Assembly (NCBI GenBank): GCA_019429385.1 | Contig: JAHYIS010000007.1 | Location: 5,909 to 69,908 of the forward strand | Origin: ANME-2 cluster archaeon | GTDB lineage: Archaea; Halobacteriota; Methanosarcinia; Methanosarcinales; Methanocomedenaceae | Reading direction: 5' to 3' | DNA: 64,000 bases | In this document: positions 1 through 64,000 of the stretch, piece by piece | How the letters are laid out: every line of letters starts with the position of its first letter | Position numbering within the stretch: position 1 is the stretch's first letter | Made by a program: the position numbers and the translations under genes | Notes under the pieces: model-generated | Seen by the model: only the letters and a program-made list of their open reading frames with translations | Told to the model about the DNA's origin: nothing | Database searches by the model: none

Positions 1-1
1 A

Positions 2-244
2 GTTTCCAACAACGTCCCTATAAAAAATAAACAATCACAAAATGATAGAGGTTTTTGTATTCGCTGTGGAAATGACTTAAAACTTAATCATGAAAAACCT
101 CTTTGTTACAATTGTTTCAACATTTGGAAAGAATATAGTAATCCAAATTATAAAGAGAAATTTTGCCATGCTTGTGGAACTAAATATAACAGTACTGTTG
201 AAAAACCTATTTGCATTGACTGCTATAAGAAATTGGCAAAATAA
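2..244 (+). CDS. C-terminal fragment of a protein with tandem CxxC zinc-ribbon motifs; the ORF enters from upstream of the window
   Basis: My translation of frame 2 runs open from position 2 to TAA at 242-244: ...GFCIRCGNDLKLNHEKPLCYNCFNIWKEYSNPNYKEKFCHACGTKYNSTVEKPICIDCYKKLAK. It has four CxxC pairs. It is absent from the ORF track because no start codon lies in the window. Confidence 0.5.
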   Translation, partial: VSNNVPIKNKQSQNDRGFCIRCGNDLKLNHEKPLCYNCFNIWKEYSNPNYKEKFCHACGTKYNSTVEKPICIDCYKKLAK

Positions 245-295
245 TAATTGGAACATATTCAATTTCTAAATCATGTTAACATAGCAGTATGATCT

Positions 296-505
296 TATCC
301 TCATTCCTCCCTTCTTCCCCTTTCCTGCTGCCCCTTTTGGTTCACTTATGCAGGGTGCCCCTCCCGCTCTGCTCAGCCTGCCCTTGTGGTGTGAGGGCTG
401 GCAGGCGCTTTTCGCTTATTCCTGCGGGCTTTGGGTGCGAAGTGGGGAGGGATGCCTGGGTGGAGGGTTGCAAGGTGGGGGGCTCGAAACTAAATTTCGA
501 ATTTA
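296..505 (+). repeat. GC-rich structured repeat, copy A (modules m1-m2-m3)
   Basis: Aligns by eye to copies at 2148, 3176 and 3917. Shared blocks include CACTT..AGGGTGCCCC, GCCTGCCCTTGTGGTG..GGCTGGCAGGCGCTTTTCG..TTCCTGCGGGCTTTGGGTGCGAAGTGGGGA and the G-rich tail GGGGGGCTCGA. Confidence 0.85.
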
Positions 506-629
506 CACTTCCAACCTTCGTTCTATTCACTACACTGATTTAAGTCTAAAACCAAGTATTTCGTATGATTTGGCACAGATCATCATTAAATGACAAATGG
601 TTTTCCTGAAAATAAAGGAGTTTGAAGTG

Positions 630-1310
630 TCAAAATTGTTTACAATAAAAATCAGAATCATCAAATTCCATATCATTAGCGATATTAATAAAACCCATTT
701 TGCATTTCTTAGCAAAATCTCTATCATCAAGGAAGAATTCAATTGGTTTTATATATTCAAGATTTGTCATCAATTCATGAAATATCCGTCCATCATTTGT
801 GTCCTTAAAATGAATATCAGCAAGTGATCTTTTCACAATATTGAGCCTTTTATGATTTAATAACAATATTTCAAAGCCAGGATGGATCTCTTCGATTTTG
901 AAAATGATCGAATTTGATAAATTTAATGACAGTTCTGATAAAAAATCAGGTAGATCGTCTATTTCATTGTCTTTAAAAAAAATTGAGATTTCATGATATA
1001 CCAGATTTAGAAAATTAGATAGCCCTGGTTTTGCAGCTTTTAAGTTTTTGAACTGCTCTATTAAAAAAGCCTGGGAATCCAATGTACTGATACTGGAGCT
1101 CTGATAAATATCAGGTAGAAATCTGATAATATCAACCATAACTTCATTTATTTTATTTCTCAGTACGTTATGTGATTCCATAATTGCTGAATGACATAAA
1201 TACAATTGTTCATTCCGTTTATCATCCATCAAAGCTATAGATGTTTCATGAAGTCGATCATTTGTATTAATTATTCCTAAAATGATATTAGTATCAAAAG
1301 AAAAATTCAT
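630..1310 (-). CDS. Hypothetical protein with PIN-like N- and C-terminal motifs split by a long helical insertion
   Basis: 226-aa ORF. The N-terminus MNFSFDTNIILGI resembles PIN strand 1 with its acidic residue. Later FKDTNDGRIFHEL and FFLDDRDFAKK resemble the distal PIN acidic motifs. Its start abuts the stop of the upstream ORF (1312). Confidence 0.45.
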   Translation of the reverse strand: MNFSFDTNIILGIINTNDRLHETSIALMDDKRNEQLYLCHSAIMESHNVLRNKINEVMVDIIRFLPDIYQSSSISTLDSQAFLIEQFKNLKAAKPGLSNFLNLVYHEISIFFKDNEIDDLPDFLSELSLNLSNSIIFKIEEIHPGFEILLLNHKRLNIVKRSLADIHFKDTNDGRIFHELMTNLEYIKPIEFFLDDRDFAKKCKMGFINIANDMEFDDSDFYCKQF

Positions 1311-1311
1311 T

Positions 1312-2031
1312 TTAAGCCTCTAAGACTTCAAAAACAGCATTATAATTTCTTGGAATTAATTCGTCATTAAAATTAGATAAGCTCAAATTAGTTACATCAT
1401 CCTGAAGATCTTGAAAAGAAATCTTTCCCCTGTGAAAAGCCTCGATTCTAAGCAATGAAACATTAATCATTATCCAGATATCAACATCATCTACCTTTTT
1501 TAAGGATTTCTTTATTAATTCATGAATGTTAAAAAAGTATTGATATAGGACTAATAACTGATTGGTATTTTCAGCCTTGTCCCATATTTTAAATTTAATC
1601 TCTTCCCTAATGGATGAAATTCTTCCATTTAGTTTTCTTAAAGTTATTCTAAAAAGTTCCGTTTGCTGTCGAGGTTCTAAGTTTGTTGAAAACGATTTTA
1701 GTTTCTTGAAACTTTCATTGAAATCCTGGAGAATAGCAATTTGATCTTCTAGTTTATTTTCGATAGTTCCTAAGTCGTCTTCATAAATATTAATTGAAAT
1801 AATATCTGTTAAAGCTTCCAATAATTTTTCTCTTGTTTCAAAGTCCAATTTCAAAATTTGGTCTAATTCCTTTTGAATCTGATAAAGTCTATGCATTGAT
1901 CTTAGATAATCAACTGTGCCAATTACTGGTCGCATAACTAATGTAATACTCTCAAATATATCGGATGAAAAAACATCCAGAATATAGTTAATAGATTTAA
2001 ATTGGCTGTTAGACGAATAATGAGCGTTCAT
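1312..2031 (-). CDS. Hypothetical, predicted all-helical/coiled-coil protein; first gene of a two-gene cassette
   Basis: 239-aa ORF in AT-rich DNA with heptad-like K/E/L-rich sequence. It is tightly coupled to the 630..1310 ORF. I recognise no family. Confidence 0.5.
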   Translation of the reverse strand: MNAHYSSNSQFKSINYILDVFSSDIFESITLVMRPVIGTVDYLRSMHRLYQIQKELDQILKLDFETREKLLEALTDIISINIYEDDLGTIENKLEDQIAILQDFNESFKKLKSFSTNLEPRQQTELFRITLRKLNGRISSIREEIKFKIWDKAENTNQLLVLYQYFFNIHELIKKSLKKVDDVDIWIMINVSLLRIEAFHRGKISFQDLQDDVTNLSLSNFNDELIPRNYNAVFEVLEA

Positions 2032-2147
2032 GATAATATAATCCTATTAATGACTTAAATCCATTTATAATCTAGCTTATTTAAGTTTATTGTAAAGCTT
2101 CAAATGATGCCTGAAATGAAAAATCATCATTAACATTGTTGATGTCT

Positions 2148-2343
2148 TCAGCCCCCATCCCTTCTTCAACTCTCATGCCGCCCCTTAGTCTTCACTTTAC
2201 AGGGTGCCCGTCCTGATCATCTCCGCTCGCCCTTGTGGTGAGGGGGGCTGGCAGGGGCTCGAATCGCATTAAAAAGCAGGCGTTTGGTGGGCTATTCAAC
2301 TGACCCTGCCACCGCTGCCCTTCAAGGCGGCATGGTGGCAGCC
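2148..2343 (+). repeat. GC-rich structured repeat, copy B (m1, truncated m2, m4 hairpin)
   Basis: Shares CTTCACTTTACAGGGTGCCC and the m4 block GCATTAAAAAGCAGGC.TTTGGTGGGCTATTCAACTGACCCTGCCACCGCTGCCCTTCA.GGCGGCATGGTGGCAGCC with copy D. Relative to D it has an internal deletion of ~75 nt. Confidence 0.85.
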
Positions 2344-2443
2344 AACATTATTGATACACAAATATCTGCATAATTGGAGTTGGAACATCTTTATAACATT
2401 TAGTGTTAATAGAATAATCAAAGTTAATCAAAATCTAACCAAG

Positions 2444-2665
2444 GTGATACTATTGGAAAGCATCGAAGCAATCAAAAAGCATTTGGATTACATGTCCCAT
2501 GAAATTGTTGAAATGAAGAAGCTAATAGTTGGCCTGGAATCAGATAAACAAAAATCCAATAGAGCATGGGATGATTTAATGAGTGCATCAGACCAAATAT
2601 CGGAAAAATGGATTGAAGTCTCAGCTGCAGATGAAATAAGATCACAACGAGAAAAGACGTGGTGA
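2444..2665 (+). CDS. Putative VapB-type antitoxin (start uncertain; GTG at 2444 proposed)
   Basis: Small ORF ending 5 nt before the PIN toxin gene. The track ORF (TTG 2351) reaches back to within a few nt of repeat copy B (which ends at 2343), so it is probably over-extended. Assignment rests on position only. Confidence 0.5.
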   Translation: MILLESIEAIKKHLDYMSHEIVEMKKLIVGLESDKQKSNRAWDDLMSASDQISEKWIEVSAADEIRSQREKTW

Positions 2666-2669
2666 ATCT

Positions 2670-3086
2670 GTGAATATTTGTCTGGATAGTTCTGTTATTG
2701 TAGCAGCATTAAGAAAGCAAGAAGTCCATCATGAAGCTGCTAGAAATTTATTGGAAAGTATTAAAGATGGAGAACATATTGCTATAGAACCTTACATTGT
2801 TTTAATTGAAATTGTTGCTGCCATAAAACGAAGAACAGGTTCAACAGAACTTGCCAACAGAGTGAAAAATGATTTTTTGGCTATAGACACCATAAATTTT
2901 ATGGACCTTGAATCAACCAGGGCAAGTCATGCATCTGAAATTGCAGTGAATCTTGGGGTAAGGGGAATGGATGCTATTGTTATACAAATAGCAAAAGAGT
3001 TTAATGTCCCCCTCATTACATTGGACAAAGAAATGATCGAAAAGGCTAAATCCTTCGTCGATATCAGTGCTGTAGAAGATTTGTGA
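2670..3086 (+). CDS. vapC: PIN-domain ribonuclease toxin VapC
   Basis: 138 aa. N-terminal ICLDSSVIVAAL is the PIN strand 1 Asp motif. It also has a mid-protein acidic residue and the C-terminal LITLDKEM motif. Confidence 0.8.
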   Translation: MNICLDSSVIVAALRKQEVHHEAARNLLESIKDGEHIAIEPYIVLIEIVAAIKRRTGSTELANRVKNDFLAIDTINFMDLESTRASHASEIAVNLGVRGMDAIVIQIAKEFNVPLITLDKEMIEKAKSFVDISAVEDL

Positions 3087-3175
3087 ATTAGCTACGATTT
3101 GATTAAAACTATTGGGGAGACACTAAATTTTAGCCCTCTCTGTGCATCTGTCATATCAATGATTATTATTTAACA

Positions 3176-3330
3176 TATCCATCCCCATCCTTTTTCAGTT
3201 CTCCTTCCGCCCCCTCGGTTTCACTTTTTAGGGTGCCCCCTCCCGCTCTGCTCAACCTGCCCTTGTGGTGATGGGTGCTGGCAGGCGCTTTTCGATTCTT
3301 CCTGCGGGCTTTTGGGTGCGAAGTCGGACT
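3176..3330 (+). repeat. GC-rich structured repeat, copy C (m1-m2 only)
   Basis: Near-identical to copy A across CCCTCCCGCTCTGCTCA.CCTGCCCTTGTGGTG...GCTGGCAGGCGCTTTTCG.TT.TTCCTGCGGGCTTT.GGGTGCGAAGT. Confidence 0.85.
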
Positions 3331-3414
3331 GATACTTAGGTGAGTGTTTGTAGGTATGGATTCTGTTGAAAACAATTATTAACAATTAAAGCATCCATTT
3401 AAATGAGGTAAAAT

Positions 3415-3600
3415 ATGGGTAATGTTAAGGACGAAGTAATAAAAATGATACATACAATGCCAAATGGTGTTTCAGTAGATGATATAATGGCTGAGTTATA
3501 TTTTCGTCAAAAAGTGGATGCTGGTTTATATGCTCTTGATAGAGATCAAGGTATTGAACACGAGATAGTAAAAGAAAAACTTACTAAATGGCTAGAATAA
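3415..3600 (+). CDS. Antitoxin of a RelE/ParE-type module (addiction-module component)
   Basis: 61 aa. It overlaps the toxin gene start by 13 nt. The pattern ...VDDIMAELYFRQKVDAGL...IEHEIVKEKLTKWL is typical of small antitoxins paired with ParE/RelE toxins. Confidence 0.7.
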   Translation: MGNVKDEVIKMIHTMPNGVSVDDIMAELYFRQKVDAGLYALDRDQGIEHEIVKEKLTKWLE

Positions 3601-3875
3601 TCTGGTCTCCTAATGCATCAGATGATTTGGAGTCTATCTGTGAATTTATTGCGATAGATTCTGAGTACTATGCTCGATCGTTCGCAAAAGGAATTATTAA
3701 GGCTATAGAAAGACTCATTGTATTTCCTGAATCAGGTAGAATCGTCCCGGAATATAATTTGAATAATATTCGTGAAATAATTTATCAGAATTATCGAATT
3801 GTCTATAGGATCAAGTCAGATATTATTGAAATTGTAACTATAGTCCATGGTGCAAGATTGTTAGACCACTTTTAA
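3588..3875 (+). CDS. RelE/ParE family type II toxin
   Basis: 95 aa. IWSPNASDDLESICEFIA...FPESGRIVPEY...IREIIYQNYRIVYRI..DIIEIVTIVHGARLL matches the RelE/ParE fold signature. Confidence 0.8.
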   Translation: MARIIWSPNASDDLESICEFIAIDSEYYARSFAKGIIKAIERLIVFPESGRIVPEYNLNNIREIIYQNYRIVYRIKSDIIEIVTIVHGARLLDHF

Positions 3876-3916
3876 GTTATCCTTTTTTGACTCGTTGAGC
3901 CAAATTTGTATATTTA

Positions 3917-4163
3917 CACACTCCTTCCGCCCCTTCATCTTCACTTTACAGGGTGCCCCACTCGTTATGTTCCTCCTGTCCCTGTGATAAGGGTGCTAGT
4001 AGGCGCTTTTCGATTCTTCCTGCGGACTTTGGGTGCGAAGTGGGGATGGATGCTTTTGTGGGGGGTTGGAGGGGGGGCTCGATTTGCATTAAAAAGCAGG
4101 CATTTGGTGGGCTATTCAACTGACCCTGCCACCGCTGCCCTTCAGGGCGGCATGGTGGCAGCC
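3917..4163 (+). repeat. GC-rich structured repeat, copy D (the most complete copy, m1-m2-m3-m4)
   Basis: Contains every block seen in copies A-C in the same order and ends in the 14-bp-class hairpin CTGCCACCGCTGCC/GGCGGCATGGTGGCAG followed by CCA. Confidence 0.85.
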
Positions 4164-4255
4164 AGCCGTGTTGATTCATATTGCCTGGGGTTTGGAGAGG
4201 CAAGAATATGAAACCGGATGCAGACTATGGATGTGATTCCTGTCGCACCTTGTTG

Positions 4256-4290
4256 GTTTACTCATACAGGGTACCCGACCTTTATCCGGC
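4256..4290 (+). repeat. Degenerate partial copy of repeat module m1 (core GGGTACCC) at the gltX-proximal edge of the array
   Basis: TTTACTCATACAGGGTACCCGACCT aligns with CTTCACTTTACAGGGTGCCCGTCCT of copy B. It lies ~90 nt from the gltX stop. Confidence 0.55.
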
Positions 4291-4380
4291 ATATTGGAAT
4301 AGGATATGTGGATTGAACATGTTTCCTTCAAAAAATGGCCAGATCACCGAACAAAAAGCAACGTATTCAGCATCCTCACA

Positions 4381-6075
4381 TTACTTGTGCGTAAAATAAG
4401 CCACAACCCCACCATCAGCACTATCTATCCTCACATACCCGTACCGTTCGAACTGCACCACCCTGTCAACCTCAGTGGCAATACCAGCCTCGCCAATCCC
4501 TTCAACCTCACCATCAGGCGTCAGCACCTTCACAGGTATCCCGTCCACGGGAGCCCAGTGGATAATGCGGCCGCCCCCCTTCTTTACGGTCTCGATATCA
4601 TGTCCTGCAAATTCGGCCGTGCCCTCGCCAGTGATCCTGATATTATACAGCTCTTTCAACCTGAACAGGTCACCCGGTTTTGCATTCCCGATATCCTGGT
4701 TGCATACCAGCACGCTGTGCTTCACCGTAATTTCCCTGGTACCCCTGGCCACAGTCGGGTGCAGCGAAGGTTTCACAACAGTGGGTTGTGTACCCGAGAG
4801 CTCAAGTTTCACCGGCTCCCACACAAAGAAATACCGGTTTGCGTCAGCATCGATCAACTTGCGGTTCTCGGCATACAGGTTATCCAGGCTCAGGCTCACA
4901 TCGGTCTCGCCCACACCCATATCAACGAAGAACTTGCGCAGAGCTTCCGGCCTGAACCCACGGCGGCGAATGGCCCGAAGCGTCGGCAGCCGAGGGTCAT
5001 CCCAGCCAGAATACTCGCCTGCCTCAATAGCCGCACGCAGTCCGCTGGTACTGAACTTGCCGAACTCGTGCATCTTCACACGGCCCCAGTGGGACGTGCG
5101 GGGATAGGTCCAGCCCAGGTAATCATAAACATACTTCTGCCGCAGCTCGCTGTCCATCAGGTCCTTGCCCCTGATGATATGGGTCATACCCAGCACGTGG
5201 TCTTCGATGGCCCCTTCAAAATCCAGCAAAGGCCAGACCACATACCTGTCACCCACTTCCGGGCGGGGATGCGGTGTCCTGATCACCCGGAATGCACCCC
5301 AGTCACGCAACGCGGGGTCCTTGTGCTTGATATCTGTCTTTATGCGCAACACCCCCGCCCGTTCCTCGTATTCACCAGCCAGCATCCGTTTCCATTCACG
5401 CAGGTGGTGTTCAGGCGCCGTGTCCCTGTGCGGGCATGCCTGTTTTGCATCCTTCAGCTGCTTGAACTCATCCTGGGTACAGGTACACACATAAGCATGC
5501 CCGGCCTTGATGAGCGTTTCTGCATATTCGTAATAGATAGGAAGCCTGTCCGATGCCATGACCACCTCATCCGGGTTGGCACCCAGCCATCTGCAATCTT
5601 CCAGGTACCAGTCATAGGCTTCCAGCATAGGCCGCTTGGTCACGGGGTCGGTGTCATCGAACCTGATAATGAACTTGCCCCCATATTTCTTCACGTACTC
5701 GCTATTGACCACGATACCACGGGTACTCCCAAGGGTGGGCGGACCGTTGGGGTTGGGCGCGAACCTCATAACTACGCCTCCTTTTGCATCCGGGAGTTCC
5801 TTTAACCCCTTATCCGGCTCCTTGCGCAGCGAAAGTTCAACTATTAACTCGGGAGCCATTGTTTCCAGTTCAGTCTGCCACTGTTCCAACGATCCGCTGG
5901 CAATATCTTTTAGTGCTTCGCCCAACAGGGGGCCTATTTCCTTAGCCCTCTGGCGCAGTTCGGGATGTTCCCCCATCAATTTGCCCATAACCGCACCCTG
6001 CTGCGGAGCTTTGCCGTATTTTACGGCATTCTGCAAAGCATATTTCTTAACGAGAATTTCAATATCTGCTTCCAT
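4381..6075 (-). CDS. gltX: Glutamyl-tRNA synthetase (archaeal type)
   Basis: Class I aaRS core: VMRFAPNPNGPPTLGSTRG (HIGH-region equivalent), FIIRFDDTDP, and KFSTSGLRAAIEAGEYSGWDDPRLPTLRAIRRRG. ATG at 6075 is preferred over the track start at 6102. Confidence 0.9.
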   Translation of the reverse strand: MEADIEILVKKYALQNAVKYGKAPQQGAVMGKLMGEHPELRQRAKEIGPLLGEALKDIASGSLEQWQTELETMAPELIVELSLRKEPDKGLKELPDAKGGVVMRFAPNPNGPPTLGSTRGIVVNSEYVKKYGGKFIIRFDDTDPVTKRPMLEAYDWYLEDCRWLGANPDEVVMASDRLPIYYEYAETLIKAGHAYVCTCTQDEFKQLKDAKQACPHRDTAPEHHLREWKRMLAGEYEERAGVLRIKTDIKHKDPALRDWGAFRVIRTPHPRPEVGDRYVVWPLLDFEGAIEDHVLGMTHIIRGKDLMDSELRQKYVYDYLGWTYPRTSHWGRVKMHEFGKFSTSGLRAAIEAGEYSGWDDPRLPTLRAIRRRGFRPEALRKFFVDMGVGETDVSLSLDNLYAENRKLIDADANRYFFVWEPVKLELSGTQPTVVKPSLHPTVARGTREITVKHSVLVCNQDIGNAKPGDLFRLKELYNIRITGEGTAEFAGHDIETVKKGGGRIIHWAPVDGIPVKVLTPDGEVEGIGEAGIATEVDRVVQFERYGYVRIDSADGGVVAYFTHK

Positions 6076-6119
6076 ATACCGTTCAAGATGTACTGGTAGC
6101 ACATAATTATTTGCAAAAA

Positions 6120-7415
6120 TTACCTGCCCTTTACAAAAGCATCCGCTGCCGCATACCCTGCCTTGACGGAGCCGTTCATGCTGCGCTCGGGATAATTTGC
6201 TTCCGAGAACATCCCGGCAAGGTACAGCCCATCGAGACTGGTCTTATACGGCAGTATCCTCTCAGCATACCCGGTTTCATACACGGGTGCGGTTCGGGCA
6301 TCCCGGCCCAGTTCCCACCACAGTACAGCAGAGCGGTCAAACCCGGGATACATGCTCTCAAGACCATCCATGAACATCTTCATCACTTCAGCTTCGTCCA
6401 GTGCATACAGCGGGTCCTCGCGGTCCTGGAAGTATGACGCAATATAGAGCAGATGCTCACCTCCGTAATCCGATGCTGGCATGAAATTCGTATGCTCGAT
6501 AAGTGCTCCGAACGGGACATTAGCCTTGATGTTGAGCCAATAGGTACCATCTGTCATCAACGGCTTTGACATACCAAGCAGGGCACAGCACGTACCCTGG
6601 TAATGAATGGCTGTGGGGTCAAAATCAAGTACATATGGTGCGAACATGGATGCAAGTGCCATGGGAGGTACCGTGGAGATCACCGTATCACACGACAAAC
6701 TGCCTGCATTGAGCCGTACACCCGAAATCCGCCCCTCATCCAGCACTATCTGCTCCACACCATTACCCGTAATTATCCGCCCGCCTTTTTGGTGTATCGA
6801 TTCTGCCAGTGCACTTATCAGATGCTGGAATCCATCCCTGATATACCCCAGTCTCTCCCCCTCAGCACCCCGGTTCGAGCGAATCTTGACCCTGCCGACC
6901 AGCCAGGCCGCACTGACCACGGCTGCGCTTGACCCGAACTTGCTGTTCAACAGCGGCTGGAAGAAATTGTTGAAAACTCCTTTCCCTGCTGTCTTGATTA
7001 TCCACTCACCGGCCGTGATGGTATCGTATGACCTGACATCCTTGACAAGTTTGGTCCTCATCACCAGCAGCCCCAGCCTGAAAATATCCACGAACGACAT
7101 AGGCGGGAATTTCAGGATCTCAAGGGGAGTGTTCATTGGATATGCCCTACCACCCCAGTAATAACCAGTGGTACCTTTTACCCACTTGATCCGTCCTGAT
7201 AGCCCCAGTTCTGATATCAATTCCTTCAATTCGGTATCGCTGGAAAAAAAATGGTGGTAATATTTCTCTATATGATAACCAGCCACATGGTAGCTCTGTA
7301 CCATCCCGCCCAGTTCACGGTCTTTCTCAACCACCGTAACGTCATGTTCATCACAAAGCCGGTAAGCTGCTGCAAGTCCGGCCAGTCCGCCGCCGATAAT
7401 GACTATCTTGCTCAT
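6120..7415 (-). CDS. FAD-dependent oxidoreductase (phytoene desaturase / protoporphyrinogen oxidase-like amine oxidase family)
   Basis: N-terminal Rossmann motif IVIIGGGLAGLAAAY...VVEKDRELGG. The 431-aa length fits the family. Confidence 0.7.
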   Translation of the reverse strand: MSKIVIIGGGLAGLAAAYRLCDEHDVTVVEKDRELGGMVQSYHVAGYHIEKYYHHFFSSDTELKELISELGLSGRIKWVKGTTGYYWGGRAYPMNTPLEILKFPPMSFVDIFRLGLLVMRTKLVKDVRSYDTITAGEWIIKTAGKGVFNNFFQPLLNSKFGSSAAVVSAAWLVGRVKIRSNRGAEGERLGYIRDGFQHLISALAESIHQKGGRIITGNGVEQIVLDEGRISGVRLNAGSLSCDTVISTVPPMALASMFAPYVLDFDPTAIHYQGTCCALLGMSKPLMTDGTYWLNIKANVPFGALIEHTNFMPASDYGGEHLLYIASYFQDREDPLYALDEAEVMKMFMDGLESMYPGFDRSAVLWWELGRDARTAPVYETGYAERILPYKTSLDGLYLAGMFSEANYPERSMNGSVKAGYAAADAFVKGR

Positions 7416-7439
7416 AGTTTTTAAATCCCCTTCATCGTA

Positions 7440-9056
7440 TTATCTATAGAACAACACCACACCGTATTCACTTTGCGGTCTGTTCATCCAACGGTACAGT
7501 ATGAAGTAATAATTAATATCCTCTGTCGAGTACCAGTACCATGCCATTTTGGCACTGTCAAGACGCTGGTATCTATCGCTTACTACCTGGTCCACATAAT
7601 CTGCATCCGTATCATGGACGATGATGATGGGCGCGTCCAGTACCGGGTCAGTTTCCAGGTCTACTCTCCACTTTACATTTTTGTAGTGACGTAACTGCCA
7701 TAATAACTGGGTCTCCATTTCCACATCCGTGACCTGTATCTCAGTGTAAAACCCTTTGTGCTGCTTTGCAGTCTCATGCAGGGTTGTAAGAAATTCCTGG
7801 TATTTCTGGGGCGGCTGGCTGGCCTGTATCAATGGCTCGGCTGGGTCTGAATAATTCTTATAGTTCAGGTTATAACTGGTATAGAGGAATAATGATGATG
7901 TGGATACCAGTATGACCACCAGGACCGCCTCAGCCCATCTTGGCCGGTGTTTAAGGGAAGGTACGATCTCACCAAGGTATGCGCCAGCTATCAATATTGC
8001 CGGAAGTAAGGGATGCAGTATCAACCAGGGTACTTTCTCACCTATATAGGCATAGGCTGCAAGGTTGACAGCCAGGAAATAGACAAGGAAGGCCATAATG
8101 GGATTTTCCCTGTTCTTTATGAACCGTACGGTATATTCTATGCTCCCTAAAAATGCGAACATGGCTATCGGAAGCTCGTACAGGAACAACAGCGGGAGAT
8201 AATAATACGGCGGACCGCCGATACGCTCTACTTTATGCATCTCATACCAGTGAGAGAAAGCAGTGAATACCGCATCTTTTACTGCTTCAAAGTCCTTAAA
8301 AAAATAGGAATAAAAAACAACGTACATTGAAAGGAACACTACTACGAACAGACCGACATCCAGCAGGAACCTGAACATGTTCTTCTCAATGAATGCAATC
8401 GTGTCATGTTTCAAATGTCGGGTGCGAAATCCCTGCCATAGCCTGTACAATACATATATTCCAGCCGGAAAACCCAGCAGTGCCAGGGTAACATATGCAT
8501 TCTCCTTGGCAGTGACCGAAAATGCCAGTGCGGCAGAGCCCAATGCCACATATATCAGCCTGTCGGGATTATTTCTTTGCTCAAGATATTTTGCCGCGCT
8601 CAGAATGGCTGTCAGCGTAAAGAAGGTGATGAATATATCATTGCGGTAGAACCGGGAATAGTACAGAAAGGAAGGTGAAAATGCAAAGAATGCAGCTGTA
8701 ATAAGCCAGCCCGGGCGGCCCAGATAATGCCTGAAAGGATAAACCAAAAGCACCATACCCACGCCGGTCAGGGCAGGGACCAGCCTTGCTGCGAATTCAG
8801 TATCACCCATGATGTTGAACACAACCACAGTAAGGTAATAAAGAAAAGGTCCATGGAATACCGGATTATAGGTATAACTACCGCCGGTGAATAATTTGTA
8901 CGCAAACGAGCCAACTGCGGCCTCATCATGGTGGAAAGGGCGTACATCGAGCTGGTACAGGCGGATGATCGTCGCTGTTATTACTATTGCACAGAAGATG
9001 AGGAGGTCAGGGTGGTTAAAAAATGGTCTTTTGCTTCTTGTTTCTGCCTCTATCAT
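7440..9056 (-). CDS. GT-C fold glycosyltransferase-like polytopic membrane protein (ArnT/PMT_2-like, archaeal TIGR03663-type)
   Basis: 538 aa with many TM helices. Early DE motif (FHHDEAAVG), then a soluble C-terminal domain. Confidence 0.65.
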   Translation of the reverse strand: MIEAETRSKRPFFNHPDLLIFCAIVITATIIRLYQLDVRPFHHDEAAVGSFAYKLFTGGSYTYNPVFHGPFLYYLTVVVFNIMGDTEFAARLVPALTGVGMVLLVYPFRHYLGRPGWLITAAFFAFSPSFLYYSRFYRNDIFITFFTLTAILSAAKYLEQRNNPDRLIYVALGSAALAFSVTAKENAYVTLALLGFPAGIYVLYRLWQGFRTRHLKHDTIAFIEKNMFRFLLDVGLFVVVFLSMYVVFYSYFFKDFEAVKDAVFTAFSHWYEMHKVERIGGPPYYYLPLLFLYELPIAMFAFLGSIEYTVRFIKNRENPIMAFLVYFLAVNLAAYAYIGEKVPWLILHPLLPAILIAGAYLGEIVPSLKHRPRWAEAVLVVILVSTSSLFLYTSYNLNYKNYSDPAEPLIQASQPPQKYQEFLTTLHETAKQHKGFYTEIQVTDVEMETQLLWQLRHYKNVKWRVDLETDPVLDAPIIIVHDTDADYVDQVVSDRYQRLDSAKMAWYWYSTEDINYYFILYRWMNRPQSEYGVVLFYR

Positions 9057-9216
9057 ATGGTCTATGATTTTGCTGGATGGTATTTAAGCATATTCAAACA
9101 TACCCATATTTTTATTATTAATACGAAATAGACATTGGCGACAGGTAATTACAATTGATTACATAAATTATAAATAGATGTAAGATGTGGTTACATTTTG
9201 AGTTGAGGTCTGAACC

Positions 9217-10068
9217 ATGAATAAGACATTACTGAAAATTCTCCTGGTTATGTTCTTTGCGGCACTTTTTTCTGGTTGTATTCAGCCCGATGCCGAAGAC
9301 GCGCCTGCAGGAACCATGATCCTTTCCACGACAACCTCTACATGTGATACCGGTTTGCTGGATGTATTGAATGCACGATTTGAAGAGGAAAATAATGTCA
9401 AAGTACTGACATTGTGCCAGGGTACAGGCAAGGCTATTGCCACAGGCGAGATGGGGGCAGCCGATGTGGTGCTGGTCCATGCACCGTCATCTGAACTGGA
9501 AGCCATAAAGCGGGGAAGTTTCATAGACCGCCAGTTTGTTATGTACAACTATTTCGTGATCATCGGCCCGGCCTCTGACCCGGCCAATGTGACGCACGCC
9601 ACATCTGCCACCGATGCTTTTACCAGGATTGCTGATGCACAGGCTCCGTTCATTTCCCGGGGCGACAATTCAGGCACCCACGCAAAGGAACTGGGACTGT
9701 GGAACGAAATACATATCACGCCGCAGGGTGTCTGGTACCAGTCAGTAGGTAAGGGCATGGGCGACACTATTATTACGGCTGATATCAAGCAGGGGTATAC
9801 CCTGTCGGACAGGGGCACCTACCTGGCCATGAAGGATAAAATTAACCTTGTGGCCCTCTTTGAGAACGACCAGGAATTCCTGTACAATCCATACCATGTC
9901 ATGGCAGTCAGTCCTGAAAAGTTCCCTGATGTGAACTACGGTATGGCACTGAACTATATTGAATTCCTTACCTCAGGCGAGGGGCAGGGTTTGATACAGG
10001 ACTTTGGATTGGAGGAATACGGCCAGCCGCTGTTCATACCTGCACACAATATAGATGAAGATGTTTGA
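9217..10068 (+). CDS. tupA: Tungstate ABC transporter substrate-binding lipoprotein TupA
   Basis: Lipobox-like FSGC signal and the TTTSTCDTGLLD anion-binding motif typical of TupA. It is followed by permease and ATPase genes. Confidence 0.8.
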   Translation: MNKTLLKILLVMFFAALFSGCIQPDAEDAPAGTMILSTTTSTCDTGLLDVLNARFEEENNVKVLTLCQGTGKAIATGEMGAADVVLVHAPSSELEAIKRGSFIDRQFVMYNYFVIIGPASDPANVTHATSATDAFTRIADAQAPFISRGDNSGTHAKELGLWNEIHITPQGVWYQSVGKGMGDTIITADIKQGYTLSDRGTYLAMKDKINLVALFENDQEFLYNPYHVMAVSPEKFPDVNYGMALNYIEFLTSGEGQGLIQDFGLEEYGQPLFIPAHNIDEDV

Positions 10069-10071
10069 TAC

Positions 10072-10824
10072 ATGAACAGCACCGAATTTATTATCCAGGG
10101 GATTATCACAGCAATCGAACTGATCGCAGGAATGGACCCCTATATTTTGAGCATAGCAGGGGTATCATTGAAGGTATCAGGAACTGCCACCTTCTTGGCT
10201 GCCATGACAGCCATCCCCCTGTCATTCATCATTTCCCACAGGGAGTTTTGGGGCAAACAGACATTGCTCACCCTCATAAATACTGGCATGGGCCTGCCGT
10301 CGGTGTTCGTGGGACTGTTCGTATTCATCATGCTGGTACCTGCCGGCCCGCTGGGATTCCTGAAACTTATATTCACCCCGGAGGCCATGATCATTGCCCA
10401 GTACATCCTGGTCACACCCATCATCACCGGTATCTCCCTGGCAGCGATAAATGCCGTGCCTCCCGCCATCCGTGAGAATGCATATACCCTGGGAGGCAGT
10501 CACAGGGACATTGCCGTTGTCGTGCTTAAGGAAGCAAAGTTTGGTATCGTAACATCTGTACTTGCAGGTTTTGGGAGGGCCATCGCAGAGGTGGGTGCTA
10601 TTCTCATCGTAGGCGGCAATATCGCCTATACGGGCAGTGTGGGGGGCATTGGTGAAGGACTGTCCTATACCAGGACGCTGACCACTGCCATCACATCCGA
10701 GACCAGCAGTGGCGATATATCAGTTGCTATCGCGCTGGGATTGATATTGATCACTATTAACCTGTCTGTCAATGCTGCAGCCAGCATGCTGCAAAGAAGG
10801 GGGGAAGTTAGTGGTACTGCTTGA
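10072..10824 (+). CDS. tupB: Tungstate ABC transporter permease TupB
   Basis: 250-aa polytopic protein in operon position between the binding protein and the ATPase. Confidence 0.8.
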   Translation: MNSTEFIIQGIITAIELIAGMDPYILSIAGVSLKVSGTATFLAAMTAIPLSFIISHREFWGKQTLLTLINTGMGLPSVFVGLFVFIMLVPAGPLGFLKLIFTPEAMIIAQYILVTPIITGISLAAINAVPPAIRENAYTLGGSHRDIAVVVLKEAKFGIVTSVLAGFGRAIAEVGAILIVGGNIAYTGSVGGIGEGLSYTRTLTTAITSETSSGDISVAIALGLILITINLSVNAAASMLQRRGEVSGTA

Positions 10825-11545
10825 GATTACCGGATTGAGGAAGACCTTTGGGGAGAAACAGGTACTCAGGGACATCAACCTGGAAGTGGAAAGGGGTGAG
10901 ATATTCGCCATGATGGGTCCGAGCGGAACAGGCAAGACCACATTGCTGAGGATACTGGACCTGCTTGAAAAGCCGGATACCGGCCATATCAAACTGGACG
11001 GGATGGTCATGAACGGGGGACAGAATAATAACCGTACCGCAGCAAGGCAGCGGATATCTATGGTGTTCCAGTCTCCGGCCCTGTTCAATGATACCGTATA
11101 TAACAATGTGGCATACAGCCTGAAGGTACGCGGGATGGATAACCATACCATTGAGCACAAGGTCAGCCAGAGCCTTGCCCTGGTGGGACTTGAAGGTTAC
11201 GGGAACCGAAAGGCTAAGACACTCTCCGGCGGCGAGGAACAGCGCATAGCGTTTGCAAGGGCCGTGGTGTTCGGGCCTGACCTGCTGCTGCTGGACGAGC
11301 CCACAGCTAACCTGGACCCTGCCAATGTGGCAAAGATAGAGGAGGTTATCAGGACCATTAACCGCGAACTGGATACGACTATCATCATCGCCACTCATCA
11401 TATGAACCAGGTACGGCGGCTGGCTGACAGGGTGGGGATGCTGCTGGAGGGGGAGTTGATAGAGACGGGCCGCGTGGAAGATGTGTTCGCGGGGGCGGCT
11501 GATGACCGGACACGGGCCTTTATAGAAGGGGAGATGGTGTGTTGA
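10811..11545 (+). CDS. tupC: Tungstate ABC transporter ATP-binding protein TupC
   Basis: Walker A GPSGTGKTT, signature LSGGEEQR, Walker B LLLLDEP. I propose a GTG start at 10811 (14-nt overlap with tupB). The track start at 10772 is probably too long. Confidence 0.85.
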   Translation: MVLLEITGLRKTFGEKQVLRDINLEVERGEIFAMMGPSGTGKTTLLRILDLLEKPDTGHIKLDGMVMNGGQNNNRTAARQRISMVFQSPALFNDTVYNNVAYSLKVRGMDNHTIEHKVSQSLALVGLEGYGNRKAKTLSGGEEQRIAFARAVVFGPDLLLLDEPTANLDPANVAKIEEVIRTINRELDTTIIIATHHMNQVRRLADRVGMLLEGELIETGRVEDVFAGAADDRTRAFIEGEMVC

Positions 11546-11789
11546 AGGGTGGGATTATGCTGAAATGAAGGATTTTTTGTTGGTTTGAATAAGCATAAAA
11601 CAGTTTCAAAGCAATAAATCGTTTTGTTTATGTATACGAAGACAATGTACTGTCAGTACGGTAATAGTTATTGCTATCCGCGCTCATTCTCATGCTCCTG
11701 AAAGGCGATAGATTTCTAGAGCACCCTTAAAATCCAAAAATTCGGCGCCCTAAAAGCATTTGAACTAAACAAAGAAAGTAGATGACCAT

Positions 11790-12071
11790 ATGATAGAATG
11801 CAAAAATATAGATGAAGTTAGGGTAAATATAGACGTAATTGATCGAGAGATAGTAAAGTTGCTATCTGAAAGAAGCAAATATGTTAGACAGGCTGCAAAA
11901 TTTAAGAAAAATACTGATGATGTACAAGCTCCAAAACGTGTAGAAGAAGTTATAGCAAAAGTAAGAAATCTTGCTTTGGAATATGGATTAAACCCTGAAA
12001 TAATTGAGCAGATATATCGCACAATGATTGCATGCTTTATTGAGTTTGAAATGAAAGAGCATAGAAAATAA
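11790..12071 (+). CDS. Chorismate mutase, AroQ class (PchB-like small form)
   Basis: 93 aa. IDVIDREIVKLLSERSKYVRQAAKFK...APKRVEEVI...EIIEQIYRTMI matches the AroQ helical-bundle motifs. Confidence 0.75.
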   Translation: MIECKNIDEVRVNIDVIDREIVKLLSERSKYVRQAAKFKKNTDDVQAPKRVEEVIAKVRNLALEYGLNPEIIEQIYRTMIACFIEFEMKEHRK

Positions 12072-12143
12072 ATTATCCTGGAAACCGATGAGTCAAGATA
12101 ATAGGCATAAGGAATTTAAATATATACTTTAATAAAGAACAAC

Positions 12144-12362
12144 ATGCGATTTAAGGTAGTTATAGAAGAAGATGAAGAAGTCGGTGGTTATGTAGTTAGT
12201 TGTCCGAGCCTTCCAGGCTGTTTTTCACAGGGGGATACTATTGAAAAAGCCTTAGAAAATATAAAAGAAGCTATACAGGCATGCCTCGAGTCTCTTGCTG
12301 AAGATGAAATTCAATCGTATTTGACCAAACCCTCAACCCAAGTAATTGATATGGTTGCCTAA
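12144..12362 (+). CDS. hicB: HicB-family antitoxin (UPF0150)
   Basis: MRFKVVIEEDEEVGGYVVSCPSLPGCFSQGDTIEKALENIKEAI is the canonical HicB N-domain. Its stop (TAA, 12360-12362) overlaps the hicA ATG (12362-12364) by 1 nt. Confidence 0.85.
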   Translation: MRFKVVIEEDEEVGGYVVSCPSLPGCFSQGDTIEKALENIKEAIQACLESLAEDEIQSYLTKPSTQVIDMVA

Positions 12363-12583
12363 TGCCAAAACTTCCAATAATTTCAGGAATAGAAGCTATT
12401 AAAGCATTTTCCAATGCGGGTTGGATTCCTCACCGACAAGTAGGGAGTCATGTTGTTCTAAGAAAAGAAGGATCCAAAGTTACGTTATCTGTCCCAAAAC
12501 ACAAGGAACTAAAGCCAGGTCTGTTGAGGCACTTAATTAAAGCTGCCGGGCTTACAGTTGAAGAATTTGAAAAATTGTTGTGA
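12362..12583 (+). CDS. hicA: HicA-family mRNA interferase toxin (YcfA-like)
   Basis: 73 aa. The pattern ...AIKAFSNAGWIPHRQVGSHVVLRKEGSKVTLSVPKHKELKPGLLRHLIKAAGLTVEEF is typical of HicA. Confidence 0.85.
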   Translation: MPKLPIISGIEAIKAFSNAGWIPHRQVGSHVVLRKEGSKVTLSVPKHKELKPGLLRHLIKAAGLTVEEFEKLL

Positions 12584-12785
12584 TAAGTAATCCTGCGCCT
12601 GAATCGAAATATCTAGACCCATCGAGCCGATAGAAATGCTGAAGCCTTGAGCATCCACGCTAGGATGCTTCGCACCTTCCAGTGCAGAGTCCGTGACTTG
12701 GCGTGCCTTGAAGCACAGGAAACTCCCCTCATCCTATAATCCCGGTAACCATTAAGGTTCCACAAACCATTAACAGATAAGCAGC

Positions 12786-13220
12786 ATGTTAGAAACCATT
12801 CCGCTTTACGCCAGTTTATTTTTCACCAGTTTCCTTGCTTCCACCATCTTTCCCCTTGGTTCAGAAGGGTTGGTAGTCTACCTTATCACGCAAGGCCACA
12901 ACTTCGGGATCGTTGTTGGTACCGCTTCAATAGGAAATTATCTTGGTGCCTGCACCACGTATCTGCTGGGCTGGGTGGGGCGTGAAAAATATCTTGAAAA
13001 ATACCTGCGAATGAAGCACAGTGAACTGGAACGAGGTGAATACATATTCGAAAAGTATGGCCCTCCAATATTATTGTTCACATGGGTACCGCTTGTCGGG
13101 GATGCCATAGCGGCAATGGGCGGTATCTTCAAGCTTAATTTTGCCGTCTTTTCAATATATGTATTCATAGGAAAATGTATGCGATATGTAGCTGTAGCAT
13201 ATCTGGCCGGATTGATATGA
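12786..13220 (+). CDS. DedA/YqaA-type (VTT domain) small membrane protein
   Basis: 144 aa with 4 predicted TM segments. Motifs ...FPLGSEGLVVYL... and ...LFTWVPLVGDAIAAMGG. Confidence 0.6.
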   Translation: MLETIPLYASLFFTSFLASTIFPLGSEGLVVYLITQGHNFGIVVGTASIGNYLGACTTYLLGWVGREKYLEKYLRMKHSELERGEYIFEKYGPPILLFTWVPLVGDAIAAMGGIFKLNFAVFSIYVFIGKCMRYVAVAYLAGLI

Positions 13221-13435
13221 ATCAAGTATCAGCCTCACGCCCCGTTGAGCGTAAACTCCTCCACCCACTCGAACCCGAACTCCTCCATATAATCACAGCA
13301 CGCTTTCTCGAACTCCCTGCGCTTTTGTGTGAGTTTAACAGTATCACATTCAGGATTATCCCTTTCAGGCATACTGGATGGTATATCCCGGTCAGGAGAT
13401 AAGATTAATTGAACCCTGCCCCCATACGAGAGGTC

Positions 13436-13843
13436 ATGACAAAAGTACTCTTCCTGTGCGTGGGCAACTCCTGCCGCAGCCAGATGGCAGAAGGATTCGC
13501 ACGCCATTATGGCTCAGATATCCTGGAAGCCCACAGTGCCGGCACCATGGCTGCATCTTTTGTAGCACCCAAATCAATAGAGGTCATGGCCGAGAAAGGA
13601 ATCGATATCTCGCACCAGAGCCCAAAACAACTTGATCCGGCCAACCTGCCGGACTATGACATTCTCATATCCATGGGTTGCGGGGTCCAGGACACCTGCC
13701 CGGCCGATAACCTCAAGGACTTCACAGACTGGGGGCTGGATGACCCTATGGGACAGCCTGTTGAGAAGTACAGGGAAGTGAGGGATGAGATTGAAAAGCT
13801 GGTACTGGGATTGCTGGAAAAATGGGAGCCTGGCCTGAAATAA
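13436..13843 (+). CDS. arsC: Arsenate reductase / low-molecular-weight phosphotyrosine phosphatase family
   Basis: Active-site loop VLFLCVGNSCRSQMAEG (CX5R-S). An ATG at 13436 preceded by GAGAGG is preferred over the track start at 13409. Confidence 0.85.
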   Translation: MTKVLFLCVGNSCRSQMAEGFARHYGSDILEAHSAGTMAASFVAPKSIEVMAEKGIDISHQSPKQLDPANLPDYDILISMGCGVQDTCPADNLKDFTDWGLDDPMGQPVEKYREVRDEIEKLVLGLLEKWEPGLK

Positions 13844-13857
13844 TGAAAAGGTACGTT

Positions 13858-14322
13858 TTACCCGTGATAATACGTGGGCTCATCAGGCTTCTTTTCTTCC
13901 TGTTTGCCTTTGAAATTAATAGCCGGCAGCGGCACAGCAGGCGGCAGGCCCAGTGTCTTTGACATGGTCAAAGCCAGGGGTGCCAGATTGCTCACCATGG
14001 TATTGGCAATCTCATTTTGCACATTGGTCGGTGCAGATCCGCCGGTCCACTCTTTGTGCATCGCTTCCAGGTCACCCTCCTGGTAATAATCCGTGCTGCC
14101 TTCAAACCTGATATAACCGATATTCGGATTCAGGTAATTGATGGACATGGCATACTCCAGTTTTATGACCTGCTTTTTGCCAAACGGAGTGTTCTGCTCT
14201 ACCAGCAAGGGATTTCTTATGTTGATATCAAAATTAATATTAATACTCTTGTGCTGCCTGGCACTTTCAGCACCGGCAAAAGATTTTGATTCTATCTGAT
14301 TTACCTGAAAACCTATTATCAT
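13858..14322 (-). CDS. Hypothetical protein (154 aa)
   Basis: Clean ORF directly downstream of rps10 on the same strand. I recognise no family. Confidence 0.5.
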   Translation of the reverse strand: MIIGFQVNQIESKSFAGAESARQHKSININFDINIRNPLLVEQNTPFGKKQVIKLEYAMSINYLNPNIGYIRFEGSTDYYQEGDLEAMHKEWTGGSAPTNVQNEIANTMVSNLAPLALTMSKTLGLPPAVPLPAINFKGKQEEKKPDEPTYYHG

Positions 14323-14440
14323 GCTTTTTCACCATACTAAAAATAAAGGGTAAGAATAATAAAGATTGGGTTACCACCCCAATCCTGTATCAATTTTTGG
14401 TCTGAAAAGACCTGCGGTATAAAAAACCGCCATAAAATCC

Positions 14441-14752
14441 CTAGTTGGTCAATACTATCTCTATGCTGATATCCTTGGGAACCTGTATACGCATGAGTTG
14501 CCGCAAGGCCCGCTCGTCTGCATCCAGATCAATAAGCCGCTTGTGTACCCTCATCTCCCAGTGGTCCCAGGTGGAAGTACCTTCTCCATCCGGACTCTTC
14601 AGAGTTGGTACCATCAGTTTCTTCGTAGGCATTGGTATTGGACCTGATATATTCACACCGGTCTTTATTGCAATACTTTTGACCTGTTCACATACATTAT
14701 CCAGGGTTGACGGGATTGTCCCGGTTAATCGAATCCTTGCTTTTTGTGCCAT
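14441..14752 (-). CDS. rps10: 30S ribosomal protein S10 (uS10)
   Basis: ARIRLTG...[31 protein letters not shown]. It sits in the conserved position after EF-1alpha. Confidence 0.95.
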
Positions 14753-14793
14753 TAATGAATCTCCAAAACATAAAAAAAGAGACGGGTGAGGCC

Positions 14794-16062
14794 TTATGGC
14801 CTCGCCTTAATACTAATGACCATACCAGCTGCAACGGTCTGTCCCATATCACGGATAGCGAAACGTCCCAACTGTGGAATTTCCTTCACATTCTCAATGA
14901 CCAGTGGCCTGGTGGGCTTTACGGTCACGATAGCTGCATCACCAGCTTTGATGAAAGTGGGGTTCACTTCCTTCACTTCACCGGTCTTGGGGTCCAGTTT
15001 CTTGTCAATTGATATCAAGGTACATGCAGTCTGTGCCGTATGACAGTGGAACACAGGTGTGTAGCCAATTGAAATGGCAGACGGATGCTGCAATACAACG
15101 ATCTGTGCAGTAAACTCTTCAGCCACGGTAGGTGGTTTGGATGCGGGTCCGCATACATCGCCCCTTCTTACATCATTCTTTCCAATACCCCTCACGTTCC
15201 AGCCGATATTATCGCCGGGCTTGGCCTGGGGCTGTTCTTCATGATGCATTTCAATGGACTTGACCTCACCTGTAGCACCGCTTGGACTAAAAGTGACAGA
15301 ATCGCCTTTCTTCATAATACCGGTCTCGACACGACCTACCGGTACAGTACCGATACCGCTGATAGTATAAGCGTCCTGCACTGGGATACGCAGTGGCAGG
15401 GTTGTTGGCATCTCAGGTTCCTTCAGCCCGTTAAGTGCTTCCAGGATTGTTACTCCTTTATACCATTTGGTATTCTCGCTGTGGGTTGCAATATTGTCAC
15501 CCTTGATCGCAGATGTTGGAATGAAGTGCATATCGGCAGGTTTGAATCCTACCATCTTAAGAAGCACGCTGACATCTTCCTTTGCCTTGTTGTATTTTGC
15601 TTCATCGTAGTTGACCTCATCCATCTTGTTGATCGCAATGACCAGCTGGGTGATACCCAGTGTCCTGGACAGGAACACGTGCTCTTTGGTCTGTGCCTGT
15701 ACACTGTCCTTGCCGGAAACCACAAGAATCGCAGCATCTGCCTGTGATGCACCTGTGATCATGTTCTTGACAAAGTCACGGTGACCGGGACAATCCACGA
15801 CGGTAAAATAATACTTATCAGTATCAAATCGCTGATGTGCGATATCAATGGTGATACCCCTTTCACGCTCTTCTTTAAGGGAGTCCATGACCCATGCAAA
15901 AGCAAAGGATTCCTTACCTTTTGCTTTGGCTTCTTCTCTATACTTTTCAATGACATGTGGCGCTACAGCGCCTGTATCGTACATCAGTCTGCCTACAAGG
16001 GTTGATTTCCCGTGATCGATATGACCGATGACTGCCAGATTCAAATGTGGTTTCGCTGCCAT
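14794..16062 (-). CDS. tuf: Translation elongation factor EF-1 alpha
   Basis: G-domain motifs [17 protein letters not shown] and NKMD. 422 aa. Confidence 0.97.
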
Positions 16063-16177
16063 CTTTAATCCTCCAAACTATTGATTTTAATATAACTGAA
16101 TTTTTGTCTCACTATATCTTTTACTGCTTTTAAACTTTGTGTCGTTGTAGGCTGATATATGTTCTTTCAACACCAAC

Positions 16178-18370
16178 TTACAAACCCACGAAATCGCTGG
16201 GTTTTGGCATTTCAGCCTTTAATCCTTTCCGCTGCCGTATCTTAGTTACTACATCCTTTAATAAACTCATTGGAAGCGGTTCGAATCCGGCAAATTCCGT
16301 ACTCCATGATGCCCGCCCTTCAGTTGCAGAGCGGATATCACCGGCAAATCCGAACAGTTCAGCCACCGGAGCCTTGCTTTCAATAATAGTCATGTCCCCT
16401 TCCTGGGTCATGTTACTGATAACACCTCTGCGTCCCTGTATCTCTGAAGTAGCGCCGCCCATATTGTTCTGCGGTGTCTGGATAAAGACCTGCTGGTAAG
16501 GTTCAAGCAGTGTATCATCTGCCGATAACATGGCTGCCTGTATTGCAGAGCGAACTGCAGGAATAACCTGTGCAGGACCCCTGTGCACTGCATCTTCATG
16601 GAGTTTTGCATCCACCAGTTTAATCTTTATTGCCTGACAGGGCTCCCTGCTAAGGGGTCCGCCTACCATAACCTCTTCAAAACCATCAATTACCAATTCC
16701 ATGGTCTCGTTCAGGTACTGGATACCTTTGGTCATATCGATCAGGATATTCGTTTCATACATTGAAACAATACCTTTTGCTTCATCCTTATCGAAACCTA
16801 CTCCCATGAACTTTTCACGCCGTTCCACTTCGGGCATACGCATTGATACCTCCCCCGATTTGATAAGGCTCACGACGTCATTGGAAAGGGGTTCAATCTC
16901 AATATAGAACCGATTATGCCGGTTTGGACTCTTACCTTCCACCGGACCTGCATGTTTCTGCACGGTCTCCCTGTACACCACAATGGGTGGACTGGTGATG
17001 ATCTCCACACCTTTATCCCGTTCTATCCTGTGGGCAATGACCTCAAGATGGAGCTCGCCCATACCTGACATCAGGTGTTCTCCAGTCTCTTCATTGATAG
17101 TGATCTTAAGGGTATTGTCCTCTTTGGCCACCTGCCTGAGCACTTCTACCAGTTTTGGCAGGTCCTTCATATGCTTAGCTTCAACAGCAACAGTAACCAC
17201 AGGTTCGCTGGCATGCTTGATGGACTCGAACGGGAGCATATCAGATTTGCTTGAAACGGTCGCACCCACATAAGCATCTTTCAGACCAGTAACGGCTGCG
17301 ATGTTTCCTCCCGGTATCTTCTCAACTTCAAGTCGCTCCGGACCCATAAATATACCCACCTGCTGCAACCTGTTGGTCTTAGATGAGCCGGAAACGTACA
17401 GTTCCATACCTCTTTTCAGGGTACCGCTGAACAGTCTGCCTGTTGCGACCTCACCTGCGTGAGGGTCCATTGAGATATTAGTGACCATTAATGCCACGTC
17501 ACCATCCTTATTGGCAGACATCATATCCTTGAATTCCGTGGACTCCTTATTACCGTGCCATATCACATTCACCCTGTCCTTCTGGGCTACCAGTGGATTG
17601 GGAAGGAACCTGATTACCGTATCATTCAATACTTCATGAAGGGGGCATTTCAGTGCCAGTTCCTTCATGTTTCCTTCTTTGCAGTAATTAAATACATCAA
17701 CGAACCCTACTCCGGATTTTTTCATGTACGGTACACTGATGGCCCAGTTATACAGGGCAGAACCGAACACAACAGTACCCTCTGCAGCATCCATGCGCCA
17801 TCCTGCTTTGTATTTCTGTTCGTTCATACCCTTTATAAGCTTGTTCACATGGTCAATGACCTTACCCAGCCGGATCTGCATCTCCTGGGCGTCTACCTGG
17901 AGTTCGTTTATCAGTCTGTCAACCTTGTTAACGAACAGCACGGGCTTTACATGTTCTTTTAGCGCCTGCCTGAGCACGGTCTCGGTCTGGGGCATAGTGC
18001 CTTCCACCGCATCCACTACAACCACGGCACCGTCCACGGCCCTCATGGCCCTGGTCACATCACCGCCAAAGTCCACGTGACCAGGTGTATCAATAAGATT
18101 AATAAGATATTCATCGCCCTCGAATTCATGTACCATGGATACACAGGCGGAGTCAATGGTTATGCCTCTCTCCTGTTCTTCTGCATCAGAATCAGTGAAC
18201 AACTGTTTACCTGCCAGTTCCATTGAAATCATCCCGGCACCGGCAAGGATATTATCTGTAAGTGTAGTTTTACCGTGGTCAATATGTGCCACGATACCGA
18301 TATTCCGGATATGTTCCGGGTCATTCATGAGCACGGTCACGCGCTCAACCATCTTTTTCCTTCGTCCCAT
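16178..18370 (-). CDS. fusA: Translation elongation factor EF-2
   Basis: [18 protein letters not shown] and NKVD. The C-terminal HEDAVHRG is the diphthamide-region motif. 730 aa. Confidence 0.97.
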
Positions 18371-18488
18371 CTCAATTTCCTCTGAAAAGTCTTAACATTT
18401 GAATAAATAAGAAAAATTTCACATACTTTCAATATGATTGTCTTAAAAAGCAATTGCGGCATACCTGAAATATGCCGCAGTATATCAT

Positions 18489-19049
18489 CTACCGTGCAGC
18501 CTTTGCAACCCGTTCCTTTCCTTCCTTCTTATTGATGGAATAGGACTTGACATCGTAATTCGCTGCTGCAATTATCTCATTTGCCAGTGTCTCTTCAATG
18601 GAACGCCGGCTCTTAAAAGCTGACTTTTGTGCACCCTGGGCGATAAGTTTCAATGCAATATCCACCCTGCGCTGTGGAGCACTGTCCACTGCCTTTGGTA
18701 CGGCAATACCCCCATATTTCAACCTTACCGTTTCTTCCCTGGGCCCGGCATTGATTACAGCATTGACCAATACCTGAATGGGATTACTCTTTGTCTTTTT
18801 ATTGATAATATCAAAGGCACCGCCTACAATCTTGTACGTGGTCATTTTCTTGCCAGTGTTTTGCTCGCTCAACATCAACTTATTAATGAGCCTTTCCACA
18901 ATGTGCTGGTTCGATTTGTTGAACTGCTGCCTGGCATGTTTTCCACCGGAATAAGGCAAAATAACAGGGGTAGTATTGATATATCTCTGGAGACTGATAT
19001 CATTAACCTCCACTTCAGTTGAATCCCATTTACCAAATAATTTGTACAT
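18489..19049 (-). CDS. rps7: 30S ribosomal protein S7 (uS7)
   Basis: Sequence and position between S12 and EF-2. Confidence 0.95.
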
Positions 19050-19053
19050 ATAT

Positions 19054-19482
19054 CTACCTCATTGGTTTTTCCTTACGGTTCATAACCATCTGTTTGAGTG
19101 GCACATTATTCACAGCAATCACTTTGAACCGGACACCGGGAATATCACCCATTGCACCGCCCATCCGACCGCCAATGCGCTCCACGGTAACCTCATCATG
19201 TTCATCGATAAAACTGATAGCGCCATCCCCCGGACAAAAAGCAGTAACCTGTCGCCCGTTCTTGATCAACTGTATCCTGACACATTTGCGTATTGCTGAG
19301 TTGGGCTGTTTTGCTTCAACACCCACTTTCTCAAGCACTATACCTCGTCCCATGGGTGCCCCTCCCATAGGGTCTGCTTTCACATTGAGCCGCAGTGCAC
19401 GTCTAAAGTATGTCCGATCACTCCATCTGAAGTTTTCCCTGTCATTTTTCAATTTGCGAGCGGCGTATTTTCCATTTCCCAT
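19054..19482 (-). CDS. rps12: 30S ribosomal protein S12 (uS12)
   Basis: ...[30 protein letters not shown]... is the canonical uS12 motif. Confidence 0.95.
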
Positions 19483-19548
19483 CTATGTTACTTCCTATAA
19501 TATTCTAATATTGTATAATCCTATATATTATTGTCAAATGTATGTGGG

Positions 19549-19980
19549 CTACTTGATTGTAACATCATCTATATCATGATGTCGCTTAGCGAGTAACTTG
19601 ACTTTCTCAATGTTACGTCCATTCCGTCCTATGGCAAGACCTTTCTCTTTGGTGCTTACTTCTACATAAGCTATGCGTCTGTCACCTTTATAGCCAATCT
19701 TCACATCACTGACATTAGCAGGCTGCAGGAGACCTTTGATGAACGTCTTGGGGTCATCGCTGTATTCCACCACTTCAACATGGCGGCCGATGTTCTTAAC
19801 TACCCGATTGATATGTTCCCCATTTTTTCCGATGGCAATACCCATGTCACCTGGTTTTACGACAAAAATAACCCTGTTGTTCTCATCATCAACAAGACAA
19901 TCCCTGGCAGTAGCTCCGGTCGTATTTTCGAACAGGGCTATATACCGTATTCCATCAGTGTTGATCTTGACTTCGCTCAA
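19549..19980 (-). CDS. nusA: Archaeal NusA-like transcription termination factor (two KH domains)
   Basis: Two GxxG KH motifs (IGKNGEHI and IGRNGRNI). It sits in the conserved position. Confidence 0.9.
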   Translation of the reverse strand: MSEVKINTDGIRYIALFENTTGATARDCLVDDENNRVIFVVKPGDMGIAIGKNGEHINRVVKNIGRHVEVVEYSDDPKTFIKGLLQPANVSDVKIGYKGDRRIAYVEVSTKEKGLAIGRNGRNIEKVKLLAKRHHDIDDVTIK

Positions 19981-19994
19981 AAAAACCCCTTATC

Positions 19995-20294
19995 TTATGC
20001 TTTCAATACTGCCATAATATCTGATTCGCCCGACTCAACAACAGCCATTGCCACAATAGCAAAAGGCTTACTAAGCGTAGTTCCCAGTTCAACTCCCATT
20101 CCCGGGAAGTCAATGATCGGGACTTTCCCTGTTACCATCTTTCTCACTTCTTCAGGACAATTAGATGCAAGTACCACAGCCTTTGCCTGGTTACTTTCAA
20201 CTGCCTTTTGTGTCCGTTTGGAACCGATAATTACCGTTCCGGTCTGTACAGCACTCCTGAGTACTTTGTTAAGGTCTACTTCCATAAATATCAT
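19995..20294 (-). CDS. rpl30e: 50S ribosomal protein L30e
   Basis: ...VLRSAVQTGTVIIGSKRTQKAVESNQAKAVVLASNCPEE... It sits in the conserved position after rpoA''. Confidence 0.9.
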   Translation of the reverse strand: MIFMEVDLNKVLRSAVQTGTVIIGSKRTQKAVESNQAKAVVLASNCPEEVRKMVTGKVPIIDFPGMGVELGTTLSKPFAIVAMAVVESGESDIMAVLKA

Positions 20295-20331
20295 CTCATT
20301 TCAATTTTTTCTTCCTACAGGATTTCATCGT

Positions 20332-21480
20332 TTAAGTCCTTTTTGTCGCCATGAGTTTGATGTGCCCGGTACCCAGCTTGATAGGCTGGCCTACTATGAC
20401 GTTCTCTGTAACACCTTTGAGTTCATCCACATCTCCGCGCAGACCTGCATCCAACAGATGGCTCACAGTCACTTCGAAGGCAGCACGGGCAAGTACACTT
20501 GCCTTTTCTCCGGAAATACCATGTCTACCGATAGCTTTTACTTCACCATCGACAGTCATAATATCTGACACCAGCATGATATGCCTCACATCAACGGTCA
20601 AACCCTGTTCACGCAGGGTATCAGTGGCTTCCTTTATGATACTGTTGCGTGCAGCTTCAATGCCAAATACCTCGAATATCTCATTGACATTATTGGTACT
20701 GGTACGCGTGGTATCTATTCCATCGAATGCAAGTACCTGCTTCAGTGCCGAACCTTCAGTGTACAGCACATACTCACCAATAATATCATCTTTGCTTATG
20801 ACCACTCGGTTGATTGCCTTGACACCCTTTATTATCACATTTTCCAGATTCTTGCTCAACTGCAAAAGTTCCCGGTAAGATTCATTTTCCGGCTTGATAA
20901 TGAGAACATTATTCTCCGTTAAAACGGTCACACCTAATTCATCTTCCAGCTTTTCTGCAATCTCCCCGGCTGTCAGACCTCTCTGGATAATGGCCTTGTC
21001 ATTGAGCTCAACTTCCAATAACATATCAGTGAGGTCAGTAGACAGACTGCCTACATGACTGATATGAGTGGCCTCGATATCCCATGCAAGTTTGCGGGCC
21101 ATGTCACGGTCCTTGGCATACTCTTCAGTCAGGTATATGGTCATCATAGGCGTGGAAGGATTCTTCCTTGCATCCACAATCTCTATCAATCTTGGCAGAC
21201 CAAGTGTAACGTTGATCTCAGCCACACCTGCATAGTGGAACGTTCTCATGGTCATCTGTGTACCGGGCTCACCGATACTCTGGGCTGATACTACACCTGC
21301 TGCTTCACAGGGTTCGATACGCGCATAATCATAACTTTCCCGTGCACGTTCTATAATATCTTCAAGCTGCTTCTTGGTCACATCAACCTTTTGCAGGTCA
21401 TTTCTCAAGGCATCCACCAGGTTCTGGGGCAGTAGCAGGTTCTCAGTCATTTCATCAATGGTCTTTTTACTGACTGCCAT
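20332..21480 (-). CDS. rpoA2: DNA-directed RNA polymerase subunit A''
   Basis: 382 aa. [19 protein letters not shown] motif. It immediately follows A'. Confidence 0.97.
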
Positions 21481-24123
21481 TTATTCCACCTCCTTCCCGA
21501 TGACATCCTCGATTATCCTTCGCATGGTCTGGGGTTTACTGTAATCGCTCTTCATGGGGTCCACACCGTCTTCTCCGTATTTGAACTGAACGACCATTCC
21601 CCTGGTATCCCTCACAGTACCGTCATACTGGACCTCAAGGTCCTGCAAGGCATTGACCAGCCTGCGCTGGAGATAACCACTTTGTGATGTCCTGACAGCC
21701 GTATCCACCAGTCCTTCCCTGCCACCAATGGCGTGGAAGAAGTATTCGGTAGGGGATAAGCCCTTTTTATAACTGCTCTTCACAAACCCGTGAGCAGCTG
21801 CACCGAGGTCACCATGATTGAAATTAGATAGGGTCCTGCCTGCATAACCACGGCGTATTCGCTCGCCTCTCACTGCCTGCTGGCCAACGCATCCTGCCAT
21901 CTGGGTAAGGTTCAACATAGAACCCCTGGCCCCGGACACCGCCATAACCACAGCAGTATTATCAAGACCAAGATATTTACCCGCAATATCACCGGTAGCA
22001 TCCCTTGCCTTACCCAATTCCTGCATTATCTTCAGTTCGAGTGTTTCTGCTACTGTCCTGCCAGGCAGAGGTTCCAGATTGTCTTCATTAAAAGCAATGA
22101 TAAGGTCCATAACTCTTTTTTCGGCTTCCTCGAGCAGTTCAGATATCTGTGCGCTTGCTTCGTCCGGTATGTCTTCGTCATTGATACCGAAACTGAATCC
22201 AAAATGCATGATACTCCTGATAGCAAGCCTTGTCATATCATCAATGAACTGGAGAGCAACTGCCGGGCTGTAATCCTTAACAATACGGTCAAGTATCAAA
22301 CCTTTGAACGCGCCTATAGCCTTTTCATCGATAGTGCCGCTGAGCAGTTGACCGTTCCTTATTGTCACGTAAGCATCACGGTTACATTCCTCTTTCTTAC
22401 AGGTATCACAGTTCTCGCACAATAATGCTTTATAGGTCATGTTCAACCCGTCAGGCAGAATCTGGCTGAATACCTGTTTTCCTGTCCAGTAAGGTTTGCC
22501 GCCCTCTTCACCAGACGGCTCCACAATCTCTGTGACCCGTGATTTCCTTAACATTTCAAGGAAATCGTTCTTATCTAACCGTTTATCACCCTTGGTAAGC
22601 ATGTACAAACCTGATATGTGGTCATGTATACCGCCAATAATTGGACCACCGAAACGGGGTGACAGGATGTTTTCCTGAACATGGATGAGCATCTTTGCTT
22701 CAGCTCTTGCCTCTTCGGTCTGGAGCACATGCATGTTCATCTCATCACCATCAAAATCGGCATTATATGGTGGACATACTGCAGGGTTCAGCCGGAACGT
22801 TTTATGTGGCAGCACCTTGACCTCATGAGCCATAATGCTCATCCTGTGCAGTGAAGGCTGCCTGTTGAACAGAATGGTATCTCCATCCTTCAACTGCCTG
22901 TCAACCTTCCATCCCACTTCAAGTGTTTCTGCTAATTCCTCGCAGTTCTTGTCTGTGACCTTGAGCCTGCGATTATCATCGCGTATCACATAATTCGCAC
23001 CCGGATGATTGTCAGGACCTCTTCTGATATATTCACGTATTTCATTGAGATTACGTTTGGTCACATTGACAGGTATGCTCAATTCCATAGCCATAGATAA
23101 TGGCACACCAACCTCACTTATACTCAGGTTAGGGTCAGGGGATATTACCGTCCTTGCACTGAAATTGACCCTTTTTCCTGAAAGACTGCCCCTGAACCTG
23201 CCTTCCTTACCTTTAAGTCGCTGTGACAGTGTTTTTAAAGGTCTGCCTGAACGGTGCCTTGCAGGGGGTACGCCAGAAACAGCGTTATCTATGAACGTGG
23301 TTACATGATATTGAAGAAGTTCCCACAGGTCTTCAATAATGAGCTGAGGCGCACCTGCTTCGCGGTTCTCCTGGAAACGCTGGTTGATCCTGATAATATC
23401 CACCAGTTTATGGGTAAGGTCATCCTCACTCCTTTGTCCTGACTCCAGAGTAATACTGGGGCGCATGGTCACAGGTGGTACGGGAAGCACCGTCATAATA
23501 GTCCATTCGGGCCTGGCTTTAGTGGGGTCTATACCCATGACCTCTATATCGTCGTTCGATATCTTTTCGAACCTGGCTCTGATATCGGACGGCATGAGCT
23601 TATGTTCATGAGTCCCATCCTTTTCTATATAAGTGGTGGGTTTTTCTACCTTCACTTCAAGTTGCTGGACACCGCAGTACTGGCAAACCTTAGGCTTTCT
23701 TGCCTCCTTGAAAGCTTCATTGGTAATGTCCTCAATAGGCTGTCCAATCTTCTTTAGCATCCGTATTTGCTCAAGATATTGTTTTTTCTGGTTTGAATCC
23801 AGAAGAAGCGCCCCGCAATCCCTGCACGTGGCCCTTAATATCTTGCGTATCAGTTTTGTAAATCCTACATGTATCACAGGTGCAATGAGCTCCACATGCC
23901 CAAAATGACCAGGACATTCACCTGCCCTGCCACCGCATGTCTTGCATCGAAGTCCCGGGTCAATGACACCCATCTTTGGGTCCATGAGACCCATCTCAAT
24001 GGGAAAACCGTCATCATCATAGGTATCTGCTGTGATAACCCTGGTGACGCTCATCTTTCTGTATTCTTTGGGTGAAATAAGCCCGAACCGTATCTCTTTA
24101 ATTCTTTTTGGAACTGTTGACAT
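21481..24123 (-). CDS. rpoA1: DNA-directed RNA polymerase subunit A'
   Basis: 880 aa. Zn motifs CKTCGGRAGECPGHFGH and the catalytic YNADFDGDEMN. Confidence 0.98.
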   Translation of the reverse strand: MSTVPKRIKEIRFGLISPKEYRKMSVTRVITADTYDDDGFPIEMGLMDPKMGVIDPGLRCKTCGGRAGECPGHFGHVELIAPVIHVGFTKLIRKILRATCRDCGALLLDSNQKKQYLEQIRMLKKIGQPIEDITNEAFKEARKPKVCQYCGVQQLEVKVEKPTTYIEKDGTHEHKLMPSDIRARFEKISNDDIEVMGIDPTKARPEWTIMTVLPVPPVTMRPSITLESGQRSEDDLTHKLVDIIRINQRFQENREAGAPQLIIEDLWELLQYHVTTFIDNAVSGVPPARHRSGRPLKTLSQRLKGKEGRFRGSLSGKRVNFSARTVISPDPNLSISEVGVPLSMAMELSIPVNVTKRNLNEIREYIRRGPDNHPGANYVIRDDNRRLKVTDKNCEELAETLEVGWKVDRQLKDGDTILFNRQPSLHRMSIMAHEVKVLPHKTFRLNPAVCPPYNADFDGDEMNMHVLQTEEARAEAKMLIHVQENILSPRFGGPIIGGIHDHISGLYMLTKGDKRLDKNDFLEMLRKSRVTEIVEPSGEEGGKPYWTGKQVFSQILPDGLNMTYKALLCENCDTCKKEECNRDAYVTIRNGQLLSGTIDEKAIGAFKGLILDRIVKDYSPAVALQFIDDMTRLAIRSIMHFGFSFGINDEDIPDEASAQISELLEEAEKRVMDLIIAFNEDNLEPLPGRTVAETLELKIMQELGKARDATGDIAGKYLGLDNTAVVMAVSGARGSMLNLTQMAGCVGQQAVRGERIRRGYAGRTLSNFNHGDLGAAAHGFVKSSYKKGLSPTEYFFHAIGGREGLVDTAVRTSQSGYLQRRLVNALQDLEVQYDGTVRDTRGMVVQFKYGEDGVDPMKSDYSKPQTMRRIIEDVIGKEVE

Positions 24124-24135
24124 TATTAATACCCC

Positions 24136-25986
24136 CTACACTGCATCCTCAAGTACCATCCTGGGAGCTACACCCAGTGATTTTATCTCGTCCAGCAGCA
24201 ACTTGAAGGCATAACTCATCTCCACCTTGAATATACCTATCTCGGCACCGCAGTTGGGACAGAATGTTACATTTCGTCTCTTGTCATTGGTAGCGATCAT
24301 TCCGCATGTCGAGCAGACAAGTTGTTCTACTTTATCCGATTCGTCCAGTAACCGTTCCTTCAAGGCAAGGGATGCACCATGCCCGATGAGCACGTCCCGC
24401 TCCATCTCACCGAATCTCAGACCGCCTTCCCTGGCCCGCCCTTCAGTAGGCTGCCTGGTAAGCACCTGGACTGGACCCCTGCTCCTGGCATGTATCTTGG
24501 ATGCTACCATGTGGTAGAGTTTCTGGTACAGGATAGCACCTACGAACACGTCGGCTTCGATGCGCTTACCTGTGATACCATCGTAGAACACTTCCTTGCC
24601 GGTATGAGAATAACCTGCACGTTTCAGGGCCAGTCTCAGGTCCTCCTCGGATTCACCGGAAAATGGAGTGCCGTTGACGCGCCTGCCTTCAAGACTGCCA
24701 ACTTTTCCTCCTATCATTTCCAGAACATGGGCAACAGTCATCCTTGACGGAATGGCATGGGGATTGATTATGAGGTCTGGTACCATACCCGATTCATTGA
24801 AAGGCATATCATCAAAAGGCATGATAAGTCCAATAACACCTTTCTGCCCGTGCCTGGATGCAAACTTATCGCCCAGTTCAGGAATCCTCTGATCCCTTAT
24901 CTTCACTTTTGTCAACCTGGCACCGTTCTCGCTCTCTGTAAGAATGACAGAGTCCACGATGCCCTGTTCATTAGAACGCATAGTAACACTTGACTCGCGC
25001 CTCTGCTGGCGACTCAGGCCCAGTTCCGTAGGTTCTTCAAGGAACCGGGGTGGGCTGGTCTTACCGACGAGCACATCATTGTGACCCACCACGATCTCGG
25101 GATTTACTATCCCATCCTCATCCAGCTGGGAATACACTTCCGGACCGCGTGCACCCCTCACTTCCTGGTCAGGTATTTCGAACTTATCCTCCTGGCCGCC
25201 CGGGTAACGTCTTTCTTCTCCGTCCATGGTCCTGAAGAAATGGCTCCTTCCCAGGCCACGCTCTATACTACCTTTATTGATGACCAGGGCATCCTCAATA
25301 TTATACCCTTCATAGGAAAGTACTGCCACGATAAAATTCTGGCCTGCCGGTCTGTCATCAAAACCGATCACATCACATGTCTGGGTATGCACCAGCGCTT
25401 TTTGCGGGTAATGCAGCAAATGTCCCCTGGTATCCGGCCTGAGTTTCATATTTACCATGGGTACGCCAAGGCACTGCTTTACCATACCTGCACCCATGGT
25501 GCATCTTGGCGATGCATTATGCTCAGGGAAAGGTATCATTCCGGTACAGATACCCAGTATCAGGGCAGGGTCTAACTCAAGATGGGTATGCTCCGGGGTC
25601 AGGTCGGCCTCATCCACTGCAATGAACACGTTTTCTTCTTCTTCAGCATCGATATATTCTATCAGCCCCATCTTAATGAGGTCTTCAAATACAATCTCAT
25701 TGTTTTTCAACTGTGAGACGTGCTCTTCCCTCATCAATGGTTTTCCTTTCTCCACTATGATGCAAGGTCTGCGTGCTCTGCCGTTATCACTATTTATGAT
25801 TATTTCATTGGTTGTGGGATAGTGTGCTACATTTACCTGTTTTGGTATGGTACCTGAACGGCGCATCTGCCTGATATTGTCAACCAGTTCATCAGGTCTG
25901 CCATGGTAACCCAGCAATTCCCCATTTAAAAAAACTCTTGTTCTATTCAAACGAATCGCCCCCTTCGTCATTACTACTGTATTCAA
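24136..25986 (-). CDS. rpoB1: DNA-directed RNA polymerase subunit B' (C-terminal half of RpoB)
   Basis: 616 aa. [13 protein letters not shown] and C-terminal Zn ribbon CSTCGM...CPNCG. The annotated start overlaps the B'' 3' end by 44 nt, so the exact start is uncertain. Confidence 0.97.
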
Positions 25987-27532
25987 GGGATTGTTCTATC
26001 GCCTCAAGTTCTGTGGCATAGGTCCCGGGTGCCTCTTCCAAACTCATGATATGCATAACTATCGGTTCAACGCCAAGGTTGTACATGGTCTGTTTTAATG
26101 CCTTGAAATCATACACTTCTGTGGATATCTCCACCATCTGGGCAAAGTTCTTCACAAGCCCGCAATTTGGTCCTTCCGGGGTCTCTGATGGACAGATACG
26201 TCCCCACTGGGTGGGGTGCAGGTCCCTGGCCTCGAAATGAGGTTGTGCTCTGGACAGGGGAGATATCACGCGGCGCAGATGTGAGAGAGTGGCCATGTAA
26301 TCGATACGGTCCAGTAACTGTGACACACCAGCCCTGCCGCCAACCCAATTGCCGGTAGCAAGTGGATGTGCCAGCCGTTCTGTAAGGACATCTGCCCTGA
26401 CCACGGTAATTACATTGAGGTCACGGTTTCGCATATTGGCCCTCTCAAGCTGGTACTTGACATCACGTGCCAGCCTGTTGAACGAAACCCTGAACAGGTC
26501 TTCCATAAGGTCGCCGCTCAGTTTGAGACGCTTATTAGAATAATGGTCCTTGTCGTCTGGCTGGCGCCTGCCCAGTGCCAGTTCAAAACAGGACTCAGCC
26601 ATCCTTGCCAGGTATTGTGCTTTCACTGGCCGGTGAGCGGGATCATTACCAAGATGGGGTAACAAATATCGATCAATAACATAATTTGCCCGCTTTATCT
26701 GGTATTCTCTTGTCTGCCCGGCAGCCACCCGGCTACCTACCTTTTCTATGGCTTCCCCAATAGTGTGTACTTCAGCTTCTTCAAGGTTTTCAAGCATGAA
26801 CTTGATTACTTCAGGATTGTCAGAGACCATGTTTACAATATCCTCATCGGTCTCGACACCCATTGACCGCATCAACGTGATAAAAGAAAGACGCCCGGAA
26901 ATGGCAGGGAAACTTACCTCGACAATAGACTTCCGGCCACGTTCAACAACTACCAGTGCCCTGTACCCGCGGCGTTCACTGAATACTTTGGCAACCTCTA
27001 TCCGGTCTCCATAGCGTTCTTCGAACTCGGTGAATATCTTGTTTGGTGCAAGGTCTTCCAGTGTCATCAGTACCCGCTCAGTACCGTTGATTATGAAATA
27101 TCCGCCCGGGTCCAATGGGTCCTCACCAAAAGTGATCATTTCCTTAGGAGATATCTCGGAAAGATTGCAGCCTTTGCTCATCAGCATCATAGGAAGCTGA
27201 CCAATTACCGCTTCAACCAGGTCGTTTTCAGTTTCACCTTTCACGATAGTCATTTCAAGGAACAGCGGGGCAGAATACGTGATGTTCCTGAGGCGGGCAT
27301 CGTTAGGATATAATAGGTCCTGTGCACCATCGGCTTCTTTCACCGTGGGCTTTCCGACCCTTATCTCTCCAAGCCTGACATAAGTATCCTCGATGTCAGT
27401 TTCAATAGTTGCCTGTTCGTTTATGACTTTTTGCAGTCCATAGTCAAGAAAATCATTGAATGAATCAATATGATGTCTGACTATGTTATCTCTTGTAAAG
27501 TAAGCTCTGGACAATACTTGTCTATCCAACAC
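25943..27532 (-). CDS. rpoB2: DNA-directed RNA polymerase subunit B'' (N-terminal half of RpoB)
   Basis: 529 aa. ...[11 protein letters not shown]... and ...[18 protein letters not shown]... motifs. Confidence 0.97.
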
Positions 27533-27588
27533 GGATTTGCACCTTCCTGATTTTTAGCAGAATAAAATTTAATTCAATTATTCACAGT

Positions 27589-27834
27589 TTATTCAATTAC
27601 CAGTCTGTAAACAACAGCCTCTCCTGCTGTAGGGCTGTTCCTGATTACCTTGATAACATCTCCAATTTCAGCGCCGATCTCCACAATAACCGGATCTGAA
27701 ATCTTTATTTTTGGTAATTGCTCTTTGTCCACATCATATTCTTTCAGGACTTTGTTAACTTCATTGTCCGGTATTAAAATATGCTGCGGTACCATATTAT
27801 GACCAATTAGACTGAATTCTTTGATATTTTTCAT
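27589..27834 (-). CDS. rpoH: DNA-directed RNA polymerase subunit H
   Basis: MKNIKEFSLIGHNMVPQHILI...SPTAGEAVVYRLV. The track ORF (to 27897) runs into the tRNA gene, so ATG at 27834 is used. Confidence 0.9.
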   Translation of the reverse strand: MKNIKEFSLIGHNMVPQHILIPDNEVNKVLKEYDVDKEQLPKIKISDPVIVEIGAEIGDVIKVIRNSPTAGEAVVYRLVIE

Positions 27835-27866
27835 TTCAACATCCGTCCCCGGGTAATTATAAGAAG

Positions 27867-27972
27867 CGGGCTCGGAGGGATTTGAACCCCCGACCATCTG
27901 GTATCTTCCAATGCATGGGAATATCCATGCACCTTAAAAGCCAGGTGCTCTGCCTGTCTGAGCTACGAGCCC
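27867..27972 (-). tRNA. tRNA-Lys (anticodon UUU) with a 32-nt intron at the canonical 37/38 position (about 27903-27934); CCA not encoded
   Basis: Hand fold of the minus strand: GGGCTCG TA GCTC AGACAGGCA GAGC A CCTGG CTTTTA[intron]A CCAGA TGGTC GGGGG TTCAAAT CCCTC CGAGCCC G. The intron contains the hairpin GCATGG-ATATT-CCATGC. There is one C:A mismatch at 27:43. Confidence 0.85.
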
Positions 27973-28246
27973 TCTTAATTATAGCACCAGCTAATCTTCC
28001 ACCTAAACCTGTACGAAAATATTGCAATGAAAATTTTTTACAGTCCAATTCTTCACCGATTTGTATACTAGGGAGACTTTGCTGATGTGACGCGCTTGTA
28101 ATGTAATCATTACATTTAAAGGTTTCTTTCTAATCACTATATTTGTGTACCTTTTTACCCCACGTTACGTTCTATTAAGTTAATTGTATGGCTATCCGAC
28201 TTAAATCTTCCTTCTTCATTGATATCCGGTCTCTTGTTGTATATGA

Positions 28247-29434
28247 TCATTCACACGAGGGTACAGTTGGTTCATTAGGAGATGAAGATTCATCTGAAGG
28301 TACGCTTTGTTCATCTGGAGATGAAGATTCATCTGAAGGTACGCTTTGTTCATCTGGAGATGAAGATCCATCTGGTGGTATGCTTTGTTCGTTTGAAGAT
28401 GCCGATTGTCCTCCCTCAGCCTTGCCACCGGTCTCAAAGGCTTCCCTTTTTTTCTTTTTCGTATAATAGCTCAGCGGATGCCCTATCTCCCTGCACAGTA
28501 TATCCTTGCCCATGCAATTTCCATATGTGATCATAGTGGAACAGGATGGCGGTTTATAGGATGTACCCGTGCCACCCGCAATATGTTCAACCTGGTACCG
28601 TGTCATCTCTTCTTTGAAATCAGGCGATACGCCAAATAACTGGATTATCTGGTCCACTGAAAGTCCGATATTAAGTAAGAACGAAGTCAGTGCAAATCTG
28701 GCAGAATGTGCAAGATTTACACCGCCCTGGGCACCTGCCAATAAATGTTTTATGCAGGGTGGGAAACTTCCCGGTTCCATCTCACCGAAACCCTCCTCAC
28801 CCAGCTCTTTCTTGCTCTGTTCCAGGCAGGTCCTGACCTCGACAAGATATTCTTTAAGAGCCAGGCAGAAACTTTCTGGCACGGCAAGGGGCAGGGAGTT
28901 GAAAATACGTATCCTGATACCTTCCTGCAGTAAACGTGCATATTCTTCTTTTGTGATGTTGACATAACCTGACCTGAGCCTGCGGTTCACCAGTTTCCAG
29001 CTAAGTGCCCGCATCCCGGCAGCACCCCTGATATAATCGGTGAAATGTATCCGGAACCTTTTCTCGGCAATACTGGCATTAATGTTGAAATCCCCTCCAA
29101 TCTCCAGCAATGTTTCGTAATCGTCTTCTTTTTGCATTCTGGTATTGGCAAACTTAGCCTCTGCAAGAGCATACCGCCGTGTTAAAAAAGCATCATCTAT
29201 GCATGATACCAGTATCCTGGCGATGGGATAGGAGAGCAGTTCGACAACATCGGGTTTGTTGCTGTCCTCTTCGATCGCCCCGGTAATAGACTGGATGACC
29301 CTTGACCTGGCCCGGCTGCGAGGCATACCGTAAGCTTTGGATTTTATAATATCATCTATGGATGAGTCCATCTGGGCAACATATGCTGCTGCCTGGGTAA
29401 GAAATGGATAATATGATAGTTTTGCTACATCCAT
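28247..29434 (-). CDS. priL: DNA primase large subunit PriL with a repeat-derived acidic Ser/Pro-rich C-terminal tail
   Basis: The N-terminal and central regions are typical of PriL. The Fe-S domain cysteines are present (PPCIKHLL..., YKPPSCSTMITYGNCMGKDILC). The last ~55 aa are SSSPDEQSVPSDE-type repeats. Confidence 0.9.
   Translation of the reverse strand: MDVAKLSYYPFLTQAAAYVAQMDSSIDDIIKSKAYGMPRSRARSRVIQSITGAIEEDSNKPDVVELLSYPIARILVSCIDDAFLTRRYALAEAKFANTRMQKEDDYETLLEIGGDFNINASIAEKRFRIHFTDYIRGAAGMRALSWKLVNRRLRSGYVNITKEEYARLLQEGIRIRIFNSLPLAVPESFCLALKEYLVEVRTCLEQSKKELGEEGFGEMEPGSFPPCIKHLLAGAQGGVNLAHSARFALTSFLLNIGLSVDQIIQLFGVSPDFKEEMTRYQVEHIAGGTGTSYKPPSCSTMITYGNCMGKDILCREIGHPLSYYTKKKKREAFETGGKAEGGQSASSNEQSIPPDGSSSPDEQSVPSDESSSPDEQSVPSDESSSPNEPTVPSCE
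28250..28394. repeat. 39-bp tandem repeat, about 4 units (the two central units, 28278-28316 and 28317-28355, are 100% identical)
   Basis: GGAGATGAAGATTCATCTGAAGGTACGCTTTGTTCATCT occurs twice exactly, flanked by degenerate units. The repeat is in frame with priL on the minus strand. Confidence 0.95.
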
Positions 29435-29449
29435 TATGTATAGGATAAA

Positions 29450-30187
29450 TTAGTCCGACTCTATCCTGGGTGCAAGCAGGTAATTCACATCACCGCTACC
29501 ACCTGCGATCTTGAAATTGATCTTGACAGGGAAGTCTTTGCCCAGTTCAAGTGTGACCTCATTGGCCTTTCCGGCTGATTTTACCATATCTGACAGGTAG
29601 TCAAGAGAAAAAAGTGAGTGTGCAACCCCTGATTTCATACCGATAAGCTGGTCCTTTTGCATATCAAGGCGCATCCGGTCCGAATCACCTTCTGCTTCAA
29701 GGTAGAATATCTCACCGTCCACGCCCATACTTATATGGTCTGACACTTTTTCTGCAGCCTTGACGGCACGTTTCATGTCATTACCTGTTAATGTGATCGA
29801 AGCGGGAAGGTCCAGCTGGGGTATTTTTGGTTCCTTTCGTATGGATGAAGGGTCAAGAAGGGCGATTTTATAGGTCAGGCCGCTCATCCGTATCACCAGT
29901 TTATGGGACTCTTCTTCCAGTTCCAGTTCAACGGTCTCTGCCTTTTCTGCCATACCCATAATATCGTTGAGCCGGTTCAGGTCCACACCCAGTTCGCCGT
30001 CTGTGGCCGTGAATTGCTCAAAGGCACTGGATTTCATGGTCAGGGATACCATTGCCACATTGGCAGGGTCCACAGCCCGTATGGTCAGGCCATCCGGAGT
30101 CAGGTTTAGTTTAGCTTCATCAACAATACTTGAAACGGCTTCGATGGTTTCTTTGAGTTTTTCAGATTCTATAATTGCCTTGAACAT
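29450..30187 (-). CDS. pcn: DNA polymerase sliding clamp PCNA
   Basis: 245 aa. MFKAIIESEKLKETIEAVSSIVDEAKLNLTPDGLTIRAVDPANVAMV is a typical archaeal PCNA N-terminus. Confidence 0.93.
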   Translation of the reverse strand: MFKAIIESEKLKETIEAVSSIVDEAKLNLTPDGLTIRAVDPANVAMVSLTMKSSAFEQFTATDGELGVDLNRLNDIMGMAEKAETVELELEEESHKLVIRMSGLTYKIALLDPSSIRKEPKIPQLDLPASITLTGNDMKRAVKAAEKVSDHISMGVDGEIFYLEAEGDSDRMRLDMQKDQLIGMKSGVAHSLFSLDYLSDMVKSAGKANEVTLELGKDFPVKINFKIAGGSGDVNYLLAPRIESD

Positions 30188-30353
30188 GCACTGCCTCCGT
30201 CCCTGATAAGGGAAACATGTAGAATATATGGGTGCAGTATGTGGTTATGAGTTATAAAAATTTCTAATAAATCGGAATTACAGTCGCAATTTATTGCTCT
30301 GTGGATTCAGGAGGGCATCGATACAATCGAAACCCATAATAACAAACCGAAAC

Positions 30354-31409
30354 ATGATGAAAAGCATGAATAATGTGTTATGTCCCGTGTGCGGCCGTCC
30401 CAGCGAGCAACAAATCGATGGCAGATGCAAGGACTGTTTCCTTAGAACCATTACCCTGGCCAGCATTCCACAGGTGGTTCGTACAATTATCTGTCCTGTA
30501 TGTGCAGCTGTGAAAAAAGGTAAGCGTTGGGAAAAACGCGAGAGGGAAATTGAAGACCTGATACATGAGGGCATCGAACAGGCACTGAACATTGACCCTC
30601 AAGCCCATGATGTAAGCACGTCAATTACTCTTTCCAGCAGCAACCCTGCTATCTACCGGGCACATATCACGATCAAAGCCGACATGAAAGGTGTTCAAGC
30701 CCAATCGCAACTATATACTGAAGTCCGTATCTCAAAGGAGACCTGTGATGCCTGCAGCCGCATGGCTGGCGGGTACTACGAGGCAGTGATACAGATACGG
30801 GCAGAAGGACGTTTCCCTGATAAGGATGAGAAACAGCAGATGTTGGAACTGGTTGAGGAAATTGTTGACCGGCAGTACATGCGGGGAGACACGTTATCAT
30901 TTATCACCAATATCCAGGAACTGCCGGAAGGGACAGATGTATACCTGGGTTCCAATAATACTGCGCGCCAGGCAGTTCGCACAGCAGTGGAACGGTTCGG
31001 ATGCAGGTATTCAGAATCCCCTTCGTTGGCAGGGAAGAAAGACGGCAAGGACATCTACAGGATAACATACAGCCTCAGGCTGCCAAGGTTAGTACCTGGA
31101 GATATAATCAAGGTCGGCGAGAATATGGTACTGGTCAAGCGCAGTGGAAAAATGACTACCGGAATGTACCTGGAATCTGGGCTGGAGTTCTCTGAGCACA
31201 CTGACAGGTTGAAAGATGCACATAAAGTATCTGGTGTGAAGGAAGCGGGTAATGCTGTTGTGGTCTCGGTTGAACAGGATACGGTACAGGTAATGCATCC
31301 CTCCACGTTCAAACAGGTGACGATAAAAAAACCTGCGCATTTCACCGGTACGGGCGGTGAAGATGTCAGGGTCATTCCCATAGAGGACAGGATATTCATT
31401 TTGCCCTGA
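30354..31409 (+). CDS. NMD3-family (60S export/ribosome biogenesis-like) Zn-ribbon protein
   Basis: LCPVCGRP...GRCKDCF...ICPVCAAVKKGKRW...CDACSRMAGGYYEAVIQIRA are the hallmark NMD3 Cys clusters. Start ATG at 30354 or 30366. Confidence 0.8.
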   Translation: MMKSMNNVLCPVCGRPSEQQIDGRCKDCFLRTITLASIPQVVRTIICPVCAAVKKGKRWEKREREIEDLIHEGIEQALNIDPQAHDVSTSITLSSSNPAIYRAHITIKADMKGVQAQSQLYTEVRISKETCDACSRMAGGYYEAVIQIRAEGRFPDKDEKQQMLELVEEIVDRQYMRGDTLSFITNIQELPEGTDVYLGSNNTARQAVRTAVERFGCRYSESPSLAGKKDGKDIYRITYSLRLPRLVPGDIIKVGENMVLVKRSGKMTTGMYLESGLEFSEHTDRLKDAHKVSGVKEAGNAVVVSVEQDTVQVMHPSTFKQVTIKKPAHFTGTGGEDVRVIPIEDRIFILP

Positions 31410-31428
31410 TAACAAAATAGAGGGAACT

Positions 31429-32460
31429 ATGAAAGCATTAATGGTTCCAAAAGGACAGGGTGAAACCCTCAGGAAACAACTGCTCAAGGCCGGGTACATG
31501 GATACCATGCGCAAGTTAAAGGTACGGGGGTACGACCTGGAGATCCCTGTGACCGATACTATCCCGCCAGAATTTTCCCTATTCCCGTGCATACAACAGG
31601 AAGAACCTGAATATTATGAAAACGCATGCGCCCTTCAAGACCTGATGAAAATGTATCTGGGGGAGGATGAACTGAAACTGCTGCCAGGGGGATGGCAGAT
31701 ACTCGGTGATGTCGTTATTGTCGCATTGCACCCTGACCTGTATCCGGTCCGGTCTACGTTCGGTGATGTGCTGCTTACCATGTACCCCTATTGCAGGAGC
31801 GTGTACCTTAACAAAGGCATTGAAGGAGAATTACGGCTTCCAAACCGTGAACTTATATCCATGCGGGATGGGGTGGATGCTCCGGCGCTGGCAATCCATA
31901 CCGAGAACGGTTGCCGGTTCAAACTGGATGTCACGAAGGTCATGTTCTGCAAGGGTAACTTTAATGAAAGGACTCGGATGGGGAACCTTGGCAGGGGGGA
32001 AGTGGTGGTGGATATGTTTGCAGGCATCGGATATTTCACCATCCAGATGGCAGTGCATTCAAGGCCTGCGAGAATCATTGCCATTGAACTGAACCCTGAA
32101 TCATACCAGTTCCTTGTTGAGAATACCAGGCTGAACCATGTGGAAGACATTGTGGAACCGATACTGGGTGATTGTGCAAAAAAGACACCTGTATCAGTGG
32201 CAGACCGTGTGGTCATGGGTTATGCAGGAAATACGCACCATTACCTGCCACAGGCGATCAGGGCCCTGAAAAACGGTGGTGTTCTGCATTACCATGAGAT
32301 AGTGCCAGAAAAACTGATGCCTGACAGAAGCTTTGAACGCATCCATAACAAAGCACGTGAGCAGGGACGAAAGGCTGAGATACTTAACTGGCACAGGGTT
32401 AAGAAATATTCACCTGGTGTCTGGCATGTTGTGGTGGATGCCAGGATAGATGGGGGATAA
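31429..32460 (+). CDS. Class I SAM-dependent tRNA methyltransferase, Trm5/Taw2 (TYW2) family
   Basis: 343 aa. SAM motif VVDMFAGIGYFTIQMA and the NPxxY-like LNPESYQFL typical of Trm5/Tyw2. Confidence 0.8.
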   Translation: MKALMVPKGQGETLRKQLLKAGYMDTMRKLKVRGYDLEIPVTDTIPPEFSLFPCIQQEEPEYYENACALQDLMKMYLGEDELKLLPGGWQILGDVVIVALHPDLYPVRSTFGDVLLTMYPYCRSVYLNKGIEGELRLPNRELISMRDGVDAPALAIHTENGCRFKLDVTKVMFCKGNFNERTRMGNLGRGEVVVDMFAGIGYFTIQMAVHSRPARIIAIELNPESYQFLVENTRLNHVEDIVEPILGDCAKKTPVSVADRVVMGYAGNTHHYLPQAIRALKNGGVLHYHEIVPEKLMPDRSFERIHNKAREQGRKAEILNWHRVKKYSPGVWHVVVDARIDGG

Positions 32461-32518
32461 TAAAAGTGTGTATTCAGGGGTCATCGGTTTAAAGTAATAG
32501 ACTGCTGGATGTGGAGAT

Positions 32519-33811
32519 TCATTTCTTTTCCCACTTTTCCAGTTGCATGACTTTAGACAGGGTAGAACCTTTGATAATTTCATCTCTTATACGGCTCTCA
32601 TTTTTTTCCACTTCCAGGGCACGGCGGGCAAGTTCATAAGCGCGTTCCCGGGGTACTACCACCACGCCATTGTCATCGCCCACTATGTAGTCGCCGGGGC
32701 GCACGGTCTGGCCGCCACACTGTATTTCGGCATTTATCTCGCCAAAACCTTTTGGTTCACCGGCATTGGGTACAATTGCACGGGCGAAGATGGGAAACTC
32801 CAGTTTCCTGATATCATCCACATCACGTACCGCACCGTCGATGACCACTCCGGCAATACGGCGGTTCATGCAACTCAGGGTAGCCAGTTCACCCCAGGGG
32901 GCTATGCGTTCACTGCCGCCGTTATATATTACTATCACGTCACCCTCCCCGGCAACATCGATGGCCTCCACGGCTTTGGCCCAGTCCCCTTCGAAGGTCT
33001 GCACCGTAACAGCCGGTCCCACCATCTTCAAGCCAGGATGTATGGGGATGAGCCCGTGCATGGCACCTTTGCGGTGCATGGCATCGCTGATATTGGGAGT
33101 GGATACCCCCATTAAAAGCTGCCTGGTCTGTGCCACTAGATCATGTTTAATCACAGGGGATAAGGATGGCGAATCCATGCCATCACGTATCTTCTGTGCA
33201 GAGTTGGTCACATTGGATGTGCGGGTAATATTACCTCCCACGATCACAATATCGGCACCTTCCGCCACAGCCTGGCCGACAGACCCTGCATCCAGGCCGC
33301 CTGCCACTGCAATGGGAATGTGTATCCTGTCCCTCATTTCCCTGAGTACTTCAATGGGGTCCTGACCCATCATCTGCATATCTATGCCTACATGGATATT
33401 GATGATATCCACACCAAGTACTTCAAGTTCCATGGCCCGCTCTACCGGTTCTGCCACTGATATGAGGTCGCACATGAGCCTGACACCATACTTGTTTGCT
33501 GCTTTCCTGGCATCAGCTATAGTGGAATCGTCGGCACTGCCCAGCAAAATAACTATATCGGCACCTGATTTCGCTGCCATTTCCACCTCGAGTGCGCCGG
33601 TGTCCATGGTCTTCATGTCGGCCAGGATGGTATGGCCCGGAAAATTACTTTTCAATGCCCTGACCGCATACATGCCCTCGCTTTTGATGAGGGGTGTGCC
33701 GGCCTCTATCCAGTCCACACCGCCCTCTACGGCTTCGTAGGCTATCCGGATGGCACGGTCCAGTTCGAGCAGGTCAAGGGCTACCTGCAATATGGGGGCG
33801 GGATTGCTCAT
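32519..33811 (-). CDS. Fusion protein: 3-hexulose-6-phosphate synthase (HPS, OMPDC-fold) plus an RraA-like (RraA/DlpA aldolase-fold) domain
   Basis: The N-terminal half ([20 protein letters not shown]...[10 protein letters not shown]...ADMKTMDTG) is HPS-like. The C-terminal half (...[11 protein letters not shown]...[10 protein letters not shown]...WGELATLSC...[10 protein letters not shown]...) is RraA-like. Confidence 0.8.
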
Positions 33812-33887
33812 AGATAGTAGATATTACTGATTAACCAAAACTCTATTTGTCACAGACCCTGTGGTGACAAACACTTATCAATATCAG

Positions 33888-34199
33888 TTATTTGTGCAGT
33901 ACTTTCTCAATGATGTCCCCGATTAGCACGCCAACGATGAACGTGATAGTTACTATTAACATCAATATGACGAACACGAACGAACCTGCCAGACCGGCAA
34001 TGAGTCCCCCTCCAATTCCCGCTGCAATGCCTTCTGTCAATCCGCCGACCACAAGAGCTATTATTCCCACAATAATACCCAATATTAGCCCAATCTTCAG
34101 TCCCTTGAACAGGATATGCAGGTAATCTTGAGCACCTTTGTTGGCAATACCGTACACTATCCCTATCAACAGAATTAACAAACTAAGAGTAAATTCCAT
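33888..34199 (-). CDS. Small Gly/Ile-rich integral membrane protein (103 aa)
   Basis: Three predicted hydrophobic helices. I recognise no family. Confidence 0.5.
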   Translation of the reverse strand: MEFTLSLLILLIGIVYGIANKGAQDYLHILFKGLKIGLILGIIVGIIALVVGGLTEGIAAGIGGGLIAGLAGSFVFVILMLIVTITFIVGVLIGDIIEKVLHK

Positions 34200-34328
34200 G
34201 GTATGCTCACCTCAATACTATCGTTCAATAATAATGTTCATAGTACTTTTCAATTATCGATCGATTATTGTTCAATTAACTTCCAATTACTATCGATACT
34301 ATTCTATTGACACCACTTATATATTCTA

Positions 34329-37300
34329 TCACTTCACATCGCGGTGGTAAGACTGGACCGACCTGACGCCGATACGTTTCTCTCTTGCAGCCCTGATACC
34401 TTTTGCTGCTGCAAGTGCGGCTGCAGTGGTGGTGTGGTAGGGGATGTTGTACTTGATAGCAGATTTTCGGATGTAGCTGTCATCATAGGCCCCCTCCTTG
34501 CCTACTGGAGTGTTCAGGACGAACTGTATCTCACCGTTGTGCATTGCATCGACAATATTTGGCCTGCCTTCATGCAATTTCTTGATACCCTCGCATTCAA
34601 TACCATTCTCCTTCAGGAAAGAAGCTGTACCATCTGTGGAAATTATCCTGAAACCCATGCTGGCCAGTTCCTTTGCAACAGGCAGAGCCCGTTTGTGGTC
34701 ACTGGATGCAACGGTTATCAGTGCAGTACCTTCCAGTGGCAACGAAGAACCGGCTGCAACCTGGGACTTGAAGAAAGCGATCTCAAAGGAATCCGCCATA
34801 CCCAGGACTTCACCCGTTGAGCGCATCTCAGGCCCGAGCACAGGGTCTACCTCAGGGAACATGTTGAAAGGGAACACGGTCTCTTTGACACCGAAGTGCG
34901 GATATGTACGCGGATGTGTATCAATATCTGCCAGTTTCTCACCCAGCATGACCCGGGTAGCAATTCGTGCCATAGATATTCCTGTGACCTTGGATACAAG
35001 AGGCACTGTCCTGGATGCCCGCGGGTTAGCTTCCAGGATGTAAACCTTGCCGTCCTTGATGGCATACTGGATGTTCATGAGCCCGATAACCTTTAATTCG
35101 GTTGCGATACGTCGCGTGTATTCCATGAGGGTGTCCATCTGTTCACCAGGTATCCCGACGGGAGGCAGCACACACGCGCTGTCACCTGAATGGATCCCTG
35201 CCTGTTCGATATGCTCCATGATGGAAGGGATGAAAACATCCGTGCCATCAGATATGGCATCCACTTCGCACTCCAGTGCATCTTCAAGGAACTTGTCAAT
35301 GAGCATAGGAGCCTCTGGTGTGATCTCAATTGCGCCGGCAACGTATTTTTTCAGCATCTCATCATCATAAACAATTTCCATACCACGGCCGCCAAGCACG
35401 TAGGAAGGACGGACAATAAGCGGGTAGCCGATACGATGTGCAACGTCCAGTGCCCCTTCCAGTGAAGTGGCAGTACCGGGTTCGGGCATGGGAATCTCAA
35501 GTTTCCGGATAATGCCTGCAAACTGCTCGCGGTCCTCTGCAAGGTCGATACTCTTTACTGATGTACCAAGTATTTTCACGCCCGATGCTTCGAGTTCCCT
35601 TGCAATGTTCAGGGGCGTCTGGCCACCAAACTGCACGATGGCACCGTCCGGTTTTTCTTTTTTATAGATGCTCAGGACATCCTCGACCGTAACCGGCTCA
35701 AAGTACAGTTTGTCCGAAGTATCGTAGTCTGTGGATACTGTTTCAGGATTGCAGTTGACCATAATGGACTCGTAGCCAAGGTCACGCAGGGTGAAGGCGG
35801 CGTGTACGCAGGTGTAATCGAATTCGATACCCTGCCCTATCCTGTTCGGACCACCGCCGATTATCATGATCTTCTTTCGGTCAGATACCGGCACTTCATC
35901 ACCTTCATTGTAGGTAGAGTAATAGTAAGCTGCATTCTCAGTACCGCTGACCGGTACGATGTTCCAGGACTGGTGCAATCCAAGGGATAGGCGTTGATTG
36001 CGAATCGCCTGCTCTGGTACGCTGAGGATCCGGCCCAGGTACTTATCTGAGAAACCATCCTTCTTGGCCTTGATGAGCAGGTCATCCGGCAGTTTGCCGC
36101 CTTTGTGTTCAAGCACCTCTTCTTCCCGTTCCACCAGTTCCTTCATCTGCTCTATGAACCAGGGTTTGATATGGGTCATCCTGACCAGCTCATCCACTGG
36201 CATTCCCTTTCGCAAAGCTTCGTACATGATGAACTGGCGCTCTGAAGAAGGCTCTACCAGACGTTTTCGTAACTCGTCAAGTGAAAGCTCGTGGAAGTTC
36301 CTGGCAAATCCCAGACCGTAACGCCCGATCTCAAGCGAGCGAATGGCTTTCTGGAACGCTTCCTTGTAGTTCTTGCCAATGCTCATAGCCTCGCCGACTG
36401 CGCGCATCTGGGTGCCCAGTTTATCTATCGAACCGGGGAATTTCTCAAATGCCCAGCGAGCGAACTTGATGACCACGTAATCGCCTGATGGCGTGTACTT
36501 TTCAAGCGTGCCGTCACGCCAGTAGGGGATATCCTCGAGCAACAGGCCGCCTGCCAGTTTTGCAGACACTAACGCGATAGGGAATCCGGTGGCTTTGGAG
36601 GCAAGTGCTGATGAGCGCGATGTGCGCGGGTTTATCTCAATGACGACCACGCGGTCAGTATTGGGGTCATGGGCGAACTGGACGTTGGTGCCCCCGATAA
36701 TACCGATGGCATCCACGATGCGGTAGGAATAATCCTGCAGGCGCGCCTGGAGCGTTTTGTCAATGGTAAGCATGGGTGCACTACAGAAGCTGTCGCCTGT
36801 GTGCACGCCCATGGCATCGATGTTCTCGATGAAACAGACCGTTATCTTGTTGCCTTTTGCGTCCCTTACGACCTCAAGTTCAAGCTCCTCCCACCCGAGT
36901 ACTGATTCTTCCACAAGTATCTGGCCGATGAGGCTGGCAGAAATACCCCTGGCGGCAATGGAACGTAACTCGTCCACGTTGTATGCAAACCCGCCACCGG
37001 TCCCGCCCATGGTGTAAGCGGGCCGGATGACCACAGGGTAGCCGATATCCTTTGCGATCCTCTCTGCTTCTTCAACACTGAACGTGGTCTCACTGCGCGC
37101 GGTCTCAACCCCGACGCTATCCATTGTTTCCTTGAAAGTGGTCCGGTCCTCGCCACGCTTTATGGCATCGATCTGCACTCCTATAATCTCTACGCCGTAT
37201 TTTTCCAGAATACCTTTCTCATGAAGTTCAGTAGACAGGTTAAGAGCTTTCTGGCCACCCAGGTTCGGCAACAGGGCGTCAGGCCGCTCTTTGTCGATGA

Positions 37301-37529
37301 TCTTTTCCAGGGTTTCGATGTTGAGCGGCTCGATGTAAGTTGTGTCTGCCATCTCGGGGTCGGTCATGATTGTGGCAGGATTGGAATTTACCAGAACAAT
37401 CTCAAACCCTAGCTGGCGCAGTGCTTTGCAGGCCTGTGTGCCGGAATAATCGAATTCAGCGGCCTGGCCGATAACGATGGGGCCTGATCCTATAATAAGT
37501 ACTTTGTGAATATCCTCTCGTTTGGGCAT
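34329..37529 (-). CDS. carB: Carbamoyl-phosphate synthase large subunit
   Basis: 1066 aa with duplicated ATP-grasp halves (KVLIIGSGPIVIGQAAEFDYSGTQA... and KIMIIGGGPNRIGQGIEFDY...) and an MGS-like C-terminus. Confidence 0.97.
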   Translation of the reverse strand: MPKREDIHKVLIIGSGPIVIGQAAEFDYSGTQACKALRQLGFEIVLVNSNPATIMTDPEMADTTYIEPLNIETLEKIIDKERPDALLPNLGGQKALNLSTELHEKGILEKYGVEIIGVQIDAIKRGEDRTTFKETMDSVGVETARSETTFSVEEAERIAKDIGYPVVIRPAYTMGGTGGGFAYNVDELRSIAARGISASLIGQILVEESVLGWEELELEVVRDAKGNKITVCFIENIDAMGVHTGDSFCSAPMLTIDKTLQARLQDYSYRIVDAIGIIGGTNVQFAHDPNTDRVVVIEINPRTSRSSALASKATGFPIALVSAKLAGGLLLEDIPYWRDGTLEKYTPSGDYVVIKFARWAFEKFPGSIDKLGTQMRAVGEAMSIGKNYKEAFQKAIRSLEIGRYGLGFARNFHELSLDELRKRLVEPSSERQFIMYEALRKGMPVDELVRMTHIKPWFIEQMKELVEREEEVLEHKGGKLPDDLLIKAKKDGFSDKYLGRILSVPEQAIRNQRLSLGLHQSWNIVPVSGTENAAYYYSTYNEGDEVPVSDRKKIMIIGGGPNRIGQGIEFDYTCVHAAFTLRDLGYESIMVNCNPETVSTDYDTSDKLYFEPVTVEDVLSIYKKEKPDGAIVQFGGQTPLNIARELEASGVKILGTSVKSIDLAEDREQFAGIIRKLEIPMPEPGTATSLEGALDVAHRIGYPLIVRPSYVLGGRGMEIVYDDEMLKKYVAGAIEITPEAPMLIDKFLEDALECEVDAISDGTDVFIPSIMEHIEQAGIHSGDSACVLPPVGIPGEQMDTLMEYTRRIATELKVIGLMNIQYAIKDGKVYILEANPRASRTVPLVSKVTGISMARIATRVMLGEKLADIDTHPRTYPHFGVKETVFPFNMFPEVDPVLGPEMRSTGEVLGMADSFEIAFFKSQVAAGSSLPLEGTALITVASSDHKRALPVAKELASMGFRIISTDGTASFLKENGIECEGIKKLHEGRPNIVDAMHNGEIQFVLNTPVGKEGAYDDSYIRKSAIKYNIPYHTTTAAALAAAKGIRAAREKRIGVRSVQSYHRDVK

Positions 37530-37674
37530 CTTCTCACCTTCTCTTGGATAGGTATTATGGCTTAATACTCTTTTGATGCGGAATTTTATTGGCCGATGAT
37601 GGGATAATAATCTGAGTATCTATTACTCTTTTTCGATTTGAGCAGTGACCATGGACTATCGACATAAAACATCC

Positions 37675-40101
37675 TTATAAAATCCCGCTGAAATAATGTC
37701 CTGTAGAGTATGTACTCCCACAATGCCCAATGGTTCCCTTATCAATAGCTTTTCGATAACTTTGCGTCACCTTTCCCGTCGTTTTTCCATCATACGTTTT
37801 TGCTTCTATCCTCAGGCAGCTGACACCTGCTTCAATTAATTCAGGGATATGACCTAACATGCATAATTCACGGGAGTTCATGACATAGCTGCGTTTTTGT
37901 TCATCAGTTCTTACAGGATAGGTAAAACCCTTTTCATCTTCCAGGATAGCCTCATGCACCCTATCGTCCGGGAACAATTCTCCCAACAGGTCATGTTCCA
38001 GAACCATTATCGGGAAAAAGCCATGTACAATACATTCAACCTGACCATAGGGCGCCATTTGTCTTATTTCATCCAGAGTAAGTTCAGGTGAAAGTGTCAC
38101 TCTCCTGCAGTACTCAAGATAATGTGTCATTGTCAGCCTGTTAAAGACATTGAAGGAATAGTCAATTACCAGGGATTTAACATTGGAATGGTGAAGACGA
38201 TAGAGGGCACCCGGGTTTGCTACGAGATATCCATCCGGGTTCCGATGATGTGAGAAATCATCTGAACGATTCAATTCATCTGACCGTTTCAATTCATCTG
38301 ACCGTTTCAATTCACTTAAATCATTCAATTTATCAAATGTATCCAGTTCGTCCATTTTTTTATCAATTCGTGGTATGCTGAGATACACGTCCACTCCTTT
38401 GAGCTTACCATACTCAATGGCTGTCCGGTAATGTTCTGGTGTGAGTTTGCTGCCGGAAAAATTCTCGCCACCGAAAAATACTACATCTGCACCACCGTCA
38501 ACAGCTGCTATAAAGGATTCCAGAGAACAGGTATTTACTGATAGCTGGGGTTTTGTCTTTGTCTGAATTTCCCTGGTATCAAGAATAATCTCTGGTTTGT
38601 TACACTTGCGTTTCCATTTTCTTGTAAGCTCATGTTCAAGCTTTGTTACAGCAGACCTGCGTAGAGTATTCAGCTGGGAAATGGGAATGAAAATATCATT
38701 GTCGAACTCGAACACAATATTTTCCGGCTCAAAGAATGTATTGCCAAGTTTCTTCAAATGCTGGATTATAGCATCTTCTGATAGGGGGGAACCAATCGCT
38801 TTTTCGGGAACATCTCCATTCTGGATGACCTGGTTCACCCCGTCTGTAATGCAAAGCGTCAACGGTTTACCACGTTTTGCCGTGAAGGACATATTGACAG
38901 GAATCTTTCTCCCTGTATCTTTCATTCTCAACGATTCCATGAGCCTGAAGTCATATGTCTTGAAAACCGTCTCATTACTGTAGACGAGCTTTTCCATGGG
39001 TATCTTGACGGTGGCACAGGCCGGAGTCGTCTCTACACTCTGGTTATTGATATACATGCTTCTGACAGTGGTTCCTGTGCCACGGCCCTGGGTGCCGATT
39101 CCATCACCTATCCTCAATGGCTGCTCAATATCTATATAGACAAATTTTCTGTCCCTGTCGTATTTGACCACGTTCCCGAGGTACGTTCCCTGGTTATGCG
39201 GCTGTTTCCTGCTCATCAGAGTACCGCCAGGATTCCCGAAAAAATACCCCTGTGTGAACCCGCGGTTAAAAAGCTGGAGCAATGTGTGCTGCTCATCATA
39301 CGATACCTGGAAATCCGCAGGATTTTCAAGATATCTCTCAATAAGACCCCGGTAGATCCGTACGACACCTGCCACGTATTCCGGTTGTTTCAACCTGCCC
39401 TCGATCTTGAATGAATCGATACCTGATTCTATCAGATTCCCGATCCTTTCGCTTATATTAAGGTCCCTGGGACTCAGAAGATGCCCTTTAGCTCCGTCAA
39501 TGGTGTATTTCCTCCGGCATGGCTGGGTACAGTATCCACGGTTCCCGCTTTTATCCCCTATCATGCTGCTGAACAAACACTGACCTGAATACGAGATGCA
39601 CAGCGCACCGTGAATGAAGACTTCAATCTCGGTGCTGGTCTGTGATCGTATCGCCCGTATCTCATCAAGGGAAAGCTCCCTGGCAAGTACCACGCGTTTT
39701 ACTCCCATGTCCTCAAGAAATTGTACTCCCTCTGAATTGTGGATGGTCATCTGTGTACTGGCATGGACAGGCAGTTGCACAAGCTGGTCCTTTAACAATT
39801 TCAGGATACCCATATCCTGCACTATGACCGCATCTGCACCGGCATTGCATAGGAATTGTACATATTCGCTTATCCGTTTGAATTCGGTATCCTTGACAAG
39901 GGTGTTGACTGTGACATAAGCTTTTGCTTTGTTGACATGGGTGTAATCAATAGCCCATTTGAGTTCTTCAAGCGTTAGACCGGCATCATGCCGTGCGCTA
40001 AAAGTCTCCCCGCCAAAATATACGGCATCGGCTCCATTACCAATTGCTGCGATAAGGGCATCTTTGCTCCCGGCCGGTGCCAATAGTTCGGGTTTGTGCA
40101 T
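37675..40101 (-). CDS. Double-domain peptidase U32 family protein
   Basis: The N-terminal half has the U32 signature EVFIHGALCISYSGQCLFS. A second U32-like TIM-barrel half follows (about aa 510-808) and is interrupted by SDELKR repeats. Confidence 0.85.
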   Translation of the reverse strand: MHKPELLAPAGSKDALIAAIGNGADAVYFGGETFSARHDAGLTLEELKWAIDYTHVNKAKAYVTVNTLVKDTEFKRISEYVQFLCNAGADAVIVQDMGILKLLKDQLVQLPVHASTQMTIHNSEGVQFLEDMGVKRVVLARELSLDEIRAIRSQTSTEIEVFIHGALCISYSGQCLFSSMIGDKSGNRGYCTQPCRRKYTIDGAKGHLLSPRDLNISERIGNLIESGIDSFKIEGRLKQPEYVAGVVRIYRGLIERYLENPADFQVSYDEQHTLLQLFNRGFTQGYFFGNPGGTLMSRKQPHNQGTYLGNVVKYDRDRKFVYIDIEQPLRIGDGIGTQGRGTGTTVRSMYINNQSVETTPACATVKIPMEKLVYSNETVFKTYDFRLMESLRMKDTGRKIPVNMSFTAKRGKPLTLCITDGVNQVIQNGDVPEKAIGSPLSEDAIIQHLKKLGNTFFEPENIVFEFDNDIFIPISQLNTLRRSAVTKLEHELTRKWKRKCNKPEIILDTREIQTKTKPQLSVNTCSLESFIAAVDGGADVVFFGGENFSGSKLTPEHYRTAIEYGKLKGVDVYLSIPRIDKKMDELDTFDKLNDLSELKRSDELKRSDELNRSDDFSHHRNPDGYLVANPGALYRLHHSNVKSLVIDYSFNVFNRLTMTHYLEYCRRVTLSPELTLDEIRQMAPYGQVECIVHGFFPIMVLEHDLLGELFPDDRVHEAILEDEKGFTYPVRTDEQKRSYVMNSRELCMLGHIPELIEAGVSCLRIEAKTYDGKTTGKVTQSYRKAIDKGTIGHCGSTYSTGHYFSGIL
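38259..38330. repeat. 18-bp tandem repeat of 4 units (the two middle units are identical), in frame within the U32 gene
   Basis: CATCTGAACGATTCAATT / CATCTGACCGTTTCAATT x2 / CACTTAAATCATTCAATT. It encodes ...LSELKRSDELKRSDELNRSDD... Confidence 0.9.
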
Positions 40102-40152
40102 GAGGGCTTATAATAATGTGGAGCGTTAAATAGGTGATGGGATATGACCATA

Positions 40153-40230
40153 TTCATACCGGATGATGAAAGAAACCCGGGTTCATATCGGGTGATGGAA
40201 GGAAAACCGGATTCATACCGGAAGATTGGG
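40153..40230. repeat. Intergenic 29-30-bp tandem repeat, about 2.6 units
   Basis: TTCATACCGGATGATGAAAGAAACCCGGG / TTCATATCGGGTGATGGAAGGAAAACCGGA / TTCATACCGGAAGATTGGG. It lies between the U32 start (40101) and the pepF stop (40303). Confidence 0.85.
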
Positions 40231-40302
40231 TCAGTATTTTTGGGAGGAGCGGATGAAACAGGATGGTCCTGATTCACCTGTTGTATTACCGGGAAATGGT
40301 TA

Positions 40303-42084
40303 TTATGTCCCTTGCACCAGCTTTTCTGCCTGTTCCAGCATCCCGTCAATAATTTCCAGCCCATCCTGCCAGAAACCCGGGTCATCGAGTCGTATCCCGA
40401 AACCCTCAAGCAATTTCACCGGTGTGTCCTTCCCGCCTGAGGCAAGCAGTTCCCGATATTTCGGAACGAATCCCTCTCCTTCTTCCATGAACTGTTTGTA
40501 CAGGGAAAGGACCAGTAATTCCCCGAATGCGTACGCATATACATAGCCCGGCGCCTCAAGGAAATGTGGGATATAACTCCACCACACATGATAATTCCCG
40601 GTGAGCGTGACCGTATCCCCGAACATCTCCTTCTGGGTATGTATCCACAATTCTCCGAACCGTTCTGAGGAGAGCTCACCAACATCGCGCCTCTCATTAT
40701 GGATGACATCCTCAAAGCGGTTCATGGCGACCTGACGGAACACCGTGGCAAATATCTGCTCAAGTTTATTCGTAAGCAAGGTCAATTTTTCATCCCTCGT
40801 CTTTGCCTTCTCCATCAGCGAGCGAAACACCAGCATCTCCCCGAAGACCGATGCCGTCTCTGCCATGGGAAGGGGTGTATGGCTGTTCAGGAATCCCTGG
40901 TGTTTACCAGCGAGATACTGGTGGACGCCATGGCCAAGCTCATGACCCATGGTTTCAACATCACGTTTATCTCCCAGGTAATTGAGCATAACATAGGGAT
41001 GGAGCTCGGGTATGCAGGGGTCAGAGAAGGCGCCTCCCCTCTTACCCGGCATAACGGGTGCATGTATCCAATTGCCGTCAAAGAATTGTTGGGCGATATC
41101 CTTCATTTCGGGGGAGAAATCGTGGTAAGCCTTGAGGACTATCTCCCTGGCTTCATTCCAGGGTACGGTCCTTTCAGGGGATGTGGGTAATGGCGCGTAC
41201 CTGTCGTAATCGAACAGCTCATCGTACCCGAGCAGGGCTTTTTTCAGACGGTAGTATCTCCGGGGGATGTCATACCTGGCTGTCACCGCATCCACCAGTG
41301 CCGTTACGATCGTTTCATCCAGTTCATTGTCAAGGTTCATGGAACTGATCCATTCAGGGTACTTCCTCAGCCTGTCCAGGATCATCTTGTCGGCCAGGAT
41401 GTTGTTGAATATGTGGGTCAGTATGTGAAGCTGTGAGGATAGTCCCTCTGTAAGTTCATCTGATGCCTGTTTTCTTATCTCCCTGTCAGGATTGTAAAGG
41501 TCTGAGAGGACTTCTTCTTCAGCGCGTCCTGTTTTCCCGAATTTCATCTGGGAGAGGACCTTTTCAAAGAGCTTGTTCCAGCTGCTCGTTCCGATCGGTG
41601 AGAGCTCTGCCAGGAGTTTCTCTTCAATTTCTGTTAGCTGGTGAGGACGATATTTCCTGAGCTTTTCAAGGTAGTGCCGGTATTTCCGGATCAACGGGTC
41701 ATCGAGAAATGTTCGGGCCTTGTCATCCTGCAGTGAAGCCCATTCCAGGTCAAAGAACAGTATCTCCTTCTGGACCCATGCGAAGATCTCCTGGACCTTC
41801 TGCAGGAATGCGCCTGCCCGGTCATCATCCGTGCGTGTGGTAAAATTGAGGTACGCGAATGTGCTGATGCGTACTGATCTTTGATAGATGTCTTCCATCT
41901 CGGTCACGGCATCGAGCAGTTCATTCGGGGAAATACCGTCGAGTTTTCCTTTATAGTGTGTTGAAAATGCTGTGACCCTTTTTTTGATAGAGTCGATGTC
42001 TGTTTCGATCTTTTCATCATTCTGGTCCTGATACAGGTGGGTAAGGTCCCACAGGATATCTTCGCTCCCCAGTTTATCTTTCAT
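40303..42084 (-). CDS. pepF: Oligoendopeptidase F (M3B family)
   Basis: HELGHGVH zinc motif and typical M3B length. ATG at 42084 (MKDKLGSEDILWDLTHLY) is preferred over the track start at 42180. Confidence 0.9.
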   Translation of the reverse strand: MKDKLGSEDILWDLTHLYQDQNDEKIETDIDSIKKRVTAFSTHYKGKLDGISPNELLDAVTEMEDIYQRSVRISTFAYLNFTTRTDDDRAGAFLQKVQEIFAWVQKEILFFDLEWASLQDDKARTFLDDPLIRKYRHYLEKLRKYRPHQLTEIEEKLLAELSPIGTSSWNKLFEKVLSQMKFGKTGRAEEEVLSDLYNPDREIRKQASDELTEGLSSQLHILTHIFNNILADKMILDRLRKYPEWISSMNLDNELDETIVTALVDAVTARYDIPRRYYRLKKALLGYDELFDYDRYAPLPTSPERTVPWNEAREIVLKAYHDFSPEMKDIAQQFFDGNWIHAPVMPGKRGGAFSDPCIPELHPYVMLNYLGDKRDVETMGHELGHGVHQYLAGKHQGFLNSHTPLPMAETASVFGEMLVFRSLMEKAKTRDEKLTLLTNKLEQIFATVFRQVAMNRFEDVIHNERRDVGELSSERFGELWIHTQKEMFGDTVTLTGNYHVWWSYIPHFLEAPGYVYAYAFGELLVLSLYKQFMEEGEGFVPKYRELLASGGKDTPVKLLEGFGIRLDDPGFWQDGLEIIDGMLEQAEKLVQGT

Positions 42085-42205
42085 GCTGAGTAGAATTGAA
42101 ATGAGGACTATTAATCTTATCGAGTGAGTACAGCCAGGACTGGAAATAAGTACGATTTCACGGCCGCCCGGATGGTGCATACATTCTGGTAGCTATCTCA
42201 GTAGC

Positions 42206-42273
42206 GGGGATAGGGGATAAGGGATAAGGGATAGGGATAGGGATAGGGATAGGGATAGGGATAGGGACAGGGA
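42206..42273. repeat. (GGGATA)n hexanucleotide microsatellite, about 11 units
   Basis: GGGGATA GGGGATAA GGGATAA (GGGATA)x6 GGGACA GGGAA. It lies in the divergent intergenic region between pepF and the Yip1-domain gene. Confidence 0.95.
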
Positions 42274-42440
42274 ATTCTCGGATGGTGATACAGTTGACGC
42301 AGGACACAGCTTGATCCCTCCCCTATGATAATCATTGATACATGGTCGGGAAAAGACCGGCACTTGTAACAATATTTAAATAATCATTATCTCATCATAA
42401 GAAATGAAAGCAGTGATAGTCTTAAACAGGAGTGGAATTG

Positions 42441-43706
42441 ATGAGTAAAATGATTGATGATTTCAAGAATACATGGTTACTTATAATCCGATCGCCTGAG
42501 GATTTTTTTGCGCAGATGCCTGCAAAAGGTGGTTATACAGACCCGGTTAAATTTGCAGCTATCAATTACCTGATAGCGGGCTTAAGCTCGATGATAATAC
42601 ATTCTCTTTTTTTTTACTTGGTTACGGCCTTGACCGGAAACTTAACTCTAGATTTTATTTCACTGGCAATGGGTTCGGCGCGTTTTTTCATGATAGTTAT
42701 TATTTGCTTCATGGGTCTTTTTATTGGTGGGGGTATTCTCCATATCTTTTTTAGAGTATCAGGAGGAACAGGTACCTATGAAAGTACGGTCCGGATTATT
42801 GCGTATTCAAGTGCAGCTATGGCATTTGGTGGTATTCCGTTCGTGGCCATCCTTGCAGGTCTCTACCTGATATACCTCGTTGTAGTAGGTGGCACCCAGG
42901 TCCATAAGGTTACCCCGGTGAGCTCTGTGATCGCAGTTTTGATAACCGGTGTGGTCTTTTCAGTCCTTTTGATAATGCTTGTTGTTGGAATTGCTTTCTT
43001 CCTGTACAGTTCAGGTGGATTGTACGGTAATTCATCGGTCATGAGCCAGTACGATTATCGGATCGCTTTGAACACGGATTCAACACTGGAAAACCTGACG
43101 TTCTACCTGCCACTTCCCGTATCCATGAACGTGTCGAGAATGGGTGAGGAGGCAATGATCCAAAATACGGGAAACCCTGGCTGGGAACTCAGCATGATAG
43201 GGACCGGGCATGGAACCATGTTGGAGTTAACTGCAAACGAGCTTGAACCTGAATTACATCAGTTGTTCGAGGTAAAGCCACCTCTTCCGGGTCAAACAGG
43301 GGACAGACCTGCCGGAGAGGTTGCTTCGTTTACAAGAGGAACGATAGAGATTTCTGTTTCGATGGAGGCAGATTCTCTTATCTACACACAGGACGCTGCT
43401 GGCAAGGAACCTGTCCTCTCCCCGAAATATAATATGGAACTGTCTGATTATAATGCACCGTATCCTTCAGGCGGGATTCCTCCGAACACATGGAATTATG
43501 ACAGTTTCATCTATGCGGATTATTCAGCCGCTCCAAACGCCAATGTTGAAATTTGCATAACGATGGAGGGACATAATGAATGGTGGACTGGCGGCTGGAC
43601 GTATAATGGATACAGGGATAGTATATGCACTACCATCACGGGAGAACAGCATGGCTGGATTCCTGTTACGGGACAGCTTGTCGAGAGGGAAGGGCATTAC
43701 GACTGA
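42441..43706 (+). CDS. Yip1-domain membrane protein with a soluble C-terminal domain
   Basis: The N-terminal half has 5 TM helices with a Yip1-like pattern (DFFAQMPAKGGYTDPVKFAAINYLI...). ATG at 42441 is preceded by AGGAGTG. Confidence 0.6.
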   Translation: MSKMIDDFKNTWLLIIRSPEDFFAQMPAKGGYTDPVKFAAINYLIAGLSSMIIHSLFFYLVTALTGNLTLDFISLAMGSARFFMIVIICFMGLFIGGGILHIFFRVSGGTGTYESTVRIIAYSSAAMAFGGIPFVAILAGLYLIYLVVVGGTQVHKVTPVSSVIAVLITGVVFSVLLIMLVVGIAFFLYSSGGLYGNSSVMSQYDYRIALNTDSTLENLTFYLPLPVSMNVSRMGEEAMIQNTGNPGWELSMIGTGHGTMLELTANELEPELHQLFEVKPPLPGQTGDRPAGEVASFTRGTIEISVSMEADSLIYTQDAAGKEPVLSPKYNMELSDYNAPYPSGGIPPNTWNYDSFIYADYSAAPNANVEICITMEGHNEWWTGGWTYNGYRDSICTTITGEQHGWIPVTGQLVEREGHYD

Positions 43707-44128
43707 TGGTATTGGAAGGAGTGGGGGGGAGTTGCAAATCGGTTGAATTGGAATAATAACCGTTGACAACCCGCGATTATTCGAAAAGGACTGTGCTTCA
43801 GGATCAATGTTACAAGAAAATCCTCCCTGCGGTCGGATTAACTTGAGTACAAAAAGAAGACCGTTTCAATTCGTGTTGGTGAATATAATAAAACCACGGA
43901 TGAACGCAGATTTTCAGGCAGCGTATCCGCGTTCATTTGCGTTCATCTGCGGTTAATTTGAAAGCACCAACATGTAATGTAACGACCTCACAAAAAGGTA
44001 TACGTTATGTACTAAAATAAAACATTCAATTCAATTTAATTTTTATTGAAAAATACAGAGGAACAATTTTATATGTGAGGATGGCATCTCAATATTTCCA
44101 TATCCCCCCATACAACGGAGACCCACAC

Positions 44129-45361
44129 ATGATGATCCAGAAACCCAGAGGAACCAGGGACTTCCTCCCAGACGAGAACCGCAAGCGCAGATACATTGAA
44201 ACCAAACTCCGCCAAACCGCCAAACGGTGGGGCTACAACGAAATCAAGACCCCCACCTTCGAGCAGATAGAATTATTCACGGTCAAATCTGGTGAAGGCA
44301 TCCTGGGTGAGCTCTACAATTTCAAGGACAAAGGCGACCGTGAGATGGCACTTCGTCCCGAACTTACCGCACCTGTGGTCAGGATGTACGTCAATGAACT
44401 CCAGCGCGCACCAAAACCCGTCAAACTTTATTATTTTGATAACTGCTTCAGGTACGAGCGGCCCCAAAAGGGGAGGTTCAGGGAATTCTGGCAATTCGGC
44501 GCCGAGCTCATAGGAAGCCCCAGGCCAGAGGCTGATGCAGAAGTCATATCCCTGGCCTGCCGGATGCTCAAAGATGCGGGCGTGGACGGCGAGCTCAATG
44601 TCGGGCACCTTGGCATTATCAGGACCCTGTTCACCGGACTGGATGCAACGACCCAGGGCCAGATCATGCGGCTCGTTGATAAAAAGGACGATAATGGCCT
44701 GGAAGATTACCTGGAAGCCATCAACGCCGATATCGGGATGCGGGAGAAACTCTTCGAACTCATAGGCCTGACCGGCAGCGGTGCCGTGGAAGAGGCAAAA
44801 CGGCTGCTGGGCAATATCGAGGAACTGGATACTTTCCAGAGGCTACTGGACCTGCTTGATATCCACGGCCTGGACTATACCGTCAATTTCGGCATTGCCA
44901 GGGGACTTGACTACTATACCGGCATGGTCTTTGAGATTTACAGCAGCGGCCTTGGAGCACAGAACCAGGTATGCGGCGGCGGGTCTTACCGGCTCGCACA
45001 CCTGTTCGGGGGCAAGGACATTGAATCCACCGGGTTTGCGCTCGGATTTGACAGGGTCATGGAAGTATGTACCGTCCAGCCTCCCGAGGAGAAAAGGGTT
45101 GTCGTGGTCTGCTTTGATGAGACCCGCAAGGAAGGCATGAAAATCGCCCGGACCCTGCGCCAACACATGATAGTTGATATCGATGTCATGGGCAGGAGTT
45201 TTGCAGCCCAGCTGAAATTTGCCAATAATGTACATGCCGGATGGGCTGTTATCATTGGCGAAGATGAAGTCGCAAAGGGTAAGGTGACCCTGAAAAATAT
45301 GGGCTCCGGGAACCAGGAAATACTGGACCCTGATGAACTGGTGAGACGACTTACATCGTAA
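44129..45361 (+). CDS. hisS: Histidyl-tRNA synthetase
   Basis: MMIQKPRGTRDFLP..., motif 2 FRYERPQKGRFREFWQ, motif 3 GGGSYRL. The track start (GTG 44075) is probably too long. Confidence 0.95.
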   Translation: MMIQKPRGTRDFLPDENRKRRYIETKLRQTAKRWGYNEIKTPTFEQIELFTVKSGEGILGELYNFKDKGDREMALRPELTAPVVRMYVNELQRAPKPVKLYYFDNCFRYERPQKGRFREFWQFGAELIGSPRPEADAEVISLACRMLKDAGVDGELNVGHLGIIRTLFTGLDATTQGQIMRLVDKKDDNGLEDYLEAINADIGMREKLFELIGLTGSGAVEEAKRLLGNIEELDTFQRLLDLLDIHGLDYTVNFGIARGLDYYTGMVFEIYSSGLGAQNQVCGGGSYRLAHLFGGKDIESTGFALGFDRVMEVCTVQPPEEKRVVVVCFDETRKEGMKIARTLRQHMIVDIDVMGRSFAAQLKFANNVHAGWAVIIGEDEVAKGKVTLKNMGSGNQEILDPDELVRRLTS

Positions 45362-45382
45362 CCTTACAGGATAATTGAACAA

Positions 45383-46081
45383 TTACTGAATAAGATCCAG
45401 GGGCAGTGCACCGCTATGTACCGCAGTGGCCACCAGGACACCTTCCAGTCCAACATCCCTCAATAGATTGATATCATCCTTGCCCCTGACACCACCGCCA
45501 AGCAGGATGTTATGGTCGCTGTGGTCCACCATCTGCTCCAGGAAACCGGTGTTGATACCACTGGATGTACCCACCTTGCTCAATTCCAGTATTATCAGGT
45601 CATTGATGTCATAATTGTTCAACATCTGTATCAGTTCGAGAGGTGGCAGATTGAATGCCGGTTCACGGGTCAATATCCGGCCCCCCTTGATATCGATGCT
45701 CATATTAATGGACCTGGGATAAAAACCCGTAGCACTCTCAAGCAATTCATGAGTGGCGGTTTCCGTGCCAAGCACAATGGAATCAGCCAGCTGGTGACCA
45801 AGATGGACATCATCCAGGGAAGATGCACCAAGGTCGAGCATGGTCTTGCTCTTCCAGCCTATCTGTTTTACGACCTCGTCATTGTTCCCGCGGTTGCCCA
45901 GCCGGTTCAGGTCAGCAATATAGACCTCGCCGGGCACCAGTTCATTTATAATATCGAGGGGGTCTGATGATTCACAGACTTTGCTAAAAGTATGGATGGG
46001 GCCGTAATTTTCCCGTTCTCCTTTAACGGCATGCACGACCTGCCCGTCCAGAATGTCAAGTACGAATATTACGCGAAACAT
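45383..46081 (-). CDS. HisA/HisF-family TIM-barrel protein (paralogue; function not assignable here)
   Basis: 232 aa. IFVLDILDGQVVHAVKGER... and ...LLGGGVRGKDDINLL... resemble the HisA/HisF phosphate-binding motifs. Confidence 0.7.
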   Translation of the reverse strand: MFRVIFVLDILDGQVVHAVKGERENYGPIHTFSKVCESSDPLDIINELVPGEVYIADLNRLGNRGNNDEVVKQIGWKSKTMLDLGASSLDDVHLGHQLADSIVLGTETATHELLESATGFYPRSINMSIDIKGGRILTREPAFNLPPLELIQMLNNYDINDLIILELSKVGTSSGINTGFLEQMVDHSDHNILLGGGVRGKDDINLLRDVGLEGVLVATAVHSGALPLDLIQ

Positions 46082-46251
46082 GAATATTGATTTAAATTTT
46101 GGTGTTGAAGTTTATTATGCCGATACTCACTGCCATTAAGGTTTTTTGTAATATATAAAGTATGACATAATGAATCCAGGGTGGTCAAAATAACAACATA
46201 TATATTACGATAGCGCAGTAACACATTTCAAGGATATAGAGGTAATAGAAC

Positions 46252-46953
46252 ATGAAACTACTGGTCAGCCCCATCAATATTGAAGAAGCAAAAGCTGCAG
46301 CTAACGGAGGGGCAGATATCATCGATGTCAAGAACCCGAAAGAAGGTAGTCTGGGCGCTAACTTCCCCTGGGTCATCAGGTCAGTGAAAGAGGCCTTGAA
46401 CTCGATAAGACCCATCAGTGCCACCATCGGTGACCTGAATTATAAACCCGGAACCGCATCCCTTGCAGCTCTTGGTGCCGCAGTGTCCGGCGCAGATTAC
46501 ATCAAAGTAGGATTATACGACATCCAGACCAGGGAACAGGCTTTAGACATGGCCGAGAACGTGGTAAGGTCAGTAAAAGACTATGATCCGGCAAAGAAAG
46601 TGGTCATATCCGGCTATTCTGATTATAAACGTATCAATTCCATACCTGTCAGTGAACTGCCTTCTATCTGTGCACAAAGTGGCGCAGATGTGGTCATGAT
46701 GGATACGGGTATCAAGGACGGACGCTCTACCTTTGAGTTCATGACCCATGATGAACTGTCCGCTTTCATTCATTCGGCACATGACCTTGGGATTGAAACC
46801 GCGATCGCTGGCACCATAAAATTCGAGGATATGGATGCCCTGAACCAGCTCGGTCCTGACATCATCGGAGTGCGGGGATGCGTGTGCGGAGGCGACCGTA
46901 CGTCTTCTATCCAGCAGGGCCTGGTGGAAGAACTCAAGGCCATAATGGCATAA
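46252..46953 (+). CDS. mfnB: (5-formylfuran-3-yl)methyl phosphate synthase (methanofuran biosynthesis, MfnB/DUF556)
   Basis: MKLLVSPINIEEAKAAANGGADIIDVKNPKEGSLGANFPWVI is the conserved MfnB N-terminus. 233 aa. Confidence 0.85.
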   Translation: MKLLVSPINIEEAKAAANGGADIIDVKNPKEGSLGANFPWVIRSVKEALNSIRPISATIGDLNYKPGTASLAALGAAVSGADYIKVGLYDIQTREQALDMAENVVRSVKDYDPAKKVVISGYSDYKRINSIPVSELPSICAQSGADVVMMDTGIKDGRSTFEFMTHDELSAFIHSAHDLGIETAIAGTIKFEDMDALNQLGPDIIGVRGCVCGGDRTSSIQQGLVEELKAIMA

Positions 46954-46972
46954 CAGAATCCTGTGGTTCCAA

Positions 46973-48799
46973 CTACAAATTATTTTTAGACTGTATGCCC
47001 AGTTCAACAAGCAGGGATTCAGGTACCATTCCTTCTTGTGTAAAACCCGCTGCATCGTAGTATTCATCCAGCATGGCATCCAGTTCTGCGCCCGTTACAG
47101 GCTGTTCTCCCTGTGTGGTCACCCGTGCGGGCAGGGTATCATGTCTCCTGTCAAAACCTTCCCTGTTATTGAAAGCCCGTGTCAGCACAGCTACCCGCCT
47201 GCCTAACAGATCGAACTCGCTCCGGTCCATAGTAAACCCGGTGGCTGCCGCAAAGAGTTCATGGAGCTCGTCCAGGCCGGCAGCATAGGTGATGAACTTG
47301 CAGATACCAGCTGAATCATAGATGGCATTACGCTGCTGACCGTCCCAGACCATCTTGCCTTTACCTGCCGTTACCATAGGGTCAAGCCGCCCGCCCCTGC
47401 CAAGCACTTCTTTTCCATAGGTCCAGGGACGCAGGTGACAGGCGCCGCGGTCCGATACAGCGTATGCCAGGGCCTGCCCTTTGGCGGTCCGGGGCAGGTA
47501 TGCAGGGATCTCCAACCCTTTGACGTTCATTGCGAAATCAACTGAACCCTGCCCGATACCAAGAGCCGCATCCCTGGTACCATGGGCTGCAAAAGCCAGC
47601 GGACCGTCACCTCTGCCCATCATATGGATAGCCTCGATCAGCGCATCACTATTCCCGAACATCAACTCCAGTCCGCCGGTATCCTCTTTCCTGATCAGGC
47701 CCCGTTCATAGCATTCCATCAAGAAAGCGATGGTACTGCCAGTACTCATGCTGTCCAGCCCGTATGTATCACAAAGATGCTCTGCTGCTGTTACCACTAC
47801 CGGGTCATCGATACCGCAGTTGGAACCCAGCAGGGTGATCGACTCGAATTCCGGGCCGTCATGTGTCAGACCGCGATATTGTCCTTCCTGCACCACTGCC
47901 AGGTGGCTGCACTGTATGGCACAGCCCGGGCAGGGACGGCGCCGGGCTCCTCCATCCCACAACTGGTCTTTGATTGCGAACCCATCCAGCCGTTCACACA
48001 GAACGTCATCCCGTCCACTCGTGTAGTTTCGCGTGCTCCAACCTCCGGTCTCGTTCACCACTTCAACCAGTTCAGCCGTGCCCATCTTTCTGAGATTACC
48101 CACACCGCTGCTGTTCCTGACCTTACCGTTTATCCTCTCCCTCACTGACCTGAAAGTGACAGGGTCGGAAGGTTCATAGTTCCCGTGCCCGGTGACCACA
48201 ACTGCTTTCAAGCGCTTGCTGCCCATGACCGCACCCAATCCCCCGCGAGCAGCTGTGCGGTTCTCTGCAAATACCCCAGCCAGTTTTGCCATGCGCTCCC
48301 CTGCGGGTCCGATGCTCAACACCCTGGCCTCGCGGTCAGGAGAATGACGTGCTTTCAACTCTGCCTGGACCGCAAAAGTATCCATACCCCACAGGTCGGT
48401 AGCATCCAGTATCTCCACCCGGTCATCAATGATATTGATATATACAGGCGACTGCGACCTGCCCATGATGAGCAGCCCCATGTACCCTGCATACCGCAAC
48501 TCAGGCCCCCACCAGCCATTGCAGTGACTGTCGTTCCAGGTGCCTGTGAGCGGGCTTTTGGCACACACCGAAAAGTTGACGCCGTTTGTCACGGGAGCGC
48601 CCGTCAGGGGGCCGTTCATGATAGCCAGCAGGTTATCGGGTGACAGGGCATCGCAACCGGGCGGGTTCTCATTGTAGAGATAGTGGGCTGCCAGGCCCTT
48701 ACCGCCCATGAACGTGCGGAGCAGTGTCCGGGGGATAGGTTCTCTGTTTGTTTTACCTGAATCCAGGTCGATGCGCAGGAGATTGTCGGGGTGGTTCAT
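46973..48799 (-). CDS. aor: Aldehyde:ferredoxin oxidoreductase family (tungstopterin enzyme)
   Basis: N-terminal LLRIDLDSGKT..., mid-protein Cys cluster region (PCPGCAIQC) and typical ~600-aa length. ATG at 48799 is preferred. Confidence 0.9.
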   Translation of the reverse strand: MNHPDNLLRIDLDSGKTNREPIPRTLLRTFMGGKGLAAHYLYNENPPGCDALSPDNLLAIMNGPLTGAPVTNGVNFSVCAKSPLTGTWNDSHCNGWWGPELRYAGYMGLLIMGRSQSPVYINIIDDRVEILDATDLWGMDTFAVQAELKARHSPDREARVLSIGPAGERMAKLAGVFAENRTAARGGLGAVMGSKRLKAVVVTGHGNYEPSDPVTFRSVRERINGKVRNSSGVGNLRKMGTAELVEVVNETGGWSTRNYTSGRDDVLCERLDGFAIKDQLWDGGARRRPCPGCAIQCSHLAVVQEGQYRGLTHDGPEFESITLLGSNCGIDDPVVVTAAEHLCDTYGLDSMSTGSTIAFLMECYERGLIRKEDTGGLELMFGNSDALIEAIHMMGRGDGPLAFAAHGTRDAALGIGQGSVDFAMNVKGLEIPAYLPRTAKGQALAYAVSDRGACHLRPWTYGKEVLGRGGRLDPMVTAGKGKMVWDGQQRNAIYDSAGICKFITYAAGLDELHELFAAATGFTMDRSEFDLLGRRVAVLTRAFNNREGFDRRHDTLPARVTTQGEQPVTGAELDAMLDEYYDAAGFTQEGMVPESLLVELGIQSKNNL

Positions 48800-48878
48800 G
48801 ATTATAGTCTCACCGTAAGATATTTGTTTATAAACCATATAGTATAATTAACGAGCTAATACTTTTGGAGTGAATAGC

Positions 48879-50411
48879 ATGAGAATATTTAGTATTATTA
48901 TAATCTTAATGATATTAGTTTCATTTCTGGCACCGGTGGCCGCAACATCACCTGACGATAACATGGTCAGGGTATTGATAGGGTTCAAGGACAAAAACGA
49001 TGCAGCACTGGTAGAAAGCTACGGCGGAAAGGTCAATGCACAGTTTGATATTATCCCGGCAATTGCCGCAGAGGTGCCCGTACAGGCACTATACGGGCTG
49101 TCCCACAACCCAAAAATAGATATCATTGAGCCTGATGCCGTAGCCCATGCCATGGGACAGGTCACGCCATGGGGTATAGACAGGGTACAGGCACCCCAGA
49201 CACATGCCAATGGCATTACGGGTATGGGTGTAAATGTAGCTATCATTGATACCGGTATAGATTATAACCATCCGGACCTGGCATCCAATTACATGGGCGG
49301 GTATGATTACGTCAACCTTGATACCGACCCGTTTGATGACGCAGGGCACGGTACCCACGTGGCTGGAACAGTAGCGGCAATTAACAATGATTTTGGCGTT
49401 ATAGGCGTATCTCCCGAGGTCAATATTTATGCCCTGAAAGTGCTCGATGCCAGCGGCAGCGGCTCATACAGCAATATAATCAGCGCAATTGACTGGGCTC
49501 GCACCCATAATATCGATGTAGCTTCGATGAGCCTGGGTGGTGGATTCAACTCCCGCTTGCTCAGCAGGGCATGCGACAACGCATATAAGAGCGGAGTGCT
49601 GCTGGTTGCCGCAGCCGGGAACGAGGCCGGAACGGTATCTTATCCAGCCGCATATAGTTCGGTCATTGCCGTCTCCGCAACAGACCAGAACAACAATGTC
49701 GCCTGGTTCTCAAACTTTGGCACACAGGTTGAACTGGCAGCGCCGGGAGTTAACATTAACTCTACAACAATGAACGGTGGTTACAGCGGCGATACCTGGA
49801 GCGGTACCAGCATGGCCACACCCCATGTGACCGGCGTAGCTGCACTCGTACTTACCACATCCGTTATTGATACAGGATATGACACAAACAATAACGGCCA
49901 GTGGGACACTGACGAGGTCAGGCAAAGAATGCGTGATACATCAACCGACCTCGGAACGACCGGCAAGGACCTATACTTTGGGTACGGTCTTGTCAATGCC
50001 CTTGCCGCAACCGATGTGGTCGTACCAGACCCTGGCCCCACTCCTGAACCAACACCAGATCCTACACCAACTCCAACTGGCAGTGAAATGCACATAGCTG
50101 ACATATCCTTATCTCTCGATACCAGGTCTGCAGGCAGGAATATATTTACCTGGGCTGATGCCACCGTGACCATCGCAGATAGTGGAGATAATCCGGTCCA
50201 GGGTGCACAGGTCAGCGGGGTCTGGAGCGGAGTTACATCTGATATCGATACCGGTGCCACGGCAGCCGATGGGACTGTGACGTTATACTCGGACAGTGCA
50301 AAGCGACTGGTCGAAGGCACATTTACCTTTACCGTGACCAGGGTCGTGCTACCTGGTTGGGATTACAACACATCGGCGAATGTGGTCAATAGCGGAAGCA
50401 TAGCCCTTTGA
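48879..50411 (+). CDS. Secreted subtilisin-like serine protease (S8) with Pro/Thr linker and beta-rich C-terminal domain
   Basis: Signal peptide. Catalytic triad motifs VAIIDTGI (Asp), HGTHVAGT (His) and GTSMATPHV (Ser). Linker PDPGPTPEPTPDPTPTPTG. Confidence 0.92.
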   Translation: MRIFSIIIILMILVSFLAPVAATSPDDNMVRVLIGFKDKNDAALVESYGGKVNAQFDIIPAIAAEVPVQALYGLSHNPKIDIIEPDAVAHAMGQVTPWGIDRVQAPQTHANGITGMGVNVAIIDTGIDYNHPDLASNYMGGYDYVNLDTDPFDDAGHGTHVAGTVAAINNDFGVIGVSPEVNIYALKVLDASGSGSYSNIISAIDWARTHNIDVASMSLGGGFNSRLLSRACDNAYKSGVLLVAAAGNEAGTVSYPAAYSSVIAVSATDQNNNVAWFSNFGTQVELAAPGVNINSTTMNGGYSGDTWSGTSMATPHVTGVAALVLTTSVIDTGYDTNNNGQWDTDEVRQRMRDTSTDLGTTGKDLYFGYGLVNALAATDVVVPDPGPTPEPTPDPTPTPTGSEMHIADISLSLDTRSAGRNIFTWADATVTIADSGDNPVQGAQVSGVWSGVTSDIDTGATAADGTVTLYSDSAKRLVEGTFTFTVTRVVLPGWDYNTSANVVNSGSIAL

Positions 50412-50454
50412 AAAGAATCTGGCGTCTCTCAGGCGGGGCGCCACACCATTTTAT

Positions 50455-51750
50455 TCATTCAACCTGATACGTCACTTCAATATCCTGCCTGAACACAATA
50501 TTCAAATCAGAATTCAACTGTACCTTTGCCTTCTCAATATCATTATTCAACCTTGCCAGATCCCTTCTCTCCGTTTCCAACTCCTGTCCGGTTGAATCGA
50601 TCATACCCTGCGTATCGCAAACCACCTTTTCAATGTGGCTCTTTTCCCTGTATACTTCAAGCCCTTCCAGTTCCGACGATATCTGTTCAAGTTCTAAAGA
50701 ATATGACATTCGTTCTTCTTTCATGGACCGAACAAGGTCTGGACCAGCTAATTTATCTATCTGGTCAAGGGTCTTTTTTATATTTTGCTGCTTAAGACCC
50801 AGGCTTCCATCCTCTATCATCACTTTCAGTTCTGCGAGGAAAGGATTGATGTCCTCATCAAGAGCCTGTGCAGGTTTATTTTTCAATAGTCCAAGCATCT
50901 TCCTGCTGTCAGATGACAGGGTATGCCTGCCACTCTCATCCTGTTTTTCCATTCTGGAAAGAGCTTTGGAAAGAGGTGCAAACAGGTCTGATAATTGTGA
51001 ATCAATACTCTGTATCTTGCTTTTTAGCATGGACACCCGGGCTTCCAGTTCATTTGCATGAACTGATGCTTTACTTTCTTCCAGGTCCTTTAACGTTAGA
51101 GCTGCATCTTTCTTATCGCTTCTTAATGAACGGCACCTGTTCTCAAGGTCAATGATATGTGCTTTCCTGGACTCTATTCCTGAATTGGTATCCTGTATCT
51201 GCCTGATCAGCGCATGCAGTCTGTCATATGCCTCAAGCTTATCTCTTTCTTCATTGATGGGGGCGACCAGTTCTTCCAGCAATCCCTGGAACCGTTTCAG
51301 GTTAGCCAGAATATCCCGGTACGCTTCTGGAAAAATCGCTTTCACATATTGCTGGCTTCTAATAGCGTTCTCAAGAGATGTGTTCAAAAGGGCCTTTGTA
51401 TCGGTATAAAATTCAAAAGCTTTTCCAGGGTCAGTATCTTCAGGTACTATAGTCCTGTCCTTGATGATATTCAGGTTCTTTACCAGGTTATCCCTGTTCG
51501 ATGCACCTGCTTTTGCTACCCTTTTGAATACTTTCTCCCCGAATTGTGCATTGACCAGTTGAACCTTGCTGTTGTCGAGGTCTTCAAGAGTATCCCGTAT
51601 CTCTCCATATATGCGCTGGATATGCGACCTCAATTCCCTGAACATCTGGTCCGACTCATTCTCGATCCAGCCAGACAGCTCACTGAACTCGAGTGATATC
51701 TGCCGAGGTAATTCCACTTTTTTCCCGAAAAATCTCTTAATCATCTTCAA
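50455..51750 (-). CDS. Hypothetical long coiled-coil protein (431 aa)
   Basis: Heptad-rich E/K/L/Q/D sequence throughout, with no TM segments and no recognisable catalytic motif. Confidence 0.55.
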   Translation of the reverse strand: MKMIKRFFGKKVELPRQISLEFSELSGWIENESDQMFRELRSHIQRIYGEIRDTLEDLDNSKVQLVNAQFGEKVFKRVAKAGASNRDNLVKNLNIIKDRTIVPEDTDPGKAFEFYTDTKALLNTSLENAIRSQQYVKAIFPEAYRDILANLKRFQGLLEELVAPINEERDKLEAYDRLHALIRQIQDTNSGIESRKAHIIDLENRCRSLRSDKKDAALTLKDLEESKASVHANELEARVSMLKSKIQSIDSQLSDLFAPLSKALSRMEKQDESGRHTLSSDSRKMLGLLKNKPAQALDEDINPFLAELKVMIEDGSLGLKQQNIKKTLDQIDKLAGPDLVRSMKEERMSYSLELEQISSELEGLEVYREKSHIEKVVCDTQGMIDSTGQELETERRDLARLNNDIEKAKVQLNSDLNIVFRQDIEVTYQVE

Positions 51751-51820
51751 ATATATCCAAAATTACATGGAAATACTGTATTAAAAAGGTATGCAGGGTG
51801 CAACAGCACCCTTCATATAT

Positions 51821-53125
51821 CTACTCGTTGCTCAGGGTTCCATTGAAGTAACTGTCATACGAACCCATATCGAAATGCCCGTGACCGCTGAGGTTGAACA
51901 AAATGGTCTTCTCCTCACCTGTTTCCTTGCACTTCAGAGCTGCTTTGATAGCAGACTTGATAGCGTGTGCGGATTCGGGTGCCGGTGCAATTCCTTCCGT
52001 TCTGGCAAATGTAACAGCAGCATCGAATATCTCGGTCTGGTGGTAAGCTTCAGCCCTGATGATGCCGTCCGCATACAACTGGCTGATGATTGGAGAATCG
52101 CCGTGATATCTCAACCCGCCTGCATGTATCGGTGGTGGTACGAATTCATGACCGAGCGTGTACATCTTGAGTAACGGTGTCATCTCTGCCGTATCCCCGA
52201 AATCATACCTGAACTCACCGCCCGTCAGAGTGGGACATGCAGAAGGTTCAACAGCTACTACATCGATCTCCTTGCCGTCCTTTATCTTTTCCTGCAGGAA
52301 CGGGAAACTGATGCCTGCAAAATTACTGCCTCCGCCCACGCATCCTATTATCATGTCAGGATAATCATCCACCATAGCCATCTGTTTCATTGCTTCCTGT
52401 CCAATTATTGTCTGGTGCAGCATCACATGGTTAAGCACACTGCCAAGTGAATACTTGGTATTCTCATGGGTAGCTGCATCCTCCACGGCCTCACTGATAG
52501 CAATACCGAGGCTGCCTGTGGTATCAGGATACTTCTCAAGTATGGACCTGCCCGCCCGGGTCTGGGTACTGGGTGATGGTATAACAGTAGCTCCCCACAG
52601 GTTTATCAGGGATTTGCGGTAAGGTTTCTGGTAGTAACTTGACTTGACCATATAGACCATACATTCAATATCAAAGAAACTGCAGGCCATTGCCAGTGCG
52701 CTACCCCATTGTCCGGCACCGGTCTCGGTACTGATACGCTCAACACCCTCTTTCATGTTATAATAGGCCTGGGCCACGGAAGTATTGGGTTTATGACTTC
52801 CTGCCGGGCTCACGCCTTCGTATTTATAATATATTTTGGCAGGGGTCTTGAGAGCTGCTTCCAACCGGTGTGCCCGGTACAGGGGAGACGGCCTCCACAA
52901 CCGGTAAATATCCCTTACCTCTTCAGGGATAGCGATAAAGCGGTCCTGGCTCATTTCCTGCATTATCAAAGCCATAGGGAATATGGGTGATAGGTCATCG
53001 GGACCTATGGGCTCATTCGTGCCTGGATTCAACGGTGGTTGCAATGGTGTCGGAAGGTCTGGCAGGATATTGTACCATGACCTTGGTATCTCATTCTCGT
53101 CAAGTATTATTTTGGTATTGTCCAT
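51821..53125 (-). CDS. trpB: Tryptophan synthase beta chain-like, TrpB2 type (PLP-dependent)
   Basis: [14 protein letters not shown]... N-terminus typical of TrpB2, the PLP-lysine region [17 protein letters not shown], and GGGSNFAG. Confidence 0.88.
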
Positions 53126-53333
53126 ACTAACTTCACACCTGGTAAATAGATATATCAAGGCATATTTATATTTAAACTTGTATACATATCATTCATTCTA
53201 TAAATATACCAATCTATCTGTACATTTAGGTACTACAACACATGATACTAACAAGTAGTATATTAAATATTTTATAATACTCAAATAACCGTAAAAAGAA
53301 GGTATGCGCCGGAATCGACGCAATCTATAACAT

Positions 53334-53507
53334 CTATTTCTGTATTGCTTTTGCAGAACGCTTGAACCGTCTGCGTTTGACACCTGCCGAGTCGAAGCGC
53401 TGTGCCGGACCTGGACGCTTATGTGTCATATTACTTTTTGGAACTAACCTGACCTTACCCTTTCGGCCTTTGATTCTCCCCCATTCTATTGAACCGGTCT
53501 TACCCAT
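53334..53507 (-). CDS. Small, highly basic protein (57 aa) not present in the ORF track
   Basis: My minus-strand translation: MGKTGSIEWGRIKGRKGKVRLVPKSNMTHKRPGPAQRFDSAGVKRRRFKRSAKAIQK. It has ATG and TAG, is 174 nt, and fills an otherwise empty gap. The family is uncertain (ribosome/RNA-binding-like composition). Confidence 0.5.
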   Translation of the reverse strand: MGKTGSIEWGRIKGRKGKVRLVPKSNMTHKRPGPAQRFDSAGVKRRRFKRSAKAIQK

Positions 53508-53599
53508 TAATTATCCTCCGAATATATGATTTGTAACGTTCACAATTGATTTGGTCGTCTTACATTGTGTCTGGTATGCTTATACTTAACGGTGTTTTA

Positions 53600-54043
53600 T
53601 TATTTCATCTCTACTATCTTCAATGAAAAATCCTTTACACAATCGCCATTGGGTTCACCAACAACCTTCACAATGGTGTATCTGTTCCCCGGTACGGGAC
53701 CCGGGTTCTGGCACATCTCGAACATATTACAGTCTGATTCATCGCATGATACCGGTTCATACACTACTGCCGATCCCTGCCGCGCCATCCGGCTCTCAAG
53801 AAGGACAGTCCGGGGTGCCCCCACCACTTCAACAGCCTGGACACCTTTATCATGTACCGCACAAACAAGAGGAGGTGAATCTCTGACGCTTATAACTTTA
53901 TAATGTCCTCCAATATCCAGGTTCATACAGGTGTTCTTCAGCTTGCATCCTTCACAATCTGGAGTCTTTCCCCTGAACACGAACACATTTCCGGGTTTTG
54001 CCATTCTTACGCCAATGAGTGTTACAATTGTATCTTCATCCAT
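53600..54043 (-). CDS. UPF0179 family protein (Cys-rich, archaea-specific)
   Basis: 147 aa with the CEGC...C and C..C...C pattern characteristic of UPF0179. Confidence 0.75.
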   Translation of the reverse strand: MDEDTIVTLIGVRMAKPGNVFVFRGKTPDCEGCKLKNTCMNLDIGGHYKVISVRDSPPLVCAVHDKGVQAVEVVGAPRTVLLESRMARQGSAVVYEPVSCDESDCNMFEMCQNPGPVPGNRYTIVKVVGEPNGDCVKDFSLKIVEMK

Positions 54044-54110
54044 AATTCATTCTCCTGATCTTGAGTATATTCATTTTATAGTAAACATATGATCTTTCAT
54101 TTCGGGGAGG

Positions 54111-55202
54111 TCATTCTATGACCTGTGTAATCTTTGCAACACTTCTTGCTGCCTCTTCTGTCAATCCGGTACCCAGTATGGTATAGCGTTCCGGACGAAT
54201 TGTATGGGCCTGTACCAGCGCCTGGATAATATCTTCTGGGTCAATACCCAGTTCTTTTGCATTGGTGGGTGCTCCTATGGTTTTCAGGGTCTGGCGTATC
54301 CTCTGCCAGTCCCCCCCGTGGAGGTACATCATCATTATCGAACCTACACCGCACTGTTCCCCGTGCAAAGCAGGTTGTGGTGCTACCTGGTTCAAAGCAT
54401 GACTGAACTTATGCTCAGAACCGCTCGCAGGCCTGGATGAACCTGCAATGCTCATAGCCACGCCACTGGCCACCAGAGCCTTGACCACCATCCTGGCTGA
54501 TTCGGGTAAATCGGGTTTGATGGATTCTGCTGATTCCATAAGTATCTTAGCTGTCATCATGGACAGGTGTGATGCATATTCGCTTATTTTGGTACCTTTA
54601 AGCCGGTGCGCCAGTTCCCAATCCCGTACTGCAGTACATTTTGAAATAATATCACCACAACCGGCCGCCAGAAGCCTGAATGGTGCCCTGGCAATTATCT
54701 GTGTATCTGCTACGACAGCCACAGGGGGTTTTGCCTCTATGGATGCGCTCACGCCATCTTGTGAAATTGAAGCCCTGGATGAAACGATACCGTCATGGGA
54801 TGCGGCAGTTGGAACACTGATAAAACTGCATGCTGCCCGCTCAGATGCCAGTTTGGCTATGTCTATGGCTTTTCCTCCACCCACACCCAGCAGGAAAACC
54901 CGGTTTTCAGGGTCTATCTGTGTAATAAGATCCTCAACCATCTCCACCTCGCTCATTTCTGCCCGGTGGACCACGGTAGAATGAACATTGCAGCCAGTAT
55001 CTTCAAGCACCTGGCTTACCGTTTTTGCGGCTTTATACAGGGTAGTGGGTCCGCTCACTATCAAAGCATTCCCATTAAGTTTAAGTGCGTTGCATACGTT
55101 ACCAATATCATTGACGACACCGTTTCCAACAACCACATTTCTTGGTAGCAGCATCCATCGAGAATCAGACGTGTCAGCATTTAGCTCGTTCATGTGAAAC
55201 AT
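54111..55202 (-). CDS. egsA: sn-Glycerol-1-phosphate dehydrogenase (archaeal lipid backbone)
   Basis: Iron-ADH/DHQS-like fold motifs GVGGGKAIDIAK and SHDGI, plus ...GSEHKFSHAL.... Length 363 aa. Confidence 0.9.
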   Translation of the reverse strand: MFHMNELNADTSDSRWMLLPRNVVVGNGVVNDIGNVCNALKLNGNALIVSGPTTLYKAAKTVSQVLEDTGCNVHSTVVHRAEMSEVEMVEDLITQIDPENRVFLLGVGGGKAIDIAKLASERAACSFISVPTAASHDGIVSSRASISQDGVSASIEAKPPVAVVADTQIIARAPFRLLAAGCGDIISKCTAVRDWELAHRLKGTKISEYASHLSMMTAKILMESAESIKPDLPESARMVVKALVASGVAMSIAGSSRPASGSEHKFSHALNQVAPQPALHGEQCGVGSIMMMYLHGGDWQRIRQTLKTIGAPTNAKELGIDPEDIIQALVQAHTIRPERYTILGTGLTEEAARSVAKITQVIE

Positions 55203-55232
55203 ATCCTATACTATCGTAACAGGTTATAAACT

Positions 55233-56081
55233 ATGGGGATTTTACAAAGCATTCAGGGCTTTATTTACCAATATTACATCGATCCAATAATCCATGACAC
55301 AGGTTATAATCCGGTAAATACGGTAACCTGGGCAATTATTCTGGGATTGTGCCTGTTCGGTGTACTAAAACTGCTTGACAAACTTGACGTGAAAGCGGAT
55401 TGGGATTTTGTCAAGGCTATCATTCCTTTTATACTGGCCGGTTCAACACTCAGGGTCTTTGAAGATGCCGAACTGTTCAGCCCTCCTTTGCAGTACCTGT
55501 TCATAACTCCTCCCATATACATTCTGATGTTCTTGATTACGGTTCTCCTGCTTGTTTTGTCAATCGGACTGCAGAAGGCCGGTTATGTGAAGGACTGGAA
55601 AAAGGCATTCGGAGCAGCAGGGGTTTTATGGGTACTGGCCAATCTGTATATACTATTATCCTATGAAAGTATCACCAACATAAAGGCACTGGTCATAATA
55701 CCAGTATTAGGAACAGCACTGGCAGCGCTTGTAACTCTGGTGGCCAGCCGCACCGGGTATACGATGTTCACTCGTCGTGTCAATATTACCATCCTCCTGG
55801 CACATATGCTGGATGCCTCGTCAACGTTCTTTGGTGTGGATTTCCTGGGATATTATGAAAAACACGTTGTGCCTTCCTTCCTTATCGACCTGACAGGTAC
55901 AGCAAGTATCATGTTCCCGTTAAAGCTCATGATATTCATTCCAGTCATATACATTCTCGACACCCAGTTCGATGACGATGATGAATCAAAGCGGCTGAGA
56001 GACCTTGTAAAACTGACCATCATTGTACTTGGACTGGCACCGGCGACCAGGAACACGGTAAGGATGGTTCTGGGAATATGA
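55233..56081 (+). CDS. DUF63-family polytopic membrane protein
   Basis: 282 aa, about 7 TM segments. The N-terminus FIYQYYIDPIIHDTGYNPVNTVTWAIILG is typical of archaeal DUF63. Confidence 0.65.
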   Translation: MGILQSIQGFIYQYYIDPIIHDTGYNPVNTVTWAIILGLCLFGVLKLLDKLDVKADWDFVKAIIPFILAGSTLRVFEDAELFSPPLQYLFITPPIYILMFLITVLLLVLSIGLQKAGYVKDWKKAFGAAGVLWVLANLYILLSYESITNIKALVIIPVLGTALAALVTLVASRTGYTMFTRRVNITILLAHMLDASSTFFGVDFLGYYEKHVVPSFLIDLTGTASIMFPLKLMIFIPVIYILDTQFDDDDESKRLRDLVKLTIIVLGLAPATRNTVRMVLGI

Positions 56082-56713
56082 TGGATACTGAAGAAACGTT
56101 CTGGAACGACCCTGTCCGCCGCACCACACCTGATGTGCGTGCTTACCTCGAACTGCTCCGTCCCTATATACTCATAATTTCAAGCTTGTTCGTTGTTTCG
56201 GTTTTTACAGGATACCTGGCAGGATACTTCAACCCGGAGATAGCGCAACAGATGATGGGGCAGTTCGAAGAATCCTACGGCTGGATAGCTGGTAAATCTC
56301 CCCTGGTCATTTTGCTATTCATCTTTGCAAATAACACGCTCAATAGTTTTATTGCCATGGTGCTTGGGGTGGTTTTCGGGCTTTGGCCCGTACTGTTCAT
56401 TCTTATAAACGGATTTTTTATTGGTTTAGTGGTATTCGAATCTGCCAGGGAGATCAGCATATTTATAATATTGGCCGCGCTCATACCCCATGGAATAATT
56501 GAATTACCGGTGATATTTATCAGCGCAGCCATAGGATTGAGGCTTGGCTATATTACCATTTTGAAAATATCCGGTAAAATGGATGTGAGCATTCAGAAGG
56601 AATTATTCCAGGCAGTCAGGTTCTTTATAAAATTAATTGTACCGCTCCTGTTTCTCGCAGCTCTTATCGAAACATTTGTAACATCTGCGATAATCTATAT
56701 CCTGATGTCTTGA
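56078..56713 (+). CDS. SpoIIM-like (DUF95) membrane protein
   Basis: 211 aa. ...FANNTLNSFIAMVLGV... and ...IPHGIIELPVIFISAAIGL... motifs. It has a 4-nt ATGA overlap with the upstream gene. Confidence 0.65.
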   Translation: MMDTEETFWNDPVRRTTPDVRAYLELLRPYILIISSLFVVSVFTGYLAGYFNPEIAQQMMGQFEESYGWIAGKSPLVILLFIFANNTLNSFIAMVLGVVFGLWPVLFILINGFFIGLVVFESAREISIFIILAALIPHGIIELPVIFISAAIGLRLGYITILKISGKMDVSIQKELFQAVRFFIKLIVPLLFLAALIETFVTSAIIYILMS

Positions 56714-56714
56714 A

Positions 56715-57614
56715 TCATCCTTTATAGAACGGCTCGCGCAGGTTCACTGCTTTATAGAACAATGGTTCAAGTTCATGGATACCTGCACGTGAAACGTCCA
56801 CAAGGTTATCGTTCACCAGCAGGCAGGGTTTCAGCTTACCATCAGCGGTCACTCTGAGACGGCTGCAATGAGCACAGAACCGGGAATTATCGATGGGTCT
56901 TACAACTTCCACTTCAGCACCGTCCAGCAAATACTTCTTCCTGCGGTGCATCTCACGCTCAACCACCTCTAAAGCTCTTGAACCAAGGTTCTTCTCAATA
57001 GCATCCATGTTGACCCTACCCCCGTAATTGCCAAAGTCCATGGGTTCGATTATCTGTAATATCACATCCCCGTCAAACAGTCTGACAAAGGATATCATAT
57101 CGTCCAGTTCAGTTTCATTGATACCTTTGAGCATTACCATGTTCAATTTTACCGGGGTCAGGCCGGCATGTACTGCCGACTGTATCCCATCCAGCACCAT
57201 GTGATGAATATCTTTATTGCACCGGCATATATTCGCATACGTTTCAGGTTGCAGCGTATCCAGGCTGATATTGACCCGGTCCAACCCGGCGGATTTGAGT
57301 GAGACAGCCCTTTTTGAGAGCAGCACTCCGTTAGTAGTGGCAGAGACGTTTCGAAATTTTGGGATGTTTACCAGTATATCCTCAAAATCCTGACGCATCA
57401 GGGGTTCGCCTCCAGAGAATTTCACCCTCTTCACACCCAGTTTGGATGCTGTTCTAATAATATTGACAATATGTTCCGGGCTCATTTGTGACCCGTCCCT
57501 GCTTTGCCCCTCATTATGGCAATAATAACAATTGAGGTTACATTTACTGGTAATGGATATACGCAGGCTGGTTATCCTCCGCCCAAAAGAATCAATGAGT
57601 GCATCTGGTTCCAT
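56715..57614 (-). CDS. moaA: GTP 3',8-cyclase MoaA (radical SAM, molybdopterin/tungstopterin biosynthesis)
   Basis: CNLNCYYC radical-SAM cluster motif, GGEPLMR, and C-terminal CAHCSRLRVTADGKLKPCL second-cluster motif. Confidence 0.92.
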   Translation of the reverse strand: MEPDALIDSFGRRITSLRISITSKCNLNCYYCHNEGQSRDGSQMSPEHIVNIIRTASKLGVKRVKFSGGEPLMRQDFEDILVNIPKFRNVSATTNGVLLSKRAVSLKSAGLDRVNISLDTLQPETYANICRCNKDIHHMVLDGIQSAVHAGLTPVKLNMVMLKGINETELDDMISFVRLFDGDVILQIIEPMDFGNYGGRVNMDAIEKNLGSRALEVVEREMHRRKKYLLDGAEVEVVRPIDNSRFCAHCSRLRVTADGKLKPCLLVNDNLVDVSRAGIHELEPLFYKAVNLREPFYKG

Positions 57615-57703
57615 ATATATGTATATTACAAACAGTTAAGTTAAATATATTGATTAAACGGATCTGGTTACATTACTACAATTATACTACTATCGTGTCC
57701 TGT

Positions 57704-57865
57704 TCAATGGCGTATGACAACTGCACTGCCACATTGGATGAAAACAGATGACACATCAATAAACGGTGTGGGGAAAAATGCCCTTAGTTCGACACAATCA
57801 CTTGCCACCATAACTGCCAGGTCATCAATCCTTGTTGGATGACCTCTATAAACACCATCACTCAT
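57704..57865 (-). CDS. Possible small ORF (53 aa), hypothetical
   Basis: ATG preceded by AAGGAG at about -11. Translation: MSDGVYRGHPTRIDDLAVMVASDCVELRAFFPTPFIDVSSVFIQCGSAVVIRH. I recognise no homology. Confidence 0.25.
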   Translation of the reverse strand: MSDGVYRGHPTRIDDLAVMVASDCVELRAFFPTPFIDVSSVFIQCGSAVVIRH

Positions 57866-57992
57866 CTTTCAAGGTTCTCCTTAATACACAATCTGGTATG
57901 TAGATTAAAAAACTATACTTTTGTTTATTATAAATATGCTTTGCTCTATTTACTGCAGGCCATGATTTTAACATTTGCACATATACTGGCAG

Positions 57993-59342
57993 CTAAAATA
58001 TGCCATCAATGAAAGGCAGAACAAGCGCCCATAACACCAGTGCGGCTGCACCAACACCTATCAGGACAAGGAAGCTGCTTTTTACTTTCTGCCCCAATTC
58101 ATCCGAACCTGACCATTTCACAATCAGTATCTTATTCGAAGTACTGACCAGGCATGCCAGTACTGCCACAAGTGCTGCAGAAGATGAGGGTATTGAACCA
58201 CCTAAAGCAAGTGCTCCGACAGAAGCAGTAACCGCTGCTGAACTTACAAGCCCACCCAATGCCACAAAAAATACACCGGTACTGCCTAACCACAGGTTCA
58301 GGTAATGGGAAAGGAGTATGAGCAGGGTGAACCCGAATGCGAACTTGAAAGCAGGTTTGAGGGCAAATGGGGATTCAATGTCCAGCGATTCGTTGCCATC
58401 TGGCTGCATCATGCTTTTCTTTACAACCATCCCGATATTCACAGCAATGATAACCATCTGGGGTGGGAGCATAAATAACAGGACCTGTCCTGTCGGGTCA
58501 ACGATAAAGGCAATAATGAGGTTACGTATTAGCATGGTCGCATTTGATAAAACGATACCACGGTAACTGGTCTCCAACAGATTCTCCTTCTTCCTGGATA
58601 ATGCTGCAAGGGAACCGGTCGTAGCTTCACTATTGACAAGTCCGCCAATGAAACCTGATAACGGTATGCCTCGTTCAGTACCGGACTTTTTCATAAGCAG
58701 AAAACTGATAAAACTGATAGAAGACACCATTACAACGATGCTCAGAGCATATCTCGGATTCAGTACCTCAAGTATCGTAGTGTTCGGGGTGATAGGGAAC
58801 AGGATAAATATTATAATTAAAAACTGGACCGCATTGGTTACTTCATTCTGGTTCAACTGAGCTGCAAAATCCCTGAGTGTATTTTTTTCTACCAGCAAAA
58901 ACGTAATAGCTACAGCACCCATTATGGCAAAAAGATAATAGTCAAAAGCCACCATCACGCCCATAAGGAACACAAAGTACATGGTAACGCCTCCGGTGGT
59001 CCCAACCTGCCGGTATACCACATTTTTTATGTATACGGTAATAGCAGCGATAATCACAAAAAAGATCGTGGTGAGGTATAATATCTCATACACACCCTGG
59101 TTTATGGCCATGTATGCACCTATCATACCTGATATGGAGGCTATGGTATAGGTCCTGGCCCCGGCAAATATATCTTTACCTTCGGATTTGCGTTCCCGCT
59201 CAATGCCAATGAGGATACCGATAAATGCGGCAAGACCGAATTTTTCCAAAAAATCATAGGTGACCGGGTCTATTAAAGACAGCCATTGATGTATGGTAAA
59301 AGTGATAAGTTCTGATAGGTCATACATGTTCGGTATGCTCAC
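57993..59342 (-). CDS. MgtC/SapB-family N-domain plus DUF4010-type polytopic membrane protein
   Basis: 449 aa, more than 10 TM segments. The N-terminal region ...FLEKFGLAAFIGILIGIERE... matches the MgtC-family motif. Confidence 0.6.
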   Translation of the reverse strand: MSIPNMYDLSELITFTIHQWLSLIDPVTYDFLEKFGLAAFIGILIGIERERKSEGKDIFAGARTYTIASISGMIGAYMAINQGVYEILYLTTIFFVIIAAITVYIKNVVYRQVGTTGGVTMYFVFLMGVMVAFDYYLFAIMGAVAITFLLVEKNTLRDFAAQLNQNEVTNAVQFLIIIFILFPITPNTTILEVLNPRYALSIVVMVSSISFISFLLMKKSGTERGIPLSGFIGGLVNSEATTGSLAALSRKKENLLETSYRGIVLSNATMLIRNLIIAFIVDPTGQVLLFMLPPQMVIIAVNIGMVVKKSMMQPDGNESLDIESPFALKPAFKFAFGFTLLILLSHYLNLWLGSTGVFFVALGGLVSSAAVTASVGALALGGSIPSSSAALVAVLACLVSTSNKILIVKWSGSDELGQKVKSSFLVLIGVGAAALVLWALVLPFIDGIF

Positions 59343-59547
59343 TGAATATTATTAATAATGTTTTTAAAATTAATAAGGGTATCCTTTGCTTTTTTTAGAG
59401 ATAGAATGCCAGCAATATCAGTGTAATCATGTTTAACTTGTGATTTTTTAATTTCAGTAAGTGCCAAAGCCAAACATTTGGATTCTTTACGATCTTTGCA
59501 GACTTTGCAGTTGTACCCACATGAATTTGAAGCTATCCAAAAAGGGG

Positions 59548-59579
59548 TGAATGCGAAATATTAACAATATTCGCATTCA
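59548..59579 (-). terminator. Hairpin plus T5 tract immediately downstream of fae (terminator-like)
   Basis: Arms TGAATGCGAA(A)TATT and AATATTCGCATTCA flank a 3-nt loop (14 bp, one bulge). On the minus strand the hairpin is followed by CCCCTTTTTGG. Confidence 0.5.
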
Positions 59580-59588
59580 GCCAATGAT

Positions 59589-60104
59589 TTATGCAAAAGG
59601 ATGTGAAGCTTGATCTTTTCTTGAAAGTGCCTCGTCGACTGAAGGTTCCCCTTTCATGGCCCGTTCTATGGCAAGTTTCGTTGCTTCGTAGTTATACTCA
59701 TAGATCTTGGCCTTATCATTTGCATCCCATTCAATGAATATTGAAACTATGATCACCACATCCTCAGCATCTCCCTTGTTGATGATCCCTGCTTCTACCG
59801 AGTCCATGACTGCCTTGGCTACAGCAGCCTGGGCGGCCCCGAACATAAGTATTGCCTGTTGAGCATTTTTAATGGTTACCTTATTTACAATAAGGGTCGC
59901 AGGTTTAGGCTGAAGGTTGGGTTCGAGAACTGCCAGAAGGGGTGTGTGTCCCTGCCTTGGCATTGCCAGAGAGTTCATAAACGCAGTTTCCACGGGGCCA
60001 CCTTTTGGACCGATTACCAGATCGATATGAGCAATTTCGGGCCCATCACCTACAAGCGCTTCACCGATCATACTTTTAACAATTTTATTCGCCAAAATTT
60101 TCAC
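59589..60104 (-). CDS. fae: Formaldehyde-activating enzyme Fae (stand-alone)
   Basis: IGEALVGDGPEIAHIDLVIGPKGGPVETAF...GHTPLLAVLEPNL..KPATLIVNKVTIKN...YNYEATKLAI is close to the canonical Fae sequence. I propose a GTG start at 60104 after GGAGGA. The track start at 60191 is over-extended. Confidence 0.9.
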   Translation of the reverse strand: MKILANKIVKSMIGEALVGDGPEIAHIDLVIGPKGGPVETAFMNSLAMPRQGHTPLLAVLEPNLQPKPATLIVNKVTIKNAQQAILMFGAAQAAVAKAVMDSVEAGIINKGDAEDVVIIVSIFIEWDANDKAKIYEYNYEATKLAIERAMKGEPSVDEALSRKDQASHPFA

Positions 60105-60240
60105 CAATCCTCCAAGTTCATAGAAGGTTATTAATTTTTTGATTTGAGGATTATTTTTATAAAAATCAAATAAGTATCGTATCATTCTCAAGCAAATGAA
60201 ATAATTACATGGAAATAATAAGACCTGAATTTATAAAAAA

Positions 60241-61533
60241 TCAAAAATAAAACATCAGCAGTGGCAACAGCAACACACCCATCGCATGGCTCCGCCTCAC
60301 CTTCAGGTAAGGTGCAAGCATTCCAACTGGTATACCCATCCCGAATACCACAAGCCCGAACCAGCCTGAGAAAAGGAATACCATTCCCGTCAGCCCGGTC
60401 AGTATCACGATACACAACATCCGGTAATTAATCCTGGTCACTATGGTCAATATCCTGTCCCCCAGGAAAATAGTTACAAAATACGCTGCTATGGATACAC
60501 CGACAACGATTATCAATAAAAGAACAAGAGTATCCAGGTCCAGATGTGCCCCACCCAGTATATCTGCCACAGCCACCATGGCCCCGCTACGGGTCTTGCC
60601 AATCACGTAAAGCGCGATCAAACCAAAAATTGCATTAGCCGTGTTGACACCTGAGATAGATACTATGAACTCGCGGCCCGAATCCTCATCCGCATAATCC
60701 TCCTTCACCCCTATCCGGGCCAATACCGTGGCTACTGCCCCGGTAATACCTGGCAACCACGCCACAAATGCACCGGCAGCGCTGCCGATAATGGTCCCCC
60801 GCACTATGCGTCTCCGTGACAATACCAGCTTGGAACTGAACTGAGCAGGGATAACGGTATCGGTCATCATACTGATGACAAGCATTGAAGCCCCGAACAG
60901 GCCGCTGAACAATGGCATCAGTATCGAAGGTTCCCCTATGGAGATAACAGGCTTCATCAACGTCTGCGACTCAAAGGCCACAAGGCCCAGCATTCCGGAC
61001 AGCAAGAATAATAATGCAGCAAATGCCCGGTATTTAAAGCGGGCCAGCGAACCCTGGCCTTCTATCATTTCCCCTTTTTCCGTATATATCAATACCAGGA
61101 CCACAACCAGCAGTATCCATCCCATATACCTGTTCACCAGCGGATACATGACAGCAAATGATGCTGATAGCGGAAGCATCAATACCAGTGATACTAATAC
61201 CGCACCGGCACTCCCCAATGCCGACAGCCTTACTGCCTCGGCACCAAAGCCATCGAGGAGCAACTGGTGTCCGGGAAGTACTGCCAGGGAAGTATCTGCC
61301 TCGGGTGCACCCAGGAAAACCGATGGAATAATGTTAACAAATGTATGGGTCAGCGAAGACGAAACAATAGTAGCTGCAATACATAACGGTGATAAGCCTG
61401 ATTCAAGCAGCCATGGAGCAAAAGCTGCCAGCATGAAAGCAAACGTGTTGGTATGGATACCGGGTACCAGTCCGCTGATCACGCCAAGCAAGAACCCAGC
61501 CAGTATACTTATAAAGAGCAGACTGAGATTCAT
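60241..61533 (-). CDS. TctA-family (tripartite tricarboxylate transporter large permease / DUF112) membrane protein
   Basis: 430 aa, about 12 TM segments. The N-terminus LAGFLLGVISGLVPGIHTNTFA is typical of archaeal DUF112/TctA proteins. Confidence 0.65.
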   Translation of the reverse strand: MNLSLLFISILAGFLLGVISGLVPGIHTNTFAFMLAAFAPWLLESGLSPLCIAATIVSSSLTHTFVNIIPSVFLGAPEADTSLAVLPGHQLLLDGFGAEAVRLSALGSAGAVLVSLVLMLPLSASFAVMYPLVNRYMGWILLVVVLVLIYTEKGEMIEGQGSLARFKYRAFAALLFLLSGMLGLVAFESQTLMKPVISIGEPSILMPLFSGLFGASMLVISMMTDTVIPAQFSSKLVLSRRRIVRGTIIGSAAGAFVAWLPGITGAVATVLARIGVKEDYADEDSGREFIVSISGVNTANAIFGLIALYVIGKTRSGAMVAVADILGGAHLDLDTLVLLLIIVVGVSIAAYFVTIFLGDRILTIVTRINYRMLCIVILTGLTGMVFLFSGWFGLVVFGMGIPVGMLAPYLKVRRSHAMGVLLLPLLMFYF

Positions 61534-61735
61534 ACCGGAATCCCCCTGTTATTGAGGTAAATGCTTCGGGTTGATTTTAGGTTTATGGGTATTTTAATGT
61601 TCATTACTGTTACCATTCGAAGTACAAAAACCGGGTATAATGAATATAAATTTTTTGATAATGCATCACGACCACCCTGTAGTATCACGACACATTTGGA
61701 AGCTGTTAAATCATATATCAAAGATAAAGAATCTC

Positions 61736-62437
61736 ATGAAAATTGCAGTCACCAGGCTTGAAGAAAAGTCCAAAGGCACGAATGAGCTCTTTGCACGGTA
61801 CGGTCACGAGGCCATTCTGGTTCCAACTATGAAGACCGCACCTGCACTGGACTCTGGACCACTGAACACGCTGTGTGCTAAAGTGGCTGCGGGAGAAGTA
61901 CACTTCCTGATATTCTCAAGTACCATGGGTGTCAGGTATTTCTTTGACCAATGCAAAATGGTGCCTGATGGTATTGTCATGATAGCTGTTGGTCCAAAGA
62001 CTGCCGATGCCGTCTGCGAGAAGGGATTCGCCTGCGAGACCATACCTTCTTATTCCTCTGACCACTTTGCATCCCATCTCGGGTCACGCATCAAAGGTAA
62101 AACCGTTGGGTTGGTCCGCCCTGATGTTCCCAATTCCCAGCTTGTGGAATCACTCACTTCCCTGGATGCACAGGTTGTCGAAGGTATAGCGTACCGGCTT
62201 TTACCCTGCGGTCATGAATTCAAGGATATACTGCCAGATGTGGATGCCGTGATCTACACCAGCGGCAAGTCATTCTTACTTTCAGGAGTATCAAACGAAG
62301 AACTGGAAGGCAAAATTGTGGTAGCCATTGGCCCAAAATGTGCCGCTGTCATGAAACAAAAAGGTATCAACCCTGACATCATAGGAAATGGTACCCTGGA
62401 AGGTTGTTTAACAGCCCTGAGGGCTCATTCCAGATAA
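61736..62437 (+). CDS. hemD: Uroporphyrinogen-III synthase
   Basis: MKIAVTR...LVPTMKT...FLIFSSTMGVRYFF...IVAIGPKCA... gives the HemD two-lobe pattern. ATG at 61736 is preferred. Confidence 0.8.
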   Translation: MKIAVTRLEEKSKGTNELFARYGHEAILVPTMKTAPALDSGPLNTLCAKVAAGEVHFLIFSSTMGVRYFFDQCKMVPDGIVMIAVGPKTADAVCEKGFACETIPSYSSDHFASHLGSRIKGKTVGLVRPDVPNSQLVESLTSLDAQVVEGIAYRLLPCGHEFKDILPDVDAVIYTSGKSFLLSGVSNEELEGKIVVAIGPKCAAVMKQKGINPDIIGNGTLEGCLTALRAHSR

Positions 62438-62616
62438 ACAAGGGCTTTGTTGGGACATATCTCGATACACTTCCCACACCGTGTACATTTATCATAATTT
62501 ATGCGGACATCACCATCCACCCGGTACAGCGCACCTTCCGGACAGATATTATCGCATTTATTACATTTACGGCAGCCGTGAACCACCACATACCCGTCAT
62601 TTTCCATAGATACCAT
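62425..62616 (-). CDS. Small 2x[4Fe-4S] ferredoxin-domain protein
   Basis: CRKCNKCDNICP and CTRCGKCIEICP motifs. The track ORF N-terminus (to 62745) is probably spurious. Confidence 0.75.
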   Translation of the reverse strand: MVSMENDGYVVVHGCRKCNKCDNICPEGALYRVDGDVRINYDKCTRCGKCIEICPNKALVYLE

Positions 62617-62732
62617 CAATAAACTATATAAGTGACCAAATCTATCTTGATAATGGTTTTGTACAAACTGTACAATATTGTATTTAACATTTACCCCAAA
62701 CCGGACGACCAAATTATATCGAGGATGAAAAA

Positions 62733-63110
62733 ATGCCCAGTTCAATACCTGAAATGATACATGGGAATTTCAATTGCAGTGATATTGCCAAATGCGTGCT
62801 GGGATTGAAAACCCTTGACCTTGATACGTACCGCCTGCTTGTACAGGAAGGGCCTAAAACTGCTGAAGAACTTGGGGAGTTGCTGAACAGGGAACGCAGT
62901 ACCGCATACCGCGCACTTCAAAATCTCATGTCATGCGGACTGGTCTACAGGGAAACAAAGACCATAGAGGGCGGAGGATATTATTATATCTACAATGCAC
63001 TTGACCCCTGCAAGTTAAAGGACATGGTACAGGACAATATCGACACCTGGCATAAGAAGATGAGTGCTCTGACAAAGGATATTGAAAAAGATATCCTGGA
63101 GCAGCCTTAG
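62733..63110 (+). CDS. TrmB/ArsR-like winged-helix transcriptional regulator
   Basis: ...LDLDTYRLLVQEGPKTAEELGELLNRERSTAYRALQNLMSCGLVYRE... is an HTH plus wing pattern. Confidence 0.75.
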   Translation: MPSSIPEMIHGNFNCSDIAKCVLGLKTLDLDTYRLLVQEGPKTAEELGELLNRERSTAYRALQNLMSCGLVYRETKTIEGGGYYYIYNALDPCKLKDMVQDNIDTWHKKMSALTKDIEKDILEQP

Positions 63111-63179
63111 ACCTTACCGGTCCACCTGAAACCACTAATAAACCTGAAAAATCTTTTAATATGAAACGACTTTTTTTAT

Positions 63180-64000
63180 CTAAAACAAGAGGTCACAGAT
63201 CTCTTCAACCTTTTCCCTTAACTCCTTTTGACCCACACCCATCATACCGGCAACGAACATGGCTCCACCGGCACCAACTCCTTCTTTCACCACCCCTGAT
63301 TCGTACATTCTCAGTCCAGGGTTCCTTGATTGGTCAAAACCCGGGTCCACGATATGAGCTGCATATCCCAGTGCCGATACCGTATTTAGGAAACTGGCAG
63401 TCTCATCCTGTGCCACATATTTTGTGGTAGCAATTGACACATCAGCCGTTATTCCGAAATGTTTGATGAGCGCAAGAACTGCCATCATCTGGGTGCCTCC
63501 TGCCAGTATTGATGTAGTACCTTCCAGCCCATCCACCAGACCACAGACACACGCCATCATAGGGTCACCGACACATTCAATGGCTTGCATCGGTGAATGT
63601 GACAGCCCGCCAAAAGAGATACCCGCCCTGTCCAGGGCTTGTGCCACTACCTGCTGTTTTATAGTAACTGGATTTTGCAGGTAACTGCTGCTCACCCTGC
63701 CATCAACACCAAGTGCCTGTAATACAGCCATGGCAGTAGTGGTGCCACCGGGCACGCTTTCACCTATCACAACGAAATCTGAAAAACGTCGTATCTGGCG
63801 CCCCAGTTCCAGCGCGTTATCGTATACCAGTCTGGCATCCAAAACCGCATTGCTTGTCCTGATATCGCCTCCGGGCTTTGCGTCCACATCCAGCAAGGGT
63901 ATCCGTGGACGGATGTGCAGACCGCTGTTGATGAACATAAAAGGCATACCTGTAAGCAGCATCGCTGCACGGGTGATAACGGCAGGTGTCGGACTGTTGC
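63180..64000 (-). CDS. CobT-like nicotinate-nucleotide--dimethylbenzimidazole phosphoribosyltransferase homologue (archaeal UPF0284 type), 5'-truncated by the window end
   Basis: ...VVIGESVPGGTTTAMAVLQALG... and ...CVGDPMMACVCGL...ILAGGTQM... motifs. The reading frame stays open upstream of the track ATG (63962) to the window edge. Confidence 0.7.
   Translation of the reverse strand, partial: NSPTPAVITRAAMLLTGMPFMFINSGLHIRPRIPLLDVDAKPGGDIRTSNAVLDARLVYDNALELGRQIRRFSDFVVIGESVPGGTTTAMAVLQALGVDGRVSSSYLQNPVTIKQQVVAQALDRAGISFGGLSHSPMQAIECVGDPMMACVCGLVDGLEGTTSILAGGTQMMAVLALIKHFGITADVSIATTKYVAQDETASFLNTVSALGYAAHIVDPGFDQSRNPGLRMYESGVVKEGVGAGGAMFVAGMMGVGQKELREKVEEICDLLF

Follow-up and report, generated by a model that had tools for sequence, protein, structure and literature searches.

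Sedentary chromosomal integrons, such as the Vibrio VCR arrays, and clusters of attC sites lacking an integrase (CALINs) consist of co-oriented repeats separating small, compositionally foreign cassettes whose cargo is dominated by toxin-antitoxin, defence, acetyltransferase and unknown genes, with array content differing between close strains and cassettes being shared between arrays; integrons have also been described in archaea (Ghaly et al. 2022, PMC9668308), although Methanosarcinales are not mentioned in that survey. Other systems share some of these properties. The pdif (XerC/D) modules of Acinetobacter are small resistance or toxin-antitoxin modules bounded by recombination sites, which carry no recombinase and are moved by one encoded elsewhere (host Xer), their 28-bp sites flanking the modules in inverted pairs on plasmids. 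Pneumococcal BOX elements (boxA/B/C), enterobacterial BIME/REP and Neisseria Correia elements are intergenic repeats of modular composition, with optional and hairpin-containing modules and possible promoter or terminator activity, but are dispersed genome-wide in both orientations and do not delimit mobile cassettes. Finally, certain genomic islands integrate at the 3' ends of housekeeping genes, e.g., SGI1 at trmE and the tRNA-gene islands.

In the 64,000-nt stretch of DNA from a Methanosarcinales (ANME-2-like) archaeon analyzed here (the window), an array resembling these systems in part occupies positions 1–4290 and ends at the archaeal glutamyl-tRNA synthetase gene gltX. The initial annotation had described four copies of a GC-rich 150–250 bp repeat in the same orientation (296–505, 2148–2343, 3176–3330 and 3917–4163) and a fifth, degenerate core (4256–4290), separating AT-rich inserts, and this observation was confirmed. 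A repeat search, a MAFFT alignment and a profile HMM built from 101 copies placed the core module, M1 (~120 nt), at 305–418, 2147–2259, 3180–3297 and 3913–4015 (E 1e-18 to 6e-27), with a truncated head at 4238–4280 (E 0.04), all on the + strand. Core patterns had 0 expected matches in shuffled sequences and no copy was found on either strand in 4400–64000. The GC content of the repeats is 0.576, 0.602, 0.553 and 0.534, that of the inserts 0.281, 0.286, 0.343 and 0.315, and that of the rest of the window 0.475. Two corrections are nevertheless required: the copies are not a single element but a modular repeat, in which M1 is accompanied by optional modules M2, M3 and M4 (copy A, M1+M2; copy B, M1+M3; copy C, M1 and a decayed M2; copy D, M1+M2+M3+M4 followed by a truncated M1), and the supposed fifth copy is the end of unit D, the same M3-M4-truncated M1 arrangement being present in L041, L029, L016 and L175 (L numbers designate the environmental DNA sequences used for comparison).

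The leftmost visible cargo is the 3' part of a zinc-ribbon gene (2–244, + strand; GC 0.28), supported only by weak DZR/DZR_2 matches below the Pfam cutoff (E about 1e-4), and the array runs off the window start. Copy A follows, with M1 at 296–418 (profile match 305–418, E 4e-26; core GCCCTTGTGGTG at 380–391) and the G-rich M2 together with the first bases of an M3-like segment at 412–505; this M2 is 84% identical to that of copy D and is conserved with L041 up to about position 480, after which the sequences are unrelated. The next cargo is a two-gene module on the minus strand, its first gene being a 239-aa ORF (1312–2031) and its second a 226-aa ORF (630–1310). The former belongs to a family restricted to Methanosarcinales, with 75 homologues, all named ones from this order, and no match in Pfam, PADLOC or PDB, while the latter, conserved next to the 239-aa gene in L041 and L214–L218, gave no hit in Pfam, NCBIfam, PADLOC or PDB, meaning that its earlier description as PIN-like could not be verified and only its N-terminus looks PIN-like. 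In copy B, M1 lies at 2147–2259 (E 6e-27; core at 2229–2240) and M3 at 2260–2343, the latter being 95% identical to 4079–4163 and containing a strong hairpin, CTGCCACCGCTGCC...GGCGGCATGGTGGCAG, the exact pattern of which occurs at 2306–2341 and 4126–4161 and is kept in the centroid fold.

The VapBC cassette (2344–3175, + strand) comprises a small ORF (2444–2665), a VapC PIN gene (2670–3086; E 7e-17) and downstream AT-rich DNA with a short ctctgtg-type motif. It is followed by copy C, with M1 at 3176–3297 (profile match 3180–3297, E 1e-23; core at 3259–3270) and the decayed M2 at 3298–3354, which is 80% identical to M2 of copy D, and by the ParE/RelE cassette (3355–3912, + strand), with a 61-aa putative antitoxin (3415–3600) and a ParE-family toxin (3588–3875; ParE_toxin E 9e-20, also matching RelE_StbE). 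In copy D, M1 (3913–4015; E 1e-18) has a divergent core, GTCCCTGTGATA, at 3978–3989 and is followed, at 4010–4255, by M2 (4010–4078), M3 (4079–4163) and M4 (4164–4255), as delimited by BLAST of the modules; the segment 3921–4276 aligns as one unit to L041 (80%), L029 (75%) and L124/L174 (80%). The last array element is the truncated M1 head at 4238–4290 (HMM positions 31–74), about 90 nt from the gltX stop codon, and the same truncated head follows M4 in L175. The gltX gene itself lies at 4381–6102 on the minus strand (tRNA-synt_1c E 2e-62), its best homologues being 87% identical and from Methanosarcinales.

Scans of sequence collections with the repeat yielded 242 M1 copies in 83 sequences, mostly ANME-2/Methanosarcinales, so that the same repeat punctuates cassettes in at least 82 other loci. 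Copies are co-oriented within every locus, with none on the opposite strand among the 59 multi-copy sequences (log2 P of chance co-orientation about -159), repeat blocks average 63% GC and gaps 34–44% GC, and the median spacing is 709 nt. The cargo is mainly PIN, ParE, HicA/HicB, HEPN/MNT, TumE, GNAT, GyrI/Cass2 and similar small accessory genes. The 3' half of M1 alone is kept in a sister repeat family of a Methanosarcinaceae MAG, where it again flanks PIN and 239/228-aa cassettes.

The window's own cassettes recur elsewhere with different neighbours. The 239/226-aa pair with M1 (640–2259) is 90% identical in L041, the shared block ending with M1 of copy B; the VapBC cassette with M1 (2344–3308) is about 91% identical in L128, L178 and L207, where a different cassette follows; and the ParE cassette (3182–4010) is about 85% identical in L150 and L204, with a different left neighbour (84–86% for the cassette in L150, L204 and L159). 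M1 of copy C travels with VapBC in the former three loci and with the ParE cassette in L150/L204, whereas its decayed M2 is shared only with the latter two. Arrays also differ between strains with 93–99% identical host flanks: L135 and L209 are 99.2% identical through hisH-hisF and two M1 copies and then diverge directly after GCCCTTGTGGTGTGGGGGC, while L185 and L129 differ again. Unit-sized indels were found, L197 having exactly one cargo (3.1 kb)+M1 more than L212 and L209 one M1 unit more than L185. In L126 an 816-nt gene-bearing insert interrupts the M1 that is intact in L161, is flanked by a 9-nt duplication of the core, GCCCTTGTG, and brings only a 25-nt M1 head. Arrays lie next to different host genes, including gltX (window), pyrF (L061) and the his genes (L135 group). 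The closest gltX loci found (87% GluRS identity) have no M1, one of them (L221) lacking any insert and another (L219) carrying an unrelated AT-rich 5-kb island. A repeat scattered genome-wide at sites unrelated to cassette-sized inserts, or a static locus with no cassette variation and no associated recombinase, had been named in advance as counting against a cassette array, and neither was what we observed: the repeat is not dispersed through the 64-kb window and the locus varies. All comparison sequences are metagenome contigs, for which misassembly at repeats can not be fully excluded, although identical arrays recur in independent samples (L124/L174, L128/L178 and L134/L147/L171).

The layout and cargo types match those described for bacterial and archaeal integrons (PMC9668308), yet the array being a canonical integron fragment, i.e., a CALIN, is very unlikely. 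No R''/R' (RYYYAAC...GTTRRRY) pair was found anywhere in 1–4400, against 1.2 expected by chance, no conserved hairpin was detected (folding z-scores of -0.25 to -1.3), the repeat is 120–380 nt long against 57–141 nt for attC and is conserved in sequence rather than in structure, no IntI or attI was found at array ends, cargo ORFs lie on both strands (96:73) and include whole operons up to several kb, and many units have no ORF. It is similarly improbable that the repeats are a family of structured non-coding RNA genes merely lying between cassettes. They do form GC-rich islands in AT-rich DNA, with some G-U-compatible changes and, in single-sequence folds, a pyrimidine-rich M1 head complementary to the purine-rich M2; however, no Rfam match was obtained at E up to 10, RNAalifold found no consensus structure for M1 or M1+M2, candidate helices vary by pair-breaking and not compensatory changes, and module content is variable.

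No recombinase was found to recur beside the arrays: among 150 non-redundant ORFs of at least 160 aa within 5 kb of arrays, the commonest families were Radical_SAM (4) and DDE_Tnp_1 (3), with no integrase family in the top 25. This also weighs against serial integration of small integrative elements at one attachment site, each carrying an M1 att copy and inserting into the previous one with later loss of the integrase genes, a reading close to the tandem accretion proposed in the initial annotation. In its favour are the direct, co-oriented repeats at every junction, the position of the array at the 3' end of a housekeeping gene (gltX in the window, pyrF in L061, a 366-aa gene in L135), the variability of the gltX 3' flank in relatives, and L061, where the whole M1-VapBC-M1 block is flanked by a ~120-nt duplication of the pyrF 3' end, as after integrase-mediated insertion and as in the genomic islands mentioned above. 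However, those islands are each one element, whereas the internal structure here is a repeat-cassette array; units are only 0.2–3 kb, no integrase or integrase remnant recurs in 82 loci, the repeat is absent from IMG/VR viral contigs, PLSDB plasmids and GenBank phages, and arrays occur at many different host genes, so that M1 is not a copy of a host target. We consider this reading to fit poorly and to be unlikely.

Even less likely is that M1 units are non-autonomous transposons (MITE- or PATE-like, moved for example by a DDE or an IS200/IS605 Y1 transposase) piling up in AT-rich accessory islands, with co-orientation coming from strand-biased single-strand transposition. The modular short repeats, the single 9-nt target-like duplication in L126, the DDE_Tnp_1 transposases near three arrays, one IS200 TnpA inside an array (L194, 8097–8549) and hairpin modules (M3 and the short-motif M0) resembling subterminal palindromes may be cited in support. 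On the other hand, no terminal inverted repeats or regular target duplications flank M1 units, copies are confined to arrays (5 in 4.3 kb and none in the other 60 kb of the window), cassettes rather than repeats are the units shared between loci, and transposases are rare and of differing families.

A more serious, though still doubtful, alternative is that M1 is an intergenic punctuation element, a terminator- or promoter-bearing spacer multiplying by tandem duplication and unequal crossing-over, with cassette shuffling as a by-product of ordinary homologous recombination and gene conversion between the direct repeats and no dedicated recombinase involved. Junction and truncation points after the core vary over about 25–30 nt, scattering across the most conserved stretch of M1 as expected for homology-driven exchange, whereas a tyrosine or serine recombinase is expected to cut at one position; some cassette borders also lie outside M1, such as 2343/2344 after M3, which is shared by five loci (L207, L178, L128, L061 and L039) at 88–92% identity. 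The unit-sized indels and the cargo-free tandem runs of 200–340-nt units in L182, L146 and L121 are what unequal crossing-over produces, and the central part of M1 appears not to travel with either neighbouring cargo, which would fit gene conversion, though this profile rests on only 4–6 pairs. A BRE/TATA-like motif, GAAATATAWTT, sits 58–74 nt after M1 in 27 of the 31 motif copies that have an upstream M1, and is on the M1 strand 39 times against 1, while M1 ends in an inverted repeat followed by GCTTTT; the window's own copies, however, lack the TATA-like motif. Against this reading, the L126 insertion is bounded by only 9 nt of identity and joins M1 to unique DNA, the same cassettes occur at unrelated chromosomal loci and in lineages whose cassettes are 85–91% identical, which requires transfer and insertion and not just local crossing-over, and M1 copies are only about 65–90% identical over 120 nt, a poor substrate for homologous recombination. 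Since the exchange junctions are spread over about 30 nt instead of lying at one position, a dedicated site-specific mechanism is not shown, and both a site-specific recombinase and homologous exchange remain possible.

In conclusion, the interpretation given in the initial annotation is partly supported: a recombination-built, variable cassette array that is not a textbook integron is borne out, while a linked recombinase and accretion at one att site are not. We favour, with only moderate confidence, the view that positions 1–4290 are one end of a chromosomal gene-cassette array of a family specific to ANME-2/Methanosarcinales archaea. Its structure, i.e., AT-rich accessory modules (here three toxin-antitoxin-type pairs and a Zn-ribbon gene) separated by co-oriented M1 sites that often carry the optional modules M2–M4, was shown, and comparison between sequences demonstrated that cassettes are gained, lost and reassorted between arrays, between chromosomal loci and between lineages. 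That exchange occurs inside the conserved 3' third of M1, at the core GCCCTTGTGGTG bracketed by an imperfect 7-bp inverted repeat GCCYGCC...GGCAGGC, is inferred, and a mobile unit would then consist of an M1 tail (plus M2/M3), cargo and an M1 head. It is a matter of speculation that, since no recombinase recurs beside the arrays, the enzyme would act in trans, most likely being a site-specific recombinase encoded elsewhere in the genome, by which the arrays would resemble pdif modules, though with sites that are about 120 nt long, direct and chromosomal; M1 also differs from BOX, BIME/REP and Correia elements in being confined to arrays and strictly co-oriented. The array represents a real and apparently undescribed cassette-array family that works like an integron but is not one, in which the toxin-antitoxin cargo would stabilise the array, as it does in chromosomal integrons.

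The initial annotation had described a GC-rich direct repeat separating small cargo modules next to gltX, and this observation was confirmed. A repeat search, a MAFFT alignment and a profile HMM built later from 101 copies of the core module of the repeat (M1) place copies at 305-418, 2147-2259, 3180-3297 and 3913-4015 (E 1e-18 to 6e-27), with a truncated head at 4238-4280, all on the + strand. Core patterns have zero expected chance matches, and neither strand of 4400-64000 holds another copy. The repeats have a GC content of 53–60%, the inserts between them 28–34% and the rest of the window 47.5%. This remainder is core archaeal chromosome containing genes for RNA polymerase subunits, EF-2 and EF-1alpha, as well as an intron-containing tRNA gene (27867-27972, - strand; Rfam, 54 bits, spanning 106 nt), although ARAGORN in bacterial mode reports no tRNA in the whole window and thus no tRNA target.

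The cargo is as initially described: a Zn-ribbon tail, two minus-strand ORFs of 226 and 239 aa without assigned function, a VapC PIN gene (E 7e-17) and a ParE/RelE gene (ParE_toxin, E 9e-20), each of the latter two with a small upstream ORF, followed by archaeal GluRS on the minus strand. The two toxin domains with their small upstream partners fit type II toxin-antitoxin cargo (VapBC, ParDE/RelBE), though the NCBIfam matches to VapC and RelE_StbE are below cutoff and the antitoxin ORFs, having no family match, are assigned by position only. The 239-aa + ~226–236-aa gene pair (630-2031, - strand, in the window; 1376-2789 in L041, one of the comparison contigs, which are designated here by L numbers; also in L214-L218) is a conserved two-gene module restricted to Methanosarcinales, including Methanoperedens, Methanolobus and Methanosalsum, and often lies next to type I restriction-modification genes. 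No match was found for it in Pfam, NCBIfam, PADLOC or PDB, and it is a candidate new toxin-antitoxin or defence pair.

The repeat is modular. M1 (about 120 nt) has the consensus CCAGCCCCCATCCCTTCTTC..CTCCTGCCGCCCC..TTCACT..GGGTGCCC..GATCTGCTCCGCCCGCCCTTGTGGTGTGGGGGCTGGCAGGCGCTTTTCG, and may be followed by the optional modules M2 (G-rich), M3 (a strong hairpin) and M4. Copy A (M1 at 305-418) consists of M1+M2, copy B (2147-2259) of M1+M3, copy C (3180-3297) of M1 and a decayed M2, and copy D (3913-4015) of M1+M2+M3+M4 followed by a truncated M1, so that what the initial annotation had taken for a fifth copy is the tail of unit D. ORFs running across the repeat are spurious, since copies differ by frame-shifting indels.

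A scan of one genome per species found true copies only in ANME-2/Methanosarcinales MAGs, plus two contigs binned as Bacteroidales (L029, JAHYJP010000195.1) and Omnitrophota (L039, JAIORP010000083.1). The latter also carries the VapBC cassette of the window at 90% identity, and both are probably misbinned Methanosarcinales contigs; if they are not, this would be cross-domain spread. A metagenome scan with an independent core pattern gave 94 loci, whereas viral contigs, plasmids and phages gave none. In total, 242 M1 copies lie in 83 sequences, and in each of the 59 multi-copy sequences all copies are co-oriented. Repeat blocks average 63% GC and gaps 34–44% GC, and start-to-start spacing has a median of 709 nt, with 66 units being 400 nt or shorter and usually lacking an ORF, and 91 being 0.4–3.5 kb long. 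Arrays reach 10 M1 copies per 10 kb (L190; also L205, L128 and L182). The non-redundant cargo is rich in PIN, ParE, HicA/HicB, HEPN/MNT, TumE and AF2212-like families and also holds GNAT, GyrI/Cass2, nitroreductase, RNase III-like and others. One cassette (L206, 993-1481) encodes a GyrI-like protein which also matches the Pfam family Cass2, "integron-associated effector binding protein" (E 1e-5, below the Pfam cutoff), a cargo type known from bacterial integron cassettes.

Two further sequence elements accompany the repeat. A BRE/TATA-like motif, GAAATATAWTT, belongs to many repeat units (L182 at 4084, 4262, 4770, 5047, 5266 and beyond; L146; L205; L215 at 757 and 934) but not to the copies of the window; it is on the M1 strand 39 times against 1, and in 27 of the 31 motif copies with an upstream M1 it lies 58–74 nt after the M1 end and 29–120 nt before the next M1, making it a possible outward-facing archaeal promoter. 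A bacterial promoter and terminator scan was uninformative for an archaeon. In addition, a variable short-motif element made of repeated ctgcg, ctgtg, gttcg or ctttgcg pentamers/heptamers often precedes M1 (e.g., window 3147-3160; L182 4150-4185; L101 3340-3400; L061 1-55), often forms a hairpin with an inverted partner and often ends in GGTTAA. It also occurs alone between ordinary genes (L061 2284-2350), and constitutes a second repeat family of these archaea.

Several lines of comparison show that the arrays are dynamic. The cassettes of the window recur with other neighbours: 2344-3308 (VapBC + M1) is about 91% identical in L128, L178 and L207, where in L128 a different cassette follows while the other two contigs end within about 160 nt; in L061 the same VapBC cassette sits beside pyrF; 3182-4010 (M1 + ParE cassette + M1) is about 85% identical in L150 and L204, with a different left neighbour; and 640-2259 (the 239/226-aa pair + M1) is 90% identical in L041 and diverges right after M1. 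The same host locus may also carry different arrays, as L135, L209, L185 and L129 share the hisH-hisF-366-aa flank at 93–99% identity but carry different cassette sets, with L135 and L209 being 99.2% identical through two M1 copies and parting directly after GCCCTTGTGGTGTGGGGGC. Unit-sized indels occur: L197 has one cargo(3.1 kb)+M1 more than L212, and L209 has one M1 unit more than L185. One insertion lies inside a site, in L126, which has an 816-nt gene-bearing insert in the M1 that is intact in L161; this insert is flanked by a 9-nt duplication, GCCCTTGTG, and carries only a 25-nt M1 head. In L101 (2174-2232, - strand), an M1 head truncated after TTCACTCAT is fused directly to a 5'-truncated nucleotidyltransferase (MNT antitoxin-type) gene, and array rearrangements can therefore cut into cargo genes. 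All of these comparison loci are metagenome contigs, and chimeric joins at repeats are conceivable; against that, exact identity between copies is short, and identical arrays recur in independent samples (L124/L174, L128/L178 and L134/L147/L171). Finally, a Methanosarcinaceae MAG (L215; 600-1010, 1760-1870, 3670-3700, 4140-4185) has a sister repeat that keeps only the M1 3' half, M2 and the TATA-like motif, forms 175-nt tandem units, again flanks AF2212/PIN and 239/228-aa cassettes and is truncated at or near the core where cassettes begin, which suggests that the core half is the ancient functional part.

The orthologous gltX locus is likewise variable. The closest GluRS found (87% identity) lies on contigs without any M1: in L221, gltX is followed after 10 nt by a methyltransferase gene, and in L219 an unrelated AT-rich 5-kb island sits there. 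The first ~35 nt after the gltX stop codon are similar in the window (4291-4380; TGTGAGGATGCTGAATACGTTGCTTTTTGTTC) and in L219 (11696-11740; TCTGATTATGCTGAATACTTTGCTTATTATTC), both of which carry inserts there, but the sequence is absent from L221, which has no insert; it may be a shared island edge or att remnant. With regard to an integrative island at a gene 3' end, which would be marked by direct repeats of the host target flanking the insert and by an integrase, the M1-VapBC-M1 block beside pyrF in L061 is flanked by a ~120-nt direct duplication (176-296 and 1510-1620), covering the last 47 nt of pyrF plus 73 nt downstream, with roughly 90% identity and an 11-nt indel. Its left copy runs straight into M1 at ...GCGCCCGCCGCC|TCTCGCCTTCACTTT, and it looks like the scar of an integrase-type insertion that founded the array at this locus, although no integrase is present. 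In the window no duplicate of the gltX flank occurs within 1-4300, but the array continues beyond position 1 and its left border, together with any linked gene, lies outside the sequence; exact-protein look-ups for four window proteins, made in order to extend the contig, found nothing on record.

The informative junctions fall in the most conserved 3' third of M1, that is, the core GCCCTTGTGGTG bracketed by an imperfect 7-bp inverted repeat GCCYGCC...GGCAGGC, and 212 of 242 copies keep the core. They are not at one nucleotide, since truncated or hybrid copies end at the core, or 1, 3, 7, 12 or about 20 nt after it, and a single precise crossover was rejected after these truncated copies had been listed. 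Some cassette borders lie outside M1, for example 2343/2344 after M3, which is shared by five loci. A breakpoint histogram from megablast block ends was discarded as confounded, because alignments extend through any conserved M1. A per-column identity profile of M1 next to shared cargo is suggestive, in that the M1 head and tail travel with the cargo while the centre does not, but it rests on only 4–6 pairs, too few to rely on.

The interpretation in the initial annotation, which proposed a recombination-built cassette array that is not a textbook integron, or tandem accretion of small integrative elements at one att site, is partly supported: the cassette-array reading is supported, whereas tandem accretion fits poorly. 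As in integrons, co-oriented sites punctuate a variable set of cassettes, but only the layout, the cargo type and the variability match. The integron integrase, IntI, is a tyrosine recombinase encoded next to the array, but no integrase family is among the 25 commonest of the 201 Pfam families matched by 150 non-redundant ORFs of at least 160 aa within 5 kb of 82 arrays, a summary in which a rare integrase could be hidden; both array ends are visible in several loci (e.g., L135), and in CALINs the integrase is absent by definition. No pair of R''(RYYYAAC)...R'(GTTRRRY) boxes occurs on either strand in 1-4400, where shuffles give a mean of 1.2. Whereas attC sites fold as imperfect single-strand hairpins conserved in structure rather than in sequence, the DNA fold of unit D has z -0.25 (+ strand) and -0.56 (- strand), RNAalifold on 101 M1 copies gives about 0 kcal/mol on both strands, and the repeat is conserved in sequence instead. 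Integron cassettes are mostly single ORFs in one orientation, but here, out of 169 cargo ORFs, 96 are on the repeat strand and 73 opposite, and two-gene and multi-gene units are common. The paper on archaeal integrons (PMC9668308) describes canonical IntI/attC and does not mention Methanosarcinales, and full-text literature searches found no description of this repeat family or of such arrays in Methanosarcinales.

A MITE or other non-autonomous transposon is not supported either: no terminal inverted repeats were found at M1 borders, only one 9-nt duplication was seen, 0 of 242 copies are inverted within a locus and no copy occurs in 60 kb of adjacent chromosome. An IS200-type Y1 transposase gene (Y1_Tnp, E 1e-32) does lie inside one array (L194, 8097-8549), 75 nt upstream of an M1 copy, and is the only HUH enzyme seen among the array cargo. 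As for a structured RNA, Rfam 15 gave no family, either at gathering threshold or at E up to 10, no consensus structure was obtained and variation is pair-breaking rather than compensatory; a hand-drawn 12-bp helix CCTGCCGCCCCC/GGGGGCTGGCAGG and an M1-head/M2 helix, tested on 101 and 21 copies, respectively, have no covariation support. Serial integration of small elements, transposon-like spread and an RNA role are all considered less likely.

What the analysis establishes is the family itself, its co-orientation, cargo type, reassortment and strain-level variability, and the location of informative junctions in or near the M1 core. That M1 is the exchange site, and that a mobile unit is made up of M1 tail (+M2/M3), cargo and M1 head, is inferred, whereas the nature of the enzyme is speculative. 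We favour a site-specific recombinase encoded in trans, because the L126 event needs only 9 nt of identity, the cassettes appear at unrelated loci and in different lineages, and M1 copies are only 65–90% identical; however, the scatter of junctions and the cargo-free tandem runs keep homologous recombination and unequal crossing-over as a serious rival. The array works like an integron-type cassette array but is not a member of that class. It remains possible, though on present evidence rather unlikely, that M1 is the attachment site of a second, independently evolved gene-cassette capture system in Archaea, in which a so far unidentified trans-encoded recombinase would recognise the ~30-bp core (GCCYGCC-CTTGTGGTG-N-GGCAGGC) and would excise and insert cassettes in ANME-2/Methanosarcinales chromosomes, which would be functionally an "integron" with unrelated sites and an unrelated enzyme.

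Integrons are the only well-understood platform that stockpiles and shuffles single-gene cassettes, and those reported in Archaea use bacterial-type IntI and attC. A sequence-defined repeat that does the same job in methane-oxidising and methanogenic Methanosarcinales, without attC or a linked integrase, would point to either a new recombinase-site pair or a purely homology-driven way of building cassette arrays. It would also explain why these regions break short-read assemblies, since most cassette homologues sit on 1–6 kb contigs, and would give a simple marker, the M1 core, for finding the variable defence and toxin-antitoxin gene pool of uncultured ANME-2.

Follow-up and report, generated by a model that had tools for sequence, protein, structure and literature searches.

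At positions 630–2031 of the 64,000-nucleotide stretch of ANME-2 archaeal DNA analysed here (the window), two adjacent genes, A and B, form a cassette that is most likely an unusual variant of a toxin–antitoxin (TA) or defence pair. Sequence comparison and structure prediction suggest that protein B is a true VapC-like PIN domain, albeit a divergent one. With moderate confidence, we read the pair as a VapBC-like module in which B would be a toxic RNase and A an atypically large protein that neutralises it.

Both genes lie on the minus strand and start with ATG. Gene A (1312–2031) encodes 239 aa and gene B (630–1310) encodes 226 aa, so the first-pass annotation of this DNA, which listed a 239-aa open reading frame followed 1 nt later by one of 226 aa, had the coordinates right. 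On the minus strand the junction between the two (1311–1320) reads GAGGCT-TAA-A-ATG, that is, a Shine–Dalgarno (SD)-like GAGG (1317–1320), the stop codon of A (TAA, 1312–1314), a single spacer nucleotide (1311) and the start codon of B (1308–1310). The 1-nt spacer and the SD-like motif within gene A are consistent with translational coupling from A to B. The chance of an open frame this long is about 4e-9 for 226 codons and about 1e-9 for 239 codons. Since strong homologs exist for each protein (E-values as low as 1e-123 and 1e-135), we conclude that A and B are genuine genes; for A, the open frame is accompanied by 75 homolog clusters and an AF2 model. A T-rich run, CTTTATTTTC (608–617, minus strand), begins 13 nt past the stop codon of B (TGA, 630–632) and may serve as an archaeal oligo-T terminator.

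PIN domains have a three-layer alpha/beta/alpha fold with a five-stranded parallel sheet and a pocket of clustered acidic residues: an Asp after beta1, a Glu at the start of the helix that follows beta2, an Asp at a helix N-terminus and an Asp after beta4. Across 51 relatives of B, with identities down to about 18%, the only invariant or nearly invariant residues are D6, E45, D173, D196 and F100. D6 is invariant and each of the other three acidic residues is conserved in at least 90% of these relatives. The four putative catalytic codons are at 1293–1295 (D6), 1176–1178 (E45), 792–794 (D173) and 723–725 (D196) on the minus strand, and the acidic positions match the canonical PIN sites on the AF2 secondary structure. 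Three short motifs had led the first-pass annotation to call B PIN-like, and all were found: FSFDTNIILGI contains D6, DTNDGRIFHEL contains D173 and FLDDRDFAKK contains D196.

The PIN assignment of B is also supported by profile searches. PF01850 (PIN) was the sole Pfam match that recurred in the B family, being seen in 10 of 22 and in 18 of 51 members at sub-threshold scores (best E 1.8e-5; the gathering score is 23.6 bits). The B protein of the window had no Pfam match even at E ≤ 1. After removal of residues 64–134, which leaves 155 aa, PIN-clan Pfam matches were obtained for 6 of 10 family members; P0155 then scored 27.2 bits, above the PF01850 cut-off, and the window protein matched PIN_3 alone (E 0.033). 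D6, D173 and D196 are invariant in the alignment of these shortened proteins, and the top PDB sequence match of shortened B is the VapC 1w8i (AF_1683). PDB sequence searches with the full A and B family profiles returned noise only. When the B-family alignment was compared by hhalign with eight PIN proteins from the arrays, four of them confirmed as PF01850 by Pfam scan, the match had a probability of 96.5% (E 9.7e-10), was driven by the N-terminal ~55 residues and paired D6 and E45 of B with D6 and E47 of VapC. A second segment of low probability paired D196 with D119 of VapC. The B-family HMM also picked up VapCs of the arrays, with E-values of 8.6e-6 for the one in the window and of 1e-8 to 1e-6 for others; the window VapC and three of these others are confirmed PINs (Pfam ~1e-11 to 1e-17).

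The AF2 model of B (pLDDT 76, pTM 0.65) contains five strands, arranged with the helices as expected for a PIN domain (beta1-alpha-beta2-alpha(E)-[insert]-beta3-alpha-alpha(D)-beta4(D)-alpha-beta5), and its pLDDT is below 50 for residues 1–20, D6 included. In Foldseek, its best PDB match was the PIN protein PAE0151 (2fe1), at weak scores (E 0.78, probability 0.69, TM 0.54). Together, the conserved acidic residues, the recurrence of PF01850, the hhalign result and the weak match to 2fe1 support the idea that B is PIN-like. The homology is statistically solid for the N-terminal ~55 residues only, and for the C-terminal half the assignment comes from motifs and predicted secondary structure.

What sets B apart is its length, 226 aa as compared with 138 aa for the neighbouring VapC. 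AF2 secondary structure, conservation and the deletion test place a helical expansion at approximately residues 64–134 (909–1121, minus strand), after the helix that bears the catalytic Glu and before strand 3. It includes a nearly invariant KPxLxNF motif, and F100 is encoded at 1011–1013. The first-pass annotation had estimated about 100 extra helical residues here; the helical block is present, but it comprises about 70–90 residues. In VapC-like PINs, the C-terminal helix of VapB fits into a cleft formed by the S2–H3 helical insert, which also bears the catalytic Glu (PMC5499597). FEN-like PINs also carry extra helices after strand 2 beside the active site (PMC5499597), as B does, but B keeps the VapC-type catalytic Glu, lacks an H3TH motif and gave no FEN-like match in sequence or fold.

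Protein A was described in the first-pass annotation as a helical, coiled-coil protein. It is helical in the AF2 model, but we rejected the coiled-coil reading because the model is a compact globule of 13 helices (pLDDT 85.7, pTM 0.83). A is acidic throughout (pI ~5), without a basic N-terminus, and is as conserved across the family as B. Its conserved motifs are RPxxGxxDYL, TREK, LTDI, LNGRIxSIR, QLLVLDQ and IEAFHRGK, and its invariant polar residues include D41, E95, S140, R142, Q164, E197, H200, R201 and K203. A conserved C-terminal helix (residues ~230–238) follows a low-confidence linker; in this tail F234 and E235 hardly vary despite a pLDDT of only about 50. This helix is the only part of A that resembles the binding tail of an antitoxin.

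Sequence and fold searches of Pfam, NCBIfam, PADLOC, PDB and BFVD found no relatives of A. The comparison of the AF2 models by Foldseek, which led to a PIN protein for B, gave no fold relative for A, and the matches in PDB and BFVD were generic helical bundles (TM ≤ 0.44). A weak match to LinB-like_C, of the KNTase_C/HEPN clan, in 4 of 33 members (E ~0.009) raised the possibility of a HEPN domain; this was dropped because the Rx4-6H motif is absent. For A and B alike, Pfam, NCBIfam, PADLOC and PHROGs yielded nothing significant, and PADLOC-DB v2 contained no defence family that matched at E ≤ 1. There was a match at E 8e-4 to PHROG 13609, a family without known function.

The two genes travel together. 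In about 25 loci across the Methanosarcinales, A is followed by B with a gap of 1–9 nt, and the spacing is 1–2 nt in most homologous loci. The hosts are ANME-2, ANME-3, Methanoperedens, Methanolobus and Methanosalsum. Two very remote pairs (L029 and L030) were also found, so that the architecture is still present at about 20% identity. A–B forms a unit wherever A is intact, except for one fusion case, and this survey of gene neighbourhoods bears out the linkage of the pair. A and B diverge in step, with identities for A and B of 93/89%, 73/68%, 64/65% and 43/44%. The B family is small, amounting to 83 clusters among 1.84 billion representative proteins, and a B-profile search of a word-indexed database added only two further remote members. 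Searches of plasmids, phages and viral contigs for A, B and the repeat described below returned zero copies.

Decay of the pair is uneven. A is intact and B disrupted in at least four lineages, namely L013 (TAA at codon 43), L021, Methanolobus WCC5 and Methanosalsum AME2, so pseudogenes are present in cultured isolates as well. Further cases of B loss are the truncated proteins P0198 and P0199. The reverse, a disrupted A with an intact B, was seen once (L023), and truncated A proteins exist too. Certain frameshifts in metagenome-assembled genomes (MAGs) may be assembly errors. The fusion case, L009, lacks B, and its UPF0150/HicB-like antitoxin domain (Pfam 1.1e-23) is joined in frame to the whole of A. 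The open reading frame downstream of this fusion looks HicA-like by eye and has no Pfam match. The more frequent inactivation of B and the fusion of A to an antitoxin-type domain suggest a polarity in which B is toxic and A protective.

A block upstream of A (2041–2096, minus strand) is conserved in loci of ANME-2, ANME-3 and Methanosarcinaceae and contains the TATA-like sequence TTATAAAT (2063–2070). We regard the block as a putative archaeal promoter, in agreement with the earlier proposal that the cassette carries a promoter of its own. Scans for sigma-70 promoters and intrinsic terminators were uninformative, the host being an archaeon. An inverted repeat with arms ACTTAAAT (2079–2086) and ATTTAAGT (2053–2060) brackets the TATA-like box, and inverted repeats with spacers of 18–20 nt surround this box in the window, in L013 and in L001. 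This arrangement could allow autoregulation, although the arms are short for DNA this rich in AT and no DNA-binding domain is evident in A.

The A–B region has a GC content of 28.5% and is flanked on both sides by GC-rich repeats, identified by a repeat search, nhmmer with a repeat HMM and alignment. Both are on the plus strand, one on the 3' side of A–B (291–544) and the other on its promoter side (2142–2358). The final 105 nt of the promoter-side copy (2254–2358) are an additional module with a strong hairpin. Such repeats are 180–280 nt long, GC-rich and often partial or tandem. Among 105 repeat-bearing loci, none had repeats on both strands and 65 had more than one copy. They bound strictly co-oriented, shuffled cassette arrays that lie within defence islands. 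We searched for tRNAs and Rfam RNAs and rejected both as explanations of the repeats. A structured RNA or attC-like hairpin was likewise rejected (single-strand fold z-score –1.1; alifold –6 kcal/mol with almost no covariation), as was coding sequence, because the frames differ between copies.

In the window, the neighbours of A–B are VapBC and ParDE cassettes, and both of these recur elsewhere without A–B. At other loci, A–B is found among VapBC, DUF433, restriction-modification and AAA cassettes, and arrays that carry it lie beside restriction-modification, Dnd and AAA/DUF4143 genes. As had been noted earlier, A–B runs opposite in strand to both the VapBC-like (2351–3086) and the ParDE-like (3415–3875) cassette. 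This inversion is not intrinsic to the pair, which points the other way with respect to the repeats in MAGs of ANME-3 and Methanosarcinaceae. The first-pass annotation had also taken A–B for the only cassette of the array that is not a recognisable TA pair. This did not hold, since the truncated leftmost cassette (1–244) encodes a C-terminus with a double zinc ribbon.

The arrays resemble integrons in that co-oriented repeats separate accessory cassettes, many of them TA systems, that are shuffled between genomes; some arrays also contain group II intron reverse transcriptases. An attC site is an imperfect palindrome of 55–141 nt that folds as a hairpin, whereas the repeats of these arrays are longer and have neither a significant hairpin nor covariation. 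Further differences are that A–B is found facing either way with respect to the repeats and that the cassettes have their own promoters. In 25 loci with long flanking sequence, neither an integrase nor any other recurrent recombinase was found beside the array edges; the array in the window runs off its left end, and a further 13 kb of the contig lie outside the window. ANME genomes are reportedly enriched in type II TA systems (bioRxiv 10.1101/2024.05.23.595608).

Several features make a VapBC-like module the best explanation of these data. As in VapBC, the gene for the PIN protein is directly downstream of its partner gene, the four acidic residues of B occupy canonical positions and its N-terminal DTN..I....D..H segment can be aligned with that of archaeal VapCs. 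Other TA cassettes surround the pair, and a putative promoter with an inverted repeat lies upstream of the first gene. The closest structural and sequence matches of B are PAE0151 (2fe1; PIN.COG4113) and AF_1683 (1w8i; PIN.COG2402). There are also clear differences from VapBC: a helical subdomain of about 70 residues replaces the short H2 insert, the window B protein falls below the Pfam PIN threshold, and the genes are 1 nt apart rather than overlapping. The partner is globular and acidic and lacks an AbrB, RHH, Phd or HTH domain. The L009 fusion recalls HicAB and puts A in the antitoxin's place in a TA pair with an RNase, but the cassette in the window has neither HicA nor HicB.

In the module as we envisage it, A would be translated first from a shared transcript and B would follow by coupling at the 1-nt spacer and internal GAGG. 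B would be a Mg2+-dependent PIN endoribonuclease with D6, E45, D173 and D196 as its catalytic tetrad and with the short helical insert that follows the Glu in canonical VapC grown into a subdomain. A would be the cognate neutraliser, and the A–B complex would keep B inactive; the conserved acidic C-terminal helix of A, on its flexible linker, may dock into the enlarged cleft of B. Unbound B would cut cellular RNA and cause growth arrest, which would either stabilise the cassette array or abort an infection. Protein A itself speaks against a TA module, since it resembles no known antitoxin: it is 239 aa long, matches B in its degree of conservation and carries numerous invariant polar residues.

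The same properties of A lend themselves to a second reading, which we consider possible but doubtful, that the pair is a two-component abortive-infection defence system. A would then be a stable sensor or regulator that keeps the expanded PIN protein latent until a virus or mobile element attacks, possibly with a ligand-binding or catalytic site of its own, and the expansion of B would be a regulatory latch or substrate selector. A is large, globular and conserved to the same degree as B, and its size, conservation and polar pattern are unusual for a labile antitoxin. The proximity of arrays to restriction-modification, Dnd and AAA/DUF4143 genes and the conservation of the A–B architecture to about 20% identity also fit defence. 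By contrast, no PADLOC model was matched, and the plasmid, phage and viral-contig searches gave no evidence derived from viruses. The EAFHRGK motif is replaced by EAARRGK in L030 and by LFFVQGK in L029, and this loss in remote partners argues against a catalytic role for the motif. The data at hand are compatible with both the TA and the defence reading.

A broader proposal, which we think unlikely, is that A–B is an unrecognised two-component system in which A, with a fold like no other known, would be a sensor or regulator that gates an expanded PIN nuclease through the helical subdomain of the nuclease. The pair would move as a self-expressed cassette within cassette arrays of a previously undescribed archaeal kind, with strictly co-oriented GC-rich repeats of about 200 nt, no attC-like structure and no visible integrase, in defence islands of ANME-2, ANME-3 and Methanosarcinaceae.

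It is highly improbable that A–B is a housekeeping heteromeric RNA-processing nuclease with B similar to HARP, a protein-only RNase P, or to Nob1/Fcf1-type maturases and A as the specificity subunit. RNA maturation by PIN proteins with helical insertions is known (PMC5499597), A and B co-evolve tightly, and HARP, a ~23 kDa PIN with an inserted helical 'spike', resembles B in being an archaeal single-domain PIN of about 200 aa with an internal helical insertion. However, HARP genes are stand-alone and of housekeeping type, whereas B is cassette-borne and has an obligatory partner. Kinship to HARP was rejected because no family member matched PF08745 (PIN_5) in Pfam and neither sequence nor fold searches of PDB returned HARP. 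A housekeeping role also fits poorly with the patchy distribution of A–B as accessory, AT-rich, repeat-bounded cassettes that vary in position and orientation between genomes, with the pseudogenes in cultured isolates and with the small size of the family.

Reversed roles, with A as the harmful effector and B as a counteracting PIN RNase that, for example, degrades A mRNA in a type V-like manner, are also very hard to credit: the invariant polar pattern is more enzyme-like in A and its retention while B decays could mean that A functions independently, but at least four lineages, two of which are cultured strains, keep an intact A beside an inactivated B, a state that a toxic A should make lethal or costly, A is fused to a HicB-like antitoxin-type domain in L009, and the A–B order fits the antitoxin-first arrangement (PMC5499597).

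PIN/VapC proteins are, to our knowledge, the largest archaeal toxin superfamily, and almost all of those studied are about 130 aa long and have small DNA-binding antitoxins. In the B family, the region of the PIN fold that makes up the antitoxin-binding cleft is enlarged, and the partner is a large, conserved protein like no known fold. A–B could therefore show a new mode of regulating or targeting a PIN nuclease; if B is merely a decorated VapC, the result would be a modest widening of TA diversity. A–B occurs in uncultured methane-oxidising archaea in which the biology of mobile elements and defence is little explored, and the arrays that carry A–B cassettes may represent a gene-shuffling platform unlike classical integrons.

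Gene A, which encodes a helical protein of 239 aa, lies at 1312–2031 and gene B, which encodes a PIN-like protein of 226 aa, at 630–1310. Both are on the minus strand with a 1-nt gap between them, as the first-pass annotation had read them, and strong homologues are numerous for each. At their junction, GAGGCT TAA A ATG, an SD-like GAGG precedes the TAA stop, and a single base separates this stop from the ATG start. The GC content of the A–B segment is 28.5% compared with ~47% in the remaining window, and the chance probability of open frames this long, computed at the composition of the segment, is ~1e-9 to 4e-9. Both exact proteins have database entries that derive from an ANME-2 cluster archaeon MAG, with A on a 77,410-nt contig. 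Because A has an NCBI accession (MBW6517645.1; K0A89_03985) and the protein collection lists the exact B protein (P0193, window 630–1310) from JGI/IMG only, B may lack an annotation in this MAG's NCBI record.

At every locus with an intact A, B comes next on that strand after a gap of 1–9 nt. Surveying gene neighbourhoods, we found this order kept across Methanoperedens (L001–3, L016–18 and L020), Methanolobus (L004/5, L008, L021, L024 and L027), Methanosalsum (L006/7), ANME-2 (L011 and L081), ANME-3 (L013) and other Methanosarcinales (L010, L012, L014, L015, L019, L023 and L025). Two remote B homologues (~18–24% identity; L029 and L030) also have a protein of 235–245 aa 5′ of them; that of L030 is an A homologue (hhalign 98.3%) and that of L029 is only marginally similar to A. 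A tyrosine recombinase (94–1284; Phage_integrase, 1.4e-18) lies immediately 5′ of the remote pair at L029, in which the partner has 235 aa and the B-like protein 218 aa. The position of the recombinase suggests that this copy is on an integrative element. A and B have diverged at equal rates, and both were absent from the plasmid, phage and viral-contig collections searched.

The B protein of the window had no match in Pfam, NCBIfam or PADLOC. An exhaustive profile search gave a B family of 83 clusters whose full-length members are mostly ~205–265 aa, which makes the enlarged size characteristic of the family. Across an alignment of 51 members, down to ~18% identity, D6 is the sole invariant residue and the only other positions conserved in at least 90% are E45, F100, D173 and D196. 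PF01850 is the sole recurrent Pfam match in the family, with hits in 10 of 22 close members and in 18 of 51 from the broad set (lowest E 1.8e-5). The B-family HMM matched the VapC of the window (8.6e-6) and canonical VapCs of related arrays (1e-8 to 1e-6); four of the matched VapCs were scanned against Pfam and all are PINs at ~1e-11 to 1e-17. Comparison of the B family with eight such array PINs by hhalign gave a probability of 96.5% (E 9.7e-10). Residues 1–53 of B align with residues 1–55 of the window VapC, pairing D6 with D6 and E45 with E47, and the statistical support for PIN homology comes from these N-terminal ~55 residues. A second, weak segment pairs FFLDDRDF with LITLDKEM and D196 with D119.

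In the AlphaFold2 (AF2) model of B (pLDDT 76, pTM 0.65; residues 1–20 at low confidence), strand 2–4, helix 22–30, strand 36–39 and helix 40–63 with E45 are followed by five extra helices to residue 142, and then by strand 147–149, helix 153–162, helix 171–182 with D173, strand 190–194 with D196 just after it, helix 197–214 and strand 221–225. This is the element order of a PIN domain. Foldseek placed a PIN protein, PAE0151 (2fe1), at the top of its PDB matches, but the match is weak (E 0.78, probability 0.69, TM 0.54). In silico removal of residues 64–134 gave PIN-clan matches in 6 of 10 B-family members, one of them above the Pfam cut-off, and the best PDB sequence match was then VapC AF_1683 (1w8i; E 0.021). 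B is predicted to be an internally expanded PIN domain, with which the family evidence is consistent; the earlier reading of a PIN-like protein with extra helical residues is supported by D6, E45, D173 and D196, the hhalign result and the modelled PIN order. In VapC-like PIN domains, a short helical insert separates S2 from H3; it bears the catalytic Glu and shapes the cleft receiving the C-terminal helix of the antitoxin (PMC5499597). The expansion in B occupies the position of this short insert.

The AF2 model of A (pLDDT 85.7, pTM 0.83) is a compact globule of 13 helices. Foldseek of this model against PDB and BFVD returned generic bundles only, and Pfam scans of 33 A-family members gave only coiled-coil noise; A appears to be an orphan fold. 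Invariant polar residues are plentiful in the family (D41, E95, S140, R142, Q164 and the motif EAFHRGK). A is acidic, with a pI of ~5 and a net charge of –10, and lacks a basic stretch at its N-terminus. Its final ~17 residues are conserved (F234 and E235), yet their AF2 pLDDT is ~50. The size and conservation of A would be accounted for if the pair were a sensor-plus-effector defence system in which A did more than act as a labile inhibitor. This is the main rival to a toxin and its neutralizer, and we consider it possible but rather unlikely.

Several decayed copies bear on which partner is harmful. A is intact and B inactivated in ANME-3 L013, where a TAA at codon 43 ends B two codons short of E45, and B is frameshifted beside an intact A in a Methanolobus MAG (L021), in the complete genome of Methanolobus sp. 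WCC5 and, at codon 202, in Methanosalsum natronophilum AME2. Two more shortened B proteins (P0198 and P0199) have locus tags adjoining those of full-length A proteins. The reverse case, a disrupted A with an intact B, was seen at one locus (L023). In L026 (Methanoperedens MAG; 3054–3161 and 5001–5450) the module has decayed: an insertion of ~1.8 kb splits A, and B ends after residue 113. In one lineage, L009 (proteins P0107 and P0109), an in-frame fusion (374–1309) joins almost all of A to an antitoxin domain of UPF0150/HicB-like type (Pfam 1.1e-23); B is absent and in its place is an overlapping 76-aa ORF (1287–1517), HicA-like by eye and without a Pfam match. Inactivation of B beside an intact A, together with this fusion, would fit the idea that B is harmful and A protective; the sample is small, and MAG frameshifts may in part be errors. 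It is very improbable that these roles are reversed because A persists without B.

The pair belongs to an array (positions 1–4200) in which GC-rich repeats lie between AT-rich cassettes. The repeats (291–544, 2142–2358, 3168–3401 and 3907–4180) share a single orientation. Two of the four contain an extra 105-nt module (2254–2358 and 4074–4178; copies 91% identical) that is absent from the other two and includes a strong hairpin, read by eye, CTGCCACCGCTGCC-CTTCAA-GGCGGCATGGTGGCAG. The leftmost cassette (1–244, plus strand), cut off by the window start, holds the C-terminus of a double-zinc-ribbon ORF (two CxxC...CxxC ribbons; weak Pfam DZR/DZR_2, ~9e-5). The A–B pair (630–2031, minus strand) is second, followed by a 104-aa ORF (2351–2665, plus strand) with VapC (cassette 2351–3086; Pfam PIN, E 6.8e-17) and a 61-aa ORF (3415–3600, plus strand) with ParE (cassette 3415–3875; E 9e-20). 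The array stops where an ORF (4381–6102, minus strand) that by eye resembles an archaeal-type glutamyl-tRNA synthetase has its 3′ end. The zinc-ribbon cassette contradicts the first-pass claim that A–B is the sole cassette not recognizable as a toxin–antitoxin (TA) pair; therefore, A–B is not the only one of this kind in view. The presumed antitoxins beside VapC and ParE have no significant Pfam match, and these two cassettes are identifiable as TA pairs through their toxins only.

The ~55 nt 5′ of A (2041–2096) are conserved among the ANME-2, ANME-3 and Methanosarcinaceae copies, and the flanks differ. This block contains a TATA-like box, TTATAAAT (2063–2070), bracketed by a perfect 8-nt inverted repeat (ACTTAAAT / ATTTAAGT, 18-nt spacer). 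Similar inverted repeats surround TATA-like boxes in L013 and L001, and a T-run is located 3′ of B. Judged from sequence, these features are consistent with a putative promoter of the cassette's own, with a candidate operator and with a putative terminator. The block is also kept in L013–15, where the orientation of the pair relative to the repeats is opposite, and therefore belongs to the cassette. Thus, the pair probably does have its own promoter, as had been proposed, but not as a result of its inversion in the window.

Across the window and other loci the repeats are GC-rich (~55% GC), 180–280 nt long, and lie between AT-rich accessory cassettes. The same repeats flank the A–B cassette in ANME-2, ANME-3 and Methanosarcinaceae MAGs (L011–L015 carry repeats). 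A metagenome scan with a 21-nt repeat core gave 108 loci, 105 of which have repeats (range L033–L140); 65 of the 105 have 2–10 copies and none has mixed strands. Cassettes are shuffled from one contig to another, with the VapBC and ParDE cassettes of the window reappearing at 85–91% identity on other contigs without A–B. The arrays adjoin genes of type I restriction-modification and Dnd systems. Group II introns are known to associate with the attC sites of bacterial integrons. A group II intron reverse transcriptase/maturase lies inside or beside arrays (L096 2239–3756, minus strand; RVT_1 2e-41, GIIM 4e-24), and L125 and two further array loci have similar ORFs. The repeats gave no match as tRNA or Rfam RNA and no significant fold or covariation as structured RNA, and coding sequence was ruled out. 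No recombinase recurring at array edges was found in 25 loci with long flanks. The arrays resemble integrons in layout, but their repeats fail as attC sites. The main text of a paper on archaeal integrons makes no mention of Methanosarcinales or ANME (PMC9668308).

A housekeeping role for the pair is hardly credible since its distribution is patchy and cassette-borne and pseudogenes exist. The best-supported reading, which we hold with modest confidence, is that A–B is a VapBC-like module for addiction or defence in which an expanded PIN RNase toxin would be paired with an atypically large neutralizer. A does not resemble the antitoxin of classical VapBC, so the module would be a variant rather than a member of VapBC.

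Follow-up and report, generated by a model that had tools for sequence, protein, structure and literature searches.

A repeat unit of about 190 bases is the backbone of arrays of small accessory genes in ANME-2 and Methanosarcinales

The array beside the GluRS gene

The window, a stretch of 64,000 nucleotides from an ANME-2 cluster archaeon (contig JAHYIS010000007.1), contains near its start four co-oriented, GC-rich repeat copies (A to D), which alternate with small AT-rich cassettes and form an array that adjoins the core gene GluRS (Table 1). Copy D, taken together with the hairpin and tail behind it, spans 3917-4243, and the array closes with a fifth, decayed copy, some 100 nt short of the GluRS stop codon. 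The GC content is 29-38% over positions 1-4000 and 45-56% in the remaining window. Copies A, B and C are matched by copy D in nhmmer with E-values of 1e-19 to 3e-28, and a profile of the core matches only four places in the 64 kb window (E about 1e-21 to 1e-23), a resemblance that is far beyond chance. A profile search detected no copy outside 296-4280, i.e. in the other 60 kb with the core genes of the window.

The gene pair of cassette 1 is without a match in Pfam, NCBIfam or PADLOC, and no exact-sequence record was found for its 226-aa protein. Among its 75 homologues, those named by taxon all belong to Methanosarcinales except P0122, which is filed under Anaerovoracaceae. A conserved native gene beside GluRS could be ruled out, because the element is missing, and the neighbours are different, in relatives whose GluRS is 87% identical. 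No gene for a recombinase, integrase or transposase was found in the window between 4.3 and 40 kb (30 ORFs) or around related arrays; the left end of the window's array lies outside the window.

Table 1. Features of the repeat array and its border gene in the window
Feature	Position	Strand	Basis or remark
Cassette 0, cut by the window start: gene for a small double-zinc-ribbon protein	2-244	+	Pfam DZR/DZR_2, E about 1e-4, below curated cutoff
Repeat copy A	296-505	+	Profile, alignment, nhmmer
Copy A, C5: C/T-rich leader and TTCACTTATGCAGGGTGCCCC	about 300-376	+	
Copy A, C3: palindrome CCTGCC..GGCAGGCGCTTTTCG	377-414	+	
Copy A, X: G/T-rich	415-487	+	m2b and m3 of the earlier note
Copy A, decayed promoter-like AT block GAAACTAAATTTCGAATTTA	486-505	+	
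Cassette 1: gene pair, 226 aa (630-1310) and 239 aa (1312-2031)	603-2150	-	Recurs in four other arrays
Repeat copy B	2151-2358	+	Alignment and homologous loci
Copy B, leader and core up to GGCAGG	2151-2255	+	Deletion junction between 2255 and 2256
Copy B, m4 block GGCTCGAATCGCATTAAAAAGCAGGC..	2256-2305	+	Followed by the hairpin (2306-2341) and a short conserved stretch that ends at 2358
Cassette 2: small upstream ORF and PIN-domain (VapC-type) toxin gene (2670-3086)	2351-3086	+	Pfam PIN, E = 7e-17
Repeat copy C	3183-3391	+	Unit profile and homologous loci
Copy C, leader and core	3183-3293	+	Followed by a decayed X (3294-3365)
Copy C, promoter-like block TTGAAAACAATTATTAACAATTAAAG	3366-3391	+	Common to L099
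Cassette 3: 61-aa putative antitoxin (3415-3600) and ParE-family toxin (3588-3875)	3415-3875	+	Pfam ParE_toxin, E = 9e-20
Repeat copy D, unit part	3917-4125	+	Alignment, nhmmer, profile
Copy D, shortened leader and TTCACTTTACAGGGTGCCCC	3917-3974	+	
Copy D, C3	3975-4012	+	
Copy D, X	4013-4082	+	
Copy D, m4	4083-4125	+	
Conserved hairpin CTGCCACCGCTGCC-CTTCAG-GGCGGCATGGTGGCAG, then CCA	4126-4161		12 homologous copies
Tail after type-I hairpin	4162-4243	+	7 of 8 copies, not copy B; 80-83% collinear to L038, L123, L125, L099
Fifth, degenerate leader/m1 copy CCTGTCGCACC..TTTACTCATACAGGGTACCCGACC	4239-4280	+	Position as intact post-tail units in L125, L099, L066
GluRS gene	4381-6102	-	Pfam

Anatomy of the unit

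The unit comprises about 190 nt and four blocks in fixed order, C5, C3, X and P. C5 is a C/T-rich leader with an invariant AGGGTGCCC. C3 is an imperfect palindrome, CGCCTGCC-N17-GGCAGGCG, with an invariant CTTGTGGTG inside the N17 spacer; it is followed by CTTTTCG, and the block ends with GGCAGGCGCTTTTCG. The T-run behind this GC-rich palindrome is one of the best-conserved segments, and consists of only four Ts. X is G/T-rich, and P is an AT-rich block of 30 nt, GAAATATAATT..GTTATTTAATTAATGAAC, which resembles an archaeal BRE/TATA promoter. Most related arrays contain P (11 copies at 6 loci), in all 11 copies directly after X and in the orientation of the unit; the copies of the window contain only decayed versions and no canonical P block. 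Cassette-free units arranged head to tail occur at 616-1000 of L136 and at 9550-9900 of L137. In this lineage m3 is well kept and the C/T-rich leader is absent.

An earlier note on this DNA, made from the letters of the window alone, had divided copy D into four modules (m1 to m4), with copies A, B and C as different subsets produced by deletion or recombination. The modular make-up and its origin hold, with a different extent of two copies: copy C, described as m1-2 only, also contains a decayed m3 (3231-3356 aligns to positions 2-125 of the 130-position profile, E = 3e-27), and in copy D, thought to stop at 4163, conserved sequence continues to about 4243 and leads into the fifth, degenerate copy, both being confirmed by collinear homologues in L125, L099, L066, L123 and L038. 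A second ..GAAAC-(C)AGGGTGCC.. motif, in decayed form, lies within this tail. The modules arose as variants by deletion between short G/C repeats. Copy B differs from copy D by a single internal deletion that joins GGCAGG to GGCTCGA between G runs, the variant L066a joins GCGATGTGGGG to GGCTCGA, and in L123d CTCCGCCT is joined to P, where P otherwise follows the X-end CTCCGGCT. The 1-nt indels between copies are real and found in several copies.

The hairpin behind m4 consists of a lower stem CTGCCACC/GGTGGCAG and an upper stem GCTGCCC/GGGCGGC with a T·G pair and an AT bulge, closed by the loop TTCA. In the alignment of the 12 homologous copies, 91% of the cells are paired; the lower stem is nearly invariant, the upper stem exists in two types and the loops vary freely. 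As DNA the hairpin folds with -15.8 kcal/mol on the plus and -15.4 kcal/mol on the minus strand (z = -2.1 and -1.6). With 12 hairpins and more than 40 units known, less than one third of the units are followed by one. The inserts without an ORF consist of a hairpin, such as this one, or of direct repeats. Type-I hairpins are flanked by ATTCAAC ... GTTGATT, an R-box-like helix that is paired in 65% and missing in type-II hairpins.

Spread of the repeat family

More than 40 homologous copies were found at 13 loci, in metagenomes and MAGs of independent origin that belong to ANME-2, Methanosarcinales and Methanosarcinaceae. L038, L066, L099 and L120 were recovered by profile search combined with inspection by eye; a genome-wide search with a 16-base pattern gave mostly chance matches. 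Within each of 14 loci all copies point in the same direction, and all are located between AT-rich accessory cassettes or at the border between an array and core genes. These core genes vary and include GluRS, a GcvH-like gene, a TfuA-like gene, a PLP enzyme gene and others. Many related metagenome contigs end inside arrays, and the breaks are attributable to the conserved blocks. The repeat is unmatched in phage and plasmid collections and by IMG/VR patterns, and a search of the literature for its conserved motifs or for arrays of this kind yielded no relevant result. It is a real, as yet undescribed repeat and the backbone unit of arrays of small AT-rich toxin-antitoxin and defence genes in ANME-2/Methanosarcinales.

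Pairwise identity is 75.4% within arrays and 75.5% between arrays, and 19 of the 22 copies have their nearest relative at a different locus. The copies are thus drawn from a shared pool, and the equal identities rule out local tandem duplication or concerted evolution as their source. Between the window and L136/L137 the units share 77-81% identity, compared with 74% for the adjoining protein-coding block.

Reshuffling of cassettes

Across the arrays, the cassettes carry PIN, ParE, HicAB, MNT/HepT and DUF3368/UPF0175 toxin-antitoxin pairs, genes for restriction-modification or of another defence type, and a DNA methylase; type I restriction-modification systems are found alongside arrays. By our own count, about 70% of the cassette genes point in the direction of the units. 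The gene pair of cassette 1, which in DNA identity reaches 90-92% to L099, L131 and L132 and 74% to L136/L137, has different neighbours in the window and in these loci. In L136/L137 it is inverted relative to the units, as window positions 649-2095 align in reverse and the units forward.

In three of the four close relatives the homology of the gene pair ends at the C3 block. For L099 and L132 (90%) it enters copy B and ends within about 15 nt of GGCAGG (2245-2259), where the deletion junction of copy B is also located, and in L136/L137 the pair directly abuts CAGGCGC. L131 differs in that the homology ends earlier, at 2106, with a MITE-like insertion. Further junctions are found at CTCCGCC, the other arm of the palindrome. 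On its far side the gene-pair block stops within AT-rich DNA, at 603, 640 or 729. Neither an excised circle nor a clean pair of loci with and without an insert was observed.

Fold and coding potential

The earlier note had considered the repeat as a folded RNA or ssDNA element. Its coordinates are exact, both for the stem CCTGCC/GGCAGG of copy A (377-382/400-405) and its counterpart CCTGT/AGTAGG in copy D (3975-3979/3998-4003) and for the hairpin. Its view that the repeat is not coding is confirmed: indels break every frame, variability is flat over codon positions (entropy 0.56/0.39/0.42), and the open 84-aa frame of copy A has no match among 5.8 billion proteins. A small leaderless ORF starting at the ATG in ..AATGAAAC.. 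and encoding the motif CSACPCG was rejected on the same grounds of codon-position entropy and broken frames.

The failure to match a known RNA family was also reproduced. At gathering score, the sole Rfam match in the window is a tRNA at 27867-27972; at E<=10, positions 1-4600 give only chance snoRNA-like matches, none of them on the repeat; and in the 11 related loci the sole match at gathering score is a fragment of a group II intron, remote from the arrays. A tRNA- or tmRNA-like target was dismissed as well, as ARAGORN and Rfam find none on the repeat and the CCA behind the hairpin is replaced by TCA in L038 and CTA in L122. A canonical G-quadruplex motif in the G-rich block is found in only 2 of 15 copies.

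Constraint on a fold is not apparent, and the claim that the repeat behaves like folded RNA is not supported. The earlier note had itself proposed covariation in an alignment of more copies as a check, and none that is significant was detected: the RNAalifold covariation term is -0.05 with 16 sequences and -0.2 kcal/mol with 15 sequences that include the distant lineage. Structure conservation is low, with an index of 0.24 for the plus strand and 0.23 for the minus strand, and single copies fold no better than their shuffles (z of -0.9 on plus and +0.8 on minus for copy D, +0.3 and -0.3 for copy A). The CCTGCC/GGCAGG stem is paired in 86%, and every measure equals its shuffle control, with a covariation score of 0.161 at columns 125-132/155-164 of alignment A4 compared with 0.165 after shuffling. 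Invariant short blocks are thus present without covarying stems.

The assignment of the plus strand as the folded strand was derived from copy D, where the substitutions retain pairing through G·U on that strand. At the central pair of this stem, however, 8 of the 22 copies lack pairing on the plus strand. The aligned sequences have GCCCGCC opposite GGCAGGC, a C·A combination that would become G·U solely on the minus strand. This cancels the G·U argument, as it had depended on copy D alone. The suggested pairing between the leader and m3 is at odds with L136/L137, which keep m3 without the C/T-rich leader.

Interpretation of the repeat

The best reading, with a probability of roughly 0.45 as judged from sequence comparison, is that the unit serves as a DNA-level scaffold and recombination unit of cassette arrays and may also carry transcription signals. 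This reading draws on the observed anatomy, distribution and co-orientation of the units, on the reshuffling of cassettes, on the breakpoints within units and on the absence of RNA- or coding-type constraint. Recombination at the units would move the cassettes, and P and the T-run would be used as signals. The conserved blocks may offer the same recombination substrate at every cassette boundary, either as homology or as sites for a recombinase encoded elsewhere, and this shared substrate would let cassettes enter or leave an array, become inverted and be reshuffled among arrays and genomes. The deletions that lead to the modular variants would be caused by short G/C-rich direct repeats within the unit. 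At each boundary, transcription is probably initiated by P and terminated by the T-run. Against this reading stand the negative search for a recombinase gene in the regions covered, cassette boundaries that lack the base precision of integrons, and the failure to observe an excised circle or a clean presence/absence pair. Moreover, a transcribed unit would account for the strongly conserved promoter-like block and the T-run no less well than a recombination site would. A more ambitious version is rather unlikely. It would see in the arrays a cassette-capture platform of ANME-2/Methanosarcinaceae, analogous to integrons yet unrelated to them, in which the ~190-nt unit combines a docking or recombination site with an outward promoter and a terminator, a recombinase encoded elsewhere or host recombination is employed, and toxin-antitoxin, defence and small-RNA cassettes are swapped in 'slots'.

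The weight of the transcription signals bears on the main alternative, a doubtful one, according to which the units are genes for small non-coding RNAs of ~70-115 nt, transcribed from P, beginning with the C/T-rich leader and ending at the palindrome and T-run GGCAGGCGCTTTTCG. Such an RNA could act via its primary sequence instead of a conserved fold, for example with its C/U leader against the G-rich ribosome-binding sites of toxin mRNAs, or by binding a protein, and a plus-strand RNA from just after P to GGCAGGCGCUUUU would be expected. The conservation and direction of P and its fixed distance before the leader or core agree with this proposal, as do the conserved T-run after a GC-rich palindrome, the likeness of tandem cassette-free units to tandem small genes, unit conservation equal to that of neighbouring coding DNA and the prevalence of cassette genes that point with the units. 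It is weakened by the missing covariation and the low structure conservation index (0.24), by a T-run of just four Ts, by the lack of a canonical P block in the window's copies and by the loss of the leader, the supposed active part, in L136/L137; moreover, it leaves the conservation of X and the cassette boundaries and breakpoints marked by units unexplained. The repeats could instead be scars of tandem site-specific integrations, in which each small element brings its own att copy and a hybrid att remains at each junction, the integrase being encoded elsewhere or lost. Accretion of this integron-like or SCC-like kind agrees with the direct, co-oriented repeats that stand at each junction and at either end of the arrays, and the nearest relative of each copy in another array looks as if cassettes brought their own site. 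The gene-pair block also travels with the unit core on one side, with homology ending near GGCAGG, and several cassettes of L136/L137 are each preceded by a 5'-half copy ending in CTCCGCC(C)GGC. Accretion is nevertheless improbable, since no integrase was found beside the arrays in the regions covered, junctions differ by lineage (the window lineage has them after P or X, L136/L137 within the palindrome), one and the same gene pair is found in both orientations relative to the units, tandem units without cassettes exist and no native unoccupied site was found, the GluRS loci of the 87%-identity relatives being free of the element.

Known mobile or repetitive elements are very improbable explanations, be it a canonical integron with the m4 hairpins as attC, IS200/IS605 ends with omega-RNA, or a selfish repeat of the MITE, REP or BOX type. 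The bulge and mismatch of the hairpin are as in attC or IS608 ends, the flanks of the type-I hairpins resemble the attC R''/R' boxes, and the modular make-up recalls the pneumococcal BOX. These boxes are not conserved in the hairpin flanks, where the helix is incompletely paired and type-II hairpins lack it, and R''(RYYYAAC)/R'(GTTRRRY) are absent from the m1-m3 unit; besides, most units have no hairpin behind them. The regions scanned contain no genes for IntI, TnpA or TnpB, Rfam gives no match, array borders show no terminal inverted repeats or target duplications of the MITE kind, and copies are never dispersed or inverted, the remaining 60 kb of the window being free of them. The element is not coding, not an attC site and not an IS end. 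Least probable of all is a structured ncRNA or ssDNA element folded on the plus strand. The single fold of copy D pairs the leader with m3 through many G·U pairs, GGTAGG in two copies (D and L125a2) keeps a plus-strand G·U, and the consensus energy is better than that of column shuffles; against this stand fold z-values between -0.9 and +0.8, covariation near zero, a structure conservation index of about 0.24 on both strands, stem statistics equal to shuffles with C·A in the central pair of 8/22 copies, an m3 that is kept without its leader and the empty Rfam search. Of the two options in the earlier note, a novel ncRNA or a structured recombination-site family, the former is therefore disfavoured and the latter comes closer to the genomic context.

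Significance and comparison with known systems

The uncultured ANME-2 archaea play a key part in methane oxidation, and little is known of the ways in which they take up and exchange accessory genes. The repeat marks a recurrent and recognisable architecture of their toxin-antitoxin and defence islands, and its conserved blocks are a simple sequence handle by which arrays of this kind can be found. If transcribed, the units would represent a new family of small RNAs tied to toxin-antitoxin cassettes.

Like the ends of IS200/IS605 elements and the omega-RNA of TnpB, the arrays contain a GC-rich imperfect hairpin with a bulge and are strictly co-oriented, and elements of the IS200/IS605 type are abundant in Methanosarcinales. 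Unlike them, the copies have no tnpA or tnpB beside them, no paired left and right ends and no Rfam match, and the hairpin accompanies a minority of units. The pneumococcal BOX A/B/C, ERIC and REP/BIME repeats are likewise non-coding, made of modules that occur in subsets, endowed with inverted repeats, confined to one lineage and devoid of an enzyme of their own. They are, however, dispersed in both orientations and not tied to cassettes, whereas the element described here is found only in co-oriented arrays of accessory islands. Direct repeats that flank inserts accumulating beside a core gene are also a feature of SCC at rlmH and of tRNA/tmRNA islands; in contrast to these, the repeat does not belong to any tRNA, tmRNA or host gene, has about ten times the typical att length, was found without an integrase and borders many different core genes.

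Integron cassette arrays have been reported in Archaea too (PMC9668308). The present unit differs from attC in length (~190 nt compared with 57-141 nt), in not being a simple imperfect palindrome and in the lack of conserved R''/R' (RYYYAAC/GTTRRRY) boxes, and no IntI was seen; its imprecise cassette boundaries, cassette-free tandem units, promoter-like block and a cassette in both orientations are further differences. Chromosomal integrons, including the integrase-less CALINs and those with attC of the Vibrio VCR type, likewise consist of small cassettes of foreign composition that are rich in toxin-antitoxin genes. In both systems one co-oriented repeat is located at each boundary, some cassettes are without an ORF, their order is reshuffled between relatives and assemblies are interrupted within the arrays. 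Should the units be recombination sites, these arrays would constitute a counterpart of the integron in Archaea that is either independent of an integrase or served by a new recombinase.

The repeat array and its surroundings

Positions 1–4280 of the window form an AT-rich island (GC 29–38%, versus 45–56% across the remaining window), in which four GC-rich direct repeats, all on the plus strand, alternate with small cassettes. With copy D as query, nhmmer recovers copies A, B and C at E = 1e-19 to 3e-28, and a core profile run over the 64 kb matches at four places only, which are copies A–D. The sharp GC boundary (1–4280 versus 4281–64000) falls at the last repeat copy, where the 3′ end of the GluRS gene is ~100 nt away. 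The 35 kb beyond GluRS are occupied by core genes (ABC transporter, EF-1a, EF-2, S7, RNA polymerase subunits, PriL, PCNA and CPSase), and no recombinase is found among them. An intron-bearing tRNA gene in the window is missed by ARAGORN and matched by the Rfam tRNA model, and a 39-nt tandem repeat at the 3′ end of a PriL-like primase gene encodes a 13-aa serine/acidic repeat (..SSSPDEQSVPSDE..) at the primase C-terminus. The tRNA intron is the clearest mark of an archaeal source, and GluRS relatives together with the homologous repeat loci assign the organism to ANME-2/Methanosarcinales.

Features of the array and of the neighbouring region (window positions)
Feature	Position	Strand	Remark
Zinc-ribbon gene			Leftmost element of the island, before copy A
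Copy A	296–505	+	Between zinc-ribbon gene and 226/239-aa gene pair
226/239-aa gene pair	630–2031	−	Between copies A and B
Copy B	2151–2358	+	Between 226/239-aa gene pair and PIN toxin pair
PIN toxin pair			Between copies B and C
Copy C	3183–3391	+	Between PIN toxin pair and antitoxin/ParE pair
Antitoxin/ParE pair			Between copies C and D
Copy D	3917 to about 4243	+	Ends in conserved tail
Decayed fifth copy	4239–4280		After conserved tail, before GluRS gene
GluRS gene		−	Right of array; Pfam
tRNA gene	27867–27972	−	33-nt intron, no encoded CCA; Rfam tRNA model, 54.4 bits
39-nt tandem repeat	28238–28393		~4 copies
PriL-like primase gene	28247–29434	−	

The coordinates and sequences in the earlier note are exact; its end of the repeat, at 4163, falls short of the conserved tail and the degenerate fifth copy. 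The repeat is modular, as proposed there, and copy C carries a decayed m3 in addition to the m1-2 assigned to it. An origin of these subsets by deletion or recombination is borne out by copy B, L066a and L123d (the last two from related contigs), where deletions join short G/C-rich direct repeats. Copy B is copy D less one deletion between G runs, while the junctions, marked by a slash, read GCGATGTGGGG/GGCTCGA in L066a and CTCCGCCT/P in L123d, the usual X end being CTCCGGCT/P. The CCA 3′ of the hairpin is not conserved among homologues.

Distribution and anatomy of the unit

Homologous arrays were collected by pattern scan and profile searches, giving more than 40 copies at 13 loci, co-oriented within each locus without exception. 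They occur in ANME-2 MAGs (L038, L120), a Methanosarcinales MAG (L099), metagenome contigs (L121–L126) and contigs found via homologues of the cassette protein (L131, L132, L136 and L137, the latter two Methanosarcinaceae MAGs). Another, L066 (JAHYJP010000195.1), has been assigned to a Bacteroidales MAG, probably by mis-binning: the contig bears the archaeal array and shares its upstream gene with L123.

Alignment of the copies shows a fixed block order, C5, C3, X and P, within the ~190-nt unit. C5 is a C/T-rich leader followed by TTCACTTnnCAGGGTGCCC and then ..CTGCTCCGCC; C3 is a palindrome, CGCCTGCC-N17-GGCAGGCG, with a central invariant CTTGTGGTG, followed by CTTTTCG; X is a G/T-rich block (ATTCYTKCGGSGG..GGGTGCGAAGTGGGGATGGATGCTTGGGTGG..) equivalent to m2b+m3 of the earlier note; and the AT-rich P (GAAATATAATT..GTTATTTAATTAATGAAC) is present in 11 copies, always directly 3′ of X in unit orientation. 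L136 and L137 contain whole units head to tail, repeating every ~187 nt with no intervening cassette.

Unit copies are 75.4% identical within arrays versus 75.5% between arrays, and 19 of 22 have their closest relative in another locus, indicating that arrays were assembled from a shared pool and not by local duplication. Between lineages, units (77–81% identity) and adjoining coding DNA (74%) are equally conserved.

Cassette content and reshuffling

Cassettes encode toxin-antitoxin pairs (PIN, ParE, HicAB, MNT/HepT, DUF3368), methylases and a surface protein, or consist of direct repeats or hairpins without an ORF. Type I R-M genes are frequent neighbours of the arrays. The adjoining core genes differ from contig to contig, and the element is missing at the GluRS loci of relatives with 87% identity.

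The 226/239-aa pair has no Pfam, NCBIfam or PADLOC match and could be a toxin-antitoxin or defence pair not yet characterised. The taxon-named members among its 75 homologues are all from Methanosarcinales except P0122 (filed under Anaerovoracaceae), and in contigs L133–L135 it directly adjoins a type I R-M operon. It recurs in L099, L131 and L132 at 90–92% DNA identity with different neighbours, and in L136/L137 at 74% identity, with its orientation to the units reversed. The match to L099 and L132 enters copy B and stops within ~15 nt of GGCAGG (window 2245–2259); the match to L131 stops sooner, at a MITE-like insertion (2106). The pair borders directly on CAGGCGC in L136/L137, and the opposite palindrome arm, CTCCGCC, is the site of several other junctions.

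The ~135-nt insertion in L131 (about 5200–5330) has terminal inverted repeats GAGATTGTCG/CGACAATCTC and flanks CTTACCTT/CTCACCTT, and looks like a MITE; L132, L099 and the window lack it at the corresponding position. The L133 lineage is without the repeat and carries the 226/239-aa pair and the type I R-M operon, enclosed by two SAM_HAT-family gene copies (9099–9926 and 19546–20325), an arrangement that suggests a different insertion route for the same island. L137 also contains a group II intron D1-D4 fragment (41–150, minus strand; Rfam RF02012, 57 bits); it lies several kb away from the array, to which it seems unrelated.

Folding and coding potential

The proposal that the repeat acts as a folded RNA was not borne out. 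Rfam gave no match to the repeat at gathering score or E ≤ 10, and on neither strand do single copies fold better than their dinucleotide shuffles. The RNAalifold covariation term is close to zero (−0.05 kcal/mol for 16 sequences; −0.2 kcal/mol for 15 sequences including the distant lineage, mean identity 72%), and structure conservation indices are 0.24 (plus strand) and 0.23 (minus strand). At 86% pairing, the CCTGCC/GGCAGG stem equals the shuffle control on all measures. Its G.U changes had been taken to mark the plus strand as the folded one; on that strand the central pair is unpaired in 8 of 22 copies, in which aligned sequences place C opposite A, a wobble on the minus strand only. Some copies wobble on plus and others on minus, and since transitions fall either way, no strand is favoured. 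Pairing between the leader and m3 is contradicted by L136/L137, which keep m3 without the leader.

The repeat is non-coding, as the earlier note argued: copies differ by 1-nt indels and variability is flat across codon positions. A leaderless small ORF (..CSACPCG..) fails on the same two counts, and querying proteins with the open frame of the repeat returned zero matches.

The inverted repeat that forms the m4 hairpin is real and conserved. Across 12 copies pairing is 91%; the lower stem does not vary, the upper stem comes in two types, the loops are free to differ, and a mismatch and a bulge are constant. With so little variation, covariation cannot show. As DNA, the hairpin folds equally well on both strands. 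Hairpin and tail fill the slot after X or P in the manner of an ORF-less cassette; a new C5, intact or decayed, lies 3′ of the hairpin in 9 of 12 copies, and a cassette follows directly in window B, L066b and L122b. ORF-less 'cassettes' 3′ of the promoter-like block are also seen in L123 (975–885, 90–1, 1420–1380), L120 (5797–5830), L099 (3160–3090, 3790–3720) and L038 (208–340, with L123 366–255). They comprise (GTTCATCYGYG)n direct repeats, one long hairpin built of (CGCAAAG)3...(CTTTGCG)3, and a GTTCGT-repeat segment common to a pair of unrelated contigs. Such inserts may represent small-RNA genes or arrays for protein binding.

Interpretation

The best-fitting reading, to which we assign a probability of roughly 0.45, is that the repeat is a DNA-level scaffold of a cassette array. 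It is favoured by invariant short blocks without covarying stems, the strict co-orientation, a unit at every cassette boundary, and breakpoints within the unit with cassettes reshuffled and inverted. The units would be the common recombination substrate of the array, and the P block and T-run would probably be transcription signals. Those same signals suit the main rival, in which each unit is a putative small-RNA gene (promoter, C/U-rich RNA and terminator) acting via its sequence and not its fold; we consider this doubtful.

Tandem accretion by an unseen integrase appears improbable: none of the arrays has an integrase or transposase gene next to it (the window array has its left end outside the window). 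A canonical attC site, IS end or selfish repeat is very improbable, and the structured RNA of the earlier note is slightly less probable still given the folding results.

Comparison with known systems

In its outcome the array is similar to chromosomal integrons and CALINs, but differs in their defining features, as it is without attC anatomy and no IntI gene was seen. Likewise, the repeat resembles pneumococcal BOX elements in its modularity, but not in the dispersal of copies and their occurrence in both orientations that define those elements. A search of a paper library found no description of these arrays.
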